NCBI RefSeq assembly: GCF_963921235.1
Contig: NC_086108.1
Coordinates: forward strand, 2,418,001-2,482,000
DNA: 64,000 nucleotides
Origin: Mobula hypostoma
Lineage: Eukaryota
Direction of reading: 5' to 3'
A program made the position numbers and the translations under genes. Positions 1 to 64,000 of this stretch are shown piece after piece. How positions within the stretch are numbered: position 1 is the stretch's first letter; each line of letters opens with the position of its first letter. Under the pieces are notes generated by a model. It made no database searches. It was given only the letters and a program-made list of their open reading frames with translations, and was not told the DNA's origin.

Positions 1-620
1 TGCAATAAATATATATAAAATAGTTAACTAAGCAGTGCAGATAAAAGTAGTAAGTTGGTGTTCATGGGTTCAAAGTCCCCATTCATAAATAGATGGCAGA
101 GGAGAAGGAGCTGTTCCTGATTCGTTGAGTGTGTCTCGTCAGGCTTCTGTATGTCCTTCCTGGTGGTAACAATGAGAAAGGGGTATGTCCTAGGTGCTGG
201 GAGTCCTTAATGATGGACGCTGCCTTTTTGAGGCATCACTCCTTGAAGATGTCCTGGATACTATCGAGACTAGGGCGCACGATGGAGTTGACTAAGTTTA
301 CAACTTGTTGCAACTTATTTTGATCCCATGCAGTGCCACCCCCAGACCCCCAATACCTGACAATGATGCAGCCTGTCAGAATGCTCTCCACAGTACATCT
401 GTAGAAATTTGCGAGTGCCTTTGGTGACATACCAATTCTCCTCAAACTCCTAATGAAATATAGCTGCTGTCATGCCTTCTTTGTAGCTGGGTCGATATGT
501 AAGACCCAGGTTAGATCCTCAGAGATCCTGACATCCAGGAACTTGAAATTGCTCACTCTCCCCATTTCTGATCCCTCTATGAGGACTGGTGTGTGTTCCC
601 TCTGGAATCCACAGTCACTT
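1..620 (-). mobile_element. Rex1/Babar-type LINE 3' fragment; representative of many copies, e.g. 1684-1980, 11640-12095, 16130-16620, 21894-22380, 30325-30960, 32360-33050, 45250-45870, 52815-53430, 57160-57650
   Basis: LANFYRCTVESILTGCI and HPGHALFSLLPSGRRYRSL-type motifs recur across these copies. Confidence 0.8.
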
Positions 621-2934
621 CTTTGGTCTCACTGATATTATGATTGACTCTTGCTTAACTCTTCAGTCCTGGGACAGTTAGGATGAATGATCAGCTTCAG
701 TGAGAATCTCCTCCACATTCAGGCCTGGAGGGTGTACTAAAACTGAGAGTGTAGGTTAAGTCAGAGATGAGAGATTTAGAAGGATCATTGGGGGGAAATT
801 CTTCACGCACGTTTGAAAGAGCTGCCAGAGATGGTGTTCGAGCATGCGCGTTAGCAGTATTTAAAAGTATATAGGAGAGTTTAGAGGGCATTGGGCAAGT
901 TGGACACAAGGGTCTGTCCATACTCTGTATCACTCCATGACAGTGCCATGGTCAGTAAGTGGAGCATACTGCTTTGTCTTCTTTCCTCCAATCAGATTGG
1001 CCTGTCTCTTTGCCGTTAGACACTTAAGCTCTAGGGTGTCTTGTGCAGTCTTTGTAGAATTCTGAGGTCATTCTGGATGGCGGGTGTTGGCATACTTGTG
1101 GCTACACATTCTTTCCTATGGACCAACCCCCTTTAATTTACCCCTGGAAGGCTGATCAGACACCCAAGCCAGCAGCAAGACTCTTTCAATTTAAAAATAC
1201 ATGCCACAGAATCTTGAAATACTCTGAAGGTCCCACTTTAAACTCTTGTTCTTTAACTTTTTTGCCTAAATGTGTTATGATTTTGCCTGTGTTGTCATGA
1301 ATTGGCTGAGCTGCCGTATTTTCCCTTCTCTTTTGCTCTGCATCTGCATGTTGGGATGGGTGAGAAAAACCAGTTATATATAAAAAAAAGATCTCGCCCA
1401 ATGCTGCCTGTGCTTCCAATGTGAACATTGTGAGCTTTGTGACATTGTAAAATCAAAATAGTGAAGGCCTGTCATGGAAAACAATTCTCCCTTTGCATTT
1501 TGCCATCCTACTATGTTTTAATCTTCTCCCCTTATCCTGCCCCCCCCCTCTCTCCCCAACTTAAAAACTGATGCAAAAGAATAGGCTAGAATGGGTAATT
1601 CAGCACCTGAAAACCTGTTCACCGAGGTCTCTGTCCTTGCTTGCTTTGTCCCCTGTCCTTTGATACTCTTGGTTTGAACTGTCAAAGTTCAAAGTAAATT
1701 TTGTTATCAAAGTACATGTATGTCAGCACATACAACCCTGGGATTCATTTTTGTGCGGGTGTACTCTCAATGATGGGAGAAGTGAATGTAGTTATCCCCC
1801 TTTCGTTCAAGAGCCTGATGGTTGAGGGGTAGTAACTGTTCTTGAACCTGGTGGTGTGAGTCCTGAGGCTCTTGTACCTTCTACCTGATGGCAGCAGTGA
1901 GAAAAGAGCATGGCCTGGGTGGTGGAGATCTCTGTTGGTGGATGCTGCTTTCCTACAACAGCATTTCATGTAGATGTGACATTACCTCTGGATCATTTTA
2001 TGTTTACTGAAGTATATTATAAACCACGGTACTTGTGTGGAAATATTTCCCAGCTCTTTTCCTTCTCGGTCTTGTTCTAATTTTTTGGCTGTGCTTCCCC
2101 CAAAGTGTCTTTTTAATGTTTTTACAAACTTTAATTAAAGCACTTTGGGTGGGGCCAGGTGAAAATGAAGTTAAGAATAATTTTTGAATGTATACTTGTG
2201 TTCTGACTTCAAAGTTAAAGAGAGTAAGCACAGGCATGGGCACTTTGGCCTACTGTATCATGGCAACCATCACAGCCCATCTCATTTATACAAATCCCAC
2301 AGGAACAGGTCCTTCAGCCCACAGAGTTGTGCCAAACCAATTAAATTAGCAATCAAATGGAAACTAAACTGATCTCTTCTACCTGCACAGTACCCATCCA
2401 TATCTTTCCATTTTCCTCATATTCCTTTCTCGTAAAATTCTAATGTTTCTGCCTCCACCACCATGCCAGGCACCCACAACTTTATGTAAAAAAAAACAAC
2501 TTGCCCCTCACGTTTCCTTTGGAAATTACCTCCCACCTTAAATGCATGCCTGAGGGTATTACACATTTCAACCCTTGGAAGAAGATATGGTCTGTCATCT
2601 CTTTCTATGTCTCACATAATCTTATAAGCCTCTATCAGATCTCCCCTCAGCCTCCGACACTCCAGAGAAAACAACCCAAGTTTGTCCAACCTCTCGTTGT
2701 AGCACGTCTTGTAATTCAGGCAGCATCCTGGTACACCTCTTCTGTACCTTCTCCAAAGCCTCGGCAGCCTTCCTCTAATGGGGCAAAGAGAACTATATTC
2801 AATACTACAGATACGGCCTAATTAGAGTTTTATAAAGCTGCAACATAACTTCCTGACTTTGAGGATCAATGCTTTGACAAATAAAGGCAAAAAGCAAAGT
2901 TAACAAACTTCACGACATATGCCAGTGATAGTAA

Positions 2935-3510
2935 ACCTGGTTGGGTTGAGTAGTTCTCCGATCTTGGCAATGCAATTGCAAAAGTTTCGTCACCATATGA
3001 GGAGACATCATCTGTGCATTGTTCACTTGTGGTGTGTCCTCTGAATGCTTGGCCTTTATATACTTATCAGTCAGTTGGTTGGTCATCATTACAGAAACTC
3101 AGTTGTGACGTAGGGAGGGGGTTTCGTTGCTGATTAGTTGCGTGGTGAACTCTGTACACCGCCTGAAATTTTGCCCGCATTGGCTTATAAATGGGATTGA
3201 GGTCTACATGTCTGTTTACAGAACTGTTAGTGGAAAACCGTGCTTCTAGGAATTCTCTTGCATGCTGTGTGTTTGCTTGTGCCATGACTTTCACTGATGC
3301 CCAGTTGAATTTGTGCCCTTCTCAATCTTCATGGGTAATTGAGTTCCGTAATGACAACCAATTGATAAGTATATACAGGTCCAACATTCAGAGAGCACAC
3401 TACAAGTGATCAGCTCACTGATGATGTTTCCTTGTATGGTGACAAAACTTTTGCAAATGGATTGCCAAGATCAGAGAATCACTCAACACAACCATCAACC
3501 ACCTGAGGTA
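2935..3510 (-). mobile_element. Second Penelope-like family: GIY-YIG C-terminus with inverted pLTR
   Basis: ORF 3067..3294 AREFLEARFSTNSSVNRHVDLNPIY. 2935-3100 (minus) and 3340-3510 (plus) are inverted copies, each with a decayed CTGATGA...GAAAC motif. Confidence 0.75.
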
Positions 3511-4614
3511 CACGTCTTCCAAATTATTTCCAGTATTATATCTGATTCTGATCAATAAAATCTTCATAAAGGTGTCTTTATCATTCTTGTTAGTGGTTTG
3601 CACTGTATATCAGATGCAAGAAATTTTTTTTAGAATGAATATAATAATGAACTTTCATTATTCCCATCACCATTACCAAACATGGCTTCATTACCACTTT
3701 AGCCTGTGTTAGGTAACTTGATGCTTTCTCCAGGTGTTGCTGGTGTGAGATAGTGTAGAATTAGTATAGCAGGGTATTTTTCAAAGAATAGTTACAGCAT
3801 AAAGATTTTTTGTGTTCAGTTCTGTGTTGTCAGTGCAAATGTTTCAAGAAAAATTTATATTCAGTCTTGCTTCACTTCGCTGAAATTATTAGCCGAATTT
3901 CTTGGCCTCGCTCTTCAACACTCATTGTAAATCACTTCTGAGTGGAGAAAGCAGATTTCTCTCTTTCTGCATCGAGCTTGCATAGCAGCGTGCAAGTGGG
4001 CATCTTCCTTCCATGCTGGCATGCAGTGCAGTTAACCCAGTCAGACCATCTGCTCTGTACAGATGTGCATTTTCTCAGCCAGTTGTGGTAGCTGAGTTAG
4101 ACCACCAATTTGGACTGTTACCCAGAACTTTCAGACTGACCAAGCCCTTTTTTTTTGTGTGTATCGACTTGCTTGCCAGCAGTAATGAAATAGTGTGGTA
4201 CAAGTGGCTTTTTTTTATAAAAAACACGAGATTCTGCAGATGCTGGAACTGCAGAACGACACAGACAAAATGCTGGAGGAATTCAGCAGGTCAGGAAGCA
4301 TCTGTGGAAATATATCTGTAACTCTGAAGCCTTCATGAATTTGTAACTTTTGTAAAATGTAATGTGACAGAATGGAACCTATGAGTTCCCAGAGTGCTGG
4401 TTTGCTGGAGGCTGATAGGAAGAATTTTGTGTTGTATGACAGGGGATGTGTGTGTTTTACGGCAGGGGGATGTTTTGACAATAGTGAAAAACAGGACACA
4501 GCTTTTAAAGCCAAATCGAAGAACAAATGATAGGAACTAGACACAGATGCAAGTAGTGGAGGAACGTTATGTAATGGATTGACCTAATTACTGTTCTCTG
4601 TAGAACATATACAT

Positions 4615-4824
4615 GAAGAAGAAAGCCCTTGACTCTGAGTGGAGTCATCGGGACGCCGTCAGACGGCGTTTTTTTAGCAGGCTTTCTTATTTTTACGAGG
4701 CCGAGTTGCTAGCTCGACGCTCAACCCAGCACAGATGGAAAGCGTACAAGGGAGCCGGCTGGATTTGAACTCGGGAGCCTTCGCTCCAAAGTCCGGCGCT
4801 GATGCCACTATGCCACCAACCGGC
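4615..4824 (-). mobile_element. Young tRNA-headed SINE with hairpin-rich tail ending (TTC)n
   Basis: Minus strand begins GCCGGTTGGTGGCATAGTGG (A box)...GAGTTCAAATCC (B box); CpG-rich. Flanks TAGAACATAT (4601) and TAAAACATAT (4825) look like a decayed TSD. Confidence 0.8.
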
Positions 4825-5374
4825 TAAAACATATGTAGAAATGGTTTCTACATATGGTTTATTTGAGCTATAAGATTGAAGCTATTCACCATCATAGCAT
4901 GTAGAGATAGCTTCCTTTGCAGGTAAATAATAAACACACTATAATTTGATCCACTCAGAATTTGATGTAGATTATTACTGTATGTTGGAAGACCTAGCTG
5001 AATGGTGCACAACACATCAATGAAAAGCAATAAACAGTCGATGTTTCAGGCTGAGACTCTTCATCATGTCCTGAAACTTCAACTGTTTATTCCTTTCCAT
5101 CGATGCTGTCTGACCATTCAGTGTTTTTTTTTCAGGTAAGAATGCCGAAATATTATTTTGAGCTTTTGATTTGTCCTCCTCTCTGGAGTTGTCAGCTGGA
5201 AATTGATTCTTATTAAACTATAACGCCAACGGTTGCAATGCAACACACCAAAGTTTAAAAAGAACAAGAAAAAGGCAAAGGGAAAATAATATTAAATTGC
5301 ATACATTACTAAATACCAGCTTGTGATTCGATTCGTTTCCTTTCAGTCATCTAGAGGAAAATAAAGAAATACTA

Positions 5375-5705
5375 TAGATGATTGAGTTCAAGAGCTGCAA
5401 GGTCATTGTACAGCTGTATAAAACCCTGGTTAGACCACACCTGAAATATTGTCTTCATTTGTGGTCGCCTCATTATAGGAAGAATGAGGAAACTTTACAG
5501 AGGGTGCAGAGCAGATTTATGAAGATGCTGCTTGGATTAGAGAACATGACTTATGAAGATGGATTGAGCGAGCTAGGGCTTTTTCCTTTGGAGAGAATGA
5601 GGATGAGAGGGAAAGATGGAAGTGTACAAGATTATAAGAGGCATAGATCGCGTGGATAGCCAGAGACTTGTACCTTGAGTGGAAACGGCTAATGGTCATA
5701 ATTTT
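5375..5705 (+). mobile_element. CR1 LINE fragment
   Basis: QLYKTLVRPHLKYCLHLWSPHYRK...RVQSRF. Confidence 0.85.
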
Positions 5706-5711
5706 AATGTA

Positions 5712-6240
5712 AACACAAAATTCTGCAGATGTTGGAAATCCAAAGCAATGCAGGCCAGGCAGCTGCGATGGAAATGAATAAATAGTTGACATTTTGGGTG
5801 GAGACCCTTCTTCAAGACTGGAAAGGAAGGGAGAAAGACACCAGAATGAAAAGGTTGAGGGAGGGGAGGGAGGCTAGCTGGAAGGTGATAGATGAAGCCA
5901 GGTTGGTGGGAAAGGTCAAGGGCTGGAGAGGAAGGAGACGGGTAGGAGAGGAGAGTGGACCATAGGAGAAAGGGAAGGAGGAGGTGACCTGGGGGAGGTG
6001 ATAGGCAGGTGTGAAGAAGTAAAAGACCAGAGTTGGAGAATGGAGGAAGAGGGGAGGGGAAGGGAAAAATATTGTGTACAAGAAGGAGAAATCGATATTT
6101 GTGCCATCAGTTTGGAGGCTACCCAGGTGGAATATAAGTTGTTGCTCCTCCACCCTGAAGGTGGCCTCCTGTTGGCATGAGGAGGCCATGGAGTAACATG
6201 TCGGAATGGTAATGGGTATTGGAATTAAAATTTTAATGTG
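5712..6240 (-). mobile_element. Penelope-like 3' fragment
   Basis: Minus ORF contains EATFRVEEQQLIFHLGSLQTDGTNIDFS followed by the pLTR. Confidence 0.8.
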
Positions 6241-6514
6241 ATTGGAGGATAGTATAGGGGGAATGTCAGAGATGATGTTTTTTTTAAACTGAGTGGTGGG
6301 TGCATGGAATGCCCTGCCAGGGGTGGTTAGAAGCAGATATATCTGATAGGCACATGGATGATAGAAAAATGGAAGACTATGTAAAAATGGAGGGAAGAGT
6401 TGACTGATTTTAGAGTAGGTTAAAAGATTGGCATAACGTGGGCCAAAAAGTTTGTACTGTATTGTACTGTTCTGTTCTAATTTATGGGGGGGACATGTAT
6501 ATTTAAAAACAGAC

Positions 6515-7430
6515 AAGCATACACAATGGCTTTCATAAATCAATGTATTGAGTACAGCAGATGGGATGTTATGTTGAAGTTATACAAGACGTTGCTGAGG
6601 CCTAATACCCCATACCCCTTGCCCATCCTCTGGGTCCCACCCCCCCCCCCCGTCTTTCTTCCCGGACCTCCTGTCCCATGATCCTCTCATATCCCTTTTG
6701 CCAATCAACTGTCCAGCTCTTGGCTCCATCCCTCCCCCTCCTGTCTTCTCCTATCATTTTGAATCTCCCCCTCCCCCTCCTACTTTCAGATCTCTTACTA
6801 GCTCTTCTTTCAGTTAGTCCTGACGAAGGGTCTCGGCCCGAAACATCGACTGTACCTCTTCCTAGAGATGCTGCCTGGCATGCTGCATTCACCAGCAACT
6901 TTGATGTGTTTTGCTTGGAGTATTGGGTGCAGTTTTAATCACCTACCTACAGGAAAGATGTAAATAAAGTTGAAATAGTACAGAGAAAATTTACAAGGAT
7001 GTTGCCAGGACTGAAGGAACTGAGTGCAAAGGAAAGATTTAGTAGATTAGGATTTTATTCCTCAGAGTGTAGAAGATTGAGGGGAGGTTTGACAGAGGTA
7101 TATAAAATTATGAGGGGTATAGATAGGGTCAGTGCAAGCAGGCTTTTTCCACTGAATTTGGGTGGGACTATGAATAGAGGTCACGGGTTAAGGCTGGAAG
7201 GTGAAGGGGAATATGAAGAGCACTTCTCTACTCACAGGGTGGTGCAAGTGTGTGCGAGCTCAATTTCGAAGTTTGAGAGAAGTTTGGGTAGGTATGTGGG
7301 TGGCAGGGGTACGGAGGGATGTGATCCCGGTGCATGTCAATAGGAGTAGGCAGTTTAAATGTTTTCAGCATGGTTCAGATGGGCCAAGAGACCTGTTTCT
7401 GTGCTGTACTTTCCTGTGGCTTTATCCAAT
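6515..7430 (+). mobile_element. CR1 LINE 3' fragment (interrupted)
   Basis: MLKLYKTLLRPN / LEYWVQF / RRLRGGLTEVYKIMRG / NRGHGLRL. Confidence 0.85.
6604..6912 (+). mobile_element. Penelope pLTR fragment with hammerhead motif (6811-6852), inserted in a CR1 LINE
   Basis: Near-identical to 8600-8853; CTGACGA...GAAACATC; the CR1 reading (LLRPN...LEYWVQF) resumes after it. Confidence 0.85.
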
Positions 7431-7477
7431 GTGTGAAAGAAGACACATTGTGCAAATAGAACAAAAATACCGAGAAC

Positions 7478-8853
7478 AACAACAACAGGAATTCTGCAGA
7501 TGCTGGAAATTCAAGCGACACACATCAAAGTTGCTGGTGAACGCAGCAGGCCAGGCAGCATCTCTAGGAAGAGGTACAGTTGACGTTTCAGGCCAAGACC
7601 CTTCGTCAGGATTAACTGAAGGAAGAGTGAGTAAGGGATTTGAAAGTTGGAGGGGGAGGGGGAGATCCAAAATGATAGGAGAAGACAGGAGGGGGAGGGA
7701 TGGAGCCAAGAGCTGGACAGGTGATTGGCAAAAGGGATATGAGAGGATCATGGGACAGGGGGATGTCCTCCTTTTTTAAAGAAAAGGGCTTCCCTTCCTC
7801 CACTATCAACTCTGCTCTTAAACGCACCTCCCCCATTTCACGTACATCTGCTCTCACTCCATCCTCCCGCCACCCCACTAGGAATAGGGTTCCCCTGGTC
7901 TTCACCTACCACCCCACCAGCCTCCGGGTCCAACATATTATTCTCCGTAACTTCTGCCACCTCCAACGGGATCCCACCACTAAGCACATCTTACCCTCCC
8001 CACCTCTCTCTGCTTTCCCCAAGGATCGCTCCCTACGCGACTCCCTTGTCCATTCGTCCCCCCCCATCCCTCCCCACTGATCTCCCTCCTGGCACTTATC
8101 CGTGTAAGCGGAACAAGTGCTACACATGCCCTTACACTTCCTCCCTTAACACCATTCAGGGCCCCAAACAGTCCTTCCAGGTGAGGCGACACTTCACCTG
8201 TGAGTCGACTGGGGTGATATACTGCTTCCGGTGCTCCCGATGCAGCCTTCTATACATTGGCGAGACCCGACGCAGACTGGGAGACCGCTTTGCTGAACAT
8301 CTACGCTCTGTGCGCCAGAGAAAGCAGGATCTCCCAGTGGCCACATATTTTAATTCCACATCCCATTCCCATTGTGACATGTCTATCCACGGCCTCCTCT
8401 ACTGTAAAGATGAAGCCACACTCAGGTTGGAGGAACAACACCTTATATTCCGTCTGGGTAGCCTCCAACCTGATGGCATGAACATGGACTTCTCTAACTT
8501 CCGCTAATGCCCCACCTCCCCCTCGTACCCCATCTGTTACTTACTTTTATACACACATTCTTTCTCTCACTCTCCTTTTTCTCCCTCTGTCCTTCTGAAT
8601 ATACCACTTGCCCATCCTCTGGGTTCCCCAGCCCCCCCCCTTGTCTTTCTCCCTGGGCCTCCTGTCCCATGATCCTCTCATATCCCTTTTGCCTATCACC
8701 TGTCCAGCTCTTGGCTCCATCCCTCCCCCTCCTGTCTTCTCCTATCATTTTAGATCCCCCCTCCCCCTCCAACTTTCAAATCTCTTACTCACTCTTCCTT
8801 CAGTTAGTCCTGACGAAGGGTCTTGGCCTGAAATGTCGACTGCACCTCTTCCT
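7478..8853 (+). mobile_element. Penelope-like element (GIY-YIG) 3' part with inverted pLTR at its left end
   Basis: ORF 8046..8507 has VIYCFRCSRCSLLYIGETRRRLGDRFAEH. 7478-7759 is a reverse-orientation pLTR. Perfect 15-bp TSD AAAAATACCGAGAAC at 7463-7477 and 8854-8868. Confidence 0.92.
7577..7618 (-). ncRNA. Minimal type I hammerhead ribozyme motif in Penelope pLTR
   Basis: Minus strand CAGTTAATC-CTGACGA-AGGGTCTTGGCCT-GAAACGTC-AACTG: CUGANGA and GAAA core, palindromic ACGT stem III, GUC cleavage triplet. Confidence 0.75.
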
Positions 8854-9295
8854 AAAAATACCGAGAACGTGAGTTGTATAAAACGAAAAGTATAAAGGAG
8901 TGACTCGGTGACAGGAGGTTTCAGTCTTTGGCACGCAGACTAAGACAGCAAAAGTTCTTCAGTGGTGAGCTACCACTGTGGAGATGAAATAACATCCCGT
9001 CGTTGGCACAGCAGGGAGGGACAAATGTGTGTCGGAATACACATTTCCTGGGGCAGGTGATTCGGGAGATGTATGTGCTCTGAAGGAGGTGGAGTAAGTG
9101 AATGGAGGTTAAAGGTGTGGGAGGGATGATTCCAAAGATGACACACTGTTTCCTGTTTCAGAAAAGTGATAGGAAAATAGGTATAATATCAAGTATTCTT
9201 CAAGGACAAAATGAACATTTGATAGCTCAGATGAGCCCCGTACCTATCAGCCCAAGCTGAATTTCGATTTTTTAAAAAAACTGGCAGTGGGTTTA

Positions 9296-9765
9296 TCTGT
9301 CACCTTGATGGACTTTTGTGCTCATCAATTCAGACGGCTTCCAGACCGTTCGGGCTGACCGGAAGTGCACTGAGAGCGGTAAGCGTAAAGGAGTTGGGTG
9401 CTTACTGTTCTGGTTAACAACGGATGGTGCAATCCGGGTCATATTACGATCGAGGAACGTGTTTGTAGACTGGATATTGAACTTTTTGCTGTTGGATCCC
9501 GGCCATATTCCACTGAGAGACAACACTGGGCGTCATGGGAGGTTGTTCCTGCCTGTGGCCATCGAACTTGCAGCTCCTCCCGTGGAGGGTCAGACACCCT
9601 GAGCCAATAGGCTGGTCCTGGACTTATTTTCATCTGGCATAGTTTGCATTTTGTTGTTTGATTGTTTGTGGTTTTTGTATTGCTATATTTATGCTCTATT
9701 TTTGGTTGGTGCGGCTGTAACGAAACCCAATTTCCCTTGGGATCAATAAAATATATCTATCTATC
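9296..9765 (+). mobile_element. Internally deleted Rex1/Babar element (APE fragment fused to the 3' end)
   Basis: DGFQTVRADR...VNNGWC...DIELFAVG joined to a 3' end similar to 18840-19040; ATCT-repeat tail. Confidence 0.75.
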
Positions 9766-9884
9766 AAATACTTGGTGCTGGCGAGGAAAAGATATGTCAT
9801 AGGTACCTATGTTCAGTGAGCCATTCAGTGAGGGCACCCGACACAGCTATTACCAGTGAAGAACAATGGACGTGGGCCCCTGCA

Positions 9885-10282
9885 GAACCTGATGGCATGA
9901 GCATTGATTTCTCGATCTTCCGGTAAATGTCCCTCCCCCTTCATTCCCCATTCCTGTTTTCCCACTCTCACCTTATCTCCTTACCTGCCCATCACCTCCC
10001 CCTGGTGCTCCCCCCCCCCCTTCCATGGTCTTCTGTCCTCTCTTATCTCCAGTTCCTTATCTCTTTCACCAATCAACCTCCCAGTCCTTTCCTTGACCCC
10101 CTCCCCCTCTCCCAGTTTCACCTATCACCTTGTACTTCTTCCACTTCCTTGCTCTGACTTCCCCTCTTCCTTTCCAGACCTGAAGAAGGGTCTTGGGCCA
10201 AAACGTTGACTGTTTATGTATTTCCATGGATGTTGCCTAACCTGCTGAGTCCCTGCAGTATTTTTGAACGTGTTGCTCTGGA
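9885..10282 (+). mobile_element. Penelope pLTR fragment
   Basis: ACCTGATGGCATGA start, pyrimidine-rich tract, decayed hammerhead CTGAAGAAGGGTCTTGGGCCAAAACGTTGAC. Confidence 0.75.
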
Positions 10283-10484
10283 TATGGAATGTTAAACATT
10301 ACTCACAGTAGGTTATTTTTCAACACTTCTGCAATGTTACAGTCTAGTACACATTCTTTTAACCGCTTCTGTTTGTCAGTGGCTCGTGAGTGGGTGACTT
10401 TCAGCTGATCCAACAGATGAAAAGTTGAGCAAATTGTTTTGATTTGCAGTTTGGAACTTTAAAAAAAGGTATTTCTATTATATT

Positions 10485-11158
10485 ACGTACTTACTTCCCA
10501 TTACCCCACTACTGTTTAAGGGCAACAGTGAAGGTCCTTCATCTCTGGCAATGTTCAGGGTTACAGATGTAGGAGGATTCTTCATTGTTGTTTCAGTAAC
10601 AATTTTGTTTTTGCCAGTCAAGATTGTTAGCCCTGAACCTCGAAGTGGTGGACCACTCTTAATCTGGCCTCTATTTATACAAGGTGACCCTACCAAGAAC
10701 CAAAGCATAAAGCCCTGACTCGAGCCAACATAGCTCTCCGGGTCATGAGGAACACAAGCCTCCGAACCCCCAGGCAAGGGTGTGCTCCTCTTGGAGGGCC
10801 CAGTTACACCCATGTGACTAATTAACCTACTGACACCAACTGACGAAATGCGAGAGGAAACCAGAGCATCCATCACGTGGCTTTATGCTTTGGCTCTTGG
10901 TAGGGTCACCCAAGGGTAGAAGCCAGATTAAATGTGGTCCACCAAGCCACCAGGATCAGGGGGTACAGCTCAAGGTTAGCATCCCTGTCTGGTCAAACAA
11001 AACTGTTACGGAAGCAGCAGTGAAGAATCCTACATTTGAGTGCAACAGAATTCCTGAGTCTCTACTTGGGGCTGAAAGGAGTGAAAACAGAGAGGAAGCT
11101 ACTGACATGATGAAGGAAGCCCTGAACACCACCAGAAGCGTAACAGGCAGTAAGTCAA
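10485..11158. mobile_element. Head-to-head pair of short RTE/Expander-derived non-autonomous elements (minus 10485-10798, plus about 10879-11158)
   Basis: Shared GGCTTTATGCTTTGG...GGTAGGGTCACC...CAGATTAA..GTGGTCCACC; (AAGT)n-like tail; further copies at about 43310-43720, 48440-48770 and 51140-51460. Confidence 0.7.
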
Positions 11159-12649
11159 TGGAACCAGCAGCAGGGACTTACCTGTGTCCGAAGGACCTGT
11201 TACTGACCTGTATCTCTAAATACATGGAAAATACTTGGAAAGCTACTAGGGATGCAAAACATTATTTTTTTGGACTATCAGTTTCGTAACAAATGTTGAT
11301 TCTTGTTACCAATAGGATCCTTGGCTGAGTCAGATACTGACTAGACTGCTTGTCCCTTCCAACTCCCCACGAGAAATTCTTTCTTCAGCTTCAGAGCTGA
11401 TCTGCTTTCGGTAGTAGACAACAGTTCAATCATAAGATTTGTAATCATCTGGTGAAATACATGACATCATAACGCATGAGAATCTGAATTTATTGAGTTC
11501 CATTAAACCCCTAAATATTAAATAGTTTCCCTTTATTTGTTGCCTTGTGTGTACTGTCCCTTCTGTGAGCGTTATTGTCCCTTCTGAATCATCCAACCTC
11601 GAATATTTATTTGTCAGCTGTGCGGATTTTAAATATTTATCAAGCTGAGAGGATCATGGGGGTCTCCCTACTATCCATCAGGGCCATTTATCAGCACTGC
11701 ATACTCCTTAGTATTATCAAGGGTTCCACCCATTCATCCAGCATCTTTGACATTCTACCATCAGCCAGGAGACTCCGATGCATAAAGACAAGAATGGTCA
11801 GGATGGGAAACAGCTTCTTCCCTCAGGCCATTAGGCTCCTGATCTCCCTGCCGCATCGTATTGAAAGTGTCACTGGTTAATCTAATCTGTACGTTACAAT
11901 ATTTAATATTGTACTTTACTTTGTTATTTATACAACTTTCATCTGTAGATTATATCCTTACCTTTATAAGATATTCTGTGTTATGTGTACTACTGTGCTT
12001 TACACCCGGGTTCGGAGAAATGTTGTCTTGTTCTATATTCATTATATAGTTATACATGTTATATTCATGTATATAGCTAAATGACAGTAAACTTTACCTG
12101 CGCCGTAGTGCTGTTGCTGTTCAAAGATGCTACAAGATTCCCGAATGTCATTATCAATCAGGCTTAATCTAAAAGTAGCGTGATACCGCACGGAAACAGG
12201 CCCTTCAGCCTGTCTTGTCCATGTCAAACTATTATTCTGCCCAGTTCCATTGACCTGCACCTGAACCATAGCACCCCCCCCATGTCCTCCCATCCACACA
12301 CCTATCCGAGCTTCTCTTACATGTTGAAATCAAAATTCGTCCGTCACTTCCGCCAGCAGCTCATTCCACACCCTCACCGCCCTTTGATTGAAGAGGCTGT
12401 CCCTCATGCTTCCCTTCAGATTTCACCTTTCACCCTTAATCCATGACCTAATCTCAAATGGAAAAAGCCTGGTGTTTTGAATTCTGTGTTTTTTTAAAAA
12501 AAACATCCTTTGTGAAAGCTATACATTTGCCAATATTTTTCTGCCTTGATGTCAGTGAAAGATCATTCTGCAAGAAGTGAAAGTAAGATTCTGAAGGTTG
12601 AAGGTACATGCTAGGTGAGCTAACAAACAATGTCAAGGTAGATAGATAA

Positions 12650-14330
12650 AAGCCCTTTCAAGCATATAAAAGAGAGATGAGAGTAGATATAGAAATAGTA
12701 ACAGGGGACAAGGAGAAGGCAGATGAACTAAATGAATATTATACATCAGTCTTCACTGTGGAGCACACTAGCAGTGTGACAGATGTTGAAGGGTGTGAGA
12801 GAAGAGAAGTGGGTGCATTTGCTATTACAAGGGAGGAGGTGCTCAAAAAGCTGAAAGACCTAAGGGTGCATCAGTCACCCGGAATAGATGAACTGCACCC
12901 AAGAGTTCTGAAAGAGGTAACGGTAAAGATTGTGGAGGCATTAGTAATGATCTTTCAAGAATCATTGGACTCTGGCATGGTTCTAAGGATTTTTAAAATT
13001 GCAAATGTCACTCCGCTCTTCAAGAAAGGAGAGAGGCAGCAGAAAGAAAACTTGGTGACACAGGGCAAGATGGTTTCCTTAAGGGAAATTGCCTGACAAA
13101 CCTGTTGGAATTCTTTGAGGAGATTACACATAGGATAGATAAAGGGAATGCAGTGGATGTTGTATATTTGGGTTTTCAGAATGCCTTTGACAAGGTGCCA
13201 CACATGAAGCTGATTACCAAGTTAAGAGCCCGTGGTATTGCAGGAAGGTTAATAGCATGGTTAGAGCATTGGCTGATTGGTAGAAGGCTGTGAGTGATCC
13301 TTTTCTGGTTGGCTGCCCGTGATTAGTGGTGTTCTTTTGATGTCGGTGTTAGGACCACTTCTTTTATTGCTTGTATATCAATGATTTTGATGATGGAAAG
13401 ATGGCTTTGTTGCCCAGTTTGCAAATGATACGAAAATTGGTGGAGGCAGGTAGTGTTGAGGAAAGAAGTAGGCTGCAGAAGGATTTAGACAGATTAGGAG
13501 AATGGGCAAGAAAGTGGCAAATGAAATACAATGTTAGAAAACACATGGTCATGCACTTTGGTAGAAGAAATAGATGTGCAGACTATTTTCTAAGCAGAGA
13601 GAAAATCCAAAGGTTTGAGATGCAAAGGGACTTGGGAGTCCTTGTGCAGAACACCCTAAAGGTTAACTTGTAGGTGGAGTCGATGGTGAGAAAGGGAAAT
13701 GCAATGTTAGTATTCATTTCAAGAGATCTAAAATATAAGAGCAGGGTTGTGATGCTGAGGCGTTATAAGCCACTGGTGAGGTTTCACCTTGAGTATTGTG
13801 AACAGTTTTGGGCTCCTCATCGAAGAAAAGATGTGCTGACATTGGAGAAGGTTCAGAGAAGGTTCACAAAAATTATTCTGGGAATGAAAGAGTTATCATA
13901 TAAGGAATGTTTGATAGCTCTGGGTCTGTACCCACTGGAATTTAGAAGGATGAAGGTGGGGAGGTTCTAATTGAAACCTTTCAATTGCTGAAAGGCCTAG
14001 ACAGTGTAAATGTGGAAAGATGGGGGAGTCTAGGACAAGAGGACACAGCCTCAGAATAGAGGAGCATCCATTTAAAACAGAGATGCTGAGAAATTTCTTT
14101 AGCCAGAAGGTGCTGAATTTGGGGTATTTGTTACCACAGGGAGCTGTGGAGGCCAGGTTATTGGGTGTATTTAAGGTGGAGATTGATAGGTTCTTGATTG
14201 GCCACAGCATCAAAGGTTATGGGGAGAAGGCCAGGGAGTGGGGCTGAGGAGGGGGGAAAAAAGAATCAGCCATGATTGAATGGTAGAGCAGATTTGATGG
14301 GCCAGATTTTTCTCTGTCTTATGGTCTAAA
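12650..14330 (+). mobile_element. CR1 LINE ORF2 (RT) remnant and 3' UTR
   Basis: SPGIDELHPRVLKE, ANVTPLFKKG, VDVVYLGFQNAFDKVPH, LQKDLDRLGEWARKWQMKYNV, SRTRGHSLRI. Confidence 0.92.
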
Positions 14331-14444
14331 GTTTAGTATGCTTGTCTTTCAAAAGTAGAGCATTCAATAATTTGACACTATCAGATGAGTATTGAATAAC
14401 ACTCAATTATCTTGACATGTACAGTACTTCTTCCTGTCAACCTT

Positions 14445-15110
14445 GTCAAAGGTTCGTTTATTATCAGTGTGCAACTCTGAAATTCTTCTTCTCCGGGTAG
14501 CCAAGAAACCAAGAAAGAAAAGAAAGGCAGCACGATCACCAACCCCAAAATCCTACCTCCCCACACAAGAAAAACGAACAAAAACAGAATAGACACGGTG
14601 ACAAATTCCCCCTCCTGCACAAAAAAGAACAAACAAGAACGGAACAGGCACGTCAAACCCCAAATCTCTCCTCCCTCACAAAAAAAATTGAACAAAAACG
14701 GAACAGGCACATCTACCTTCGAAAAGCACAGAATATTTAGAAAATCTATAAGACTGGAGAAAAAAAGTCTATAGTCCAAATCCACATCCAAATTGCAGAA
14801 AACCTGGGAAACAGTCTCCAGGCACAGCGGTAGATTCTTCCTTTCCAGTACAGAGCAATCAAAAGACAGGCAGCCAGTGCTCACACTCTGCACTCACCTC
14901 GATGCTTCAATCGCCCTTGTCACTTTAATCGGCGAAGAGTAGTCAAACATCGGCTTGTGACCAGTCCCATAGCCTGCCTGCTATGAGGTTCGTGCACTCT
15001 GCCTCTGCCTCCTGGAATCCTCTCAGAGCCTGCAAAGCACTGAAGTACCGAAAAGATCTCCAAATTTCTGCATTCACTTCAATGTTTCAATCTCCCTTGT
15101 TGGAATTGAA
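14445..15110 (-). repeat. Unclassified interspersed repeat, LINE 3'-UTR-like; related to about 60930-61340 and 61465-61750
   Basis: Shared AAAGGTTC.TTTATTATCA...CAACTCTGA.ATT..TCTTCTCC end, with internal short A-rich direct repeats. Confidence 0.5.
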
Positions 15111-15164
15111 AATCGGGTGTATATCTCATATGCCAGTCACACAGTGTCCGATATAGGATGATGA

Positions 15165-15690
15165 ATACTGGAAGCTCGGGTATAGGCATTTTATGTTGCG
15201 GATTTTTCTGAGCTTGGCAATTAACTTGCAGACGTTTCATCAGCAGTCAAGGTAACATTCTCAGTGCGTGCAGTTGTTGGTGTTTCTCTGTGGGAGTGCT
15301 TGAAAGGCTCCCTTGCCGTACGTCAAGAATATCACAGACTGCTCAACTTCAACAAGTACTACGTCAAGCAGGCAGGATGTGAGCTCTCAAATCGCTTACA
15401 GCAGCACAAACTGGTGGTACAGAGACGTGATCCACTGTCCCTGATCTCGGTACACGATGACTGAGAAGGACATGACTTTAACGGGACACCACAGAGTTTC
15501 TGGTGCAGGCAAACATGAAGTAGACAATCAGGACCAAGGGAAGTGAAAGGGGGTTGGTGGGGTAGCGCTATATAAACACGAGTGCCCCCAGAGAGAAACA
15601 CCAACGACCCCATACTGAGGACATCACCTTGACTGGTGATGAAATGTCTGCAAGCTAATTGCCAAGCTCAGCGAACACCACAACATCAAG
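15165..15690 (+). mobile_element. Penelope-like remnant with inverted pLTRs and hammerhead motifs
   Basis: GIY-YIG-like fragment KYYVKQAGCELSNRLQQHKLVVQRRDPLSLISVH; inverted arms about 15200-15300 and 15580-15690; CTGAGGA...GAAATGTC at 15615-15648. Confidence 0.72.
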
Positions 15691-17881
15691 CAGTATCCAT
15701 TGGTTTGAGTCAGTGGTTGTACACTTGTTCAATTTTGGATCAAGTAAGTTAATCCTAGAGCTAAAGCTGGTGTATGATGGGTCTTTGATTTATTAGACAG
15801 CATTGTCATTTGATGTCTTTACTGAGTGTCCACAGAGGGAAGGGCCAGTGAAAGCCAATCACAGTACGAGGTTTTTCAGATTGTTTGTGGCTCATACTTC
15901 ACCCATATGTGTCAAATATGTAGCAACTGGTGCCACTCAATCACAGGGCAGAGCTTAAAATATCCTTTCTGGATACAATCTCCTTTTGAAGGACAAGCGT
16001 GCTTGTGGTATATGATTTCACTGTTCAGATAGGTGCAGGTTAGAACTTTTCACATTTGGGTCATTTTTCTTTCAACGAAGCAGGAAACTGGGAGAAAGGG
16101 CTTCAATTGGCAGTAGGCAGACATACAAAGTTCAAAGTAAATGTAATTATTGAAGTACGTACATGTCACCATATACAACCCTGAGATTCATTTTCCTGAG
16201 GGCATACTCAACAAATCTATAGAATAGTAACTCTAACAGGATCGATGAAAGATCAACCAGCGTGCAGAAGATAACAAACTGTGCAAATGCAAATATAAAT
16301 AACAGATAAAAAGTCCTTAAAGTGAGATCATTGCTTGTAGGAACATTTCAGTGATGGGGCAAGTGAGTATGGTTATCCCCTTCTATTCAAAAGTCTGATG
16401 GTTGAGGGGTATTTGAACCTGGTGGGGTGAGTCCTGACACTCTTGTGCCTTCTACCTGATGGCAGCAGCAAGAAGTGAGCATCTGGGTGGTGGGGATTTC
16501 TGATGATGGATGCTGCTTTCCTACAGCAGCATTTTATGCAGATGTGCTCAATGGTTGGGAGGGCTTTAACCGTGATGGACTGAGCCCATTCAAAGGCAGT
16601 GGTGTTTGCATACCAATTTCAAGATGCACTAATGAGTTTTTTAAAAACTAAACCTTGTCTTTTATGATTCAGAGCACAGTTTCTGAAAAAGTGCTATAAG
16701 CGGTCTTAATAATTTATTTTCCACAAAGGAAATAGAACATTAAGAAGTGAGTGCAGGGTTATGGCAAAAAAAAGGAATGGGATTCATAGTACAGACCTTT
16801 CATAGATGCTGTTCATCATTCTCAGAGTTCTCTTACTGCCTGATGAGAATTTCAGTTGTTTTTACTTTCCTTTAATTTAGTTGCCAGCCTTTACAGCATC
16901 ACTTCAAGGCCTCTTGTCCCTGGCTGAGCGTTTATAACATGCACTGGTAAAATTTCCCATGGCATTCCCCGTTGGTGAATGCATGAATGTTAACAATTGA
17001 TGGTTCAAGAATTGATGGTGGGTGGGATGTTTCACTGGATGCATTGAAGTAACTTACTCAGTGTTTTCAGAGAGCAAAGGAAATGAAACATGACAAACTG
17101 CAGAACTTCTCCAGATAAAGAGCATTTCTTTCAAAGGAGATGAGTGGAGGATAGCAACATTTAATAATAGGGATAAGATTGATCTTGATCATTGTGGTAT
17201 TGGTAGGCCAATTGCTGTTATTCAGACGAGAAATAGCGTTGTTTCTAAATGTAGCTAGTTTCTTTTCCTCAGAAACTGTGGATTCGGGTTGAGACACATC
17301 AGAGCGAGTGTACTTTGGCCCAATTAGCCAAAGTTTCATGGAAATAGATAAGGTATAACAAAAAGGGCAAACTACCATTTAAGCGAATAAATTATGCATT
17401 TAAATAAAATACAGAACAAATTAAACACTAATACGACCTAAGTACTATAAAATTGTGTACTAGCCTCCATAATATGCAGGACATCTTCAAGGAGCGGCAC
17501 CTCAAAAACACACGTCCATTATTTAGGACCCCCATAGCCCAGGTTAAGCCCTCTTTTCATTGCTACCATCAGAGAGGAGGTACAGAAGCCTGAAGGCGCA
17601 TACTCAACGATTCAGGAACAGCTTCTTCCCCTCAGCCATCAGATTTCTGAATGAACATTGAACCCATCTACACTACCTCACTACTTTTTATTTCTGTTTT
17701 TGCACTACTGATTTAATTTAACTATTTAATATGCATATATACTTACTGTAATTTACTGAACTTTATAATATGTTTTCAATTATTACATTGTACTGCAGCT
17801 GCAAAGTTGACAAATTTCACGACAAAGGTGATACTAAACCTAATTCTCATTTGGAAATATAGCTATCCTTTTTCCTCAAGT

Positions 17882-18710
17882 ACAGTGGATGCAAGTTATT
17901 TGGGGCACATCTGGACAAATATATATTGGCCCAATTAAGCGGCGGCCCCCAAACTAGTTAAAAAGGTATAAGGTGAGCTACTATTTAACCTAATAACAAA
18001 TTATGTATTTAAATGAAATACAGAACACTGCCAATATGGTACTATAAGGCTGTATTAGTTCCTAATAGTTATCGACGGGGAATTATCCGGTGTATGTTTC
18101 CATGTTCTTTTGACTGTAATTAAACAAAAGCGCAGCGACCTAGTACAGATAATGGTCTGCCATCAAACAATGCTTTTGACAATTGCATCCTTAAAATCTT
18201 TATTCTCATTGTGCCATTCAAGACGATTGTTGATATCTTAAAATTCTTCATCGTTCCTAACTTGAAGTAGTGAAGTTGTTTTATTTTTCACTCCCGGCCA
18301 TTTCTGGCATCTCCAAGCCTGAATGTTTGAAACCACAGTGAGCAAAACAGTTCTGAATTGTCTTGCTGCTTATTACCTGGCAACTATCAGTGACAATCAC
18401 TGTTTTTTGAACGCAAACATATGCAAGTGACGGCTGTTGTGATGTGATCAAAGTCATCAGAGAGGCACTGAAGCTAGTGGATATAGAAGTGTTTTATTCA
18501 ACAGAAATAAGCACCAGGTATCATACTGAGACACTCTTGGAAGAAGAGGCTTGCTCAACCCAAAATTGCATACCATTTTTAAATGCTAATGATCAAAGGT
18601 AGCAGCAGGACAATTCTATGGCTACAATGTATCCTGGCTGTTTTTAGATTTTGTTTTTTTAAGAGTTGTCCCAAATAAGCGACTGCTCCAATTAACCAGA
18701 ATCCAATTTA
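17882..18710. mobile_element. Probable Tigger/pogo-like non-autonomous DNA element (related left end at about 17275-17460)
   Basis: TA-CAGTGGAT... left terminus and ...CCAATTAACCAGAATCCA right terminus, with internal repeats CCCAATTAAGCG/CCCAAATAAGCG. Confidence 0.5.
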
Positions 18711-18821
18711 AAAATATATATATAAAATGTGTGTGATAATGTATATATAGCCAGCAGGCAATGATAAAACTTGCCTCAGCGTCTCCATGAGACAGAATCT
18801 TGTAGCTTCACCCTGACAGTT

Positions 18822-19615
18822 ATAGTCATAGCCATACTTTATTGATCCCAGGGGAAATTGGTTTTCGTTACAGTTGCACCATAAATAATAAATAGTAATA
18901 AAACCATAAATAGTTACATAGAAATATGTAAATTATGCCAGTAAATTATGAAATAAGTCCAGGACCAGCCTATTTGCTCAGGGTGTCTGACCCTCCAAGG
19001 GAGGAGTTGTAAAGTTTGATGGCCACAGGCGGGAATGACTTCCTATGACGCTCTGTGCTGCATCTCGGAGGAATGAGTCTCTGGCTGAATGTACTCCTGT
19101 GCCCACCCAGTACATTATGTAGTGGATGGGAGACATTGTCCAAGATGGCATGCAACTTAGACAGCATCCTCTTTGCAGACACCACCGTCAGAGAGTCCAG
19201 TTCCATCCCCACAACATCACTGGCCTTACGAATGAGTTTGTTGGTTCTGTTGGTGTCTGCTACCCTCAGCCTGCTGCCCCAGCACACAACAGCAAACATG
19301 ATAGCACTGGCCCCCACAGACTCGTAGAACATCCTCAGCATCGTCCGGCAGATGTTAAAGGACCTCAGTCTCCTCAGGAAATAGAGATGGCTCTGATCCT
19401 TCTTGTAGACGGCCTCAGTGTTCTTTGACCAGTCCAGTTTGTTGTCAATTCGTAGCCCCAGGTATTTGTAATCCTCCACCATGTCCACACTGACCCCCTG
19501 GATGGAAACAGGAGTCACCGGTACCTTAGCTCTTCTCAGGTCTACCACCAGCTCCTTAGTCTTTTTCACATTAAGCTGCAGATAATTTTGCTCACACCAT
19601 GTGACAAAGTTTCCT
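18822..19615 (-). mobile_element. Rex1/Babar-type LINE 3' fragment, nearly intact reading frame
   Basis: ORF 18970..19569 KTKELVVDLRR...YKYLGLRIDNKLDW...LYFLRRLRSF; (CTATGA)-like tail. Confidence 0.88.
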
Positions 19616-20354
19616 ACTTCCTACAAAGTTTCCTTAACCAGGTTTACTGAGAAAGAATTGCATAACAAAATGGTAAGGAGGAATTGCTAGTCACCTGTCA
19701 TTACAGAAAGCATAGTAAACCCCCCCATGGAGTTGTTTTTAAAACAGTTAAGCACTTGGCACTACTGTGCCATGGTAATGTAATCTTGCCCCCAACAACT
19801 GAAAATTGCATTTTTTATTGTATATAATGGGCACAGAGCCAAGCCAGATGTGAAAATGGACACCTGCAAGTTTTTAAAAAGTCCCTGATCAAAGGAATGC
19901 TTTTCATATTCTATATTGTTGTACCTTGGTTTTCCACCCCTTATATTTAAATGCTGGCGCCAAAGAGGTGCTATTATAAATTAATCTTGTGAGTCTGTGA
20001 TTGAACTAGAGCACCTCGTTCATCAGCTGCAAAGTTGAGTTAAACCAGTTCGGATTTGTTGGGAGCACCGGACTTCTCTTGTTTGAAAGATTAGGACTGG
20101 TGGTGTCTGAATTGGTTTAATGCACAGGTACTGTCTCTGATTAGCTTACTGACGCTGCCTGTGGGATACTGAACTACACGCTGTACAAGAAAGAAACATA
20201 GATAATATTGAGTGGGCAGCCAGCGACTTTTACCCAGGACAGACAAAACGGCATAACTTTAAGGTGATTAGAGGAAAGTGTAGGGGAGATCAGAGTTAGG
20301 TTCTTTATACGGAGTCCAAAGTTCAAAGTAAATTTTATTATCAGAGTACGGGTA

Positions 20355-21893
20355 CAGCTGCAAGAAAAGGTTCGTGAACTCTTTGCAATTTTCTGGTTTT
20401 CTGCATTCGTTACTCATAAATGTGGACTCATCTTCATCTAAGTCACAATAATAGACAAACACAATCTGCCTAAACTAATAACACACAGACAATTGTACTT
20501 TTCATGTCTTTATTGAACACGTTGTTTAATCATTCACAGTCTAGGCTGGAAAAATGTGTGAACCCTTGAGGGCTTTATCAACAGTAACCTCCACCAAATG
20601 TTTCCTATAGCTGCTGATCAGACTTGTGAGGAGGAAACTTAGACCATTCCTCCATGCAAGACTATTTCAGTGCTTCAATATTTCTGGGATGCCTTGCATG
20701 AACAGCCCTGTTCAGGCCATGCTACAGCATTTCAGTTGGGTTAAGGTCTGGACTCTGACTTGGCCATTCCAAAACATAAATTTTCTTCTTTTTAAACTAT
20801 TGTTGTTGATTTGCTCTTGTGTTTCGGATCATTGTCTTATTGCATCATTAAACTTCTATTAAGCTTCAGGTGATGGACCCCAACCCTGACATTCTCATGT
20901 AAAATGTCTTGATGCAATTTTGAATTAATCATTCTCTCAACTATTGCAAGCTGTCCAGGCCCTGAGGCAGCAAAGCAGCCCCAAACCACGATGCTCCTTC
21001 CAACATGCTTCACAGTTGGAATGAGGTTTTGGTGTGGGTGTGCAGTGCCCTTTTTCCTCCAAACATAGCGGTGTATGTTTCTGCCAAAAAGATCAATGTT
21101 TGTCTTATTTGTCCACTGAACATTGTCCCAGAAGCATTGTGGAACTTTCTGCAAACTTGAAGCGTGCAGCAATGGTTTTTTAGGAGATCAGTGGTTTCCT
21201 CCACTGAACTCTATATTCATTGTTTTTTTTATAGTGGACACATGAGCAGAGACTTCAGCAAGTTCTAGAGATTTCTGCAGGTCTTTTCCTGTTACCCCTG
21301 GGTTCTTTTTCACCTCCTTCAGCATTGCACATTGTGCTCTTGGTGTGATTTTTGCAGGATGCCCACCCCTAGGAAGAGTAGCAACAGTACTGAATTTTCT
21401 CCATTTGTAGACAATTTCTCTTGCCGTGGACTGATGTACATCAGGTCTTTAGAAATGTTTTTGTAGCTTCATCCATCTCTACAGTTCTTCTACTGAGGTC
21501 CTCTGAAAGTTGTTTGGCTCGAGGCATGGTGCACATAACCAGATGTTTTTTAAGAGCAGGTTCTCTCAGTAATCTGACTTTGTCTTGTTATAGGGCAGGG
21601 CACCTGAACAACGCACACCTCCAATCTCATCTCATTGATTGGAACGCCTGACTCCAAATAGCTTTTGTGGAAGGCATTACCCCAGAGGTTCCCATACTTT
21701 TTTGAACCTAGACTGTGTTTAAATGGTGGACTCAGTATTGACTAGAAGTACAATTGTTCGTACGTTATTAGTTTAGGCAGATTGTGTTTTTCCATTGCAG
21801 TGACTTAGATGAAGATCAGATCATATTTTATGAGTAATTAATGCAAAAAACCAGGTAGTTGCAAAGGGGTTCATAAACTTTTTCTCGCAACTG
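20355..21893 (-). mobile_element. Tc1/mariner DNA transposon with both long TIRs and a decayed transposase
   Basis: TA dinucleotide on both sides; about 210-bp inverted termini (CAGCTGCAAGAAAAG / TTTTTCTCGCAACTG). Transposase starts MPRAKQLSEDL at 21527 (minus) and includes WDNVQWTNKT...YVWRKKG...PTVKHVGRSIVVWGCFAASGPGQL. Confidence 0.92.
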
Positions 21894-23339
21894 TATGTCA
21901 CCACTTACAACCCCAAGATTCACTTTCCTGTGGGCGTACTCAGCTAATCTATAGAATAGTATTCATAATGAGACCAGATCAATCAGAGTGCAGAAGACAA
22001 CAAACTGTACAAATGTAAATATAAATAAATAATGAGAACAAGAAATAACAGGAGTCCTTATAGTGAGATCTTTGGTGGTAAGAACATTTCAATGGATGGG
22101 CAACTGAGTGTAATTATCCCTTTTTGTTCAAGAGGGTGATGGTTGAGGGTAGTAACTGTTCCTGAACCTGGTGGTGCGAGTCCTGAGGCTCTTGTACCTT
22201 CCAGCTGATTGTGGCAGCAAAAAAAGAGCAGGTCCTGGGAGGTGAGGATCTCTGGTGATGGATGCCACTTTCCTGCAACGGTGTTTCATGTAGATGTGCT
22301 CAATGGATGGGAAGGCTTTACCCATGATGTACTGGGCTGAATCCACTACTTCTTGTAAGATTTACTGTTCAAAGGCAGAGTGATGAGTGCCTGGGATTTC
22401 CTACCCGATATGTCTCCAATTTATCTCGTAGAGGCAGATAAATTAGGAACGTTTAAGATCTTCTCAGGTAGGCCTGTAGATAATAGAAAAATGGAGGTAT
22501 ATGTGGGAGGGAAGGGTTGGATTGATCTCAGAGTAGGGTAAAAGGTTTGCATGCCTTTGGATGTGGGAGGACACTGGAGCATCCAGAGGAAAACCAGATG
22601 GTTATAGGGAGAACATACAAACTCCTTCCAGGGCAGCAGCAGGAATTAAATCATGGTCTTGCAGTTAATGCTGTAATACTTTTTTTTAAGCACTGCACTA
22701 TTGTGTTGAGCTGGATGATGGGGTGGAGATGGGTCCATATCAAAGGAGGTACAAGGTGAGCTAGTCTACAGGTCACCCTTGGACAAGGTGTAGCACCTGC
22801 TTAGCACTCTCCTCCTAGATCAGGGTCACGTGTAACCATTGGAGCAGGTGGTGGATGGTCGTGCATATCACAAGTCCTGGTTATGCGACCGATACTGCTA
22901 AGAAGGCAGCAATAGCAAACCAATTCTGTAGGAAAATCTGCGAAGAACAGTCATGGTCATTAGACCATGATTGCCCAAGTCATATAACATGGCACAATGA
23001 TGATTATCCTGACTGCCTACCATTCATACCCTTCAGCAGAGTAATCATCATTCCTTCCGTATTGGTTCGAATGTTTAGACATCTGCTTGTTTATCTCCGC
23101 TCACCCCTGCCTTATTCCCGTCATTGTTTCCACACAGCCAAGGGCCAAGTGTTTCTGTTTGACAGCATATACATCTTTGCAGCAAATGTTTGTTTCATTT
23201 TAATCTGGCATTTAAATGACTATGTGGAAGAAGCGGTGGAAAAAGTAGACGAGGATGGGAAGATCTGCATGTGGTGGGAGAGAAGCTTTGCGATAGAAAT
23301 CTATGATGGTTAATGTGAAGAAAATAAGCTTGCTTGCAT

Positions 23340-23565
23340 GTATGTCCGGGAACGTACAGCATCAGTGACCCGGGTCTTTTAGGAGTTTGTATGTTCTCCT
23401 CATGACTGCATGGATTTCTTCCCATATTCCAAAGACAGGCCGTTCAGTAGGTTAATTGGACATGAGAAATTGTCCCGTGATTAGGCTAGGATTAAATTGG
23501 GGGATTGCTGGGCGACACAGCTTGAAGAGCGGGAAGGGCCTTTTCTGTTTTATATCTCCAAAAAT
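23340..23565 (+). mobile_element. V-SINE-like fragment
   Basis: Core and tail (GGTTAATTGG...AAATTGTCCCGTGATTAGGCTAGG...GGGAAGGGCC) shared with 34735-35004. Confidence 0.7.
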
Positions 23566-24069
23566 AAGCGATCGTTAGTATGGAGCAAATCCATTGTACA
23601 GGCAATACATTTATTTTGAAAGGTCTTTTTTCTGTTGCAATGGCAGTGATGTGAATCAGAATCAGGTTTATTATCACCGGCGTGTGCCATGAAATTTGTT
23701 AATTTAGCAGCAGCGGTTCAATGCAATACATAATCTAACAGAGAGAGAAAAAATAATGAAAGATAATAAATAAACAAGTAAATCAATTATGTATATTGAA
23801 TAGATTTTTTAAAAACGTGCCAAAACAGAAATACTGTATATTTAAAAAAAAGTGAGGTAGTGTCCAAAGATTCAATGTCCATGTAGGAATTGGATTGCAG
23901 AGGGTTCCTGAATCGCTGAGTGTGTGCCTTCAGGCTTCTATACCTCCTACCTGATGGTAACAATGAGAAAAGAGCGTAAATATGTCCAGCAGAGTCCTTT
24001 GAGATCGATGATGACTTGGTTTCACATAGAGATTTTGGTTGGCTCGTGGCAGAATACCAGAGCAGTGTA

Positions 24070-24915
24070 CCCACAAAATGTCAGAAGAACTCAGCAAGTC
24101 AGGCAGTGTCTGTGGGAAGGAATAAACTCTCAACATTTCTGGCTGAAACCCTTCATTGGGATTGGAATGGAAGGGAGAAGAAGGCAGAATAAGGAGTACA
24201 AGCTGGAAGGTAAGAGGGAAGTTGGCCGGGGGATGAAGGCTGAAGTAATAATCCAGGAGGGAATAAGTAGAAGTCGTGAGCTGAAGAAGAAGGAATCTGA
24301 TAGGAGAGGGCATGGGACTATGGGAGAATGGGGAGGAGGAGGAACAGCACTAGAGGGAAGTAATGGACGGGTGAGGAGAAGAGAACGTGTGAGGGAGAGT
24401 CATATTGGAGAATGGGGAGGGGGGAGAGAGAGAGAGAAGGGAGATGGGAGAAATTACCAGAAGTTAGAGAAATCGATGTTCATGCCATCAGGATGAAGGC
24501 TACCCATATGGAATATGAGGTGTTGCTCCTCCAACCTGAGTGTTGACCCATTGTGACCATAGAGGAGGCCTTGGACAAACATGTCAGAATGGCAATGGGA
24601 AGTCAAATTGAAATGGGTGGCCACCAAAAATCCCACCTTTTGTGGCAGATGAGGCAGAGCAGTCCGTGTGGGGTCTCATCAATATAGAGTAGGTACAGTG
24701 GTTATAGTAGATGACCCTGGCACTTTTCACGTGTGAAGTGTCTCTTAACCTGGTGGGACTGTTTGGGGCCTTGAATGGTGCTGAGGCAAGAGGTGTAGGG
24801 GCAAGTGTAGCACTTGTCCCACTGGCAGGGGTAGTGCCAGGAGGGAGATCTGTGGAGAGAGACAAGTGGACAAAGGGCTCATCTAGAGAGTTATCCCTGT
24901 TTGGAAGGGAGTGAT
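24070..24915 (-). mobile_element. Decayed Penelope-like 3' fragment
   Basis: ORF 24454..24636 LVATHFN...LRLEEQHLIFHMGSLHPDGMNIDFSNF followed by the pLTR. Confidence 0.85.
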
Positions 24916-25293
24916 GTGTTTAGTTGTAGAATTTCAGTTTTAATCTGCAGTTTTATTTAACAGCATATTATACGCTGATTTCTTTTGACGTTTAAAAGAA
25001 TTAAGCAAAATCGTAATGTCTAACCTTGTATCAAGTACCACATTTCTTCTTGCTGTGTTCCATTCAAACTGAGTCTGTTTATTGTTTGCATTTTGAATCA
25101 TGCGGTTACTAAAGAGTCTGAATAACATAAAGTGGAACTATTTATATGTAAGGGAAACAATTAAGTCTTCGTTAATTTTCCCCTCAGGAACTGTTCTTCA
25201 GGCAGTAAATGGTTGTCAGTAGACAGCTGAAGTTCCTTGCCTAGTGGAAGAAGACTATCTTAAAGAGATTCTTGCCATGTGTGTTCCAAGAAG

Positions 25294-25375
25294 ATGGGTG
25301 TTAATGCTTCTACCTACCCGTATCCGTCATGTCAGACAGCTGGGGTGAAAACACAGTCTTCAAATGCAATCGGTG
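25294..25375 (+). CDS. BTBD7: BTBD7-like first coding exon (MGVNASTYPYPSCQTAGVKTQSSNAIG + 1 nt); exon probably starts at acceptor 25188
   Basis: ATG at 25294 and GTAAG donor at 25376 give 82 coding nt (phase 1), joining in frame (G+AA=Glu) to the exon at 38034. The N-terminus resembles vertebrate BTBD7 MGANASNYP. Upstream acceptor ttttcccctcAG ends at 25187. Confidence 0.85.
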
Positions 25376-25467
25376 GTAAGAATTTTTTTCTGTATCGTAA
25401 ACATGAGAAAGTCCAAAGCAACATGCACAAAGTGCTGGAGGAACTCAGATGCTGCCTGACCTGCTAT

Positions 25468-25997
25468 CGTCGTCGTTAGGTCACATCTGGAATTTCCAGT
25501 TGGCAGACGATTTCCCTCCACTCTGCTCTGACATTTTGGGAAATCACGTACGTGGCAGGTTACAGCAGTGGTTTGCCTTTGCTTTCTGCCGGGTGAGTTT
25601 AGTGAGATCACCACCTCTTGCAGTGGATGACGAGGATGTCTCAGTGCCTTGTCGTGCTCTTAGTGCTCCACAACACCTGCTGGCCTGCCTTCTTGACCAT
25701 TGGACCATTAATCGGTCTCCTCCGCGCAATCCGCCATGGCCAGACTTCACACGCTGGGACAGGCAGATCCCCTACCTCACTGAGGGTCAAAGACCTGTCG
25801 GCTACCCTCACCTGGTTTGGCCCGTCTGCCGAGACGGTTTACCGGGGTGTGGCCGCTGCGCGTGTTACACCTACTTGGAGCCTCAGGTGAGAGCTGAGCA
25901 CCAGGTGGGGACCAATGGTGGACGAGCTGCCCTGAAAAAGGGTACGCAGGCCCCCCCACCAGAGGTGCTGCCCCTCCCTAGACACGCCATACACCCC
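25468..25997 (-). mobile_element. Non-autonomous bipartite RTE-type retroelement with HDV-like ribozyme fold at its 5' end
   Basis: Direct repeat CCTGACCTGCTAT at 25455-25467 and 25996-26008; (ACG)n tail; RTE-like 5' UTR; no RT ORF; inserted into a Penelope pLTR. Confidence 0.75.
25805..25997 (-). ncRNA. Predicted HDV-like self-cleaving ribozyme
   Basis: Manual fold: P1 GGGGTGT/ACACCCC, P2 CTCTCACCTG/CAGGTGAGGG, P3 GGC/GCC with L3 starting TCC, P1.1 CC/GG, P4 CCGTCT/AGACGG, J4/2 GCCAAA. All elements are in canonical order; J1/2 and L3 are enlarged. Confidence 0.6.
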
Positions 25998-26008
25998 TGA
26001 CCTGCTAT

Positions 26009-26550
26009 GGAAATGGAGAAATAGCTGATGTTTCAGGCTGAGACCCTTCAGGGCCGGAAAGGAAGGGAGAAGGCACAGGAATAATGAAGTGGTGGGGGGG
26101 GGGGAGTGGAAGGAGGCAAGCTAGAAGATGATGGATGAAGCCAGGTGGGTGGGAAAGGTTAAGTGCTGGAGATGGAGGAGTCTGCCAGAAGAGGAGAGTG
26201 GACCATAGGAGAAAGGAAAGGACGAGGGGGCCCAAGGGGAAGTGGCCACCCTCAGGATGGAGCAGAAACACCTTGTATTACATCTGAGTATCCTCCAACT
26301 TGATGGCATGAATATTGATCTCTCTTTCTGGTAAAAAAATGTTTTTTCCTCCTCTCTCTTCCAATCTCCACTCTGGCCTTTTACCTCTTCTCACCAACCT
26401 CCTTCCCCTCCCCCCACCTTTTTATTCTGGCATCTTTCTCCTTCCTTCTCAGCCCTGAAGAATGGTCTTGGCCCAAAATGTCGACTGTTTCTTCATTTCT
26501 GTAGAATCTGCCCGACCTGCTGAGTTCCTCCAGCATTTTGTGTGTGCTAT
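26009..26550. mobile_element. Penelope inverted pLTR pair; the minus arm continues at about 25397-25467 on the other side of the RTE insertion
   Basis: Minus pLTR about 26009-26240 abuts a plus fragment ATLRMEQKHLVLHLSILQLDGMNID and pLTR to about 26550. Confidence 0.75.
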
Positions 26551-27701
26551 TTTGTATCCTTACCAGGAACCAGCCAGTATCTTTTCTGTGTGGTAGGACC
26601 TGTTGTTTTGAAATGACTTCTGAAATGGTTATTTTGCAGATAATTTGATTTTTATGGTATCTTCCTGCTTTTTTTTAAAAAGTGAAATTAAGATTGTTGT
26701 TCTTGGGTTTTATGGCGTTTGGCAAACATCTTTAACGATACTGCCACCTTCTGAACTGCACTGTGCATCAGTCTATCTCAGTCCTATATATTTACATTTC
26801 ACAGTTCAAAGTAAATTTATAATCAAAGTGTACATATGTCACCATATACGATCCTGAGATTCATTTTCTTGTGACCATACTCAATAAACATGTGGAATAA
26901 TCATAATAAAACCAATGAAAGACTGCCCAACTAGGGCGTTCAACCAGAGTGCAGAAGGCAACAAACTGCAAATACAGAAGGTAGAAATAATAATAAATAA
27001 ATAATAACTATCAAGAACATGAGATGAAAAGTCCTTGAAGGTAAATCCATTGGTTATGGGAACAGTTCAGTGATGGGGTGAGTGAAGTTGAGTTTGTATT
27101 TGTATCAAGATCTATTTTTTAAAAATTCCTGTATTCTTAAGAAACTGCACTATATGTTTAAAGCAATAATCCTGCGATCTTTTCTGAAAAAGTGTTAATG
27201 TTAAATTGTATTTTATTCTACAATAACTTTAAAATCAAATTAGGATTGTTCTCTTCAGAGCAGAACTTCTCTAGGATTTTTATAAGTGACGTGGAGAAAT
27301 TCCATTCAAAGTAAATTTATTATCTAAGTACCTATATGTCACCAGATACAACCCTGGGATTCATTTTCTTGTGGAAAATCACAGTAGAAAAAAAAATTGC
27401 AATATTATCGATGAAAAACTACACACAAAGACTGATAAACAACCAATGTGCAAAAGAAGACAAACTCTGCAAATGAGAATAGATGCATACATGCATGCAT
27501 ACATACCTATCTGAGAACATGAGTTAATGAGTCCACAGCTTGTGGAACCTGTTCAGTGTTGTGGTGAGTGAAGTTATCCATGCTGTTTCAGGAGTCTGAC
27601 AGTTGTAGGGTAATAACTGTTCCTGCAACTGCTGATGTGGGAACTAAGGCTCCTGTACCTCCTGCCCGATGGCAGCAGCGAGAAAAGTGCATGGTGTAGA
27701 T

Positions 27702-27781
27702 CAGGGGTTCCCAATCTTTTTATGCCCTGGACACCTACCATTGACCGAGGGATCTGTGGACCCCGGGCTGGGAACCTCCTG
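27702..27781. mobile_element. About 80-bp hAT-type MITE
   Basis: CAGGGGTTCCCAATC...GGCTGGGAACCTCCTG inverted termini, interrupting a Rex1 fragment. Confidence 0.7.
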
Positions 27782-28957
27782 GTCAGTGTGGGGTCCCTTG
27801 ATGATGGATGCTGCTTTCTTCTGCAGCACTCCTTGTAGATGTACTCAGAATTGGGTTTAATGTCACCAGCATACGTCATGAAATGTGTTGTCTTTGCGGC
27901 AGCAGTACAATGCAACAGGTTTTTTTTCCTCCCTGATTTGGGAAATGCAGAGGTGATGGATCCAGACTCGGAAGTAACTTTCAAAAGGAATTTAAATAGA
28001 TCTAAATGTTTTTTTTTCTTGAGGAAAGAGTAGGAAGGTAGAACTTGTTCTCTAGTTCCTTCAAAGCTTCCACTGGTCAATAGAGTCACATGTTTCTAAT
28101 GTATACAGTTCAGTAGAATGTATCCTGTAATGTGGCAGTGAGTCAGAGGACAACTAATCCCACAATCATTCCCCTTTCACTCTCTGATCTCATCTGCAAG
28201 CCGATATACAGGGAAAGTTGGTCACTTGTCATTGTCGCTGGACAAATAATTTGCAAGGTTCTCTACTGATGACCCAATTTTTTAGAATCAAGGATTAATT
28301 TAGAGCTGGGCGTGATGTATTGCCTGTTAATAAATAGTAACATGCTGTTGAATTACTAGACTTGTAATCTGGCGACCTGTGCTAATGGTTTGATAGTTTA
28401 ATTATCATTGGGGGATTTTAATTCAACTGATTAAATACAAATCTGGAATAAAAAGACGATAGTCTTCGTGATGAGCCTTGCTTATGAAATCACTTTTTAT
28501 TGGGCATCTCTAGAGATGTGGCTCATTAGCCCCTTGCTAACAGCCACCAGATTCAGTGGTGAGAAATCCACCTTTCTCAGAGTCTATGCATCTCGGATAG
28601 ATGTGACTTGGGTACTGCCAAACCCATGAGGTTGGGATGTCCAAACCCAATATGTGTGAATACTGTGTAACTTACTGCTCCCCTGCAGTTGCCCAGCAGC
28701 AAGACACAGCAGACCATGCACCGCATACAATTATAAAGAATATTTATGAATATTAACTTAACCGGTTATTAAAGAAAAGAAAGAAAAAACAAAAGGGCTC
28801 ATCATAATTCAACAGTCAAATGTGCACTTTAAGTTGGAGGTCATCTTGAAGCTGTCTTTAACTCGCGCACTGGACGCTCGGTGTGTATGAAAGCACACAC
28901 CACCTCCTGAATGTTGCTCGAAATCCATCTCAAACAAACGGGCTTCCCCCACAGGAG

Positions 28958-29705
28958 CACGAGGAAATCTGCAGATGCTGGAATTTCAAACAACACACAT
29001 CAAAGTTGCTGGTGAACGCAGCAGGCCAGGCAGCATCTCTAGGAAGAGGTGCAGTCGACGTCTCAGGCTGAGACCCTTCGTCAGGACTAACTGAAAGAAG
29101 AGCTAGTAAGAGTTTTGAGAGGGGGAGGGGGAGATCCGAAGTGATGGGAGAAGACAGGAGGGGGAGGGATGGAGCCAAGAGCTGGACAGGTGATTGGCAA
29201 AAGGGATATGAGAGGATCATGGGACAGGAGGTCTAGGGAGAAAGAAAAGGGGGAGGGGGGGAAAACCCAGAGGATGGGCAAGGGGTATAGTGAGGGGGAC
29301 AGAGGGAGAAAAAGGAGAGAGAGAAATAAGAATGAGTAAATAAATAAATAACGGATGGGGTACGAGGGGGAGGTGTGGCATTAGCAGCAAGTTTGAGAAG
29401 TCAATGTTCATGCCATGAGGTTGGAGGCTACCCAGACGGAATATAAGGTGTTGTTCCTCCGACCTGAGTGAGGCTTCATCTTTATGGTAGAGGAGGCCGT
29501 GGATAGGCATATCAGAATGGGAATGGGACGTGGAATTAAAATGTGTGGCCACTGGGAGATCCTGCTTTCTCTGGCGGACAGAGCGTAGGTGTCCCAGTCT
29601 GCATCGGGTCTCGCCAATATATAGAAGGCCACATCGGGAGCACCGGATGCAGTATATCACCCCAGCCGACTCACTGGCCAATATATAGAAGGCCACATCG
29701 GGCCT
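28958..29705 (-). mobile_element. Penelope-like 3' fragment with 8-bp TSD
   Basis: GIY-YIG ORF (VIYCIRCSRCGLLYIGETR); CACAGGAG at 28950-28957 and 29706-29713. Confidence 0.9.
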
Positions 29706-32700
29706 CACAGGAGGATAGGCCCTTCCTCCTTGAAGCCATTCATTTGCACAAAGCCCCTCGTGCAACAGGGACCACATCCTCAGCCATCTTCCCTCCTGTC
29801 TTCTCCTAGCTCCCACCAAAAAGACCTCATCACTCATCAGTGTTCATCACAAATACCTCTCTGCCCAGCATTCTCTAGAACTTTCTCGCAATTCCACCAC
29901 CCTGATTGGCTGACACAGTATTCCCAAATTGAGCAACAAAGCCACTTATCTCTAACCCACACAGGCTGAAAGCAGAGCAGAACTGCTGAAATGAAATACC
30001 TAAAGCATAGCAGTAAAAATTTTAACCACTTATATTCAGTTATTTTAAAACACCAGTGAGCCAGCTGGTGTCCCTCGGGAGAGCAAGTCTAGCCAACGTG
30101 GAACTGTGCATCCACTTCCCTGTGTTTGCCTCTTTAAAAGATTAGTTTTATTTGTTACATGTACTGTATATCAAAACATCAAAGCACACAGTGAAATATG
30201 TCATTTGCGTCAAATCAGATCCATGAGGATTGTGCTGGGGGGCAACCCGCAACTGTTGCCATGCTTCTGGAGCCAACAGAGCATGCCCACAACTCACAGA
30301 CCCTAACCCAAACGCCTTTGCCCTCTACTTCTTTAGGAGTCTGCGAAGATTCAGCGTGACATCAAAAACCTTGACAAACTTTTGTAGATGTGTATTGGCT
30401 GGCTGTGTTACAGCCTGATATGCAAACATCAATGTCTTTGAGCAGAAAATCCTGCAAAAAGTAGTGGATTTGGCCCAGTACATCACGGATAAAGCCCTCC
30501 CAACCATTGAGCATATCTAGATTAAATACTGTCGCAGGAAAGCAGCATCCATAATCAAAGATTCTCACCGTCCAGGCCATACTCTTTTGTCACTGCTGCC
30601 ATCAGGTAGAAGGTACTAATACCCCAGGACTTGCATCACCAGGTTCAAGAACAGTTACTACCACTCAACCATCAGGCTCCTGGACAAAAGAAGATAACTA
30701 CACTCATCTATTCAGATGTTCCCACAATCAATGATCTCCCTTTAAGGATTTTTTATCTTGTTATTTATTGCTATTTATTTATATTTATATTTGCATTTGC
30801 ACAGTTTGTTGTCTTCTGTGCTCTTGCTCTTTCATTAATGCTGTTTACAGTTATCATTCTATTGACTTGCTGAGTATTCTGCAGGGAAATGAATGTCAAG
30901 AGTTATATGTGGTGACATGTATGTACTGTGATAATAAATTTTACTCTGTTTTTGAACTTTGGACTGTGGGAGGAAACTGATGCAGCCAGAGAGAAGCCAT
31001 GCAGTCAGGGGAGAATGTGCAAAATGATGGGAATTGAACCCCAGTCGATAATCACTAATGCTGTAATGCATAACGCTAACTTCGACATTTCTGTGCTGAC
31101 CCTAGACTTCCTGCCCTGCGTATCATCCAACGTGCTAGACGGTTCAGTGGGAACTGCAGATGGGCAGAAATGTTGACCTTGCCAATGAGTGAACAAAGTA
31201 AAACTTGTGCATGAAGAACTGAATGTGAATTAGTATTTGTTTCCTTACGCTTAACTGGTCAATAGAACATAGAACAGTACAGCACAGTACAGGGGCTTTG
31301 GCCCATAATCTTGTGCCGACCTTTTAACCTACTCTAAAATCAATCTAACTCTTCTCTGCTACGTGACCCTCCTTCATCATGTGCCTCTCTAAAAGTGTCT
31401 GCAGTGTCCCTAAAAGTGTCTGCCCTACCACCACCCCAGCAGCACGCTCCATGTCCCCACCACTCTGTGTTTTTAAAAAAAAACTACCTCTGATTCAGGA
31501 ACAACTTCTTCCCCTCTGCTATCCGATTTTCTGAATAGACATTGAACCCATGAACACTATCTCTACTTTTATTGGCACTCCTTATTTAATTTAACTATTT
31601 AGTATAAGTACTGTAATTCAGTTTTTCTCTCTTTATTATGTATTGCATTGTACTGCTGCAGCAAAGTTAACAAATTTTGTGTCATAGTCCAATGATATTA
31701 AACCTAATTCTGATTCTGACATCCCCACGCCCTATAATTTCCTCTAATCACCTTAAAATTATGTTCCCTCTCCCCCCCCCATATTAGATATTTCCATCCT
31801 GAAGGAAAACTCTGTGGCTGTCTACTCAATCTATGCTTCTTATCATTCTTTCCGCCACCTCTCATCCTTCTTCACTCCAAAGAGATAAGTCCTCACTCAC
31901 TCAATCTATCCTCACAAGACACACTTTCCAATCCAAGAAGCGTCCTGGTAAATCTCCTGTGCACCCTCCCTAAAGCTTCTACATCCTTCTGACAGTTCGG
32001 CAACCCGAACTGAACACTATAACAGAAACCTGAGAAATTTTGCAAATGCTGAAAATCCAAAGCAACACACACAAAATCTTGGAGGAACTCAGCAGATCAG
32101 GCAGCATCCATGGAAATGAATAAACAGTTGATGTTTCACGCCAGGACACAATATACCAAGTGTGGTTTTAGCCAGGATTCTTTGGGCTGCAACATTATCT
32201 CATGGCACTTGAATTCGGACTCCGACTAATGATGACCAACACACCATATACTGTACCTTTGTAACTTACCTATCAACTTTTACAGTAAGTTAGAGAGATC
32301 TGTGAATGTGGACTCTGAGATCCCTCTGTTCCTCCACACTAAGGAAACTCACAAGCACTTCAGAATGTCAGGAACGCCAGCCTAATAGAATCATGTTTAA
32401 TATCACTGGCGTATGTCCTGAAATGTTTTAATTTTGGAGCAGCAGTACAATGCAATACATGGTAATAGAGAGACAAAACAGAATTACAGAAAATATATAT
32501 TAAATAGTTAAACAAGTAGTGCAAAAAATAGAAATAAAAATATAATGAGGTAGTGTTCATGGGTTCAATGTCCATTCAGATGGCAGAGGGGAAGAAGCTG
32601 TTCCTGAATCATTGAGTGGGTGCCTCCAGGCTTTTGTACCTCCTTCCCATTGGTAGCAATGAGGAGAGGGCATGTGCTGGGTAATGGACGTTGCCTTTCT

Positions 32701-34628
32701 GAAGTACCACTCCTTGAATGTGCCCTAGATACTACTGAGTCTAGTGCCCATGATGGAGCTGACTGGGTTTATAATTTTCTGCGGCTTATTTCGATCCTGT
32801 AGCACCCCCTCCCCCATAACAGGCGATGATGCAGGCAGTTTAAATGCTCTTCATGGTACATCTGCAGAAATGTGAACGTTTTTGGTGACATTCCAAATCT
32901 TTTCAAACTCCTAATGAAATATAGCTGCTGTCTTATCTTCTTTGTAACTGTGTCAATATGTTGGGTCTAGGTCAGATCCTCAGAGATGTTGTCTCCCAGG
33001 AGCCTGAAATTGCTCACTTTCCACGTGATCCTTTGATGAGGACAGGTGTGCAATAATATGAATAACCAAGGGCTTTATAAGGCACTGGTGTGGCCTCAGA
33101 GTATTGTGAGCAGTTTTGGCCCCTTGTCTTCAAAGAATGAGGGATGACCTCATTGAAACCCATCTAATGTTTTAAGCCTTGATAGAGTGGATGTGGAGAG
33201 GATGTTTCCTATGGTGGGAGAGTCCAGGACCAGAGGGCACAGCCTTCATAATAGAGGGACGTCCTTTTAGAAAGGAAGTGAAGAGGAATTTCTTTAGCCT
33301 GTGGGTGGTGAATCTGGAATATGGGTATATTTAAGGTGGAGGTTGATAGGTTCTTGATTAGTCAGGGCATGAAGGGATACAGGGAGCAGGCAGGAGATTG
33401 GGGCCAAAAGGGAAATGGATCAGCCATGGTGAAATGGCGGAGCACTCGATGGCCCATGTGGCCTCATTCTGCTCCTGTATCTTACGGTCTTATAATGTTT
33501 GAGAAATTTGTGCATGGCATTGATTCAGTGTGTAACGAGACTTGATTCATGTTAAGCTGAACTCTTGGTTCACAGTGCTGTACAAAGTTAGCAAAGCAAA
33601 TAAAAAATTCTGCTTGACATAAAATATTAGAAACCTTGACCCTTTTTTTGCTCTTCATGATGTGTCTCTCTGATCTTTTGTACAAAGTTTCAGCTTGTAC
33701 TCTCTTAAAGTGTGTACATTGCCCTTTTAAGTATTGTAATGCTTTATTTTCATGTTGGGTTTGTGAGCTTGGTTTATCAGCCTTTAAAATATACTTTGCG
33801 TGTGTTCCCCTTTTTTAAAAAGTTTTCTGGCATTGTGGTACCATGATTTAATTCTTTAATCTGTTTCAAATCCAGTTCAGACAGATGGGAGGGGTTTGTC
33901 TGGTAGGATTGCCTCGTGCACGACTTTCAACTAGTACTCCAAATTTTATTCCTTAAAAGCAGCCCAGTACTGTGCACCTTTTAATTTGACTCTAATCTCT
34001 AAGCTTTGCTCAAGGGAAGTTATCAGGCAGCTAGTTTGTGCATTTTCGTTCCTTTAAGGAGCAGAGTGTAGAGGTTGCAGAGGGACATCCTGCCAAAGCA
34101 AATTCATGCAATTCCTACATTAGTGCCTCAGTGAAGGATTGCCAGTCTGACCCCATTTCTTGAATGTGGGTCTGGATATCGACGTGGCACCAAGTGCTGT
34201 AACAATTGATTTGTGCACACTGCAAGTGAAAGTTAATGTTACTGAGTGCTGAATATAGAAACTACAGATGGAAGGTTTGTTTCTCTGCCAGAAACTTCAG
34301 CATGTCTTTGATTACAGATCGTAACAGAACTGAGAGCTGTGCATGGCAGTGTGGGAGGAATTTATTTTCTTTCCATTTCTAGAGGGACTTGCAAAGCTTG
34401 TGGAGGGATTTTTGTCTGTCTTTTCTTTGTTAGCACAACTTGCGCTGTGGAAATTTTGAATGCTCTTTGATCTTAAAATCCTCAAGATGTAATTTTTTAA
34501 AATTACATCCTTCTCATTTAATTTATTGGTTTTAATACCTTCCCCACATCCCACATATACTTTGAGCAAATCCAGATTATAATAGCACCTTACGGTTTTG
34601 GGAATGCTTTAGATGGGCAAAAATAGAT

Positions 34629-34734
34629 GTGCTCGCTTTGGCGGCACATATACTAAAATTGGAATGATGCAGAGAATATTAGCACGGCCCCTGCGCGAGG
34701 ATGACACATAAATTTGTGAAGTGTTGGATATTTT
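34629..34734 (+). pseudogene. RNU6: Full-length U6 snRNA retro-pseudogene
   Basis: 106 nt colinear with vertebrate U6 (GTGCTCGCTT...TATTTT), about 13 substitutions by manual comparison with the recalled sequence. Several are CpG transitions, and the ACAGAGA box reads GCAGAGA. No recognisable PSE/TATA upstream. Confidence 0.93.
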
Positions 34735-35004
34735 GGGGCGGCACAATTGTGTATTAATGAGCACACCGCATTACAGTACGGGCGATCTAGGTTCAATTCC
34801 CGAGTCTACATTCTCCCTCGTAGCCACGTGGGTTTCCTGCAGGTGCTCTGCTTTCCTCCCACAGTTCGAAGACATACCGGTTGGTAGGTTAATTTGTCAT
34901 TTTAAATAGTTTTATGATTAGTCTCGGATTAATTGGGTGGTTGCTGGGCAGCACGGCTCGAAGGGACGAAAGGGCCTGTTCCACACTGTATCTCAATAAA
35001 TAAA
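34735..35004 (+). mobile_element. tRNA-derived SINE (V-SINE/HE1-like) fused to U6
   Basis: tRNA-like head with B-box (GGTTCAATTCC), V-domain-like core GTGGGTTTCC...TTTCCTCCCACA, CR1-like tail ending TCTCAATAAATAAA. Same family as 23340-23565 and 53863-54151. Confidence 0.85.
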
Positions 35005-35256
35005 CAAGTAGTTTCAGGGGATTCTCTTGTAATCTTGTTCAGCCCTACAATCTCTCTGGATTCTGTTCTTTTTATCCTCAGTTTCCCAATTTTGGTCACC
35101 CTACTATTGAGTGGATAACCAACTGAGATATCTTTCCATACCTTAAACTAGCTCTTGTTAAACTAGCCTTTTTTTCATTTGACTGAATAGTAAAAGTTAC
35201 CTTCTAATGCTCTTTGTGAATTTCCATGATATCCACATGTGTCATATACACTGTTG

Positions 35257-35625
35257 GTTCATTCTGTGCTGTGTTGTATGATGTGTGTGAGCACGGTCTT
35301 TTCCTGACCATGATTGTTCTTGGCAAATTTTTCTACAGAAGTAGTTTGCCATTGCTTTTTTCTGGGCAGTGCCTTTACAAGACGGGTGACCCCAGCCATT
35401 ACCAATACTCTTCAGAGATTGTCTGCCTGGTGTCAGTGGTCACATAACCAGGACTTGTGATACGTACAAACATCCACCACATGCTCCCATGGCTTCATGT
35501 GATCCTGATCATGGCCGTGGGGCTAAGCAGGTGCGACACCTTGCCCAGGGGTGACCCGCAGGCTAGCAGATGGAAGGAGTACCTTACTCCTCATTTGGTA
35601 GTGACATACCTCCACTCTGCCACCC
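35257..35625 (-). mobile_element. Short non-coding retroelement family, probably RTE-derived; copies at about 22721-23005, 47369-47750, 54155-54462
   Basis: Four colinear copies share GGTCACCC.TGG.CAAGGTGT.GCACCTGCTTAGC and AAGGCAATGGCAAACCACTTCTGTAGAAA, an RTE-tail-like motif. Confidence 0.7.
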
Positions 35626-38033
35626 AAGAAGTTCAATGACACAATTTCCATATACATCAAACAACAAATTTCCTAACATATGTCAGTGATAATAAACCTG
35701 ATTCTCTTCCCCTTAATTCTCCATCTTCCAGCCATGTTCCCAAGTAGGCAACGCAAGGTTAGGAATTGTCCCGGCACTCACATTCGGAATGTTGCAAGCT
35801 CATCAGAGGCAATTTGTAGCCAATGAATTACTTGAACTGTGTAATTATTGTAATACATACTTTTCATGTTGCTATTGTTCTGTCTTGCCAGAATTTTGTT
35901 CCATACCTGTCATTGTGTTAAGTGGATCTCGTTTATTCTGCTCCTCTGTTTCTCTTGTCAGCAGGTTTGCAAAAGAAGCCACTTTGCTGAATATCACAGG
36001 ATCCTCTTTCAAAACAATGCAGTTTTGCCAGAATTCAGTTCGATTCAAATTTAATTGTCATTCAGCCATACACGAATACTCATGAATACAGCCAAATGAG
36101 ACAGCATTACTCCGAGGTCAGGGTGCAAAACACAGTACCAACAGTCACACACGAGATAGCAAGCGCAAATGGTATCACAATTACGCAATAAAAGAGTCAA
36201 AGACTCACACCATCAATCCACAGTCGACCACAATAGAGTCAGTCTCCCACTGAGTGAACAGTGGGTGGGGGAGTCTGCGTTTAATTAGTATGAACTTGTC
36301 TTTTGGAACATAGAACAGTTTAGCACAGGAACAGACCCTTCAGCCCACAATGTTTTGCTGAATAAGCTTAAAAAGTAAATTAAAAAAACCAAAAACTAAC
36401 CCCTCCTATCTACACAATGTCCATATCCCTCCATCTTCCTTGTATTCTTGTGCCTATCTAAATGGCTCTTAAAAACCTCGAATATACGTCTTTGCCTCTA
36501 CCATCATACCAGGCAGCACATTCTAGGCATCCACCACTCTCTGAGGGGGAGAAAAAATTACCCCTCACTTCCCCTTTCAAACCTATCCCTCTCACCTTCA
36601 ATGTATTAGACATTATCTTGGTCAGCTGATGGCCCTTCCCATCTCTCACATCAGAAGGCTTGTGGATCCCAGACCTAGAGGTCGAAGCTACGAACTTAAG
36701 GCAATTAGAGTTGAGTAGGCCACTTGGCCCCTCAGTTCTACCCCATCATTCAGCCGGATCCTGTTTGAAATGCACCCCCCTCACCCCACCGTTCCCAAAA
36801 GCACACTATCCTGCAACCTTTCAAAAATACATCTATTTCCTGATCATCTATATTTTAGTGATTTGATCTCCATGGTGCTGCAGGTAGTGAATTCCAGAGG
36901 TTCTGCAAGAATAGGTTGATGTTCTATAGGATGAAGGAAGTGCTGTACTGTTGGAGATGTAGAGTTTTGGATTAAATACTAATTTGAGGCCCTGTTCATC
37001 CAATCAGATGGATATTTCTTTTTTTTTAAATCTGCCTTTTTTTTTGAAGGTATAAGTAAATTTTTTGTCACGGTATTCAGTATGATAATCTTCAGTTCAT
37101 AATGTGTTTCTAAAAAGGTGGTGTTCATCATTAAGGATCCCCATCACCCAGGACATGTCCTCTTCTTGTTGTTGTCATCAAGGAAGAGGTACAGGAACCT
37201 GAAGATACACTCAACAGTTCAGGGACAGCTTCTTCCCCTCTGTCATCCAATCTCAGAATGAACACTGCCTCATTTTTTAATTTCTATCTTTGCAACACAT
37301 ACATTCACACACACTGTGTATTTGCTGTAGTTCACAAATTATTTTTCTATGATTATGTATTGCATTGTACTGCTGCCACAAAGACAACACATTTCAGGAC
37401 GTATGCCAGTGATATTAAACCTAATTTTGATTTTTTTTTTAAGTCTTTCATTCCCCAGTGCTGACGCCTAGAATTCTACAGTATGGGAGTGGGCCATTTG
37501 GCCCAACTAAGCCATGCATCTATCACTCTGTGTATAAAAAGAGAACACAAAACCATTCCTCTGACATTTCTTTCCCCCAGCAATACTTTTCTCCCAACTC
37601 CTTGAAAAATTTTGTATCCTTGTTTTAGCCATTTCTACTCTGGCGGGGGGGTGGGGGGTGAAGTCACTGGCTATCCACTCAATCTCTGCCTCTTATCGTC
37701 TTGTACACCGCTATCAAGTCACCTCTCATCCTTCTTCAATCCAAAGAGAAACACCCTAGCTGGCTCAACCTATCCTCATAAGCCATGCTCCCTAGTTCCC
37801 ACATTATCTGTCTATTAGTGTTGTAATTATACCTGCCTCGACCACGTCCTCTGGCAGTTTGCTTCATGTACTTACCATCCTCTCACCACCCCCCCCCGCC
37901 TGTACTGTGAAGTGTTGTGCTAACCACTACGCTACCGTGTTGCCCCGCAAAGTTATTTTAACTCTGTTGTCACAAAGTTTGCTTCACTCTGACAAGAAAT
38001 TATGTAACCTGCGATTTATTTGTCTTTGGACAG

Positions 38034-39098
38034 AATCCCCTTCGCATCCTCAGTTCGGATGTCAGCTGGAAGGGAAGCTCTGCGTCTCTGGGCTGGGCCA
38101 GGACAAGCGTGAGAAGAAGAAGAGCTCCAACCTTGCCTTGCTGAAGAAGAAGCTGTTCAGGCGGCGCAAGTCGGCCAAATCGGCTGACCATGCCAAGCAC
38201 ATGCGGGAGCTCCTCTGCAGCTGGGATGTGCGAGACGTGGGCCTGCTGGTGAAGCAATATGAAGCGGCTCTGGCCGTGAAGGAGCTGGCAATTCAAGCAT
38301 GTGTGGCCAGGCCAGAGGCCAGCCGCTTAAATGAGGATTTGGCCAAGTTGTACCAGTTCAAGTACTGTACGGATGTGGACCTGATATTCCAGGGTACATG
38401 CTTTCCTGTCCATCGCGCCATCCTGGCAGCGCGGTGCCCTTTCTTCAAAACCCTCCTCCTGTCTAACCTGGACCGTGCGGAGTTGGTTATGGACATCAGC
38501 ACTGTTGGCATAGACATACCGATATTGTCTTCGCTATTGCACTACTTGTACAGTGGAGAGTTTGGCGTGCGGGATTCCCAGATCAAAAATGTTGACATCC
38601 TAGTGCGTCTCAGTGAGGAGTTTGGCATGCCCAATGCCCTTCACTTTGACATCTACAGCCTCCTGGAGAGTTGCTGCTATTACGACGCGGTCCTCAGCTT
38701 CACCTCCAGCCCCGAGGCCTCCGACGGCTTCGAAGGGTGCCGCCTGGAAGGTGACTTCCGCTGCCACAAGGCCATCCTCTGCGCCCGCTCGCCGTTCTTC
38801 CGCAACCTCCTCCAGAAGCGGATCCGCAGCGGGGAGGAAACCACAGACCGGACCTTGCAGACCCCAGCCAGGATTGTTCTGAACGAGGCAATCATTCCAA
38901 AGAAGTATGCAAAGGTTATTTTGCATTGCATGTACACAGACCTGGTGGACCTGGATTTGGTCCTACCATTCAGCCCGTCTACAGGGAGTTTGAGGGAAGT
39001 GCAGGATGAATCAGGGAAGGACAGCGAAACCCGGTTGGAAAACGCAATGGAACTGTTCCATATCGCACTCTTCATTGAATTCGACATGTTGGCCCAAG
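38034..39098 (+). CDS. BTBD7: BTBD7-like large exon encoding two BTB/POZ domains and a basic NLS-like segment
   Basis: Lies inside ORF 37859..39199. Motifs LKKKLFRRRKSAKSADHAKHMRELL, YKYCTDVDLIFQGTCFPVHRAILAARCPFF-like, HKAILCARSPFFRNLLQKRIR and MELFHIALFIEFDMLAQG match BTBD7 as I recall it. Acceptor cAG at 38031-38033, donor GTAAG at 39099; 1065 nt, phase 1/1. Confidence 0.95.
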
Positions 39099-39107
39099 GT
39101 AAGGAAA

Positions 39108-40050
39108 ACATAGAACATAGAACAGTACAGGACAGGAACAGGCTCTTCGGTGCCAAACCAGCTAAAAAGTCAGTCAAACCCCTCTCCCCAAAATCTTAAC
39201 CCTCCTACCTGCACCATGTCCATATGCCTCTGTCTTCCTGACATCCATGTGCCTTTCCAAAGGTCTGTTCAAAGCCTCTAAAATATTTGCCTCTACCACC
39301 ATACTGGGCAGCGTATCCATCACTCTGAATAAAAAAAACTTACCCCCTCACATCCCCCTTAAGCCTACCCCCTCTCACCTTCAATGCATGCCCTCTGATA
39401 TTAGACATTTCAACCCTGGGAAGCAGATACTCTCTGTCCACTCTGTCTATGCCTCCCATAATCTTGTAAACCTCTATCAGATCTCCCCTCAGCATCCACT
39501 GCTCTGGAGAAAACAGCCCAAGTTTATCCAGCCTCTTGTGATAGGATATGCCCTCTAAACCAGGCAACATCCTCATAAACCTCTATTGCACAGTCTCCGA
39601 AGCCTTAACGTCCTTCCTCTAGTGGGGCAACCAGAACTGTATACTCCAGAAGTGGCCTAATCGGAGATTTGTAAAGTTGCAACATAACCTCTTGACTTTT
39701 GAAATTAATGCCTCAACTAGTAAAAGCAAGCATCCCATAAATGGCCTTAACCACCCTAGCGACCTGTGAAGCCACTTTCAAAGGGCTATAAACTTGGATC
39801 CCAAGATCTCCCTGCACAGCAACACTGTTGAGGATCTTGCCCTTAACGGTGTACTGTCTCCTTGCATTTGCCCTCCCAAGATGCAACACCTCACATTTAT
39901 CTAGGTTAAATGCCATCTACCATTTCTCAGACCATATCTACATTTGATCTATTCTTTGCCAGTCTTCCACACTATCCACAACTGCACCAATCTTGGTATC
40001 ATCTGCAAATTTACTAACCCACCCATCTACATTTTCGTCTAGGTCATACA
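39108..40050 (-). mobile_element. CR1 LINE 3' fragment
   Basis: MAFNLDKCEVLHLGR, LRGDLIEVYKIM, RGHALKV; (TTCTATG)-type tail adjacent to the exon donor. Confidence 0.88.
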
Positions 40051-40777
40051 TGCTTAGGGGGACAAAATGAGGGTGGCTGCTTGATTGGCAGTATGCTGTA
40101 CCCGTGTGATCTTCTCGCTCTCTTTGATGAAGAGTTAGAGCCTGTCAGTCCTCGAGTCAGTTGGCTCAGAGAAGCAAAGCAGAAGATTGTAACATGGGAA
40201 CAGTGAGCTGTAGTCTCCCGCTGTCGTTGTTGCAGGAGTGACCTCTCTTTCTATGAATAATGAAGTGTTGGGTTATGGACTGTAGTTTTTGACGGACTGT
40301 AGATCACGGTCTATTTGGGGGCTTGCTGTTGCTTGCATGGTATGGGGAGGAGTGTCTGTGATTTGCTGGGGGACAGTCATTGCTTATGCTGCTGCTTGTG
40401 CATAGGGGAGGGGGGCTTTGGGGTTATGATGTTTCATTCATTCTTAAGGGTTTTTCCTGTTTTGAGGATGTCTGTGAAGAGTAAGAATTACAGGTTGTAT
40501 ACTGTATATATTCTCTGACATAAAATTGAACCGTTGACCTCTGCTCACCCATGCAAGTTTCTGAAGTGGGCTCAGCCCAGAGAGGCAGAGCTTCCCGTCC
40601 AGCTGACATCTGAACTGAGGATGTGAAAGGCATTCTTCAACAACTTTTGAAATTGTTTAAAACTAACTTTTGCATCCTAGGCTAAACTGTTCATAAAACA
40701 ATGATCAGACTCCAGTTCGGTGCAGGCTCGAAGGGCCGAATGGCCTTCTCCTGTACATATTTTCTATATTTCTAGAT

Positions 40778-41342
40778 TGTTGTGATCTGAGGCCTGTGTC
40801 GGTCAGGATCAACCATGGATGTTGTATTCTAGCAGTCTAGATATGCCAGTACAATATGGAGAGCAAGCTGTTGCCCACGTAACAGGCTTCCCCACTCCAT
40901 GCATCTGGCAAGCCCAAAGGAATGGCCGAGACCGATATATTTTGGCACCAGCAGCATTGTGGGAGTTGCCAGTCAGCATTGAGCTGAACGCAAGTCTGCC
41001 TTCCAGCTCCAGATTTTTCCCTCGAGGGTGTACTCCCGAAGCCTCCCCCATGAGTGAATATAGCCATAAGGCAGCAAATGTTTGAGATCAGAATTTTCCT
41101 TCTCCAAGATCAGCTGCCAACCACGGCCGACAAGAGCCATCTGCCTGAAGCATCTGTCTGGTTCTAAGGGACAATAATCCGCCTTTGCCGCTTCTTCTGT
41201 CAGTAGAAACTGTACTGCCAGGCTTAGTAGCTAGGTCACACGTTAAGGCCAGGAGCTGGATGTGGTTGTCAGAGGCTATTTGAGATGCATGTCATTGGGA
41301 GCATTTAAAAGATAGTGGGAGCTTATCCTCATTACTACCCCT
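40778..41342 (-). mobile_element. Probable bipartite RTE-derived non-autonomous element
   Basis: 5' GGGGTAGTAATGAGGATAAGCTCCCAC...CTCAAATAGCCTCTGACAACC resembles RTE 5' UTRs as I recall them; no ORF; short ACA-type tail. Confidence 0.5.
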
Positions 41343-42177
41343 GGCTATAACAACTTTAAGAAGCTACTTCTGGCTATTCTTTTTAAAAAGGATGTGCCTT
41401 GGGAAGTTGATGTGATTTACTGGAATGGTACCGAAAGTTAGTAATTTTGGTTGCAGAAAGAGCAGGAAAGTTGGAAGTATTCCCTTGAGGATCGAAAAAA
41501 AGTTGTGGGGTGATATGATATTCAAAATCAGAAAGATGTTTTATAAATAGGAAATTGTTTCAAGTGTACAGTTATTGGTAACCAAAGAGCACACATTTGT
41601 GGTGTTGTCAAAAAATGGAATGCCATACAAAATTGAGGGATATAGACAGGATAAATACAAGCAGGCTTTTTCCCACTGAGATTGGGTTTGACTAGAACTA
41701 GGGGTCATAGGTTAACGGTGAAAGCTGAAGGAGCCTGAAGGCAAACACTTAAGGTATTGGAAGACGACACAGGATCTCCAGGAGCAACTTGGAAGCAGCG
41801 CCTTTTTGAGGTGTGGCCCTGAGGACAAACTGATTCCTCATTGACGTCATAGATTGAAGCATTGTGGGAGATCTATCTCTGTCTCTCTGGATGGACAGTA
41901 GTTTTTGATGGACTATAGATTATGATCTTTGGGAACGTAACTGCATGGTGGGGGGGTTGATGCTTTTTGTTGGAACAAGTGGGAGGAGGATTGCTGTTTT
42001 GCTGCTGACTGTGTGTGGTGGGGTCTTTGGAGTTGTAATGTTTTTTCTGTCATTCATTTTTGCGGTGTCTTTCTTCTGTTTTGTGGATATCTGAGAAGAG
42101 TAAGGATTTCAGGTTGTGTGCCATATACATTCTTTGACATTAAATGAAACCATTGAACTTCTTCACTCAGAGGGTAA

Positions 42178-43035
42178 TGATGAGTTTGAGTACAGAGAGG
42201 AGATTAAGAACCTGGTGGCATGGTGCGAAGACTATCCCTCAACGTCAGCAAGATGAAGGAATTGGTTGTTGACTTCAGAAGGAGTAGCGGACCACACGAC
42301 CCAATTTACATCGGTGGTGCGCAAGTGGAACAGGTCAAAAGCTTTAAGTTCTTCATGGTCAATATCACAAATGACCTGACTGGTCCAACCAAGCAGAGTC
42401 CACTGCCAAGAAGGCCCACCAGCGCCTTTACTTCCTGAGAAAACTAAAGAAATTTGGCCTGTCCCCTAAAACCCTCACTAATTTTTATAGATGCACCGTA
42501 GAAAGCATTCTTCTAGGGTGCATCACAACCTGGTATGGAAGTTGTCCTGTCCAAGACCGGAAGAAGCTGCAGAAGATCATGAACACAGCGCAGCACAGCA
42601 CATCACACAAACCAATCTTCCGTCCTTAGACTCCCTTTACACCGCACGCTGTCGGAGCAGTGCTGCCAGGATAATCAAGGACACCACCCACCCAGCCAAC
42701 AGACTTTTCGTCCCTCTTCCCTCCGGGAGAAGGCTCAGGAGCTTGAAGACTCGTACGGCCAGATTTGGGAACAGCTTCTTTCCAACTGTGATAAGACTGC
42801 TGAACGGATCCTGACCCGGATCTGGGCTGTACCCTCCAAATATCCGGACCTGCCTCTTGGTTTTTTTGCACTACCGTACTTTCCATTTTTCTATTTTCTA
42901 TTTATGATTTATAATTTAAATTTTTAATATTTACTATTGATTTTTACTCCAGGGAGCAGGAAGTGCAGAATTAAATATCGCTATGATGATTGTATGTTCT
43001 ATATCAATTGTCTGGCAACAATGAAGTATAAAGTA
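42178..43035 (+). mobile_element. Rex1/Babar-type LINE 3' fragment
   Basis: LNVSKMKELVVDFRR; HPANRLFVPLPSGRRLRSLKTRTARFGNSFFP; AAAGTATAAAGTA tail. Confidence 0.88.
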
Positions 43036-43924
43036 CAAAGAGTGCGGAATAAGCTTCCAGTGGAAGTGGTGGATGCTTGTTTGATTGCAACAGTTAAGAA
43101 GAGTTTGAAAAAATCCATGGATGGGAAGTATATGGAGGGTTGTTGTCCAAATGCAGGTCAATGGGACTAGGTAGAATAACAGTTTGGCATGGACTAGATG
43201 GGCCAAATGCCCCGTTTCTGTGCTCTGTTACTCTATGACCATAATTTGTGGAGTGGTACCATTGGCAGAGTAATTGTGATAGAGTACATGTGTCTCAGAA
43301 ATGTTAGTTTTTCTTTTGCCTGTAATGCAGTTGGCGATTTATGACAGCAATGAAGATTCTCCATCTCTGGCAGCATTCACAGCTTCCTTCATCATGTCAG
43401 CAATTCGGCTGACTGACTGTCTTGCATATTTCAGGTGGAGACTCAGGAATACCGTCCTGACTCCGATGTAGAAGGATTCTTCATTGCTGTTTCTGTAACA
43501 ATTTTACCAGTCAGGGTTGTTAACCCTGAGCTGAACCCCCTGAACCCAGAGCACCGGTGAACCGCTCTTAGTTTGGCCTCCACCCTTTAACCTGTTCGGC
43601 ATGGGTGACCCAGCCAAGAGTCAGAAAATAAACCCTTGACTCCAGCCAACGTCGCTGTTGGTCATTGAGGCACACAAGCCTCCAAATCCAGTGACAAGGT
43701 CTGATCCTCTTGGAGGGAAATGTCAGTTGAAGAAATTGAACATTAACTTTCAAAAGGAGATTTGATAAAATGAGGGTGAAAGTAACAGCTGCTGATTACT
43801 TGTAGTGATTAAAGAAGATCGAAACTGTGCTAAGCCATTTGAGTGCTCTGCCACTCATTAAGGATGTGTCTAATATTTATTTGTTCTGTTAGTGTACCAA
43901 CCCCGTGTACCTCATTCCCTTAGT

Positions 43925-44460
43925 ATACCATCTTCCAAGTGGCCAAATATTTTAATTCCAATTCCCATTCCCATTCTGACACATCAGTCCCTGGCCGCCT
44001 CTGGTGTCAGATTGAGGCCACCCTTGCTGCAGAAGCAGTTCCTTATATTCTGGGTTCCCTCCAACCTGATGGCATGAATATTGATTTCTCCATCTGATGA
44101 ACAAATTCTATCACACCCCCCCCCATTCCCCACTCACTTCTTTTCACCTGCCTCTTGCTTCCCCCTGGGTCCCCTCCTCCTTCCCTTTCTCCTGTTGTCC
44201 ACTCTCCTCTCCTGTCAGATTCCTTCTTCACCAGCCCCAGACTTTTCCCATGCACTTGGGTTTACCCATCACCTTCCAACTAACCTCCTTCTCCTCCCCA
44301 CAACCTTTCTCTTTTGGTGTCTTCTCCCCTTCTCCTGAAGAGGGACCTTGGCCTGACACGTCGACTGTTTATTCCTCTCCATAGATGTTGCCTGATCTCC
44401 TGAGTTCCTCCAGCATTGTGAGTATGTGTTGCTTTGGATTTTGAGCATCTGCAGACTTCC
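43925..44460 (+). mobile_element. Decayed Penelope-like 3' fragment
   Basis: CCAAGTGGCC...TTTTAATTCC and CTCCAACCTGATGGCATGAATATTGA motifs; pLTR ends GCATCTGCAGA. Confidence 0.75.
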
Positions 44461-47400
44461 ATGTGTATGATTGCTAAACTTTGTGGTCGAGATGGTGTCA
44501 GCGTACAACACTCCCTTGATCAACATCTTCCAGATAGCTCACGAAAATATCTCTCGTACTACTTTTGTGTCTGTTTTTCACCTTAAATGCATTTCTGGGA
44601 CTGTAATTTACAGTTTTGAGATCTGGGAAGATTCCAGGGAACCAGCCTGTACTTGACGCAAAGAAATTTTGAGGTGCTACGCAAGCCGATGTTTGACTGC
44701 ACTTTGTCGTTTAAAACATCCATTAATCGCCGACTAAAGTGTCGGAAAATTGAGACACCGAGGCAAATGCGGAAGTGCGAGAGTTTCAACCTGACTGCCT
44801 GCCTTTTGATTGCTGCTGGAGGAGACTGAGCAGCCTGTTGCTGTGGCAGGCAGGTAGGCCTCTCTGCCTCATTTGGTGACCTTCTCTTTCAGTGAATGTC
44901 AGTGATCTTGTAGAATGGTATCGTGGTTCTGCGTTTATGAATTGGACTATTGCATGGACTGTGGACTTTTTCAGACTTTTTAAAATCGCCCATTCCTTTT
45001 CGGTTTTGTTGTGCAGGGGGAGCGCGTTTGGGGGTTGATGTTCTGTTAGTTATCAGTGTGGGGGAGGGGAGTTTTGGTGGGGAGTTAATGATTGGGATGT
45101 CATTCTTTTTTGTACGGGGTGTGGTGGGTTCTCTGAACACCTTTCATGTTCTTTGTTTTGTGGCAATCTGGAGAATACAGATTTCAGAGTTGGATATGGA
45201 TACATGCTTTAATAATAAATGAGCCTTCTTAAAATTTTCTTAACCTGTCTTCAGTGAATCACGGACATGTTGTGAACTTCTTGTTTTGTGGTAACAGTCC
45301 AGTGCCAAACACAAAAAATTAGAATTACAGTAAGAAATGTAAAATAAATAACACCAAGTAGTAAAGAGGTAGTGTTCATGGACCGTTCAGAAATCTGAGC
45401 AGAAGCTGTTCCTAAAACAGTATGTGTGTGTCTTCAGTCTCTTTTACCATCTTTCAGATGATAAAGTGCATGTATCGGACAGTGAGGGCCGTCAATGATG
45501 GGTGTGTCTTTATCGAGGTTCAGTCCTTTGAAGATATCCTCGATAATGGGGAGGCTAGTGCTCATGATCATGACTGCAACCCTCTGCAGTTCTTTTCGAT
45601 TCTGGCTTTGGATCCTCCATACCAGATGGTAATGCAACCAGTCAGAATGCTCTCCATTTGTGTAGAAATATGCCAGAGTCAAATCTCCTCACATTCCTAA
45701 TGAAGCATAACTGCTGTCTTGTCTTCTTTATGATTGCATTAATATGTTGGGCCCAAGATAGATCCTCTGAGATGTTGACACCCAGGAACTTGAAGCTGCT
45801 CATCCTTTCTTCTGCTGACACCTTCCTTGATGAAGACCAGTATGTGTTCTCCCAACTTCCCCTTCCTGAGATCCAGAACCTTGCACTCAAATGCCAGTAT
45901 AGCTAGAAGGTGATAGGTGAAGCATAGGGGTAGAAAAAGTAAAGGGCTGGAGAGGAAGGAGTCTGATAGGAGAGGAGAATGGACCACAAAAGAAAGGGAA
46001 GGAGGAGGGTTACCGGGAGGAGGTGATGGGCAAGTGAGAAGAGGTAAGAGGTCAGAATGGGGAATAGAAGAACAGGGAGAGGGAAGCAATTTTTTTAAAC
46101 CAGAAGGAGGAATTGATATTCATGCCATCAGGTTGGAAGCTACCCAGACTAAGTATAAGGAGTTGCTCCTGCACACTGAGGGTGGCCTCATTGTGGGGTT
46201 CCCACTGTCTCCGAAGAACTTCCTCAAATCTAAGTCCTGATGAGCAGATGCCTTGTTTTGAAATGGTGAAATCCTAGAAAGCGTAGTGAGGAGAAATCAC
46301 AGGACAATTTGCAATGACCGATTTACCTACTAACCAGTATGTCTTTGCACTGTGGGAGGAAACCAGAGCACCAGAGGAAAGCCCCGCAGTTTACGGGAAA
46401 GACATACAAACTCCTTACAGACAGCTCAGGCATCGAACTCTATATGCCCTTATTTTTCTAAACTCCTGGAGAGTCAAGTCTTCGTAGGTCAAATTTTCCC
46501 TCATTTCAGGAATCAATCCACAGAACCTTTGCTATCCCTCTGTTCTGAGTGTATCCTTCCCAAGATCAGGAGAATAGATCAGCACACAATGTCTTGCTGA
46601 AGCCCTGTATGCTTTTGTTCTTCTCTACTTCTTGATTGTTTGCCCTTGTTACAAGTTAGCTTTAACTGATTCATGTAGCAAGACACTAAAGTACCTTTCA
46701 ACACTAACATCTCTCAACATTTTAAAGAAAAAGTACTGAGTTTTATCTGTTATCTGCCAAAGTGAACAACTTTATTTTTCTACATCATATTCAGTGTGCC
46801 TTGTCCTTGCCATTTCACATATCCTGTCCATATCCCTCTGACACTTCTACGGATCCTCTTCATAACCTACACTGCTGTCTAGCTTTGTGTCATAGGCCCA
46901 TCTGGTCTGTGCTGAACCATCATTCTGCCTATTCCCAATGACTCCCATCCATGTACTTATCCAAACTGCTCTTAAATATTAAAATTGATTCCACATCCAC
47001 TACTCACCCAACCTCAGTGGGGAAAAGCCCTGCTTGCATTTACCCTATCTGTACCCTCTCTTTTTACCTCTATCTGTACCCTCTCTCCTCTCCACTGCAC
47101 TCCAGGGGATAAAGTTCTAACCAATGCAACCTTTCCCTAGGGCTCAGGTCCTCAAGTCCCAGCAATATTCTTGCAAATTTTCTCTGTATTTTTTCAATCT
47201 TAATCTTTTCTGTGAGTAGGTGACCATAATGCTTCAAATTGGGCCTTACCAACATCTTAAACAACTTCAACATAACATCCCAACTCTTGTACTCAATACT
47301 CTGATTTATGAAGGCCAACAAGCCCAAGAGCTCTCTTTACAATCCTCCCTATCGGTGACCAAGCATGGAGGGGTGGTGATCTGTCTCTACTGAAGGAGGT

Positions 47401-50334
47401 GTAAGGTGCTCCTTTCCTCCACTAGCCTGTAGGTCAATCTTGGCAAGATGTAGCACCAGCTCAGTGCGCCCCCCCCCCAAAAATCAGGGGCAGTGAAGCC
47501 ATGGGAGCAGGTGATGGTTGTCGTATGAGCAGCTGGTGCATATCACGAGTCCTGGTAATGCGACCACTGTCACCAGACAATCTCTGAAGAGTATTGACAA
47601 TGGCTGGGGGGGGGTGTCACCTGTCTTGTAAAGACACTGCCCAGAAGAAGGCAATGGCGAATCACTTTTATAGAAAAAATTGCCAAGAGCAATCATGGTC
47701 ATGCATAGACCATGATTGCCTTTGTCATATGACACAGCACATAACAAATGACTACCTGTGACTCTACTTTTGAGGAATTATGGTTCTGCATTCCCCAATC
47801 CCTCTGTTCTGTCCCACTTCTCAGTGCCCTACCATTTCCTGCGAACCATTGCCAAACTTGGACCAGTGGATTAAGTATAATATCCAAATTACTGAAGCAT
47901 ATAGAGCAATCCTCCGATATCATTAAATGATATCCGAGCACTGATTTCCAACAGCACTCCACCAGTCATGGCCTCCAAACCTGAAAATCTCTGTGCATCC
48001 TACTGTTACAGTTCATTCCCTGATATGCAGCTCAGTATATTTGCACTGACCTTCCCTTTCCTCAATCCCTGCCCCCTTGTTTTGTTTCATAACTACATCT
48101 GGTTCCCCACTTATTGTACCAGTTATAGCCTTCAAAAAAAAATTGCTAAATCTGTTTTGCTTTTCATCAGTCCATGTTGTCAATCCTATTATTATCCTTT
48201 AACTATCCGTTGTTACTTAATGATTAGATTCTTGTTTTCCCTTCTAGTGAAGAGTTAGCTGTTAGTTTTGTTTTCCCATTTTGTTGTTTCTAAATAGTTG
48301 CACGTGCTATCTACTGCTCTGTGAATATTTTGGAGCTGACAGCCAATGCATCTGGTACCTATGTAGCCAACTCATTCAAACCCCTAGACTAGGGATTCTC
48401 AACCTGGGGTCCACAGACCTTTGTTTAATGTAAGGAGTACATACTGCCATTGGCATTTAGGGCAGCAGTGAGGATCCTCCATTTCAGGGCTTCCTTCATT
48501 GTGTCAGTAGCATCTTCTCGGTTTTCACTACTGTCAGGCATGCAAGTTCTGGGTAGAGACTCAGGAATACTGTCACACTCGGATGTAGAAGCACTCTTCA
48601 TTGGTCAAACAAAGTTGTTGAGGAAACAGCAGTCAGGGTGGTTAGCTTTGAGCTGAACTGTCCAAAACCAGAGGGCTGATGGGCCGCTCTTAGTCTGGCC
48701 TCTACCCTTTGACCTGTTTGGCATGGGTGACTCTACCAGGACCCAAAGTGTAAAGCCCCAACTCCAACTTTCCATGGCATAAGAAATGTTAGAAATCCCT
48801 GCCCTAGGGTGTAGTTCATCAGCTGCAGATGATTTATAAAATTTCACCCCCCTCCTTAATTGCTCTAATGTAGAAGTTTCCAACCTGGGGTCCACGAACC
48901 CTCTTGATTAATGGTAAGATGCAATGACATAAAATAGGTTGGGAACCCCTGGTAGACCTTTGCATTGCATGGTTCAGTGAAGTTATCATCAGGTCACCTC
49001 TCATCCTCCACCGCTCCAAGGAGAAAAGGCCGAGTTCACTCAACCTATTCTCATAAGGCATGCTCCCCAATCCAGGCAACATCCTTGTAAATCTCCTCTG
49101 CACCCTTTCTATGGTTTCCACATCCTTCCTCTATTGAGGTGACCAGAACTGAGCACAGTACTCCAAGTGGGGTCTGACCAGGGTCCTGTATAGCTGTAAC
49201 ATTAATCCTCGGCTCCTAAATTCAATTCCACGATTGATGAAGGCCAATACACCTTATGCCTTCTTAACCACAGAGTCAACCTGCACAGCTGCTTCTACAT
49301 TACTACCTTCTCCCCTCACCTGGTTTCACTTATCACCTGCTGGCTTGTACTCCCTCCCCTTGCACCACTTCTACCCCTTCCTTTCAAATCCTGATGAAGG
49401 GTCTCAGCCTGAAATGTGGACTGTTTATTCCCCTCCATAGATCCTGCAGGACCTGCTCAGTTCCTTCAGCATTTTGTGTGTTACTCTTCACTTAAAGGTT
49501 TTGTTTAAAAGTTCCATTCTCTAAAATGGTGCAGGTGTTATTCAGACCCAGTAGAGCCTGTTTGGATTGGATGATGGAATTGTTAATAAAATTATTACAG
49601 CTGTGGGGTAACGTTGCAACTCTATAAAACTCTGGTTAGATCACACTTGGAATATTGTGTTCAGTTCTGACTGCCTCATTACAGGAAGGACGTGGAAGCT
49701 TTAGAGAGGGTGCAGAGGAGATTTACCTGAAAAGCTGCCTTTATTAGAGATCTTATGCGGATTGGTTGAGCGAGCTGGTCTTTCCACTTTAGAGAGGAGG
49801 AGGATGAGAGGTGATTTAATAGATAAGTACAAGGTGATGAGAGGCATAGATTGAGTCAGAGACTTTTTTTTTGCTAGGGCAGAAATGGCAAATATGAAGG
49901 GACTTAATTTTATGGTGATTGGAGGGAAGTTTGGGGGATATGATAAAGGTAAGGTTCTTTTTTTACAGAGTGGTGGGTGCATGGAACACGCTGCCGGGGG
50001 TGATGATGGAAACATTTGGGGCATTTAAGAAATTCTTAGGTCGGCACATACCTACTAACTTGCACCCTTAGCTCCTAGGTGGAGCATAAGCCATTGATGA
50101 CCTTCCATCTCCATCGTCCACTGAAGTCAGTTGGAGTTCATTAATGCTTCTGTAATCTATTGGCAGATAGGCACATGGATGACAGAAAAATGGAGGGATA
50201 CATAGGAGGGAAGGGTAAGATTGATCTTGGAATAAAAGATTAGCATAACATCTTGGACCAAAGGGTCTGTACTGTGCTGTGCTAAAATTGGATGGTGAGC
50301 GTCCTTGGTGGGGAATGCTGCTTTCCTACCCACC

Positions 50335-50841
50335 ACTGTGTAACACGTAGTATGTGAGTTATTGTCACCTTCCTATCAGCTTCAACCGGTCTGGCCATTC
50401 ACCTCTGTCATTAACAAGGTTTTTTTTGTGTGCCACGGAACTGCCACACGCTGGATTTTTTTTTTTGTGGGCACTATTTTCTGTTAAAACTGTAGAGCAG
50501 GATTCCCAGCCGGAGGTCCACGGATCCCTTACTTAATGGTATTGGCGCATGGCGTAAAAAAAGGTTGGGAACCTCTGCTCTAGAGACTGTTGTGCATGAA
50601 AATCCTTGGAGATCAGCAGTTCCTGAGTTATTCAAACCACCCCATCTGGTCCCAACAATCATTCCACGGTTAAAAGTTACTTCAGTCACATTTCATTCCC
50701 CATTCTGATGTGTAGTCTGAACATCAACTAAACCTCTTGACCATGTCTGCATGTTTTTATGTATTGAGTTGCTGCTAAACGATTGACTAATTAGATATTT
50801 TTATTAATGTCAAATGGACCTACTAAAGTGATCAATTGTAA
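50335..50841 (-). mobile_element. Tc1-like transposon fragment with nested MITE
   Basis: HTH-like ORF FNRGMIVGTRWGGLNNSGTADLQGFSCTTVSR; terminus CCTACTAAAGTG...TGTA. Confidence 0.65.
50498..50578. mobile_element. About 80-bp hAT-type MITE
   Basis: Imperfect CAGGGGTTCCCAACC-type TIRs; 8-bp flanks CTGTAGAG/CTCTAGAG; related copies near 27702, 48390, 48870 and 59930. Confidence 0.7.
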
Positions 50842-50924
50842 TCTTAAAAGTGAGAAGTATATATATGAAATAACTTGGAAAATGTGCAAACTATGAGCAA
50901 CGAGGCCCCCCTCCCTACGCCACA

Positions 50925-51035
50925 ATGATGACCAGAGAACACACCACAAGTGAACAATACACTGATGATGTCTCCTTGTATGGTGATGAAACATTATCAG
51001 TTGGATTGCCAAGATTGGAGTACAACTCAAACCAA
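50925..51035 (+). mobile_element. Solo pLTR of the second Penelope family with hammerhead motif
   Basis: CACTGATGATGTCTCCTTGTATGGTGATGAAAC; homologous to 3390-3495. Confidence 0.7.
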
Positions 51036-51664
51036 CCAGATTGATTGTATGTCCATAAAGTGACGCTAGACACAGGAGTGTCAGTTGACTCTGTGGGTGG
51101 GTTAGTGATCAGCCTTACTGTTTGGGTGTGTTGGTCCTGGTGAGTCTGGAGGCCCAGACTAAGAGTGGTCCATCTGTCCTCTGTTTGGGGGGTGGGGGGG
51201 GGGGTTCATCTCAGGACTAACAACCCTGTCTGGCCAAACAGAATGGTTACAGAAACAGCAATGAAGTATCCTTCTACATCTGAGTACGATGGTATTCCTG
51301 AGACTCTTCTGGGACTTGCAGACTGACAGTGGTGAAAATGAAGAGAAAACTGCTAACACAGTGAAGGATGCCCTGACCACACCAGAGATGGAAGATCTTC
51401 ATTGCTGCCCTAAACGCCAGCAGCGTAACGGGCAGTAGAGTAGAGAGTATTAAGTACTTAAGGTGTGTCCTATCTTTCCATTGTCCAGCAGTGCTCTGAA
51501 ATCTCAAATTTAGTTTCTGAGCATCCCTGATTCCTTCCCTACACTGATCAATTGGAATTGGTCGGTGGCTATCCCTTCAGTAGCCAAGGCCTTGTAGTTT
51601 GGAAATTCCGTTACTTCTCTGCTTTTTATTTCAATCTGCCCTTTTTGATAAGACTCATTCCATA

Positions 51665-52288
51665 TGTAACGGCCTTTGCCCCAACTGACTCCCGTTGCCT
51701 AGGGTGAATAGCCATCGACCCCGCCAAACAGTGCAAATGCTTTGGTGCGGATACGGTGTGAGGCACCCAATGATCAGCCAAGACACAAATATTAAACAAT
51801 ATACCAAATACGAGTAAAGTATTGTACTTTATAGCAAGTTTTGCTGATGGGTTAGCAGCAACAACTAAAAGAAAAGGCGCCGCATAAGTAACTTATCAGT
51901 TTTGTGCACATAATATTTTAATACGTTGGAGCTCACGCCTCCGATTCCATCCCCAACGTCCTTCCGAGACTCCGGCCACCATCCGAACCCCTGCAGTCTG
52001 GTATCTGCCGCCCTGGAACCGCTGTCCGTTCCCCGCATGTCTGTCCTGTCTGCTCACCTCCCTAAAACGCCTGCGCTCCTCAACTCAGCACACACATACA
52101 AGATAACATAACATTTGCTAGCAAATGAATACAATTTCCATTATCACACTCTATAACCCAAACATTGCCGTTACAGAGAACCCCTTGCTCAGCAGTTAAC
52201 AGTACGAAGACCATTTTAGTTTAACACTTCATTTTGTAATAGGCAATTAACAGCTAACAGTCCAGCTAATATTACTGAGAATCCTACA
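51665..52288. mobile_element. Solo LTR (Gypsy-like)
   Basis: TGTA...TACA termini, 4-bp TSD CATA at 51661-51664 and 52289-52292; CpG-rich; patchy similarity to 28602-28950. Confidence 0.7.
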
Positions 52289-52444
52289 CATACCAATTCT
52301 TCTGAATCACTAAAACTTCCTTTAACAGGCTTAGTATCAATTTTCAATTGAGTGAGGTTCTGTGACACATTCTGGATTGTAGAAACACAAAGAATGCTAA
52401 ATGCACAATGAATGGTTGACCTTCTAAAGGTTACTTCATTATCA

Positions 52445-52795
52445 GATGTTGAAAGGCTTTGATAGAGTGGATGTGAAGAGGATGTTTCCTGTGGTGGGGG
52501 AGTCTGTGACCAGGGGGCTCAGCCTCAGGATAGAGGGGTGTCCATTTAGAATGAAGATGAGGGATTTCTTTAGCCAGAGGGTGGTAAATCTGTGGAATTT
52601 GTTGCCACAGCCAGCAATGGAGGTCAAGTCATTAGGTATATTTAAGGCAGAGGTTGATATATTCTTGATTAGTCAGGACATGAAGGGATATGGGGAGAAG
52701 GCAGGAGATTGGGGTTGGGAGAGAAAATAGGTCAGCCATGATGAAATGGTGGGGCAGACTCAATGGGCCAAATGGCCTAATTCTGCTGTTATACT
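52445..52795 (+). mobile_element. CR1 LINE 3' end
   Basis: TRGLSLRIEGCPFR...FFSQRVVNLWNLLP and 3' UTR GGGCCAAATGGCCTAATTCTGC. Confidence 0.85.
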
Positions 52796-53123
52796 CTCAT
52801 TAAAAAAACTTTTCAAGTTCAAAGTAAGTTTCTTATCAAAGTACATACGTCACCATATACCACCCTGAAATTCATTTTTTTGTGGTCATTTGCAGTAAAT
52901 ATAAAGAAATACAATAAAGTCAATGAAAACCGCACACAAGCGAAGATGGACAAACAGCCAACGTGCAAAAGACAAACTATCAAATACGATAAATAAATTA
53001 AAAGTATTGAGAACATGAGCTATAGAGTTCTTGAAAGTGAGTCCATAGGCCGTAGAATGAGTTCAGTTTGAGGTGACTGAAGTACCCATCCAGGTCAGGA
53101 GCCTGCTGGCACCTGGCTGTGTA

Positions 53124-53316
53124 TGACCTGAGGCTCTTGTCCTTCCTTCCTGATAGCAGCCATGAGAAGAGAGCGTGGCCTAGATGGTGACCTGAGGTTC
53201 CTGTCTCTCCTTCCTGATAGCAGCCGTGAGAAGAGAGCGTGGCCTGGATGGTGACCTGAGGCTCCTGTCTCTCCTTCCTGATAGCAGCTGTGAGAAGAGA
53301 GCGTGGTCTGGATGGT
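53124..53316. repeat. 3 x 64-bp tandem repeat inside a Rex1 fragment
   Basis: Units start at 53124, 53188 and 53252 (TGACCTGAGG...GATGG). Confidence 0.9.
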
Positions 53317-53862
53317 GGGGGCCCTTATGATGGATGCTACTTGCTTGTGGCAACGCTCCTTGTAAATGTGCTCATTTGGTGGGGAGGGCTTTGCCTGTGA
53401 TGGACTGGGCTGATCCACTGCTTTTTCTAGGCTTTTCTTTTTTGTGCATTTCCCAGCTCTGCCATTGAATATATGGACCTGGAATAATAACTTTGGGGGC
53501 AGAACATTGGTCTCTGGCAGATTTGATTACTTAAAAATGATGTTTATTACCACATTTTATTTGAGCCTTGTTCCAGTAAGAAATAATGGAGATACAGGAA
53601 ACTGCAGATGCTGCAGTCTGGTACAACACACAAAATGCTGGATGAACTCAGCAAGGTCAGGCAGCATCGATGGAAGGAAATGGACAGTCAGGGTTTGAGT
53701 TGAGACCTTTCAGGCTTGGAAGGAGGGCAGATAGCAAACATAAAAATGGTGGTGGGACCTTGCTGAGGACCCCCACCATCCAGTGGTGGGAGAGGAGTGG
53801 AGCAAGTATTGGTGGGGGATAGGTGAAGGATGATGGGCAGAGGGAGAAAGCGAGGGAACGAT

Positions 53863-54151
53863 TTTATTTTATTTATTGAGACACTGTGTGGAATAGATCC
53901 TTCCTGCCCTTCAAGATGTGCCGCCCAGCAATCCCATTTAATCCTAGCCAAATCACAAAACAGTTTACAATGACCAATTAATTTATCAACCGGTATATCT
54001 TTTGGACTATGGGAGGAAACTGGAGCACCAAGAGGAAACCTACATGGTCACAGGAAGAAATTGCAAACTCCTTACAGGTAATAGTGTGAATTGAACCCAT
54101 GTTGCTGGTACTGTAAAGCATTGTGCTAACCACTATGCTACCATGCCATCC
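53863..54151 (-). mobile_element. tRNA-derived SINE (V-SINE/HE1-like), full length
   Basis: Reverse strand reads GGATGGCATGGTAGCATAGTGGTTAG (A box)...GGGTTCAATTC (B box), then core and AATAAA-repeat tail. Confidence 0.8.
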
Positions 54152-55840
54152 TGTAGTACCTGCTTAGCACCCTCCCCACCCCCACCCCCATCCTGATCAG
54201 GGTCACGTGAAGCCACGGGAGCAGGTGATGGATGGTCCTATGGGCAGCTGGTGCATATCACAAGTCCTGGTTATGTGGCCACTGACATCAGGCAATTTCT
54301 GAAGAGTATTGATTGTGGGTGGGGAGGTCACCAGTCTTGTAAACCCACTGCCCAGAAGGCGGCAATGGCAAACCACTTCTGTAGAAAGATTTGCCAGGAA
54401 CAATCATTGTCATGGAAAGACCAAGATCGTCCACATCATATGACATGGCACATGATGATAATGTTACTGTCACCATTATAATAGAGGGGAATTGGTTTTC
54501 TAATTTCGAATTTGGTTTCTAATTTCATACAACATTGTTTCAGAGGTACTTGTGCAGAAACACATCATATGGCATAAAAACAATTCATTTAAAATTCTAC
54601 TTTGTTTCTGTTATTCCCACTCCACCGACTGAATAAGACACAAATTCAAGCCTTTTTTAAAATTGACAGTGAACAAAATTTTTGGAGTGGACTTAAAGGT
54701 TGAAGCAGTGAAGATAGGAAAGTCAGACTAAGAAGAAAGTTGTGGCTGGCCTTAGATGATTTAAAGTATATTGATTGGTCTTCCTGAAGCACAAGTATGA
54801 TGTGGCACCTCCTTGGCATACATATCTGCTGTAGATGTGGTGGGGCAATTGGAGGCAGGATCCGGATTAGTTAGTGACCGTAGTGGAGCACAATCCCAAA
54901 CTGTTGCACTATTTTCCCAAACAAAAATCAGAAGTAACAGTAATTATAAACATGAGAAAATCTGCAGATGCTGGAAATCCAAAGCAATGCACACAAATTG
55001 CTAGTAAATAGTAACGATGGAATTAGTGGACCAGACTTAGTAAGCCGAATTGCTGAATTCTGCTTTATGCCTTGTGATCAAAAATAAGAGAATGGTGCTT
55101 GAGTGAAATACCCTAAGAGTTGCAATGGGTTGGGTTTGGACAGCTTGTGTACTGCAGACCTTTTAACAATTTTTTAAATTTGTGTTCTTTTTATTTACAC
55201 GTATGACTGCAAATCTTTTAACAAGCTTTTATTTACATGTATCAGGAATTTGCTGTGGTGCGTTGGTCAGGGTGCAACATGCAACACAAAAATCAACATT
55301 CAGAGTATAAAGAATTATATAAAAAAATAGAGTAAGAAGTTAAAGGATAGATGTGGAATACCATGTACACAAATACCAGCATGTATTTACAATGTGACCA
55401 GCCTTATAGAAGGAGTTTAAAATGTTTACACTGCAGTGATGGTGCTAATACATAAGGGGGGGGGGGGTGGGAAGGTCACTAACTAGAATGTTTCATCAAG
55501 TTAACTGCCTAGCGGAAAAAAATTTGAAGGTGACGTGATTTTTGTTTTAATAGCCCTAGAGCACTTTTAGAAGCAAGATTTTGGAAAAGACAGTTTGCAG
55601 GGTGGGTGGTGACCACAATGATTTTTCCTGCCCGCTTCTTTGTCCTGAACACGTATAACTGAGTTTGAAAATGACATACCTGGAGAAAGCCATTGCCAAG
55701 ATCATAGAGTTTTGGGAGTCAAATGGGGGGTGGGGGAGAAATAGCAGTGAAATAAAAACAAATGGTTTGAGATTGATTTATAAAGGAGATGGTGTTTTTT
55801 GCTGCTGTTGTATCTAATTCACATATAATTTTCTATACAG

Positions 55841-56049
55841 GCTGTGAAGATCTGATTGTTGAGAGCGTTACGCTGGACTCACTAGTGACTATCCTGAAGT
55901 GGAGTTCGCAACCTTATGGATCCAAGTGGGTCCATCGGCAGATGCTGCATTTCCTCTGTGAGGAGTTCAGTAATATCATCGCTTCAGACAGTCTCTTGGA
56001 GCTCAGTAAGGAGCACCTGATGGCAGCCATCCAGTCAGACTACCTGCAG
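55841..56049 (+). CDS. BTBD7: BTBD7-like exon (start of BACK-like region)
   Basis: Encodes (G)CEDLIVESVTLDSLVTILKWSSQPYGSKWVHRQMLHFLCEEF...AIQSDYLQ, continuing MLAQG in frame. Acceptor ttttctatacAG at 55840, donor GT at 56050. Confidence 0.93.
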
Positions 56050-57649
56050 GTACTGGACTTCTGTCATCAGTTAATGAATTCCAGCTTGTGTATTTGAGGG
56101 ATTTGTTAACGAAAGATAACAAGATTTGAATTAGGTTTTGTATCACTAGCGTATGGATGTGGAGTTGATGTTTCTTATGGTGGGGGAGACTAGGACCAGA
56201 GGGCACAGCCTCATAATAGAGGGGTGTCCTTTTAGAATGGAGCTGAGGAGGAATTTCTTTATCCAGATTGTGGCAAATCTATAGAGGCCAAGTAATGTTG
56301 GTATATTTAAGGTGGAGGTTGATAGATTAATCAGGGCGTGAAAGGTTATGGGTGGGGTGGGGGGGAAGGCAGGGGAATGGGGTGAGAGAGAAATGGATCA
56401 GCCCATGATCAAATAACGAGTAGACTTGATGGGCTGAATGTGCTAATTTTGCTCTAATGTCTTGTATGTTATGAAATTTGTTGTTTTGCAGCAGCATTGT
56501 TTATGTAAATTATTATAAGAAATATAGATGTACTGTCCTTGCTGAGGTGTTGTCACATCAATTAGACAGTCAGCCAAACTCCATTCAAAAATGACATGAG
56601 AGTCAGCGTATGGAGTCCTAGCTCCTTGGGTTTATTGCAGACTCAATGATATGACATAGTGGATAAGGAGCAAAATGGAAAAACAACAAAATACAGTGAA
56701 ATTACCATGTTGTTTTATTCACACAAAATATAAGATTCTGACAATACTACAGGTAAACAGTTAGCATCTAGCTTAGTGTTGATTAAACTTGAAAATAACA
56801 TTCAATTTCAGCAAACTCTTATTGAAACCTTCAGATTAACTTCTAAACAATATAGCATCAACTTACAAGCAGTGTTTGTGCTGGGGAACAGCAGGATGGC
56901 TTTGGATAGAAACTTGCACTTCTAACATAAACCTCTGGACTTCTATCAACCACTGTGCTTTCCTACTTAACACTTCCTGTCTGCACAGAAAGTGATCTAA
57001 TACACATCAGAAACTACTCATTAAAATAAAAGCTGCATGTGATTAGTCACATACAAAGACATAAATGAATTGCCCAAAGGGCAGAACAATATATAATTGA
57101 AATATTGCAAAAAGAGCACAAAAAATTGAGGTAGTGTTCATTGTCCATTCAGAGATCTGATGGAGGAGGGGAAGAAGATGTTTCTTAACGACCTAACCTG
57201 GTTGCAACATTTTGATGCAGCTGTAAAGAAGGCAAGGCAGCAACTATATTTCATTAGGAGTTTGAGTAGATTTGGTTTGTCACCTAAAACATTCAAACTT
57301 TTATTAATGTACCATGGAGAGCACACTAACTGGCTGCATCACATCTGGTATGGAGAGGGACTACTGCACAGGATTGAAGTAAGTTGCAAAAGGTTGTAAA
57401 ATTAGTCAGCTCCATCTTGGGTACTAGCCTCTGCAGTATCCAGAACAGCTCAGGGAGCGGTGCCTCAGGAAGGCGGTATCCATCATTAAGGACTCCCTCC
57501 ACACAGGACATGCCCTCTTCTCATTGTTACCGATGGGAGGGAGGTACAGGGACCTGAAGACACACTCTCAATGATTCAGGAACAGCTTCTTCCCCTCTAC
57601 CATCCAATTTCTAAATGGACATTGAACCCATAAACACTACCTTACTACT

Positions 57650-59520
57650 GTTTTTAAAAGTGGATTATTTCTTCAGCAGTTTGATCGGGGCGTGACTGCA
57701 CAAGCATGTGGATGTCAGCCAGTGAGAACAGCGAGAAGAGTTTAAAGGGAGACGGTTATTTCTTCAGTGGTTTGATTGGGACACGACTGCGTAAGCGCGT
57801 GTATGTCAGCCAGTGTGAACGGTGAGAAGAATTTAAAAGGAGACAGCCTTATAGAGCAAGTGACAGAGTAGAGGGAGACAGAGTAGGGAGGCTTTGGCTC
57901 AACGGGGCTTCGGCGTTAACAGGTCAAGGTGGGGTAGGTTGCCTAAGTAGAATACAGACAGGAAGAATGTGTGTGAAGACGGTTCTCTGTGCTCAGTGTC
58001 AGATGTGGGATGTCCGGGAGACTCCCAGCCTCCCGGACGGCCACATCTGCGCCAGGTGTGTCAAGCTGCGGCTCCTTAGGGACCGTGTTAGGGAACTGGA
58101 GATGCAGCTCGATGACCTTCGTCTGGTCAGAGAGAATGAGGAGGTGATAGGGAGGAGCTATAGGCAGGTAGTCACACCGGGGCATGGGGAGACAGATAAG
58201 TGGGTAACAGTCAGATAGGGTAGGGAAAGGAGGAGGATGGCAGCAGTGATAGGGGACTCTATAGTTAGGGGGACAAACAGGTGATTCTGTGGACGCAGAA
58301 AAGAAGCACGGATGGTAGTTTGCATCCCAGGTGCCAGGGTCCGGGATGTTTTTGATCGCATCCAAGATATCCTGAAGTGGGAAGGAGAACAGCCAGAGGT
58401 CGTGGTACATATTGGTACCAACCACATAGGCAGGAAAAGGGAGGAGGTCCTGAAAGCGGACTACAGGGATTAGGAAGGAATTTGAGAAGCAGGACCACAA
58501 AGGTAGTCATCTCAGGATTACTGCCTGTGCCACGCCATAGTGAGTATAGGAATAGAGCTGGTGGAGGATAAATGCGTGGCTGAGGGATTTGGAGCAGGGG
58601 GCAGGGATTCAGATCTTTGGATCATTGGGATCCCTTTTGGAGCAGGAGTGACCTGCACAAAAAGGACGGGTTGCACTTGAATCCGAAGGGGACCAATAGC
58701 CTGGCAGGGAGGTTTGCTAAGGCTGTTGGGGAGAGTTTAAACTAGGATTGCTGGGGGGGGGGGGGAACCAAACTGAAGAAGCGGTTGGCTTACAAATAGA
58801 GAAAGGTTGGAGACAGTGTGAGAGGGATGATAAGCAGGTGATCAAGAAGCAACGCACTCAGACCAGTGGTTTGAGATGTGACTATTTTAATGCAAGGAGT
58901 ATTATGAACAAAGCGGATGACCTTCGAGCATGGATTAGTACTTGGAGTTATGATATTGTGAACATTACAGAGACTTGGATGGCTCAGGGGCAGGAATGGT
59001 TACTTCAAGTGCCAGGCTTTAGATGTTTCAGAAAGGACAGGGAGGGAAGCAGAAGAGGTGGGGGCACGGCAGGACGTTGAGGAGCGGATAGGGAGACAGA
59101 TTCTGGAAAGGTGTAATAATAACGGTTGTTGTGGTGGGAGATTTTAATTTCCCAAATAGCAATTGGCGTGTTCTTAGAACAAGGGGTTTAGATGGGGTGG
59201 AGTTTGTTAGGTGTGTTCAAGAAGGTTTCTTGACACAATATGTAGATAAGCCTACAAGAGGAGAGGCTGTACTTGATCTGGTATCAGGAAATGAACCTGG
59301 TCAGGTGTCAGATCTCTCAGTGGGAGAGCATTTTGGAGATAGTGATCGCAAATCTCCTTTAACATAGCATTGGAGAGAGATAGGAACAGACAAATTAGGA
59401 AAACGTTTAATTGGAGTGAGGGGAATTATGAGGCTATCAGGCAGGAACTTGGAAGCATAAATCGGAAACAGATGTTCTCAGGGAAACGTATGGAAGATAT
59501 GTGGCAAATGTTCAGGGGAT
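57650..59520 (+). mobile_element. CR1 LINE 5' half: tandem-repeat 5' UTR, ORF1 (zinc finger/leucine zipper + SGNH esterase) and ORF2 APE domain, decayed
   Basis: CAQC...HICARC...LRDRVRELEMQLDDL; AVIGDSIVRG, VVVHIGTN, DGLHLN; YFNARSIMNK...NITETW; VGDFNFP. Confidence 0.9.
57665..57846 (+). repeat. 2 x 91-bp tandem monomers in the CR1 5' UTR
   Basis: Units start at 57665 and 57756 (TTATTTCTTCAG...TTTAAA.GGAGAC.G). Confidence 0.85.
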
Positions 59521-60062
59521 AGATATTAAATAGTTAAATGAAATAACTTGTACAAAAGTAAAAAAAATAGTAGTGAGGTAGTGTTCAGGGGTTCACTGTC
59601 TATTCTGAAATCAGTTGGCAGAGGGGAAGAAGCAATTCCTGAATCGTTAGGCCGGGCGACGAGATCTAAGCCAGAGTGTATCACTGTACTGGGACTCACG
59701 CATTATGCGGGGTGTGACCCAGAGTTTGGACAATTTAAATGCTGGCCCTGATAGACTGGAATAGCAGGATGTTGGGACCCGAGCCGAGGGTTGGGCCGAA
59801 TCCACTCGCTCTCCTGTGACGTTCACTCCTCTCACTGTGGCACTGGAGCTAATAAGGATACTCCAGCTTCTATGCGCTTCATGTCTGTGAGCTTCACGGC
59901 GACTTGCCATATATAATGAACTGAGGTGTGAAAGAGTTTATGCCATGGACCCCTACCATTAACCAAGGCACCTGTGGGCCCCAGATTGGGAGCTCCTGCT
60001 TGGAACTAGAAAAGAGGTTGGAAAATTTGGATACTTGCACAGACCCAGTCCACACCTATAGT

Positions 60063-60457
60063 TAGAAACATAGAAAATAGGTACAGGAGTAGGCTATTTG
60101 GCCCTTCGAGCCTGCACCGCCATTCAATATGATCATGGCTGATCATCCAACTCAGAACCCTGTACCTGCTTTCTCTCCCTACCCCCGATCCCTTTAGTCA
60201 CAAGGGCCATATCTAACTCCCCCTTAAATATAGCCAATGAATTGGCCTCAACTGTTTCCTGTGGCAGAGAATTCCACAGATTCACCAATCTCTGTGTGAA
60301 GAAGTTTTTCCTCATCTCGGTCCTAAAAGGCTTCCCCTTTATCCTTAAACTGTGACCCCTCATTCTGGACTTCCCCAACATCGGAAACAATCTTCCTGCA
60401 TCCGGCCTGTCCAATCCCTTTAGAATTTTATACGTTTCAATAAGATCCCCCCTCAAT
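60063..60457 (-). mobile_element. Young CR1 LINE 3' end
   Basis: RGDLIETYKILKGLD...RGHSLRIKG...FFTQRLVNLWNSLP plus TTTTCTATGTTTCT tail. Confidence 0.9.
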
Positions 60458-61774
60458 ATGTAGGATTGTTCTGTAGAATATGCAGAACAGTCTTTATTTT
60501 TGTCCTAACTTGGCCTTCTCCTTCACGTCCTCCTCTTTCTTATTTTTCTTTGCCCTGAAATGTGAACTCCTTTTGTTTTTCCACACGTGCTACTTCAGAC
60601 CTACATGTTTCCAGTATTGTTTTTTATTTCAGATGTCCTTTTGGAGCCTAGCCAACACTTAGCTCTGTGGGCATTGACTAGAAGGCATGCCTGAGGATCC
60701 ATACAGGAGGTAGCCTGTACTTGCAGGAAGCCTCTCACTGGCTTTGCAGCCCTTCTGCCCAAAGCTGTTCTTCATTAAATTTAATGCATTTTGCGAACTG
60801 TGCCCATCAGCAGTGGCTTCACTCCTGGACTGAGCACATAACATAAGTTAACATCCCCTTAATACTGGAGGAATCCTTTGAGGTCAAACTAATTTGGTGT
60901 TGCTAATTTGAATCACCCTGTTTAAATGTTCAAAGGTTCATTTATTATCAAAGTATTTATGCGGTATACAACTCTGAGATTTGTCTTCTCCAGATAGACA
61001 CAAAACAAAGAAAAACCGTAATAGTGTTCAAAATGCATCAAGCATTCCCCGCACAAAAAAACCTTACAAATCGTACAACAGCAGCAAGGGCGTCAGACCC
61101 CACCTCCACTCACACAAATAAACAAATCGGGCGAACTGTGAAAATAACAAACCCTAACCGCCCCCTCCTGCACAAAAAACTTATAAATTGCCTAATTAAA
61201 AAGCTCAGAGGGCACCAAGAAAGACAGGCAAAAACACAGTATAAATGACATCAAACCAAAGAGTCCAGTCCAATCAATTAGTCGGTAGCATCCCCTGACA
61301 GCCTCGAAGAGAGAGAGAGACTACTTGAATGCAGAGGCAGAGCAGTGAGAGAGATTTGCCTCCTTCCCAGATGAATATCAAGGTGGAGGGAGGAAACTAC
61401 AGATGTTGGAATCACTCAGCTGATCAAACGTCACCTACGAGGGGAAAAATAGGGTTAATGGTTCCAATTAAAGATTCAAAATCCATTTATCATCACAGTA
61501 TGAATACAGAATACAACTCTGAGATTTGTCCTCCCGCAGGCAGCCACAGAGCGAAGGAACACCATGGAAAACTCTAAACACCCAATATGCAGAAAAAAAG
61601 CCAAATTGTGCAAATGGCAAAAGTAAGCAATCAACATATAGAATATTAAACGTCAGATCACGAGTCCAGGAGTGTTTGATTTAGTTCAGTTCAGCATCAC
61701 GCCACTAGCCCACTGCCGGCCGCAGGGCTGAAGTGCCCCAGACTGCATTGTTCACCACAATCTTGCCTGACAGA

Positions 61775-64000
61775 TCTGTTGGAATTCTTTGAAGAAGTAA
61801 CAAGCAGGCTAGACATCGGAGAATCAGTTGATGTTATGTATTTGGATTTTCAGAAGGCCTTTGACCAGGTGCCATACATGAGGCTGCTTAGTACATGAGC
61901 CCATGGTATTACAGGAAAGATGCTAGCATAGATAAAGCAGTGGCTGATTGTCTGGAGGCAATCTGACTGGCTGCCGGTGCCTAGTGGTATTCCACGTGGG
62001 GTCTGTGTTGGGACCAATTCTTTTTACGGTATATGTCAGTCATTTGGATGTTGGAATTGATGGCTTTGTTGCAAAGTTTGCAGATGCTATGAAGATAGAT
62101 GGAGGAGCAGGTAGTTTTGAAGAAGTAGAGAGGCTACAGAAGGACTTGTACAGATTAGGAGAATGGGCAAAGAAATGACAGCTGAAATACAGTGTCGGGA
62201 AGTGTATGGTCATGTAGTTTGGTAGAAGAAATGAAAGGGGTGACTATTTTCTAAGTGGAGAGAAAATAGTCAAATCTGAGGTGCATAGGGACTTGGGAGT
62301 CCATGTGCAAGATTCTCTAAAGGTTAATTTGGAGGTTGAATCTGTGCTGAGGAAGGCAAATGCAGTGTTCGCATTTATTTCAAAAGGACTAGAATATAAA
62401 AGCAAGGATGTAATGTTGAAAACTTCATAAAGCACTGATGAGGCCCCACTTGGAATATTGTGAGCAGATTTGGGTGCCTTATCTTAGAAAAGATGTGCTG
62501 AAATTGGAGAGGGTTCAAAGGAGGTTCATGAAAATAATTCCAGGATTGAAAACACAAAATAATCTGCAGATGCTGGGGTCAAAGCAACACTCACAACACG
62601 CTGGAGGATCTCAGCAGGTTGGGCAGCATCCGTGGAAAAGATCGGTCGACTTTTTAGGCCAGAACCCTTCGTCAGGACTGTAGGGGGAAGGGGCAGAGGC
62701 TCTATAAAGAAGGTGGGGGGAGGGTGGGAAGGAGAAGGCTGGTAGGTTCCAGGTGAAAAACCAGTAAGGGGAAAGATAAAGGGGTGGGGGAAGGGAGGCA
62801 GGGAGGTGATAGGCAGGAAAAGTGAAGAAGGAATAGGGGAAAACACAATGGGTAGTAGAAGGAGGCGGAACCAAGAGGGAGGTGGTAGGCAGGGGGGAGG
62901 GGGCAGAGTGACATAGGGATAGGGGAAGGGAAGGGGAGGGAATTACTGGAAGTTGGAGAATTCTATGTTCATACCAAGGGGCTAGAGACTACCTAGGGGG
63001 TATATGAGGTGTTGCTCCTCCAACCTGAGTTTAGCCTCATCATGGCAGTAGAGGAGGCCATGTATAGACATATCTGAATGGGAGTGGGAAGCAGAGTTGA
63101 AGTGGGTGGCTACTGGGAGATCCTGTCTGTATTGACGGATGGAGCGGAGGTGCTCGACGAAGCGGTTCCCCAATCTGCGTCGGGTTTCACCAATATAGAG
63201 GAGGCTGCATCGGGAGCACAGGATGCAATAGATGACCCCAACAGACTCACAAGTGAAGTGTTGCCTCACTTGGAAGTACTGTCTGGGGCCCTGAATGGTG
63301 GCAAGAGAGGAGGTGTAGCACTTGCGCTTACAGGGATAAGTGCCAGGTGGGAGATCCGTGGGGAGGGACGTGTGGACCAGGGAGTCGCGGAGGGACCGAT
63401 CCCTGCGGAAGGCAGAGAGGGGTGGAGAGGGAAAGATGTGCTTAGTGGTGGGATCCTGTCGAAGGTGGCGGAAGTTGCAGAGGATAATGTGCTGGATCCG
63501 GAGGCTGGTGGGGTGGTAGGTGAGGACAAGGAGAACTCTGTCCCTGTTGTGGTGGCGGGAGGATGGGGTGAGAGCCGAAGTGCGGGAAATGGAGGAGATG
63601 CGGGTGAGGGCATCATTGATGACAGCAGAAGGGACAGCAGAAATTCCAGGGTTGAATGGCTTGTCATTTGAAGAGTGTCTGATGGCTCTGGGCCTATATT
63701 CACTGGAATTCAGAAGAATGAGGGGTGACCTATTTGAAACCTATCGAATCGTGAAAGGGCTTGATAGAGTGGATGTGGAGAGGATGTTTCCTATGGTGGA
63801 CTGGTCCAAGACCAGAAGACGCTGCGTTAGAATAGAGGGGTGTCCTTTTAGAATGGAGATGAGGAGGAATTTCTTTAGCCAGACAGTGGTGAATCTGTGG
63901 AATTCTTTGCCACAAGCAGCTGTGGAGGTCAAGCCTTTATATTTAAGGCAGAGGTTGATAGATTCTTGGTGGATCAGGGCATGAAAGGATATGGGGAGAA
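61775..64000 (+). mobile_element. CR1 LINE RT remnant, interrupted by a Penelope insertion at 62551-63641
   Basis: GSVLGPILF, AKFADAMK, RPHLEYCEQIW; resumes after the TSD with GLSFEECLMALGLYSLEFRRMRGDL. Confidence 0.9.
62551..63641 (-). mobile_element. Penelope-like 3' fragment inserted into a CR1 LINE, 15-bp TSD
   Basis: ORF 62982..63269 is GIY-YIG; AATTCCAGG(A/G)TTGAA at 62536-62550 and 63642-63656. Confidence 0.92.

Follow-up and report, generated by a model that had tools for sequence, protein, structure and literature searches.

The closest described counterparts of the element analysed here are the R2 SIDEs and R2/R1 hybrid SIDEs of Drosophila, which are ORF-less and which, in the case of the hybrids, join the ribozyme of one LINE to the 3′ end of another (PMC3414825). 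The NARTc, RIME and SIDER elements of trypanosomatids are likewise non-autonomous and possess an active HDV-like ribozyme at the 5′ end, with some copies being inactive (PMC4035085). Bov-A, RTESINE1/2 and WALLSI3 are bipartite RTE derivatives composed of a 5′ UTR and a 3′ end, the ORF having been deleted; bipartite elements of this type have been associated with LINE clades that carry a ribozyme at the 5′ end, and chimeras have been described among them (PMC5786205; PMC7245038). In RTE elements themselves, HDV-like ribozymes were reported within the 5′ UTRs and proposed to free the elements from co-transcripts (Ruminski et al., 2011, as cited in PMC5786205 and PMC6765202), and a review states that RTE elements and some SINEs use HDV-like ribozymes (PMC6765202). 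Ribozyme-headed, ORF-less and even hybrid elements are thus already in print (R2 SIDEs, R2/R1 SIDEs, NARTc), and since the general design is a published one, the surprise offered by a further example is limited.

The locus under study is a 530-nt, ORF-less retroposon copy at 25468–25997 on the minus strand of a 64-kb window, by which we mean the whole stretch of DNA analysed. A preliminary description had called it an ORF-less RTE-type element. The absence of an ORF and the mobilisation by an RTE-type LINE both stand; the element is, however, a chimera, and its ribozyme head was not derived from the LINE that supplied the 3′ end.

A chimeric retroposon and its partner LINE

The element is one decayed insertion of a non-autonomous retroposon family, designated family A. 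It is a three-part chimera of a 380-nt head, an 89-nt piece of 5′ UTR and a 62-nt 3′ end. The parts and their surroundings are as follows.

25619–25997, minus strand: head module, element nt 1–380, common to families B and C and to five metagenome contigs
25530–25618, minus strand: 89-nt piece of the partner LINE 5′ UTR (L092:1736–1824), by sequence match
25468–25529, minus strand: partner LINE 3′ end with the last ORF codons, the stop codon (25478–25476) and a short (CGA)n tail, by sequence match
25998–26008, minus strand: 5′ target-site duplication, 11 nt long, or 13 nt with the two leading G of P1 included as microhomology, by flank match
25457–25467, minus strand: 3′ target-site duplication (reaching 25455 in the 13-nt version), by flank match
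25188–25375, plus strand: first coding exon of a BTB/BACK-domain host gene (ATG 25294, GT donor 25376), by gene match

Element nt 381–469 matched the 5′ UTR of the LINE copy L092 at 95.5% for the family consensus and 92.1% for the window copy, and nt 469–529, the 62-nt 3′ end, matched the ORF end and tail of L091 and L092 at 92–95%. Both pieces are common to autonomous-type LINE copies, as in the bipartite RTE derivatives, and the microsatellite (CGA)n tail, the target-site duplications and the existence of 5′-truncated copies are further traits of that group. Element nt 1–380 had no match in L092, indicating that the ribozyme head did not come from the LINE supplying the 3′ end; the element is accordingly tripartite and not assembled from the 5′ and 3′ parts of a single LINE. 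The 3′ motif gave 204 exact matches in the genome, and among the 30 loci examined 17 were 5′-truncated LINE copies that have only the last 62 nt in common with the element, 11 bore the head, one (L082) derives directly from the LINE by internal deletion and one was too short to assign.

L092 is a near-complete, broken LINE in which an APE-like region lies right after a short 5′ UTR and the RT region farther on, with no ORF1 before them; its relatives are single APE-RT proteins of 978–1008 aa. A single ORF with APE and RT domains and without ORF1 is the RTE layout, and this architecture fits an RTE-type partner, the label being taken from the architecture and from the name of a protein cluster. 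The nearest named Atlas cluster to the partner LINE protein is 'craniofacial development protein 2-like', which we presume to be linked to RTE. The 5′ end of the partner LINE is also sharp, the same start base being found in 24 of 39 other matches. In L092 (1559–1830) and L082 the first 7–8 nt are complementary to a site ~150 nt downstream, and this site is followed by a hairpin and CUAAA, an arrangement resembling P1, P4 and J4/2 without the UCC loop; an HDV fold was sought in these two copies and was not confirmed. The junction of family A lies within this 5′ UTR hairpin. Elsewhere in the window, two copies of another short repeat (35150–35500, minus strand; 54200–54460, plus strand) carry the same GGCAAAC region as element nt 405–437, and their sequence makes another RTE-derived short element likely.

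The head of family A is shared, at ~77%, with family B and with L054 (family C); the three families therefore have the same head and three different tails. Family B yielded 1942 exact matches of a 24-nt motif, among which 30 loci were read. Beyond this genome, a search with a 17-nt motif recovered the head in 5 of 40 metagenome loci, only chance matches being seen in the other 35 and in the 2 viral and 23 prokaryotic loci. Four of the five head-bearing loci extend for several hundred nt further through related sequence that is non-coding and probably belongs to a long LINE 5′ UTR; no ORF was reached, and no autonomous parent of the head was seen in this analysis. A homogeneous family of 453 candidates in the same genome matches metagenome locus L095 from about nt 223 onward and not in the ribozyme part. 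This family may carry a different 5′ head, a pattern suggesting that the ribozyme part itself has been exchanged.

When the whole element was used as the query against the 3.48-Gb genome, 3751 first-look candidates were obtained; the junction specific to family A gave 286 matches at ≤2 mismatches, which is a lower bound for the number of family A copies. The family was found in all four public sequencing runs (4/4). Thirty copies showed a mean identity to the consensus of 94.2%, with a divergence of 18.1% at CpG sites vs 3.4% elsewhere, and a fully intact core was kept by only five of the 30. On these divergence and CpG-decay figures, family A is neither ancient nor freshly active. The window copy had been thought CpG-rich and probably young; the former is correct (CpG o/e of 0.56 vs 0.32 for the window), whereas youth is contradicted by its 27 differences from the consensus (~5%, 11 of them CpG transitions) and by the 89–91% identity to it of other copies, namely the best 39 of the 3751 candidates.

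The preliminary description had put the element forward as promoter-less and SINE-like. Neither A nor B boxes for pol III were found in the window copy, the family A consensus or the family B head, and no TATA motif was found for the element. ARAGORN in relaxed mode returned one match in one of two sequences, and Rfam gave no match for the element, which hence lacks the tRNA-, 5S- or 7SL-derived head of classical SINEs. An internal pol II promoter would not be expected to have a simple signature and would escape this box search.

The insertion lies 92 nt into the intron that follows the first coding exon of the host gene, which we take to be BTBD7 (exons also at 38000–39196 and 55777–56094, plus strand); it is antisense to the gene, and would thus not be cut out of its pre-mRNA. 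A contig from run X1 spans 25184–25375 with zero differences. A contig with the empty site was not encountered; two orthologous contigs stop at 25437. At the insertion site, the host repeat at 25448–25462 shows a 15-nt inversion relative to its common form (loose contig ends). The window also contains, at 34629–34735 (plus strand), a copy of U6 snRNA that scores 91.8 bits in Rfam but bears several changes and is probably a pseudogene.

The predicted HDV-like fold and the 5′ end of the copies

The segments that had been listed in HDV order on the minus strand were all confirmed by position, and the refined features are given below.

25991–25997, minus strand: P1 5′ strand, at the common start of full-length copies, with compensatory changes in L095 and L097
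25896–25987, minus strand: J1/2, a long irregular hairpin holding the CCCCACCUGG segment (25910–25901), by folds and compensatory changes
25893–25884, minus strand: P2 5′ strand, top pair at 25883, by nine-sequence alignment
25880–25882, minus strand: P3 5′ strand, by alignment
25879–25854, minus strand: L3, 26 nt, by alignment
25872–25879, minus strand: L3 core of 8 nt with U20, C21, C22 and G25 (25874) in canonical spacing, by alignment
25854–25871, minus strand: additional hairpin towards the 3′ end of L3, 4–6 bp, loop often CAUG, by alignment
25853–25851, minus strand: P3′, by alignment
25850–25844, minus strand: P1′, by alignment
25843–25842, minus strand: P1.1 GG, by alignment
25822–25841, minus strand: J1/4 and the P4 hairpin (P4 25837–25822), two P4 pairs differing both-sidedly between families
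25815–25821, minus strand: J4/2, including C25820 as candidate general acid, a C being present here in 9/9 aligned sequences
25805–25814, minus strand: P2 3′ strand (P2′), by alignment

A generic HDV descriptor, which was drawn up after the element was seen and allowed L3 to reach 40 nt, gave a single match when the two strands of the 64-kb window were scanned, located at 25997, and 0/5000 matches in dinucleotide shuffles of the region. The nested double-pseudoknot order of P1, P2, P3, P1.1 and P4 is present, and GCAAC follows P1.1 in family B and three metagenome sequences, as in genomic HDV. P1 comprises 7 bp and opens with G1-C, in keeping with HDV-like ribozymes, in which a P1 of 6–7 bp starts from G1 with a G-Y pair (PMC3774820; PMC6326823). 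The features U20, C21, C22 and G25 are also those given for L3 of HDV-like ribozymes (PMC6326823; bioRxiv 2022.09.22.508989); among the nine aligned sequences U20 and the CC of L3 are invariant (9/9) and G25 is kept in eight. The candidate catalytic C of J4/2 is likewise invariant (9/9) and is followed by N-A-A, except in L114 with a G for the first A. P1.1 is intact in 7/9 and broken in two decayed copies, and the top pair of P2 is U-A in 8/9, the window copy alone being broken (A-A) at 25883. Rfam gave no HDV match, either at the gathering threshold or with E values of up to 10 allowed; long inserts and pseudoknots can defeat such curated models. The nested folding energy was ordinary (z = −0.55), as is expected with a pseudoknot.

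Covariation was assessed between families because decay after insertion makes within-family covariation uninformative. The alignment held nine sequences, 58–96% alike (58–86% between families), in which 67 pairs were 89.7% paired. Both-sided changes were observed in 21 of the 67 pairs as compared with 8.6 ± 2.2 in shuffles, none of 500 reaching 21, in a control that ignores relatedness where few lineages underlie the covariation; the structure was derived in part, namely for J1/2, from the same alignment, and the search motifs fixed P2 5′–P3 5′–UCC in 5/9 rows and J4/2–P2′ in 2/9 (7/9 in all). The changes fell in P1, P4 and J1/2, with P2, P3 and P1.1 being conserved without both-sided change. 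Compensatory changes in P1 were seen at pair 2 of L095 (G-C to U-A) and pair 5 of L097; of the four P1 pairs scored as changed on both sides, the other two are artefacts of rows in which the 5′ end has been lost or has decayed. In L095 it is the first of two tandem GGGGUGU copies that changes together with P1′, and P1 is thereby linked to the precise 5′ terminus. The covariation that the preliminary description had proposed to look for in P1–P4 was hence encountered in P1 and P4, with P2 and P3 being conserved without it.

The first G of P1 had been described as abutting the target-site duplication. An 11-nt duplication with G25997 as the first base of the element bears this out, but the match extends 2 nt into P1, and the boundary cannot therefore be fixed from the window copy alone; other copies fix it at G1. 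Among 30 aligned family A copies chosen for full length, conservation sets in abruptly at G1, and 23 of 29 copies so chosen start at that base. In samples not selected for length, an exact G1 start was found in 5/11 head-bearing family A copies and in 15/28 family B/C loci (after two duplicate loci were dropped), the rest being shorter. The prediction that full-length copies share one starting G was thereby upheld, and 5′-extended copies, which would have counted against the proposal, were confined to the family B loci L049 and L051, which share 69 nt upstream of G1. The shared flank may stem from the copying of an uncut read-through template, accompanied by a template switch, or from duplication of the DNA itself ~1 Mb away. 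The L051 locus (L051/L052) is a composite of a 3′-truncated copy, 69 nt of the L049 flank and a full copy, and the terminal GGGTGT of the L049 flank resembles the 5′ strand of P1, so that it could interfere with cleavage. The P1 5′ heptamer itself occurs in tandem (minus strand 25982–25997; nt 1–7 and 10–16), and L029 and L060 start near the second copy, which could point to a second, minor register of cleavage or to simple truncation.

Duplications of 7–15 nt were detectable in 20 of 30 copies; seven end exactly at G1 and eight overlap its first 1–2 G, an overlap above chance (p = 0.006, with an assumed G frequency of 0.21 and a search that favours longer matches). Such an overlap is consistent with microhomology-based priming, which has been suggested for R2 elements that are cleaved at their own terminus (PMC3774820). 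Taken as a prediction, a real ribozyme head on a chimeric, RTE-dependent element is well supported. The reading that we favour, with a probability of roughly 0.75, is that this head would self-cleave at G1 in source transcripts and that the partner LINE protein would copy the resulting RNA via the shared 3′ end.

Inserts in the fold and competing explanations

L3 measures 26–28 nt in 9/9 aligned sequences, as opposed to 7–8 nt in characterised ribozymes (bioRxiv 2022.09.22.508989), its length being due to a hairpin inserted beside a canonical 8-nt loop. The hairpin is present in all nine sequences with one-sided changes only, and one of its pairs is broken in the window copy by a private change at 25870. 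In L035, L095, L097, L111 and L126 the hairpin loop and closing pair form a 6-nt palindrome (GCAUGC or ACAUGU), by its sequence a possible kissing site that family A lacks. A hairpin in L3 was not described in the available parts of the literature searched (including PMC4870747, PMC13708176 and PMC6326823), a search that does not establish its absence from print, and it is the sole feature for which no precedent was found. The element is thus HDV-like by its predicted working, yet off the standard form in L3.

The CCCCACCUGG segment within J1/2 is complementary to P2′ at 10/10 positions in families A and B and partially so in the metagenome sequences. This complementarity had been taken to suggest a conformational switch, in which the J1/2 segment would compete for P2′ and toggle cleavage; in the unconstrained fold of the window copy the alternative P2 does take over, with a probability of 0.82. 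The corresponding value is 0.00 in both family consensuses, however, where the segment pairs upstream with a probability of 1.00, and when the P1 strands are reserved the alternative is worse by 3.8–16.7 kcal/mol in 11/11 sequences. Moreover, the strands of the J1/2 hairpin change together, most clearly in L111, which has altered both strands of the upstream pairing. An earlier model of J1/2, with two short hairpins and an outer extension of P2, was rejected, as it gave both-sided changes in 11/50 pairs vs 21/67 for the long hairpin. Three changes private to the window copy, at 25986, 25883 and 25870, probably favour the alternative P2, which is best read as predicted misfolding of a mutated copy. 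The complementarity is thus upheld, and a regulated switch appears very improbable.

More serious, though in our judgement still unlikely, is the explanation that the fold is real but that an internal pol II promoter at G1 sets the 5′ end, the fold serving as a protective cap or as a translation-start element taken over from the parent LINE, or being a relic disabled by the insert in L3. In its favour, L3 has three times the canonical length, the partner LINE has a comparably sharp 5′ end (24/39) without a recognisable UCC loop, the 5′-extended copy at L049/L051 exists, and in L1Tc/NARTc the same 77 nt are reported as both promoter and ribozyme (PMC3383444). What this explanation accounts for less well is that U20, G25, the catalytic C and the precise register of P1 have been retained across families only 58–86% alike, a pattern that fits selection for cleavage better than selection for a cap; nor was a TATA motif or pol III box found. 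That the HDV-like order is simply a chance arrangement in a G+C-rich repeat we consider barely credible: it would agree with the ordinary z value and the lack of an Rfam hit, but it leaves the 0/5000 shuffles, the compensatory changes in P1, P4 and J1/2 and the coincidence of the predicted cut site with the copy ends without explanation.

Proposed mechanism and comparison with known systems

Under self-cleavage at G1, RNA of a source copy, begun at an upstream or internal start, would form an HDV-like double pseudoknot from the 193 nt at the start of the element. In this fold C25820 would act as the general acid, and a cut just 5′ of G1 would produce templates with uniform 5′ ends, as the fold, the conservation and the copy ends suggest. 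The J1/2 insert would fold upon itself and the L3 insert would form a side hairpin behind the U20-C21-C22-x-x-G25 core, so that the active site could still form (the fold is predicted; covariation was shown for J1/2). The APE-RT protein of the partner LINE would then recognise the 62-nt 3′ end and carry out target-primed reverse transcription, the established LINE mechanism, giving rise to the 7–15-nt duplications. With regard to origin, the head of another RTE-type lineage may have taken the place of the initial ~175 nt in a copy of the partner LINE with an internal deletion, such as L082, an order of events that we infer. The window copy, as a decayed insertion, may cleave poorly.

A broader proposal, to which we would give somewhat less than an even chance, is that the head represents an as yet undescribed structural subclass of HDV-like ribozymes that is active with a hairpin grafted into L3, is missed by Rfam and by short-L3 descriptors, and serves as an exchangeable self-release module, which short RTE-dependent elements of animal genomes have transferred to at least three LINE tails, with thousands of copies in the present genome alone. 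Should cleavage be confirmed, the HDV-like family would tolerate an insert of 18–20 nt beside the active site, present searches would undercount HDV-like ribozymes, and L3 would be a second site for grafting domains. There would also be a dispersed, high-copy animal SINE-like element headed by a ribozyme where classical SINEs have a pol III head, and this head would have been shown to move between LINE partners. Host pre-mRNAs could be cut by the thousands of decayed intronic copies wherever these lie in the sense direction; the window copy is antisense.

Like the R2/R1 hybrid SIDEs, the element is ORF-less and has a ribozyme head and a mobilising LINE tail that differ in origin (PMC3414825). 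Self-cleavage has been shown for those hybrids, whereas here it is predicted from the sequence; the hybrids are specific to 28S rDNA and of low copy number, whereas the present family is dispersed in hundreds of copies. It differs from them further in its dependence on an RTE-type LINE, the additional piece of partner 5′ UTR and the L3 hairpin. Compared with Bov-A, RTESINE1/2 and WALLSI3, for which the accessible text of the reports gives no ribozyme structure (PMC5786205; PMC7245038), it adds a 380-nt head of a second lineage that is common to three families with three tails. NARTc, RIME and SIDER resemble it as non-autonomous LINE derivatives with a 5′ HDV-like ribozyme (predicted in our case), but they belong to the ingi/L1Tc clade and have a compact 77-nt ribozyme overlapping the promoter. 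With the RTE ribozymes of Ruminski et al., as cited in PMC5786205 and PMC6765202, it shares the placement of an HDV-like ribozyme, here a predicted one, at an RTE 5′ end.

What the first reader, a model, noticed from the sequence alone, without database searches (positions are those of the whole stretch)
34629..35004. U6 snRNA-SINE chimera: full-length U6 fused directly to the 5' end of a complete tRNA-derived SINE
Seen: a 106-nt U6 copy ends in TATTTT at 34734, and the SINE head (GGGGCGGCAC...) begins at 34735 in the same orientation with no spacer. The full-length copy of the same SINE at 53863-54151 has no U6. Known: full-length U6 joined to L1/Alu 3' parts is a mammalian chimeric retrogene class, explained by template switching or RtcB ligation of the U6 2',3'-cyclic phosphate. 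snRNA-headed SINEs (SINEU) exist in crocodilians. Inference: the partner here has a CR1-like tail, so this is either a U6 chimera made by CR1-type machinery in a cartilaginous fish or a member of an undescribed U6-headed composite SINE family.
Basis: partly seen in the sequence, partly recalled or inferred. Interest (0 to 1): 0.8.

Follow-up and report, generated by a model that had tools for sequence, protein, structure and literature searches.

The report
U6-SINE chimeric retrocopy, one of many
A dead copy of the spliceosomal U6 RNA is joined end-to-start to a complete SINE, likely because a jumping-gene reverse transcriptase switched templates during one insertion; about two dozen similar U6 fusions lie elsewhere in this genome, so it is a new example of a known kind of genomic fossil.

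Summary
Window 34629-34734 is a full-length but decayed U6 copy (Rfam 91.8 bits; 13 of 106 bases differ from this genome's U6 genes). It runs straight into base 1 of a 270-nt tRNA-type SINE (34735-35004).

It is neither a one-off nor a U6-headed SINE family. Among 76 U6-like loci found in the window's own genome, 17 show U6 followed within 14 nt by a SINE 5' end. These involve three different SINE families. Three more are fused to the 3' end of a CR1-like LINE, and two to 5'-truncated SINEs.

In 23 of 24 tabulated fusions the U6 match reaches the 3' end (nt 104-106), while the U6 5' end varies (nt 1 to 76). Where not later disrupted, the partner runs to its own tail. That is the signature of reverse transcription passing from the retroelement RNA into U6. 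One relative (L122) has a perfect 10-bp target-site duplication around the whole unit. This locus has none.

U6 chimeras with L2/RTE LINEs and their SINEs are already described in platypus and Anolis (Doucet 2015). My paper searches found none reported for cartilaginous fishes. This scan has noted the same kind on other genomes.

Verdict: real, explained, a new member of a known kind.

The parts
34629..34734 (+). Full-length U6 snRNA retropseudogene, nt 1-106, ending in TTTT. It is decayed: 13 of 106 bases changed, and the catalytic ACAGAGA box reads GCAGAGA.
   Evidence: Rfam RF00026, 91.8 bits. Comparison with the gene-type U6 of this genome. No TATA-like box about 30 nt upstream, unlike loci L006-L010 (read by eye).
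34731..34738 (+). Junction: the U6 oligo-T end joined directly to the first G residues of the SINE (TTTT|GGGG). No spacer and no poly(A).
   Evidence: Sequence. 5' ends of U6-less SINE copies. Junction table.
34735..35004 (+). Complete 'type A' tRNA-type SINE, with head, conserved core and LINE-type tail. It is 17.5% diverged from the consensus of 29 copies and has a roughly 16-nt internal deletion near 34812.
   Evidence: nhmmer, model positions 2-285 of 285, E 2e-71. Alignment. Divergence.
34790..34800 (+). B-box-like GGTTCAATTCC of the SINE head. The A box is degenerate in this copy; the family consensus has TAGCGTAGTGG.
   Evidence: Sequence. Consensus printed. ARAGORN calls no tRNA in the window.
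34955..35004 (+). SINE 3' tail. The core GGCTCGAAGGGACGAAAGGGCC resembles LINE 3' ends in the window. It is followed by CTGTATCTC and the terminal AATAAATAAA repeat.
   Evidence: Pattern search: 4 matches against 0.05 expected. Sequences. Alignment.
53863..54151 (-). Second copy of the same SINE family, without U6, used for comparison.
   Evidence: Alignment at about 80% identity. nhmmer.
60060..60440 (-). 3' end of a CR1-like LINE copy, with hairpin-like GGGCCAAATAGCC and an ATTTTCTATGTTTCTA tail. It is of the family that is fused to U6 at L126, L129 and L136. Similar ends lie at 52440-52795 (+) and 40700-40775 (+).
   Evidence: It was used as a profile.

Best explanation
This is a dead chimeric retrocopy that was most likely made in a single insertion event. 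A LINE reverse transcriptase primed on the 3' tail of a SINE RNA and copied it to its very 5' end. It then likely jumped onto the 3' oligo-U end of a U6 snRNA and copied that too.

Shown directly:
- U6 nt 1-106 abuts SINE nt 1 in the same orientation.
- The same architecture recurs across the genome with several partner elements.
- Across the 24 tabulated fusions the U6 match reaches its 3' end in 23, while the U6 5' end is variably truncated. Partners that are not later disrupted reach their own 3' tail.

Inferred:
- This particular locus arose in one event; it has no target-site duplication.
- The joining step was a template jump rather than an RNA ligation.
- The enzyme came from a CR1/L2-type LINE.

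The product has no function: U6 is mutated and lacks its upstream promoter, and the SINE A box is decayed.
For: **Anatomy.**

**Census of 76 U6-like loci in the window's genome.** These are 48 from Rfam, 11 new among 50 core-pattern sites, and 17 new among 46 sites of the 3' pattern.
- nhmmer places a SINE 5' end (model position 25 or lower) within 14 nt of the U6 end in 15 loci: 5 type A, 8 type B and 2 type C.
- L060b and L037 add two more, giving 17.
- Three loci (L126, L136, L129) are fused to the last 37-163 model positions of a CR1-like LINE.
- Two loci (L125, L132) are fused to 5'-truncated SINE B (weak E, about 3e-3).

**Direction of synthesis.** In 23 of 24 tabulated fusions the U6 match reaches nt 104-106. 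The exception is L060, where the match stops at nt 87. The U6 start ranges from nt 1 to nt 76 and lies at nt 16 or later in 11 loci.

**Chance.** 8 adjacent heads were observed against 0.075 expected, P 2.4e-14.

**One-event proof in a relative.** L122 carries U6 nt 73-106 plus a complete SINE C inside a perfect 10-bp duplication, AACAGCTATA. The longest match among 182 mismatched control pairs was 9.

**No poly(A) at the junction.** Stand-alone U6 retrocopies here end in poly(A) with duplications (11 loci). No fusion has poly(A) between U6 and its partner.

**Literature.**
- Doucet 2015 (PMC4476161, section 10 read) reports U6-L2, U6-Mon-1, U6-RTE and six U6-AnolisSINE2 chimeras, with short or absent duplications.
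- Moldovan 2019 (PMC6789731, passages read) found that RtcB ligation needs a 5'-OH and that a 5'-triphosphate greatly reduces it. From general knowledge, a Pol III primary transcript carries a 5'-triphosphate. A junction at SINE nt 1 therefore fits run-off template jumping better than ligation.
Against: - No target-site duplication of 6 nt or more flanks this locus, around either the whole unit or the SINE alone. Only 1 of 14 fusions with intact ends has a clear one.
- The two halves are not equally diverged: U6 is 12-13% from the gene sequence and the SINE is 17.5% from its consensus. Across loci the two values do not track each other, although my consensus mixes subfamilies.
- In other species I could show only the SINE-to-flank joint, not the U6 part.
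- The partner LINE of this SINE type was not found.
- Sequence alone cannot exclude ligation of U6 to a SINE RNA with a processed 5' end.
Confidence: 0.62

Rival explanations
1. The outcome is the same single-event chimeric retrocopy, but the joint was made earlier, at the RNA level. An RtcB-type ligase joined the 2',3'-cyclic phosphate end of U6 to a SINE RNA, and the LINE machinery then retrotransposed the chimeric RNA.
For: This was shown for human U6/L1 (Moldovan 2019, PMC6789731, passages read). It explains equally well the intact U6 3' end, the lack of a spacer, and the fusions to internal LINE and SINE positions (L125, L126, L129, L132, L136).
Against: Seventeen fusions start at or near SINE nt 1. 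From general knowledge, that is the 5'-triphosphate end of a Pol III transcript. In Moldovan's assays a 5'-triphosphate greatly reduced ligation. Random 5'-OH breaks would be expected to give more 5'-truncated SINEs than the 2 weak cases seen.
Confidence: 0.22
2. The locus is a member of a U6-headed composite SINE family, SINEU-like, that amplified from one or a few master copies.
For: Many loci share the same kind of junction. Four fusions (L027, L036, L038, L041) share a T-to-C change in the U6 part, reading AAAAC.
Against: - A BLAST search with the junction of this locus finds only itself.
- The fusions involve three SINE families and several subtypes, each with many U6-less relatives.
- U6 5' ends differ from locus to locus.
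- The AAAAC variant also occurs in four U6 copies for which I saw no SINE or LINE partner (L019, L034, L035, L043).
- From general knowledge, U6 has an upstream promoter that is not carried along, and the TTTT at the joint would stop Pol III.
- Kojima's criteria for a true family are not met: no U6-less counterpart with the same tail, and shared internal deletions.
Confidence: 0.04
3. Two independent insertions. Either a SINE landed exactly at the end of an older U6 pseudogene, or a U6 retrocopy landed exactly in front of an older SINE.
For: There is no duplication around the unit. The halves differ somewhat in divergence. An independent SINE C does sit 27 nt behind a U6-like copy at L059, and a SINE lies 78 nt behind L011.
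Against: - Chance adjacency is expected 0.075 times in 59 loci, against 8 observed.
- The joint is base-exact at both RNA termini.
- Stand-alone U6 retrocopies here carry poly(A) tails, and none is present at this joint.
- The genome-wide pattern of variable U6 5' truncation with a fixed 3' end is not produced by insertions next to old copies.
Confidence: 0.07

Closest known systems
U6 chimeric retrocopies made by non-L1 LINEs and their partner SINEs: platypus U6-L2 and U6-Mon-1; Anolis U6-L2, U6-RTE, U6-L1 and six U6-AnolisSINE2 (Doucet et al. 2015, PMC4476161; section 10 read)
   Same: U6 is joined at its 3' end to a LINE 3' part or to the LINE's partner SINE, in the same orientation. U6 is often 5'-truncated. 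Target-site duplications are short or absent. Several LINE clades contribute within one genome.
   Different: - The host lineage differs. Earlier notes call it a cartilaginous-fish-like genome, which I did not test. That paper surveyed marsupials through amphibians.
- Here full-length SINEs joined at base 1 dominate: 17 fusions, against 3 to LINE ends and 2 to truncated SINEs.
- Three SINE families take part.
- A CR1-like LINE is a clear partner in 3 loci, whereas the paper's single turkey CR1 case was left open.
Mammalian U6/L1 chimeric pseudogenes. Buzdin 2002/2003 is recalled and seen only in reference lists. Moldovan 2019 (PMC6789731) was read in passages. Law and Burns 2025 was seen as abstract and outline only.
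   Same: A full-length U6 with an intact oligo-T end is fused without a spacer to the 3' part of a retroelement. The product is dead on arrival.
   Different: The L1 partners there are variably 5'-truncated and end in poly(A), with 10-20 bp duplications. Here the partner is a complete SINE with a stringent-type tail and no duplication. U6/Alu fusions are rare in human.
SINEU, the snRNA-headed SINEs of crocodilians (Kojima 2015, PMC4494074; passages read)
   Same: An snRNA-derived sequence sits at the 5' end of a short retroposon with a CR1-type tail. The arrangement is thought to have been born by template switch.
   Different: SINEU heads are U1 or U2, the copies form true families with shared deletions and 5' extensions, and no headless counterpart exists. 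Here the head is U6, the copies are independent, and headless SINE copies number in the thousands.
SacSINE1 / Deu-SINEs of sharks, skate, chimaera and coelacanth (Luchetti et al. 2017, PMC5499810; passages read)
   Same: As described there: a tRNA-like head, a conserved central domain and a LINE-derived tail, at high copy number in cartilaginous fishes. The SINE half of this finding fits that description.
   Different: No reference sequence was available, so identity with SacSINE1 or the Deu domain was not tested. That paper ties the tail to L2-2_CM. Here the tail core resembles CR1-like LINE ends in the window.
Tripartite chimeric retrocopies from double template jumps (Gogvadze et al. 2007, PMC2104539; search listing and start of abstract only)
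   Same: Locus L133 has a U6 3' fragment, then a full U6, then a SINE, which looks like two successive jumps.
   Different: That case is fungal and uses a different LINE. L133 is a relative elsewhere in the genome, not the window locus.

Membership tests
snRNA/LINE-type chimeric retrocopy (U6 chimera) | The snRNA copy is joined at its own 3' end, in the same orientation and without a spacer, to retroelement sequence. | tested here: met
   U6 nt 1-106 ends at 34734 and the SINE starts at 34735.
snRNA/LINE-type chimeric retrocopy (U6 chimera) | The partner extends to its own 3' terminus, the site where reverse transcription is primed. | tested here: met
   SINE A model positions 2-285 of 285, ending in the AATAAATAAA tail at 35004.
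snRNA/LINE-type chimeric retrocopy (U6 chimera) | One target-site duplication flanks the whole unit. | tested here: not met
   no exact match of 6 nt or more at this locus. It is met at the relative L122 (10 bp) and weakly at L041 (7 bp). Doucet 2015 reports 1-9 bp or none for L2-type chimeras, so absence is usual for this subclass.
snRNA/LINE-type chimeric retrocopy (U6 chimera) | It is not a gene: the U6 upstream promoter is absent. | tested here: met
   By eye. Loci L006-L010 have TTTATATAGC-like boxes about 30 nt upstream. This locus has none there.
snRNA/LINE-type chimeric retrocopy (U6 chimera) | Independent events recur in the genome, with variable breakpoints in U6 (5' side) and in the partner. 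| tested here: met
   U6 starts range from nt 1 to nt 76. Partners are SINE A, B, C and LINE3. Partner starts range from position 1 to position 334.
snRNA/LINE-type chimeric retrocopy (U6 chimera) | Both halves arrived at the same time (empty orthologous site). | not testable with these tools
   One search shows the SINE-to-flank joint in contigs of three other coded organisms. No empty site was seen.
snRNA-headed SINE family (SINEU-like) | Many copies share one junction and private mutations or deletions, i.e. descent from master copies. | tested here: not met
   the junction is unique; the fusions involve different SINE families and different U6 5' ends.
snRNA-headed SINE family (SINEU-like) | There is no abundant headless element with the same 3' terminus. 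| tested here: not met
   4994 and 5022 first-look candidates for the two SINE types. All 58 other loci fetched were aligned, and no U6-like sequence was evident by eye in their 50-70 nt 5' flanks.
SacSINE1 / Deu-SINE | tRNA-derived head with A and B boxes. | tested here: inconclusive
   The consensus of 29 copies has TAGCGTAGTGG and GGTTCAATTCC. This copy keeps only the B box. ARAGORN calls no tRNA.
SacSINE1 / Deu-SINE | Central Deu domain and L2-2_CM-like tail. | not testable with these tools
No reference sequence is held. The description comes only.
CR1-clade LINE as the mobilising partner | 3' hairpin followed by an 8-bp microsatellite (Galbraith 2021, PMC8665684; passages read). | tested here: inconclusive
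   LINE copies in the window and at L126, L129 and L136 show GGGCC...GGCC plus tails with an 8-nt period (by eye). The SINE tail shares the core but ends in AAATA-type repeats. No reverse-transcriptase phylogeny was made.

The most novel reading that the evidence does not exclude
In stringent (CR1/L2-type) LINE systems, U6 chimeras arise by end-to-end template jumping from the triphosphate 5' end of a finished SINE template, not by RtcB ligation as shown for human L1. This habit would be as old as jawed vertebrates, which would make cartilaginous-fish genomes a natural data set for separating the two mechanisms.
Probability: 0.45. Interest if true: 0.45.

Novelty: new member of a known kind. 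Interest (0 to 1): 0.3.

Why it matters
It extends U6 chimeric retrocopies to a deep-branching vertebrate genome, to three SINE families and to a CR1-like LINE.

Joints at SINE base 1 predominate over joints at internal positions. This bears on the open question of whether such chimeras are made by reverse-transcriptase template jumping or by prior RNA ligation.

It also gives annotators a practical rule. A U6 hit that abuts a SINE or LINE tail in such genomes is a retrocopy. It is neither a gene nor a new SINE class.

Tried and rejected
- **Junction BLAST in the own genome.** It found only the locus itself. This tool skips very common words, so it is weak as a count.
- **Search of the own genome with a junction model (R1).** The tool does not accept RNA models for this genome. 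I replaced it with a U6 3'-end pattern search.
- **Target-site duplication search.** Nothing at this locus. Over 14 fusions the distribution does not differ from 182 mismatched controls, except for L122.
- **Matching ages of the two halves.** Inconclusive. The SINE distances are inflated by mixing subfamilies, and the comparison copies were the best BLAST hits.
- **Partner LINE of SINE type A.** Only a shared core of about 24 nt with CR1-like LINE ends was found. Pfam on 10 window ORFs gave BTB, GIY-YIG and ALKBH8_N but no reverse transcriptase. The LINE in L044 is broken by frameshifts. The clade is not resolved. One row of alignment A4 ('L136_piece') used wrong coordinates and should be ignored.
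- **Public runs.** No RNA holder is listed.
- **Laying reads.** The second was swamped by repeats. Only three bridging contigs were usable: X6 record 25, X10 record 1 and X11 record 9. X12 gave no bridging piece.
- **L131 as a fusion.** This rests on reading by eye only; nhmmer gave no hit. L049 is weak (E 0.011). L030 has a 24-nt spacer of unknown origin. None of these three is counted among the 17.
- **ARAGORN.** No tRNA was called, so 'tRNA-derived' rests on box motifs and the literature.
- **Supplementary files.** The supplements of Doucet 2015 and Luchetti 2017 were not opened. They may hold sequences that would settle the SINE identity.

Full report
**The observation**

The window holds one Rfam hit at gathering score: U6 (RF00026) at 34629-34735 on the plus strand. 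It scores 91.8 bits against a cut-off of 44 and covers the full model.

Compared with the U6 sequence of this genome's apparent genes, 93 of 106 bases match. The 13 changes include A41G in the ACAGAGA box. By my reading of that list, 5 of the 13 are CpG transitions. No TATA-like box lies about 30 nt upstream, unlike loci L006-L010 (by eye). It is therefore a pseudogene.

The U6 ends ...GGATATTTT at 34734, and GGGGCGGCAC follows at once.

The next 270 bases (34735-35004) are a complete copy of an abundant SINE:
- A profile built from 29 other copies aligns over positions 2-285 of 285, E 2e-71.
- U6-less copies start GGG(C/T)GGCAC directly after unique flank.
- This copy is 17.5% from the consensus and lacks about 16 nt near 34812.

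**How common the arrangement is**

I collected U6-like loci in the window's own genome (3.48 Gb) in three ways:

| Source | Sites | New loci |
|---|---|---|
| Rfam scan | 48 scored | 48 |
| 27-nt core pattern, up to 3 mismatches | 50 (control 0) | 11 |
| 34-nt 3'-end pattern, up to 3 mismatches | 46 (control 0) | 17 |

That gives 76 loci, fetched. They sort as follows.

- **Apparent genes.** Five look like genes: four clustered on one contig and one elsewhere.
- **Young stand-alone retrocopies.** Eleven are near-identical copies with poly(A) tails and clear duplications.
- **U6 joined to a SINE head.** Profile search of the 420 nt behind each U6 end puts a SINE 5' end (model position 25 or lower) within 14 nt in 15 loci:
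  - type A: this locus, L027, L038, L041, L137
  - type B: L036, L040, L047, L060, L124, L127, L133, L134
  - type C: L023, L122
  - a second unit in L060, and L037, are added by a head-only profile (E 1e-26 and 2e-5), giving 17
- **Weak or by eye only.** L049 (E 0.011) and L131.
- **With a spacer.** L030 has a 24-nt spacer.
- **U6 joined to a LINE end.** L126, L136 and L129 are joined to the last 163, 115 and 37 model positions of a CR1-like LINE.
- **U6 joined to a truncated SINE.** L125 and L132 are joined to internal or tail parts of SINE B (E about 3e-3).

Types A and B share the head and core but have different tails. Type B fusions also fall into two tail variants. Type C is a different element.

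**Chance and direction of synthesis**

Elsewhere in 244,166 bases of the same loci and the window there are 24 SINE heads, counting both strands. Over the first 59 loci, 0.075 heads are therefore expected in the 26-nt window behind U6. Eight were found by the same strict rule, P 2.4e-14.

The junction table gives the direction of synthesis:
- In 23 of 24 fusions the U6 match reaches nt 104-106. In L060 the local match stops at nt 87.
- The U6 start varies: nt 1-9 in 13 loci, and nt 16, 20, 31, 39, 46, 61, 64, 67, 73, 74 and 76 in the other 11.
- Where not later disrupted, the partner runs to its own tail.
- No fusion has poly(A) between the parts, although stand-alone U6 retrocopies here do.

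This is what reverse transcription gives when it starts on the retroelement tail, runs into U6 from its 3' end, and sometimes stops early. Insertions landing next to older copies would not give this pattern.

L122 proves one event for a relative. U6 nt 73-106 plus a complete SINE C sit inside a perfect 10-bp duplication. The longest match among 182 mismatched control pairs was 9.

L133 reads U6 fragment, then U6, then SINE, as after two jumps.

**Not a SINE family**

- The exact junction of this locus is unique.
- The fusions use three SINE families, each with thousands of first-look candidates (4994 and 5022 for the two types searched). The 58 other copies of those two types that I aligned showed no U6-like sequence in their 5' flanks by eye.
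- U6 5' ends differ between loci.
- A shared AAAAC variant in four fusions also occurs in four U6 copies for which I saw no SINE or LINE partner. This points to a variant source RNA rather than a master chimera.
- From general knowledge, the U6 promoter lies upstream and is not copied, and four T residues at the joint would terminate Pol III.

**This locus in particular**

No duplication of 6 nt or more flanks either the unit or the SINE alone.

Contigs of three other coded organisms bridge the SINE tail into the downstream flank:
- X6 record 25: 34978-35325, 8 differences
- X10 record 1: 34872-35323
- X11 record 9

The SINE insertion is therefore older than those splits. The single-event reading for this locus rests on the class-level evidence.

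**Mechanism**

Two routes are known.
- Template switching is the model of Doucet 2015 for L2, RTE and their SINEs.
- Moldovan 2019 showed RtcB ligation of the U6 cyclic-phosphate end to 5'-OH RNAs. A 5'-triphosphate greatly reduced the reaction.

Here 17 fusions start at or near SINE base 1. From general knowledge, that is the triphosphate end of a Pol III transcript. Only 2 weak cases start inside a SINE. I therefore favour run-off template jumping (0.62) over ligation (0.22). Sequence alone cannot settle this.

**The LINE**

The SINE A tail shares a core of about 24 nt (GGCTCGAAGGGCCGAA.GGCC) with LINE 3' ends in the window. Those LINE ends show a hairpin-like GGCC pair and tails with an 8-nt period, which are CR1 hallmarks according to Galbraith 2021. 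The same LINE family is fused to U6 at L126, L129 and L136.

The SINE, however, ends in AAATA-type repeats, and SacSINE1's tail has been tied to an L2 element. The clade is left open.

**Comparison and novelty**

Doucet 2015 already describes U6 chimeras with L2, RTE and L1 and with Mon-1, AnolisSINE2 and RTESINE1, with short or absent duplications and frequent U6 5' truncation. The kind is therefore known.

My searches found no report for cartilaginous fishes. That paper's survey ran from marsupials to amphibians.

Earlier notes of this scan describe the same kind on other genomes, and other LINE chimeras in this genome.

Noticed in passing
L002, L003, L005, L011-L018 (U6 at 1501 to length-1500 of each locus): Eleven near-identical U6 retrocopies end in poly(A). 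Most are flanked by clear 8-15 bp duplications, for example ATACATGTAAAC at L003. This implies recent activity of a poly(A)-dependent (L1-like) LINE in this genome. Some carry 5 T residues although the genes encode 4 T then G, as expected from post-transcriptional uridylation.
   Followed up: partly
L007-L010 (one contig, four U6 copies within about 9.3 kb) and L006: Five identical U6 copies have TATA-like boxes about 30 nt upstream and end in TTTTG. They are probably the functional genes, and four of them sit in a tandem cluster.
   Followed up: no
L133:60-570 (as oriented): A tripartite unit: a U6 3' fragment, then an almost full U6, then a SINE B that also carries a roughly 55-nt insert. 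It looks like two successive template jumps.
   Followed up: partly
L060:1050-1890: Two U6-SINE B fusions lie head to tail about 500 bp apart. The upstream one keeps only about 40 nt of U6.
   Followed up: partly
L038:1775-2125 and beyond: The 3' part of the fused SINE A has grown into a tandem array with a 57-nt unit, at least 6 copies, running off the fetched stretch.
   Followed up: no
L044:1501-1800 and L048:1501-2030: A U6 copy runs directly into LINE coding sequence. In L044 it is the reverse-transcriptase motif VDVVYMDFSKAF. In L048 it is the ORF2 C-terminal part LYKALVRPHLEY, where the U6 stops at about nt 65. These may be further chimeras with long LINE parts or a 3'-truncated U6.
   Followed up: partly
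L055, L056, L059 (U6-like part at 1501-1607): Three diverged U6-like copies share about 60 nt of upstream flank and 25 nt or more of downstream flank, so they belong to a larger repeated unit. In L059 a SINE C inserted 27 nt behind the U6-like copy. L053 and L054 are likewise near-duplicates of each other.
   Followed up: no
L022 and L135, directly behind the U6 end: Both U6 copies are followed by the same sequence of unknown origin (GCTTGGTGGGGAAG.ACCACAG...GGTTCTTCTGCTA.TGGAGA). This may be a further recurrent partner element.
   Followed up: no
L027:1439-1520 (oriented): The U6 5' end of this fusion is split by a roughly 55-nt insert ending in a (GATA)n-type stretch. The insert is flanked by a duplicated AATTTGACAG, which indicates a later nested insertion.
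   Followed up: no
window 37796-39199 (+); 7743-8507 (+); 62982-63740 (-): An open frame with a BTB/POZ domain (E 2e-22) lies 2.8 kb downstream of the fusion. Two frames with weak GIY-YIG matches suggest Penelope-like elements.
   Followed up: no
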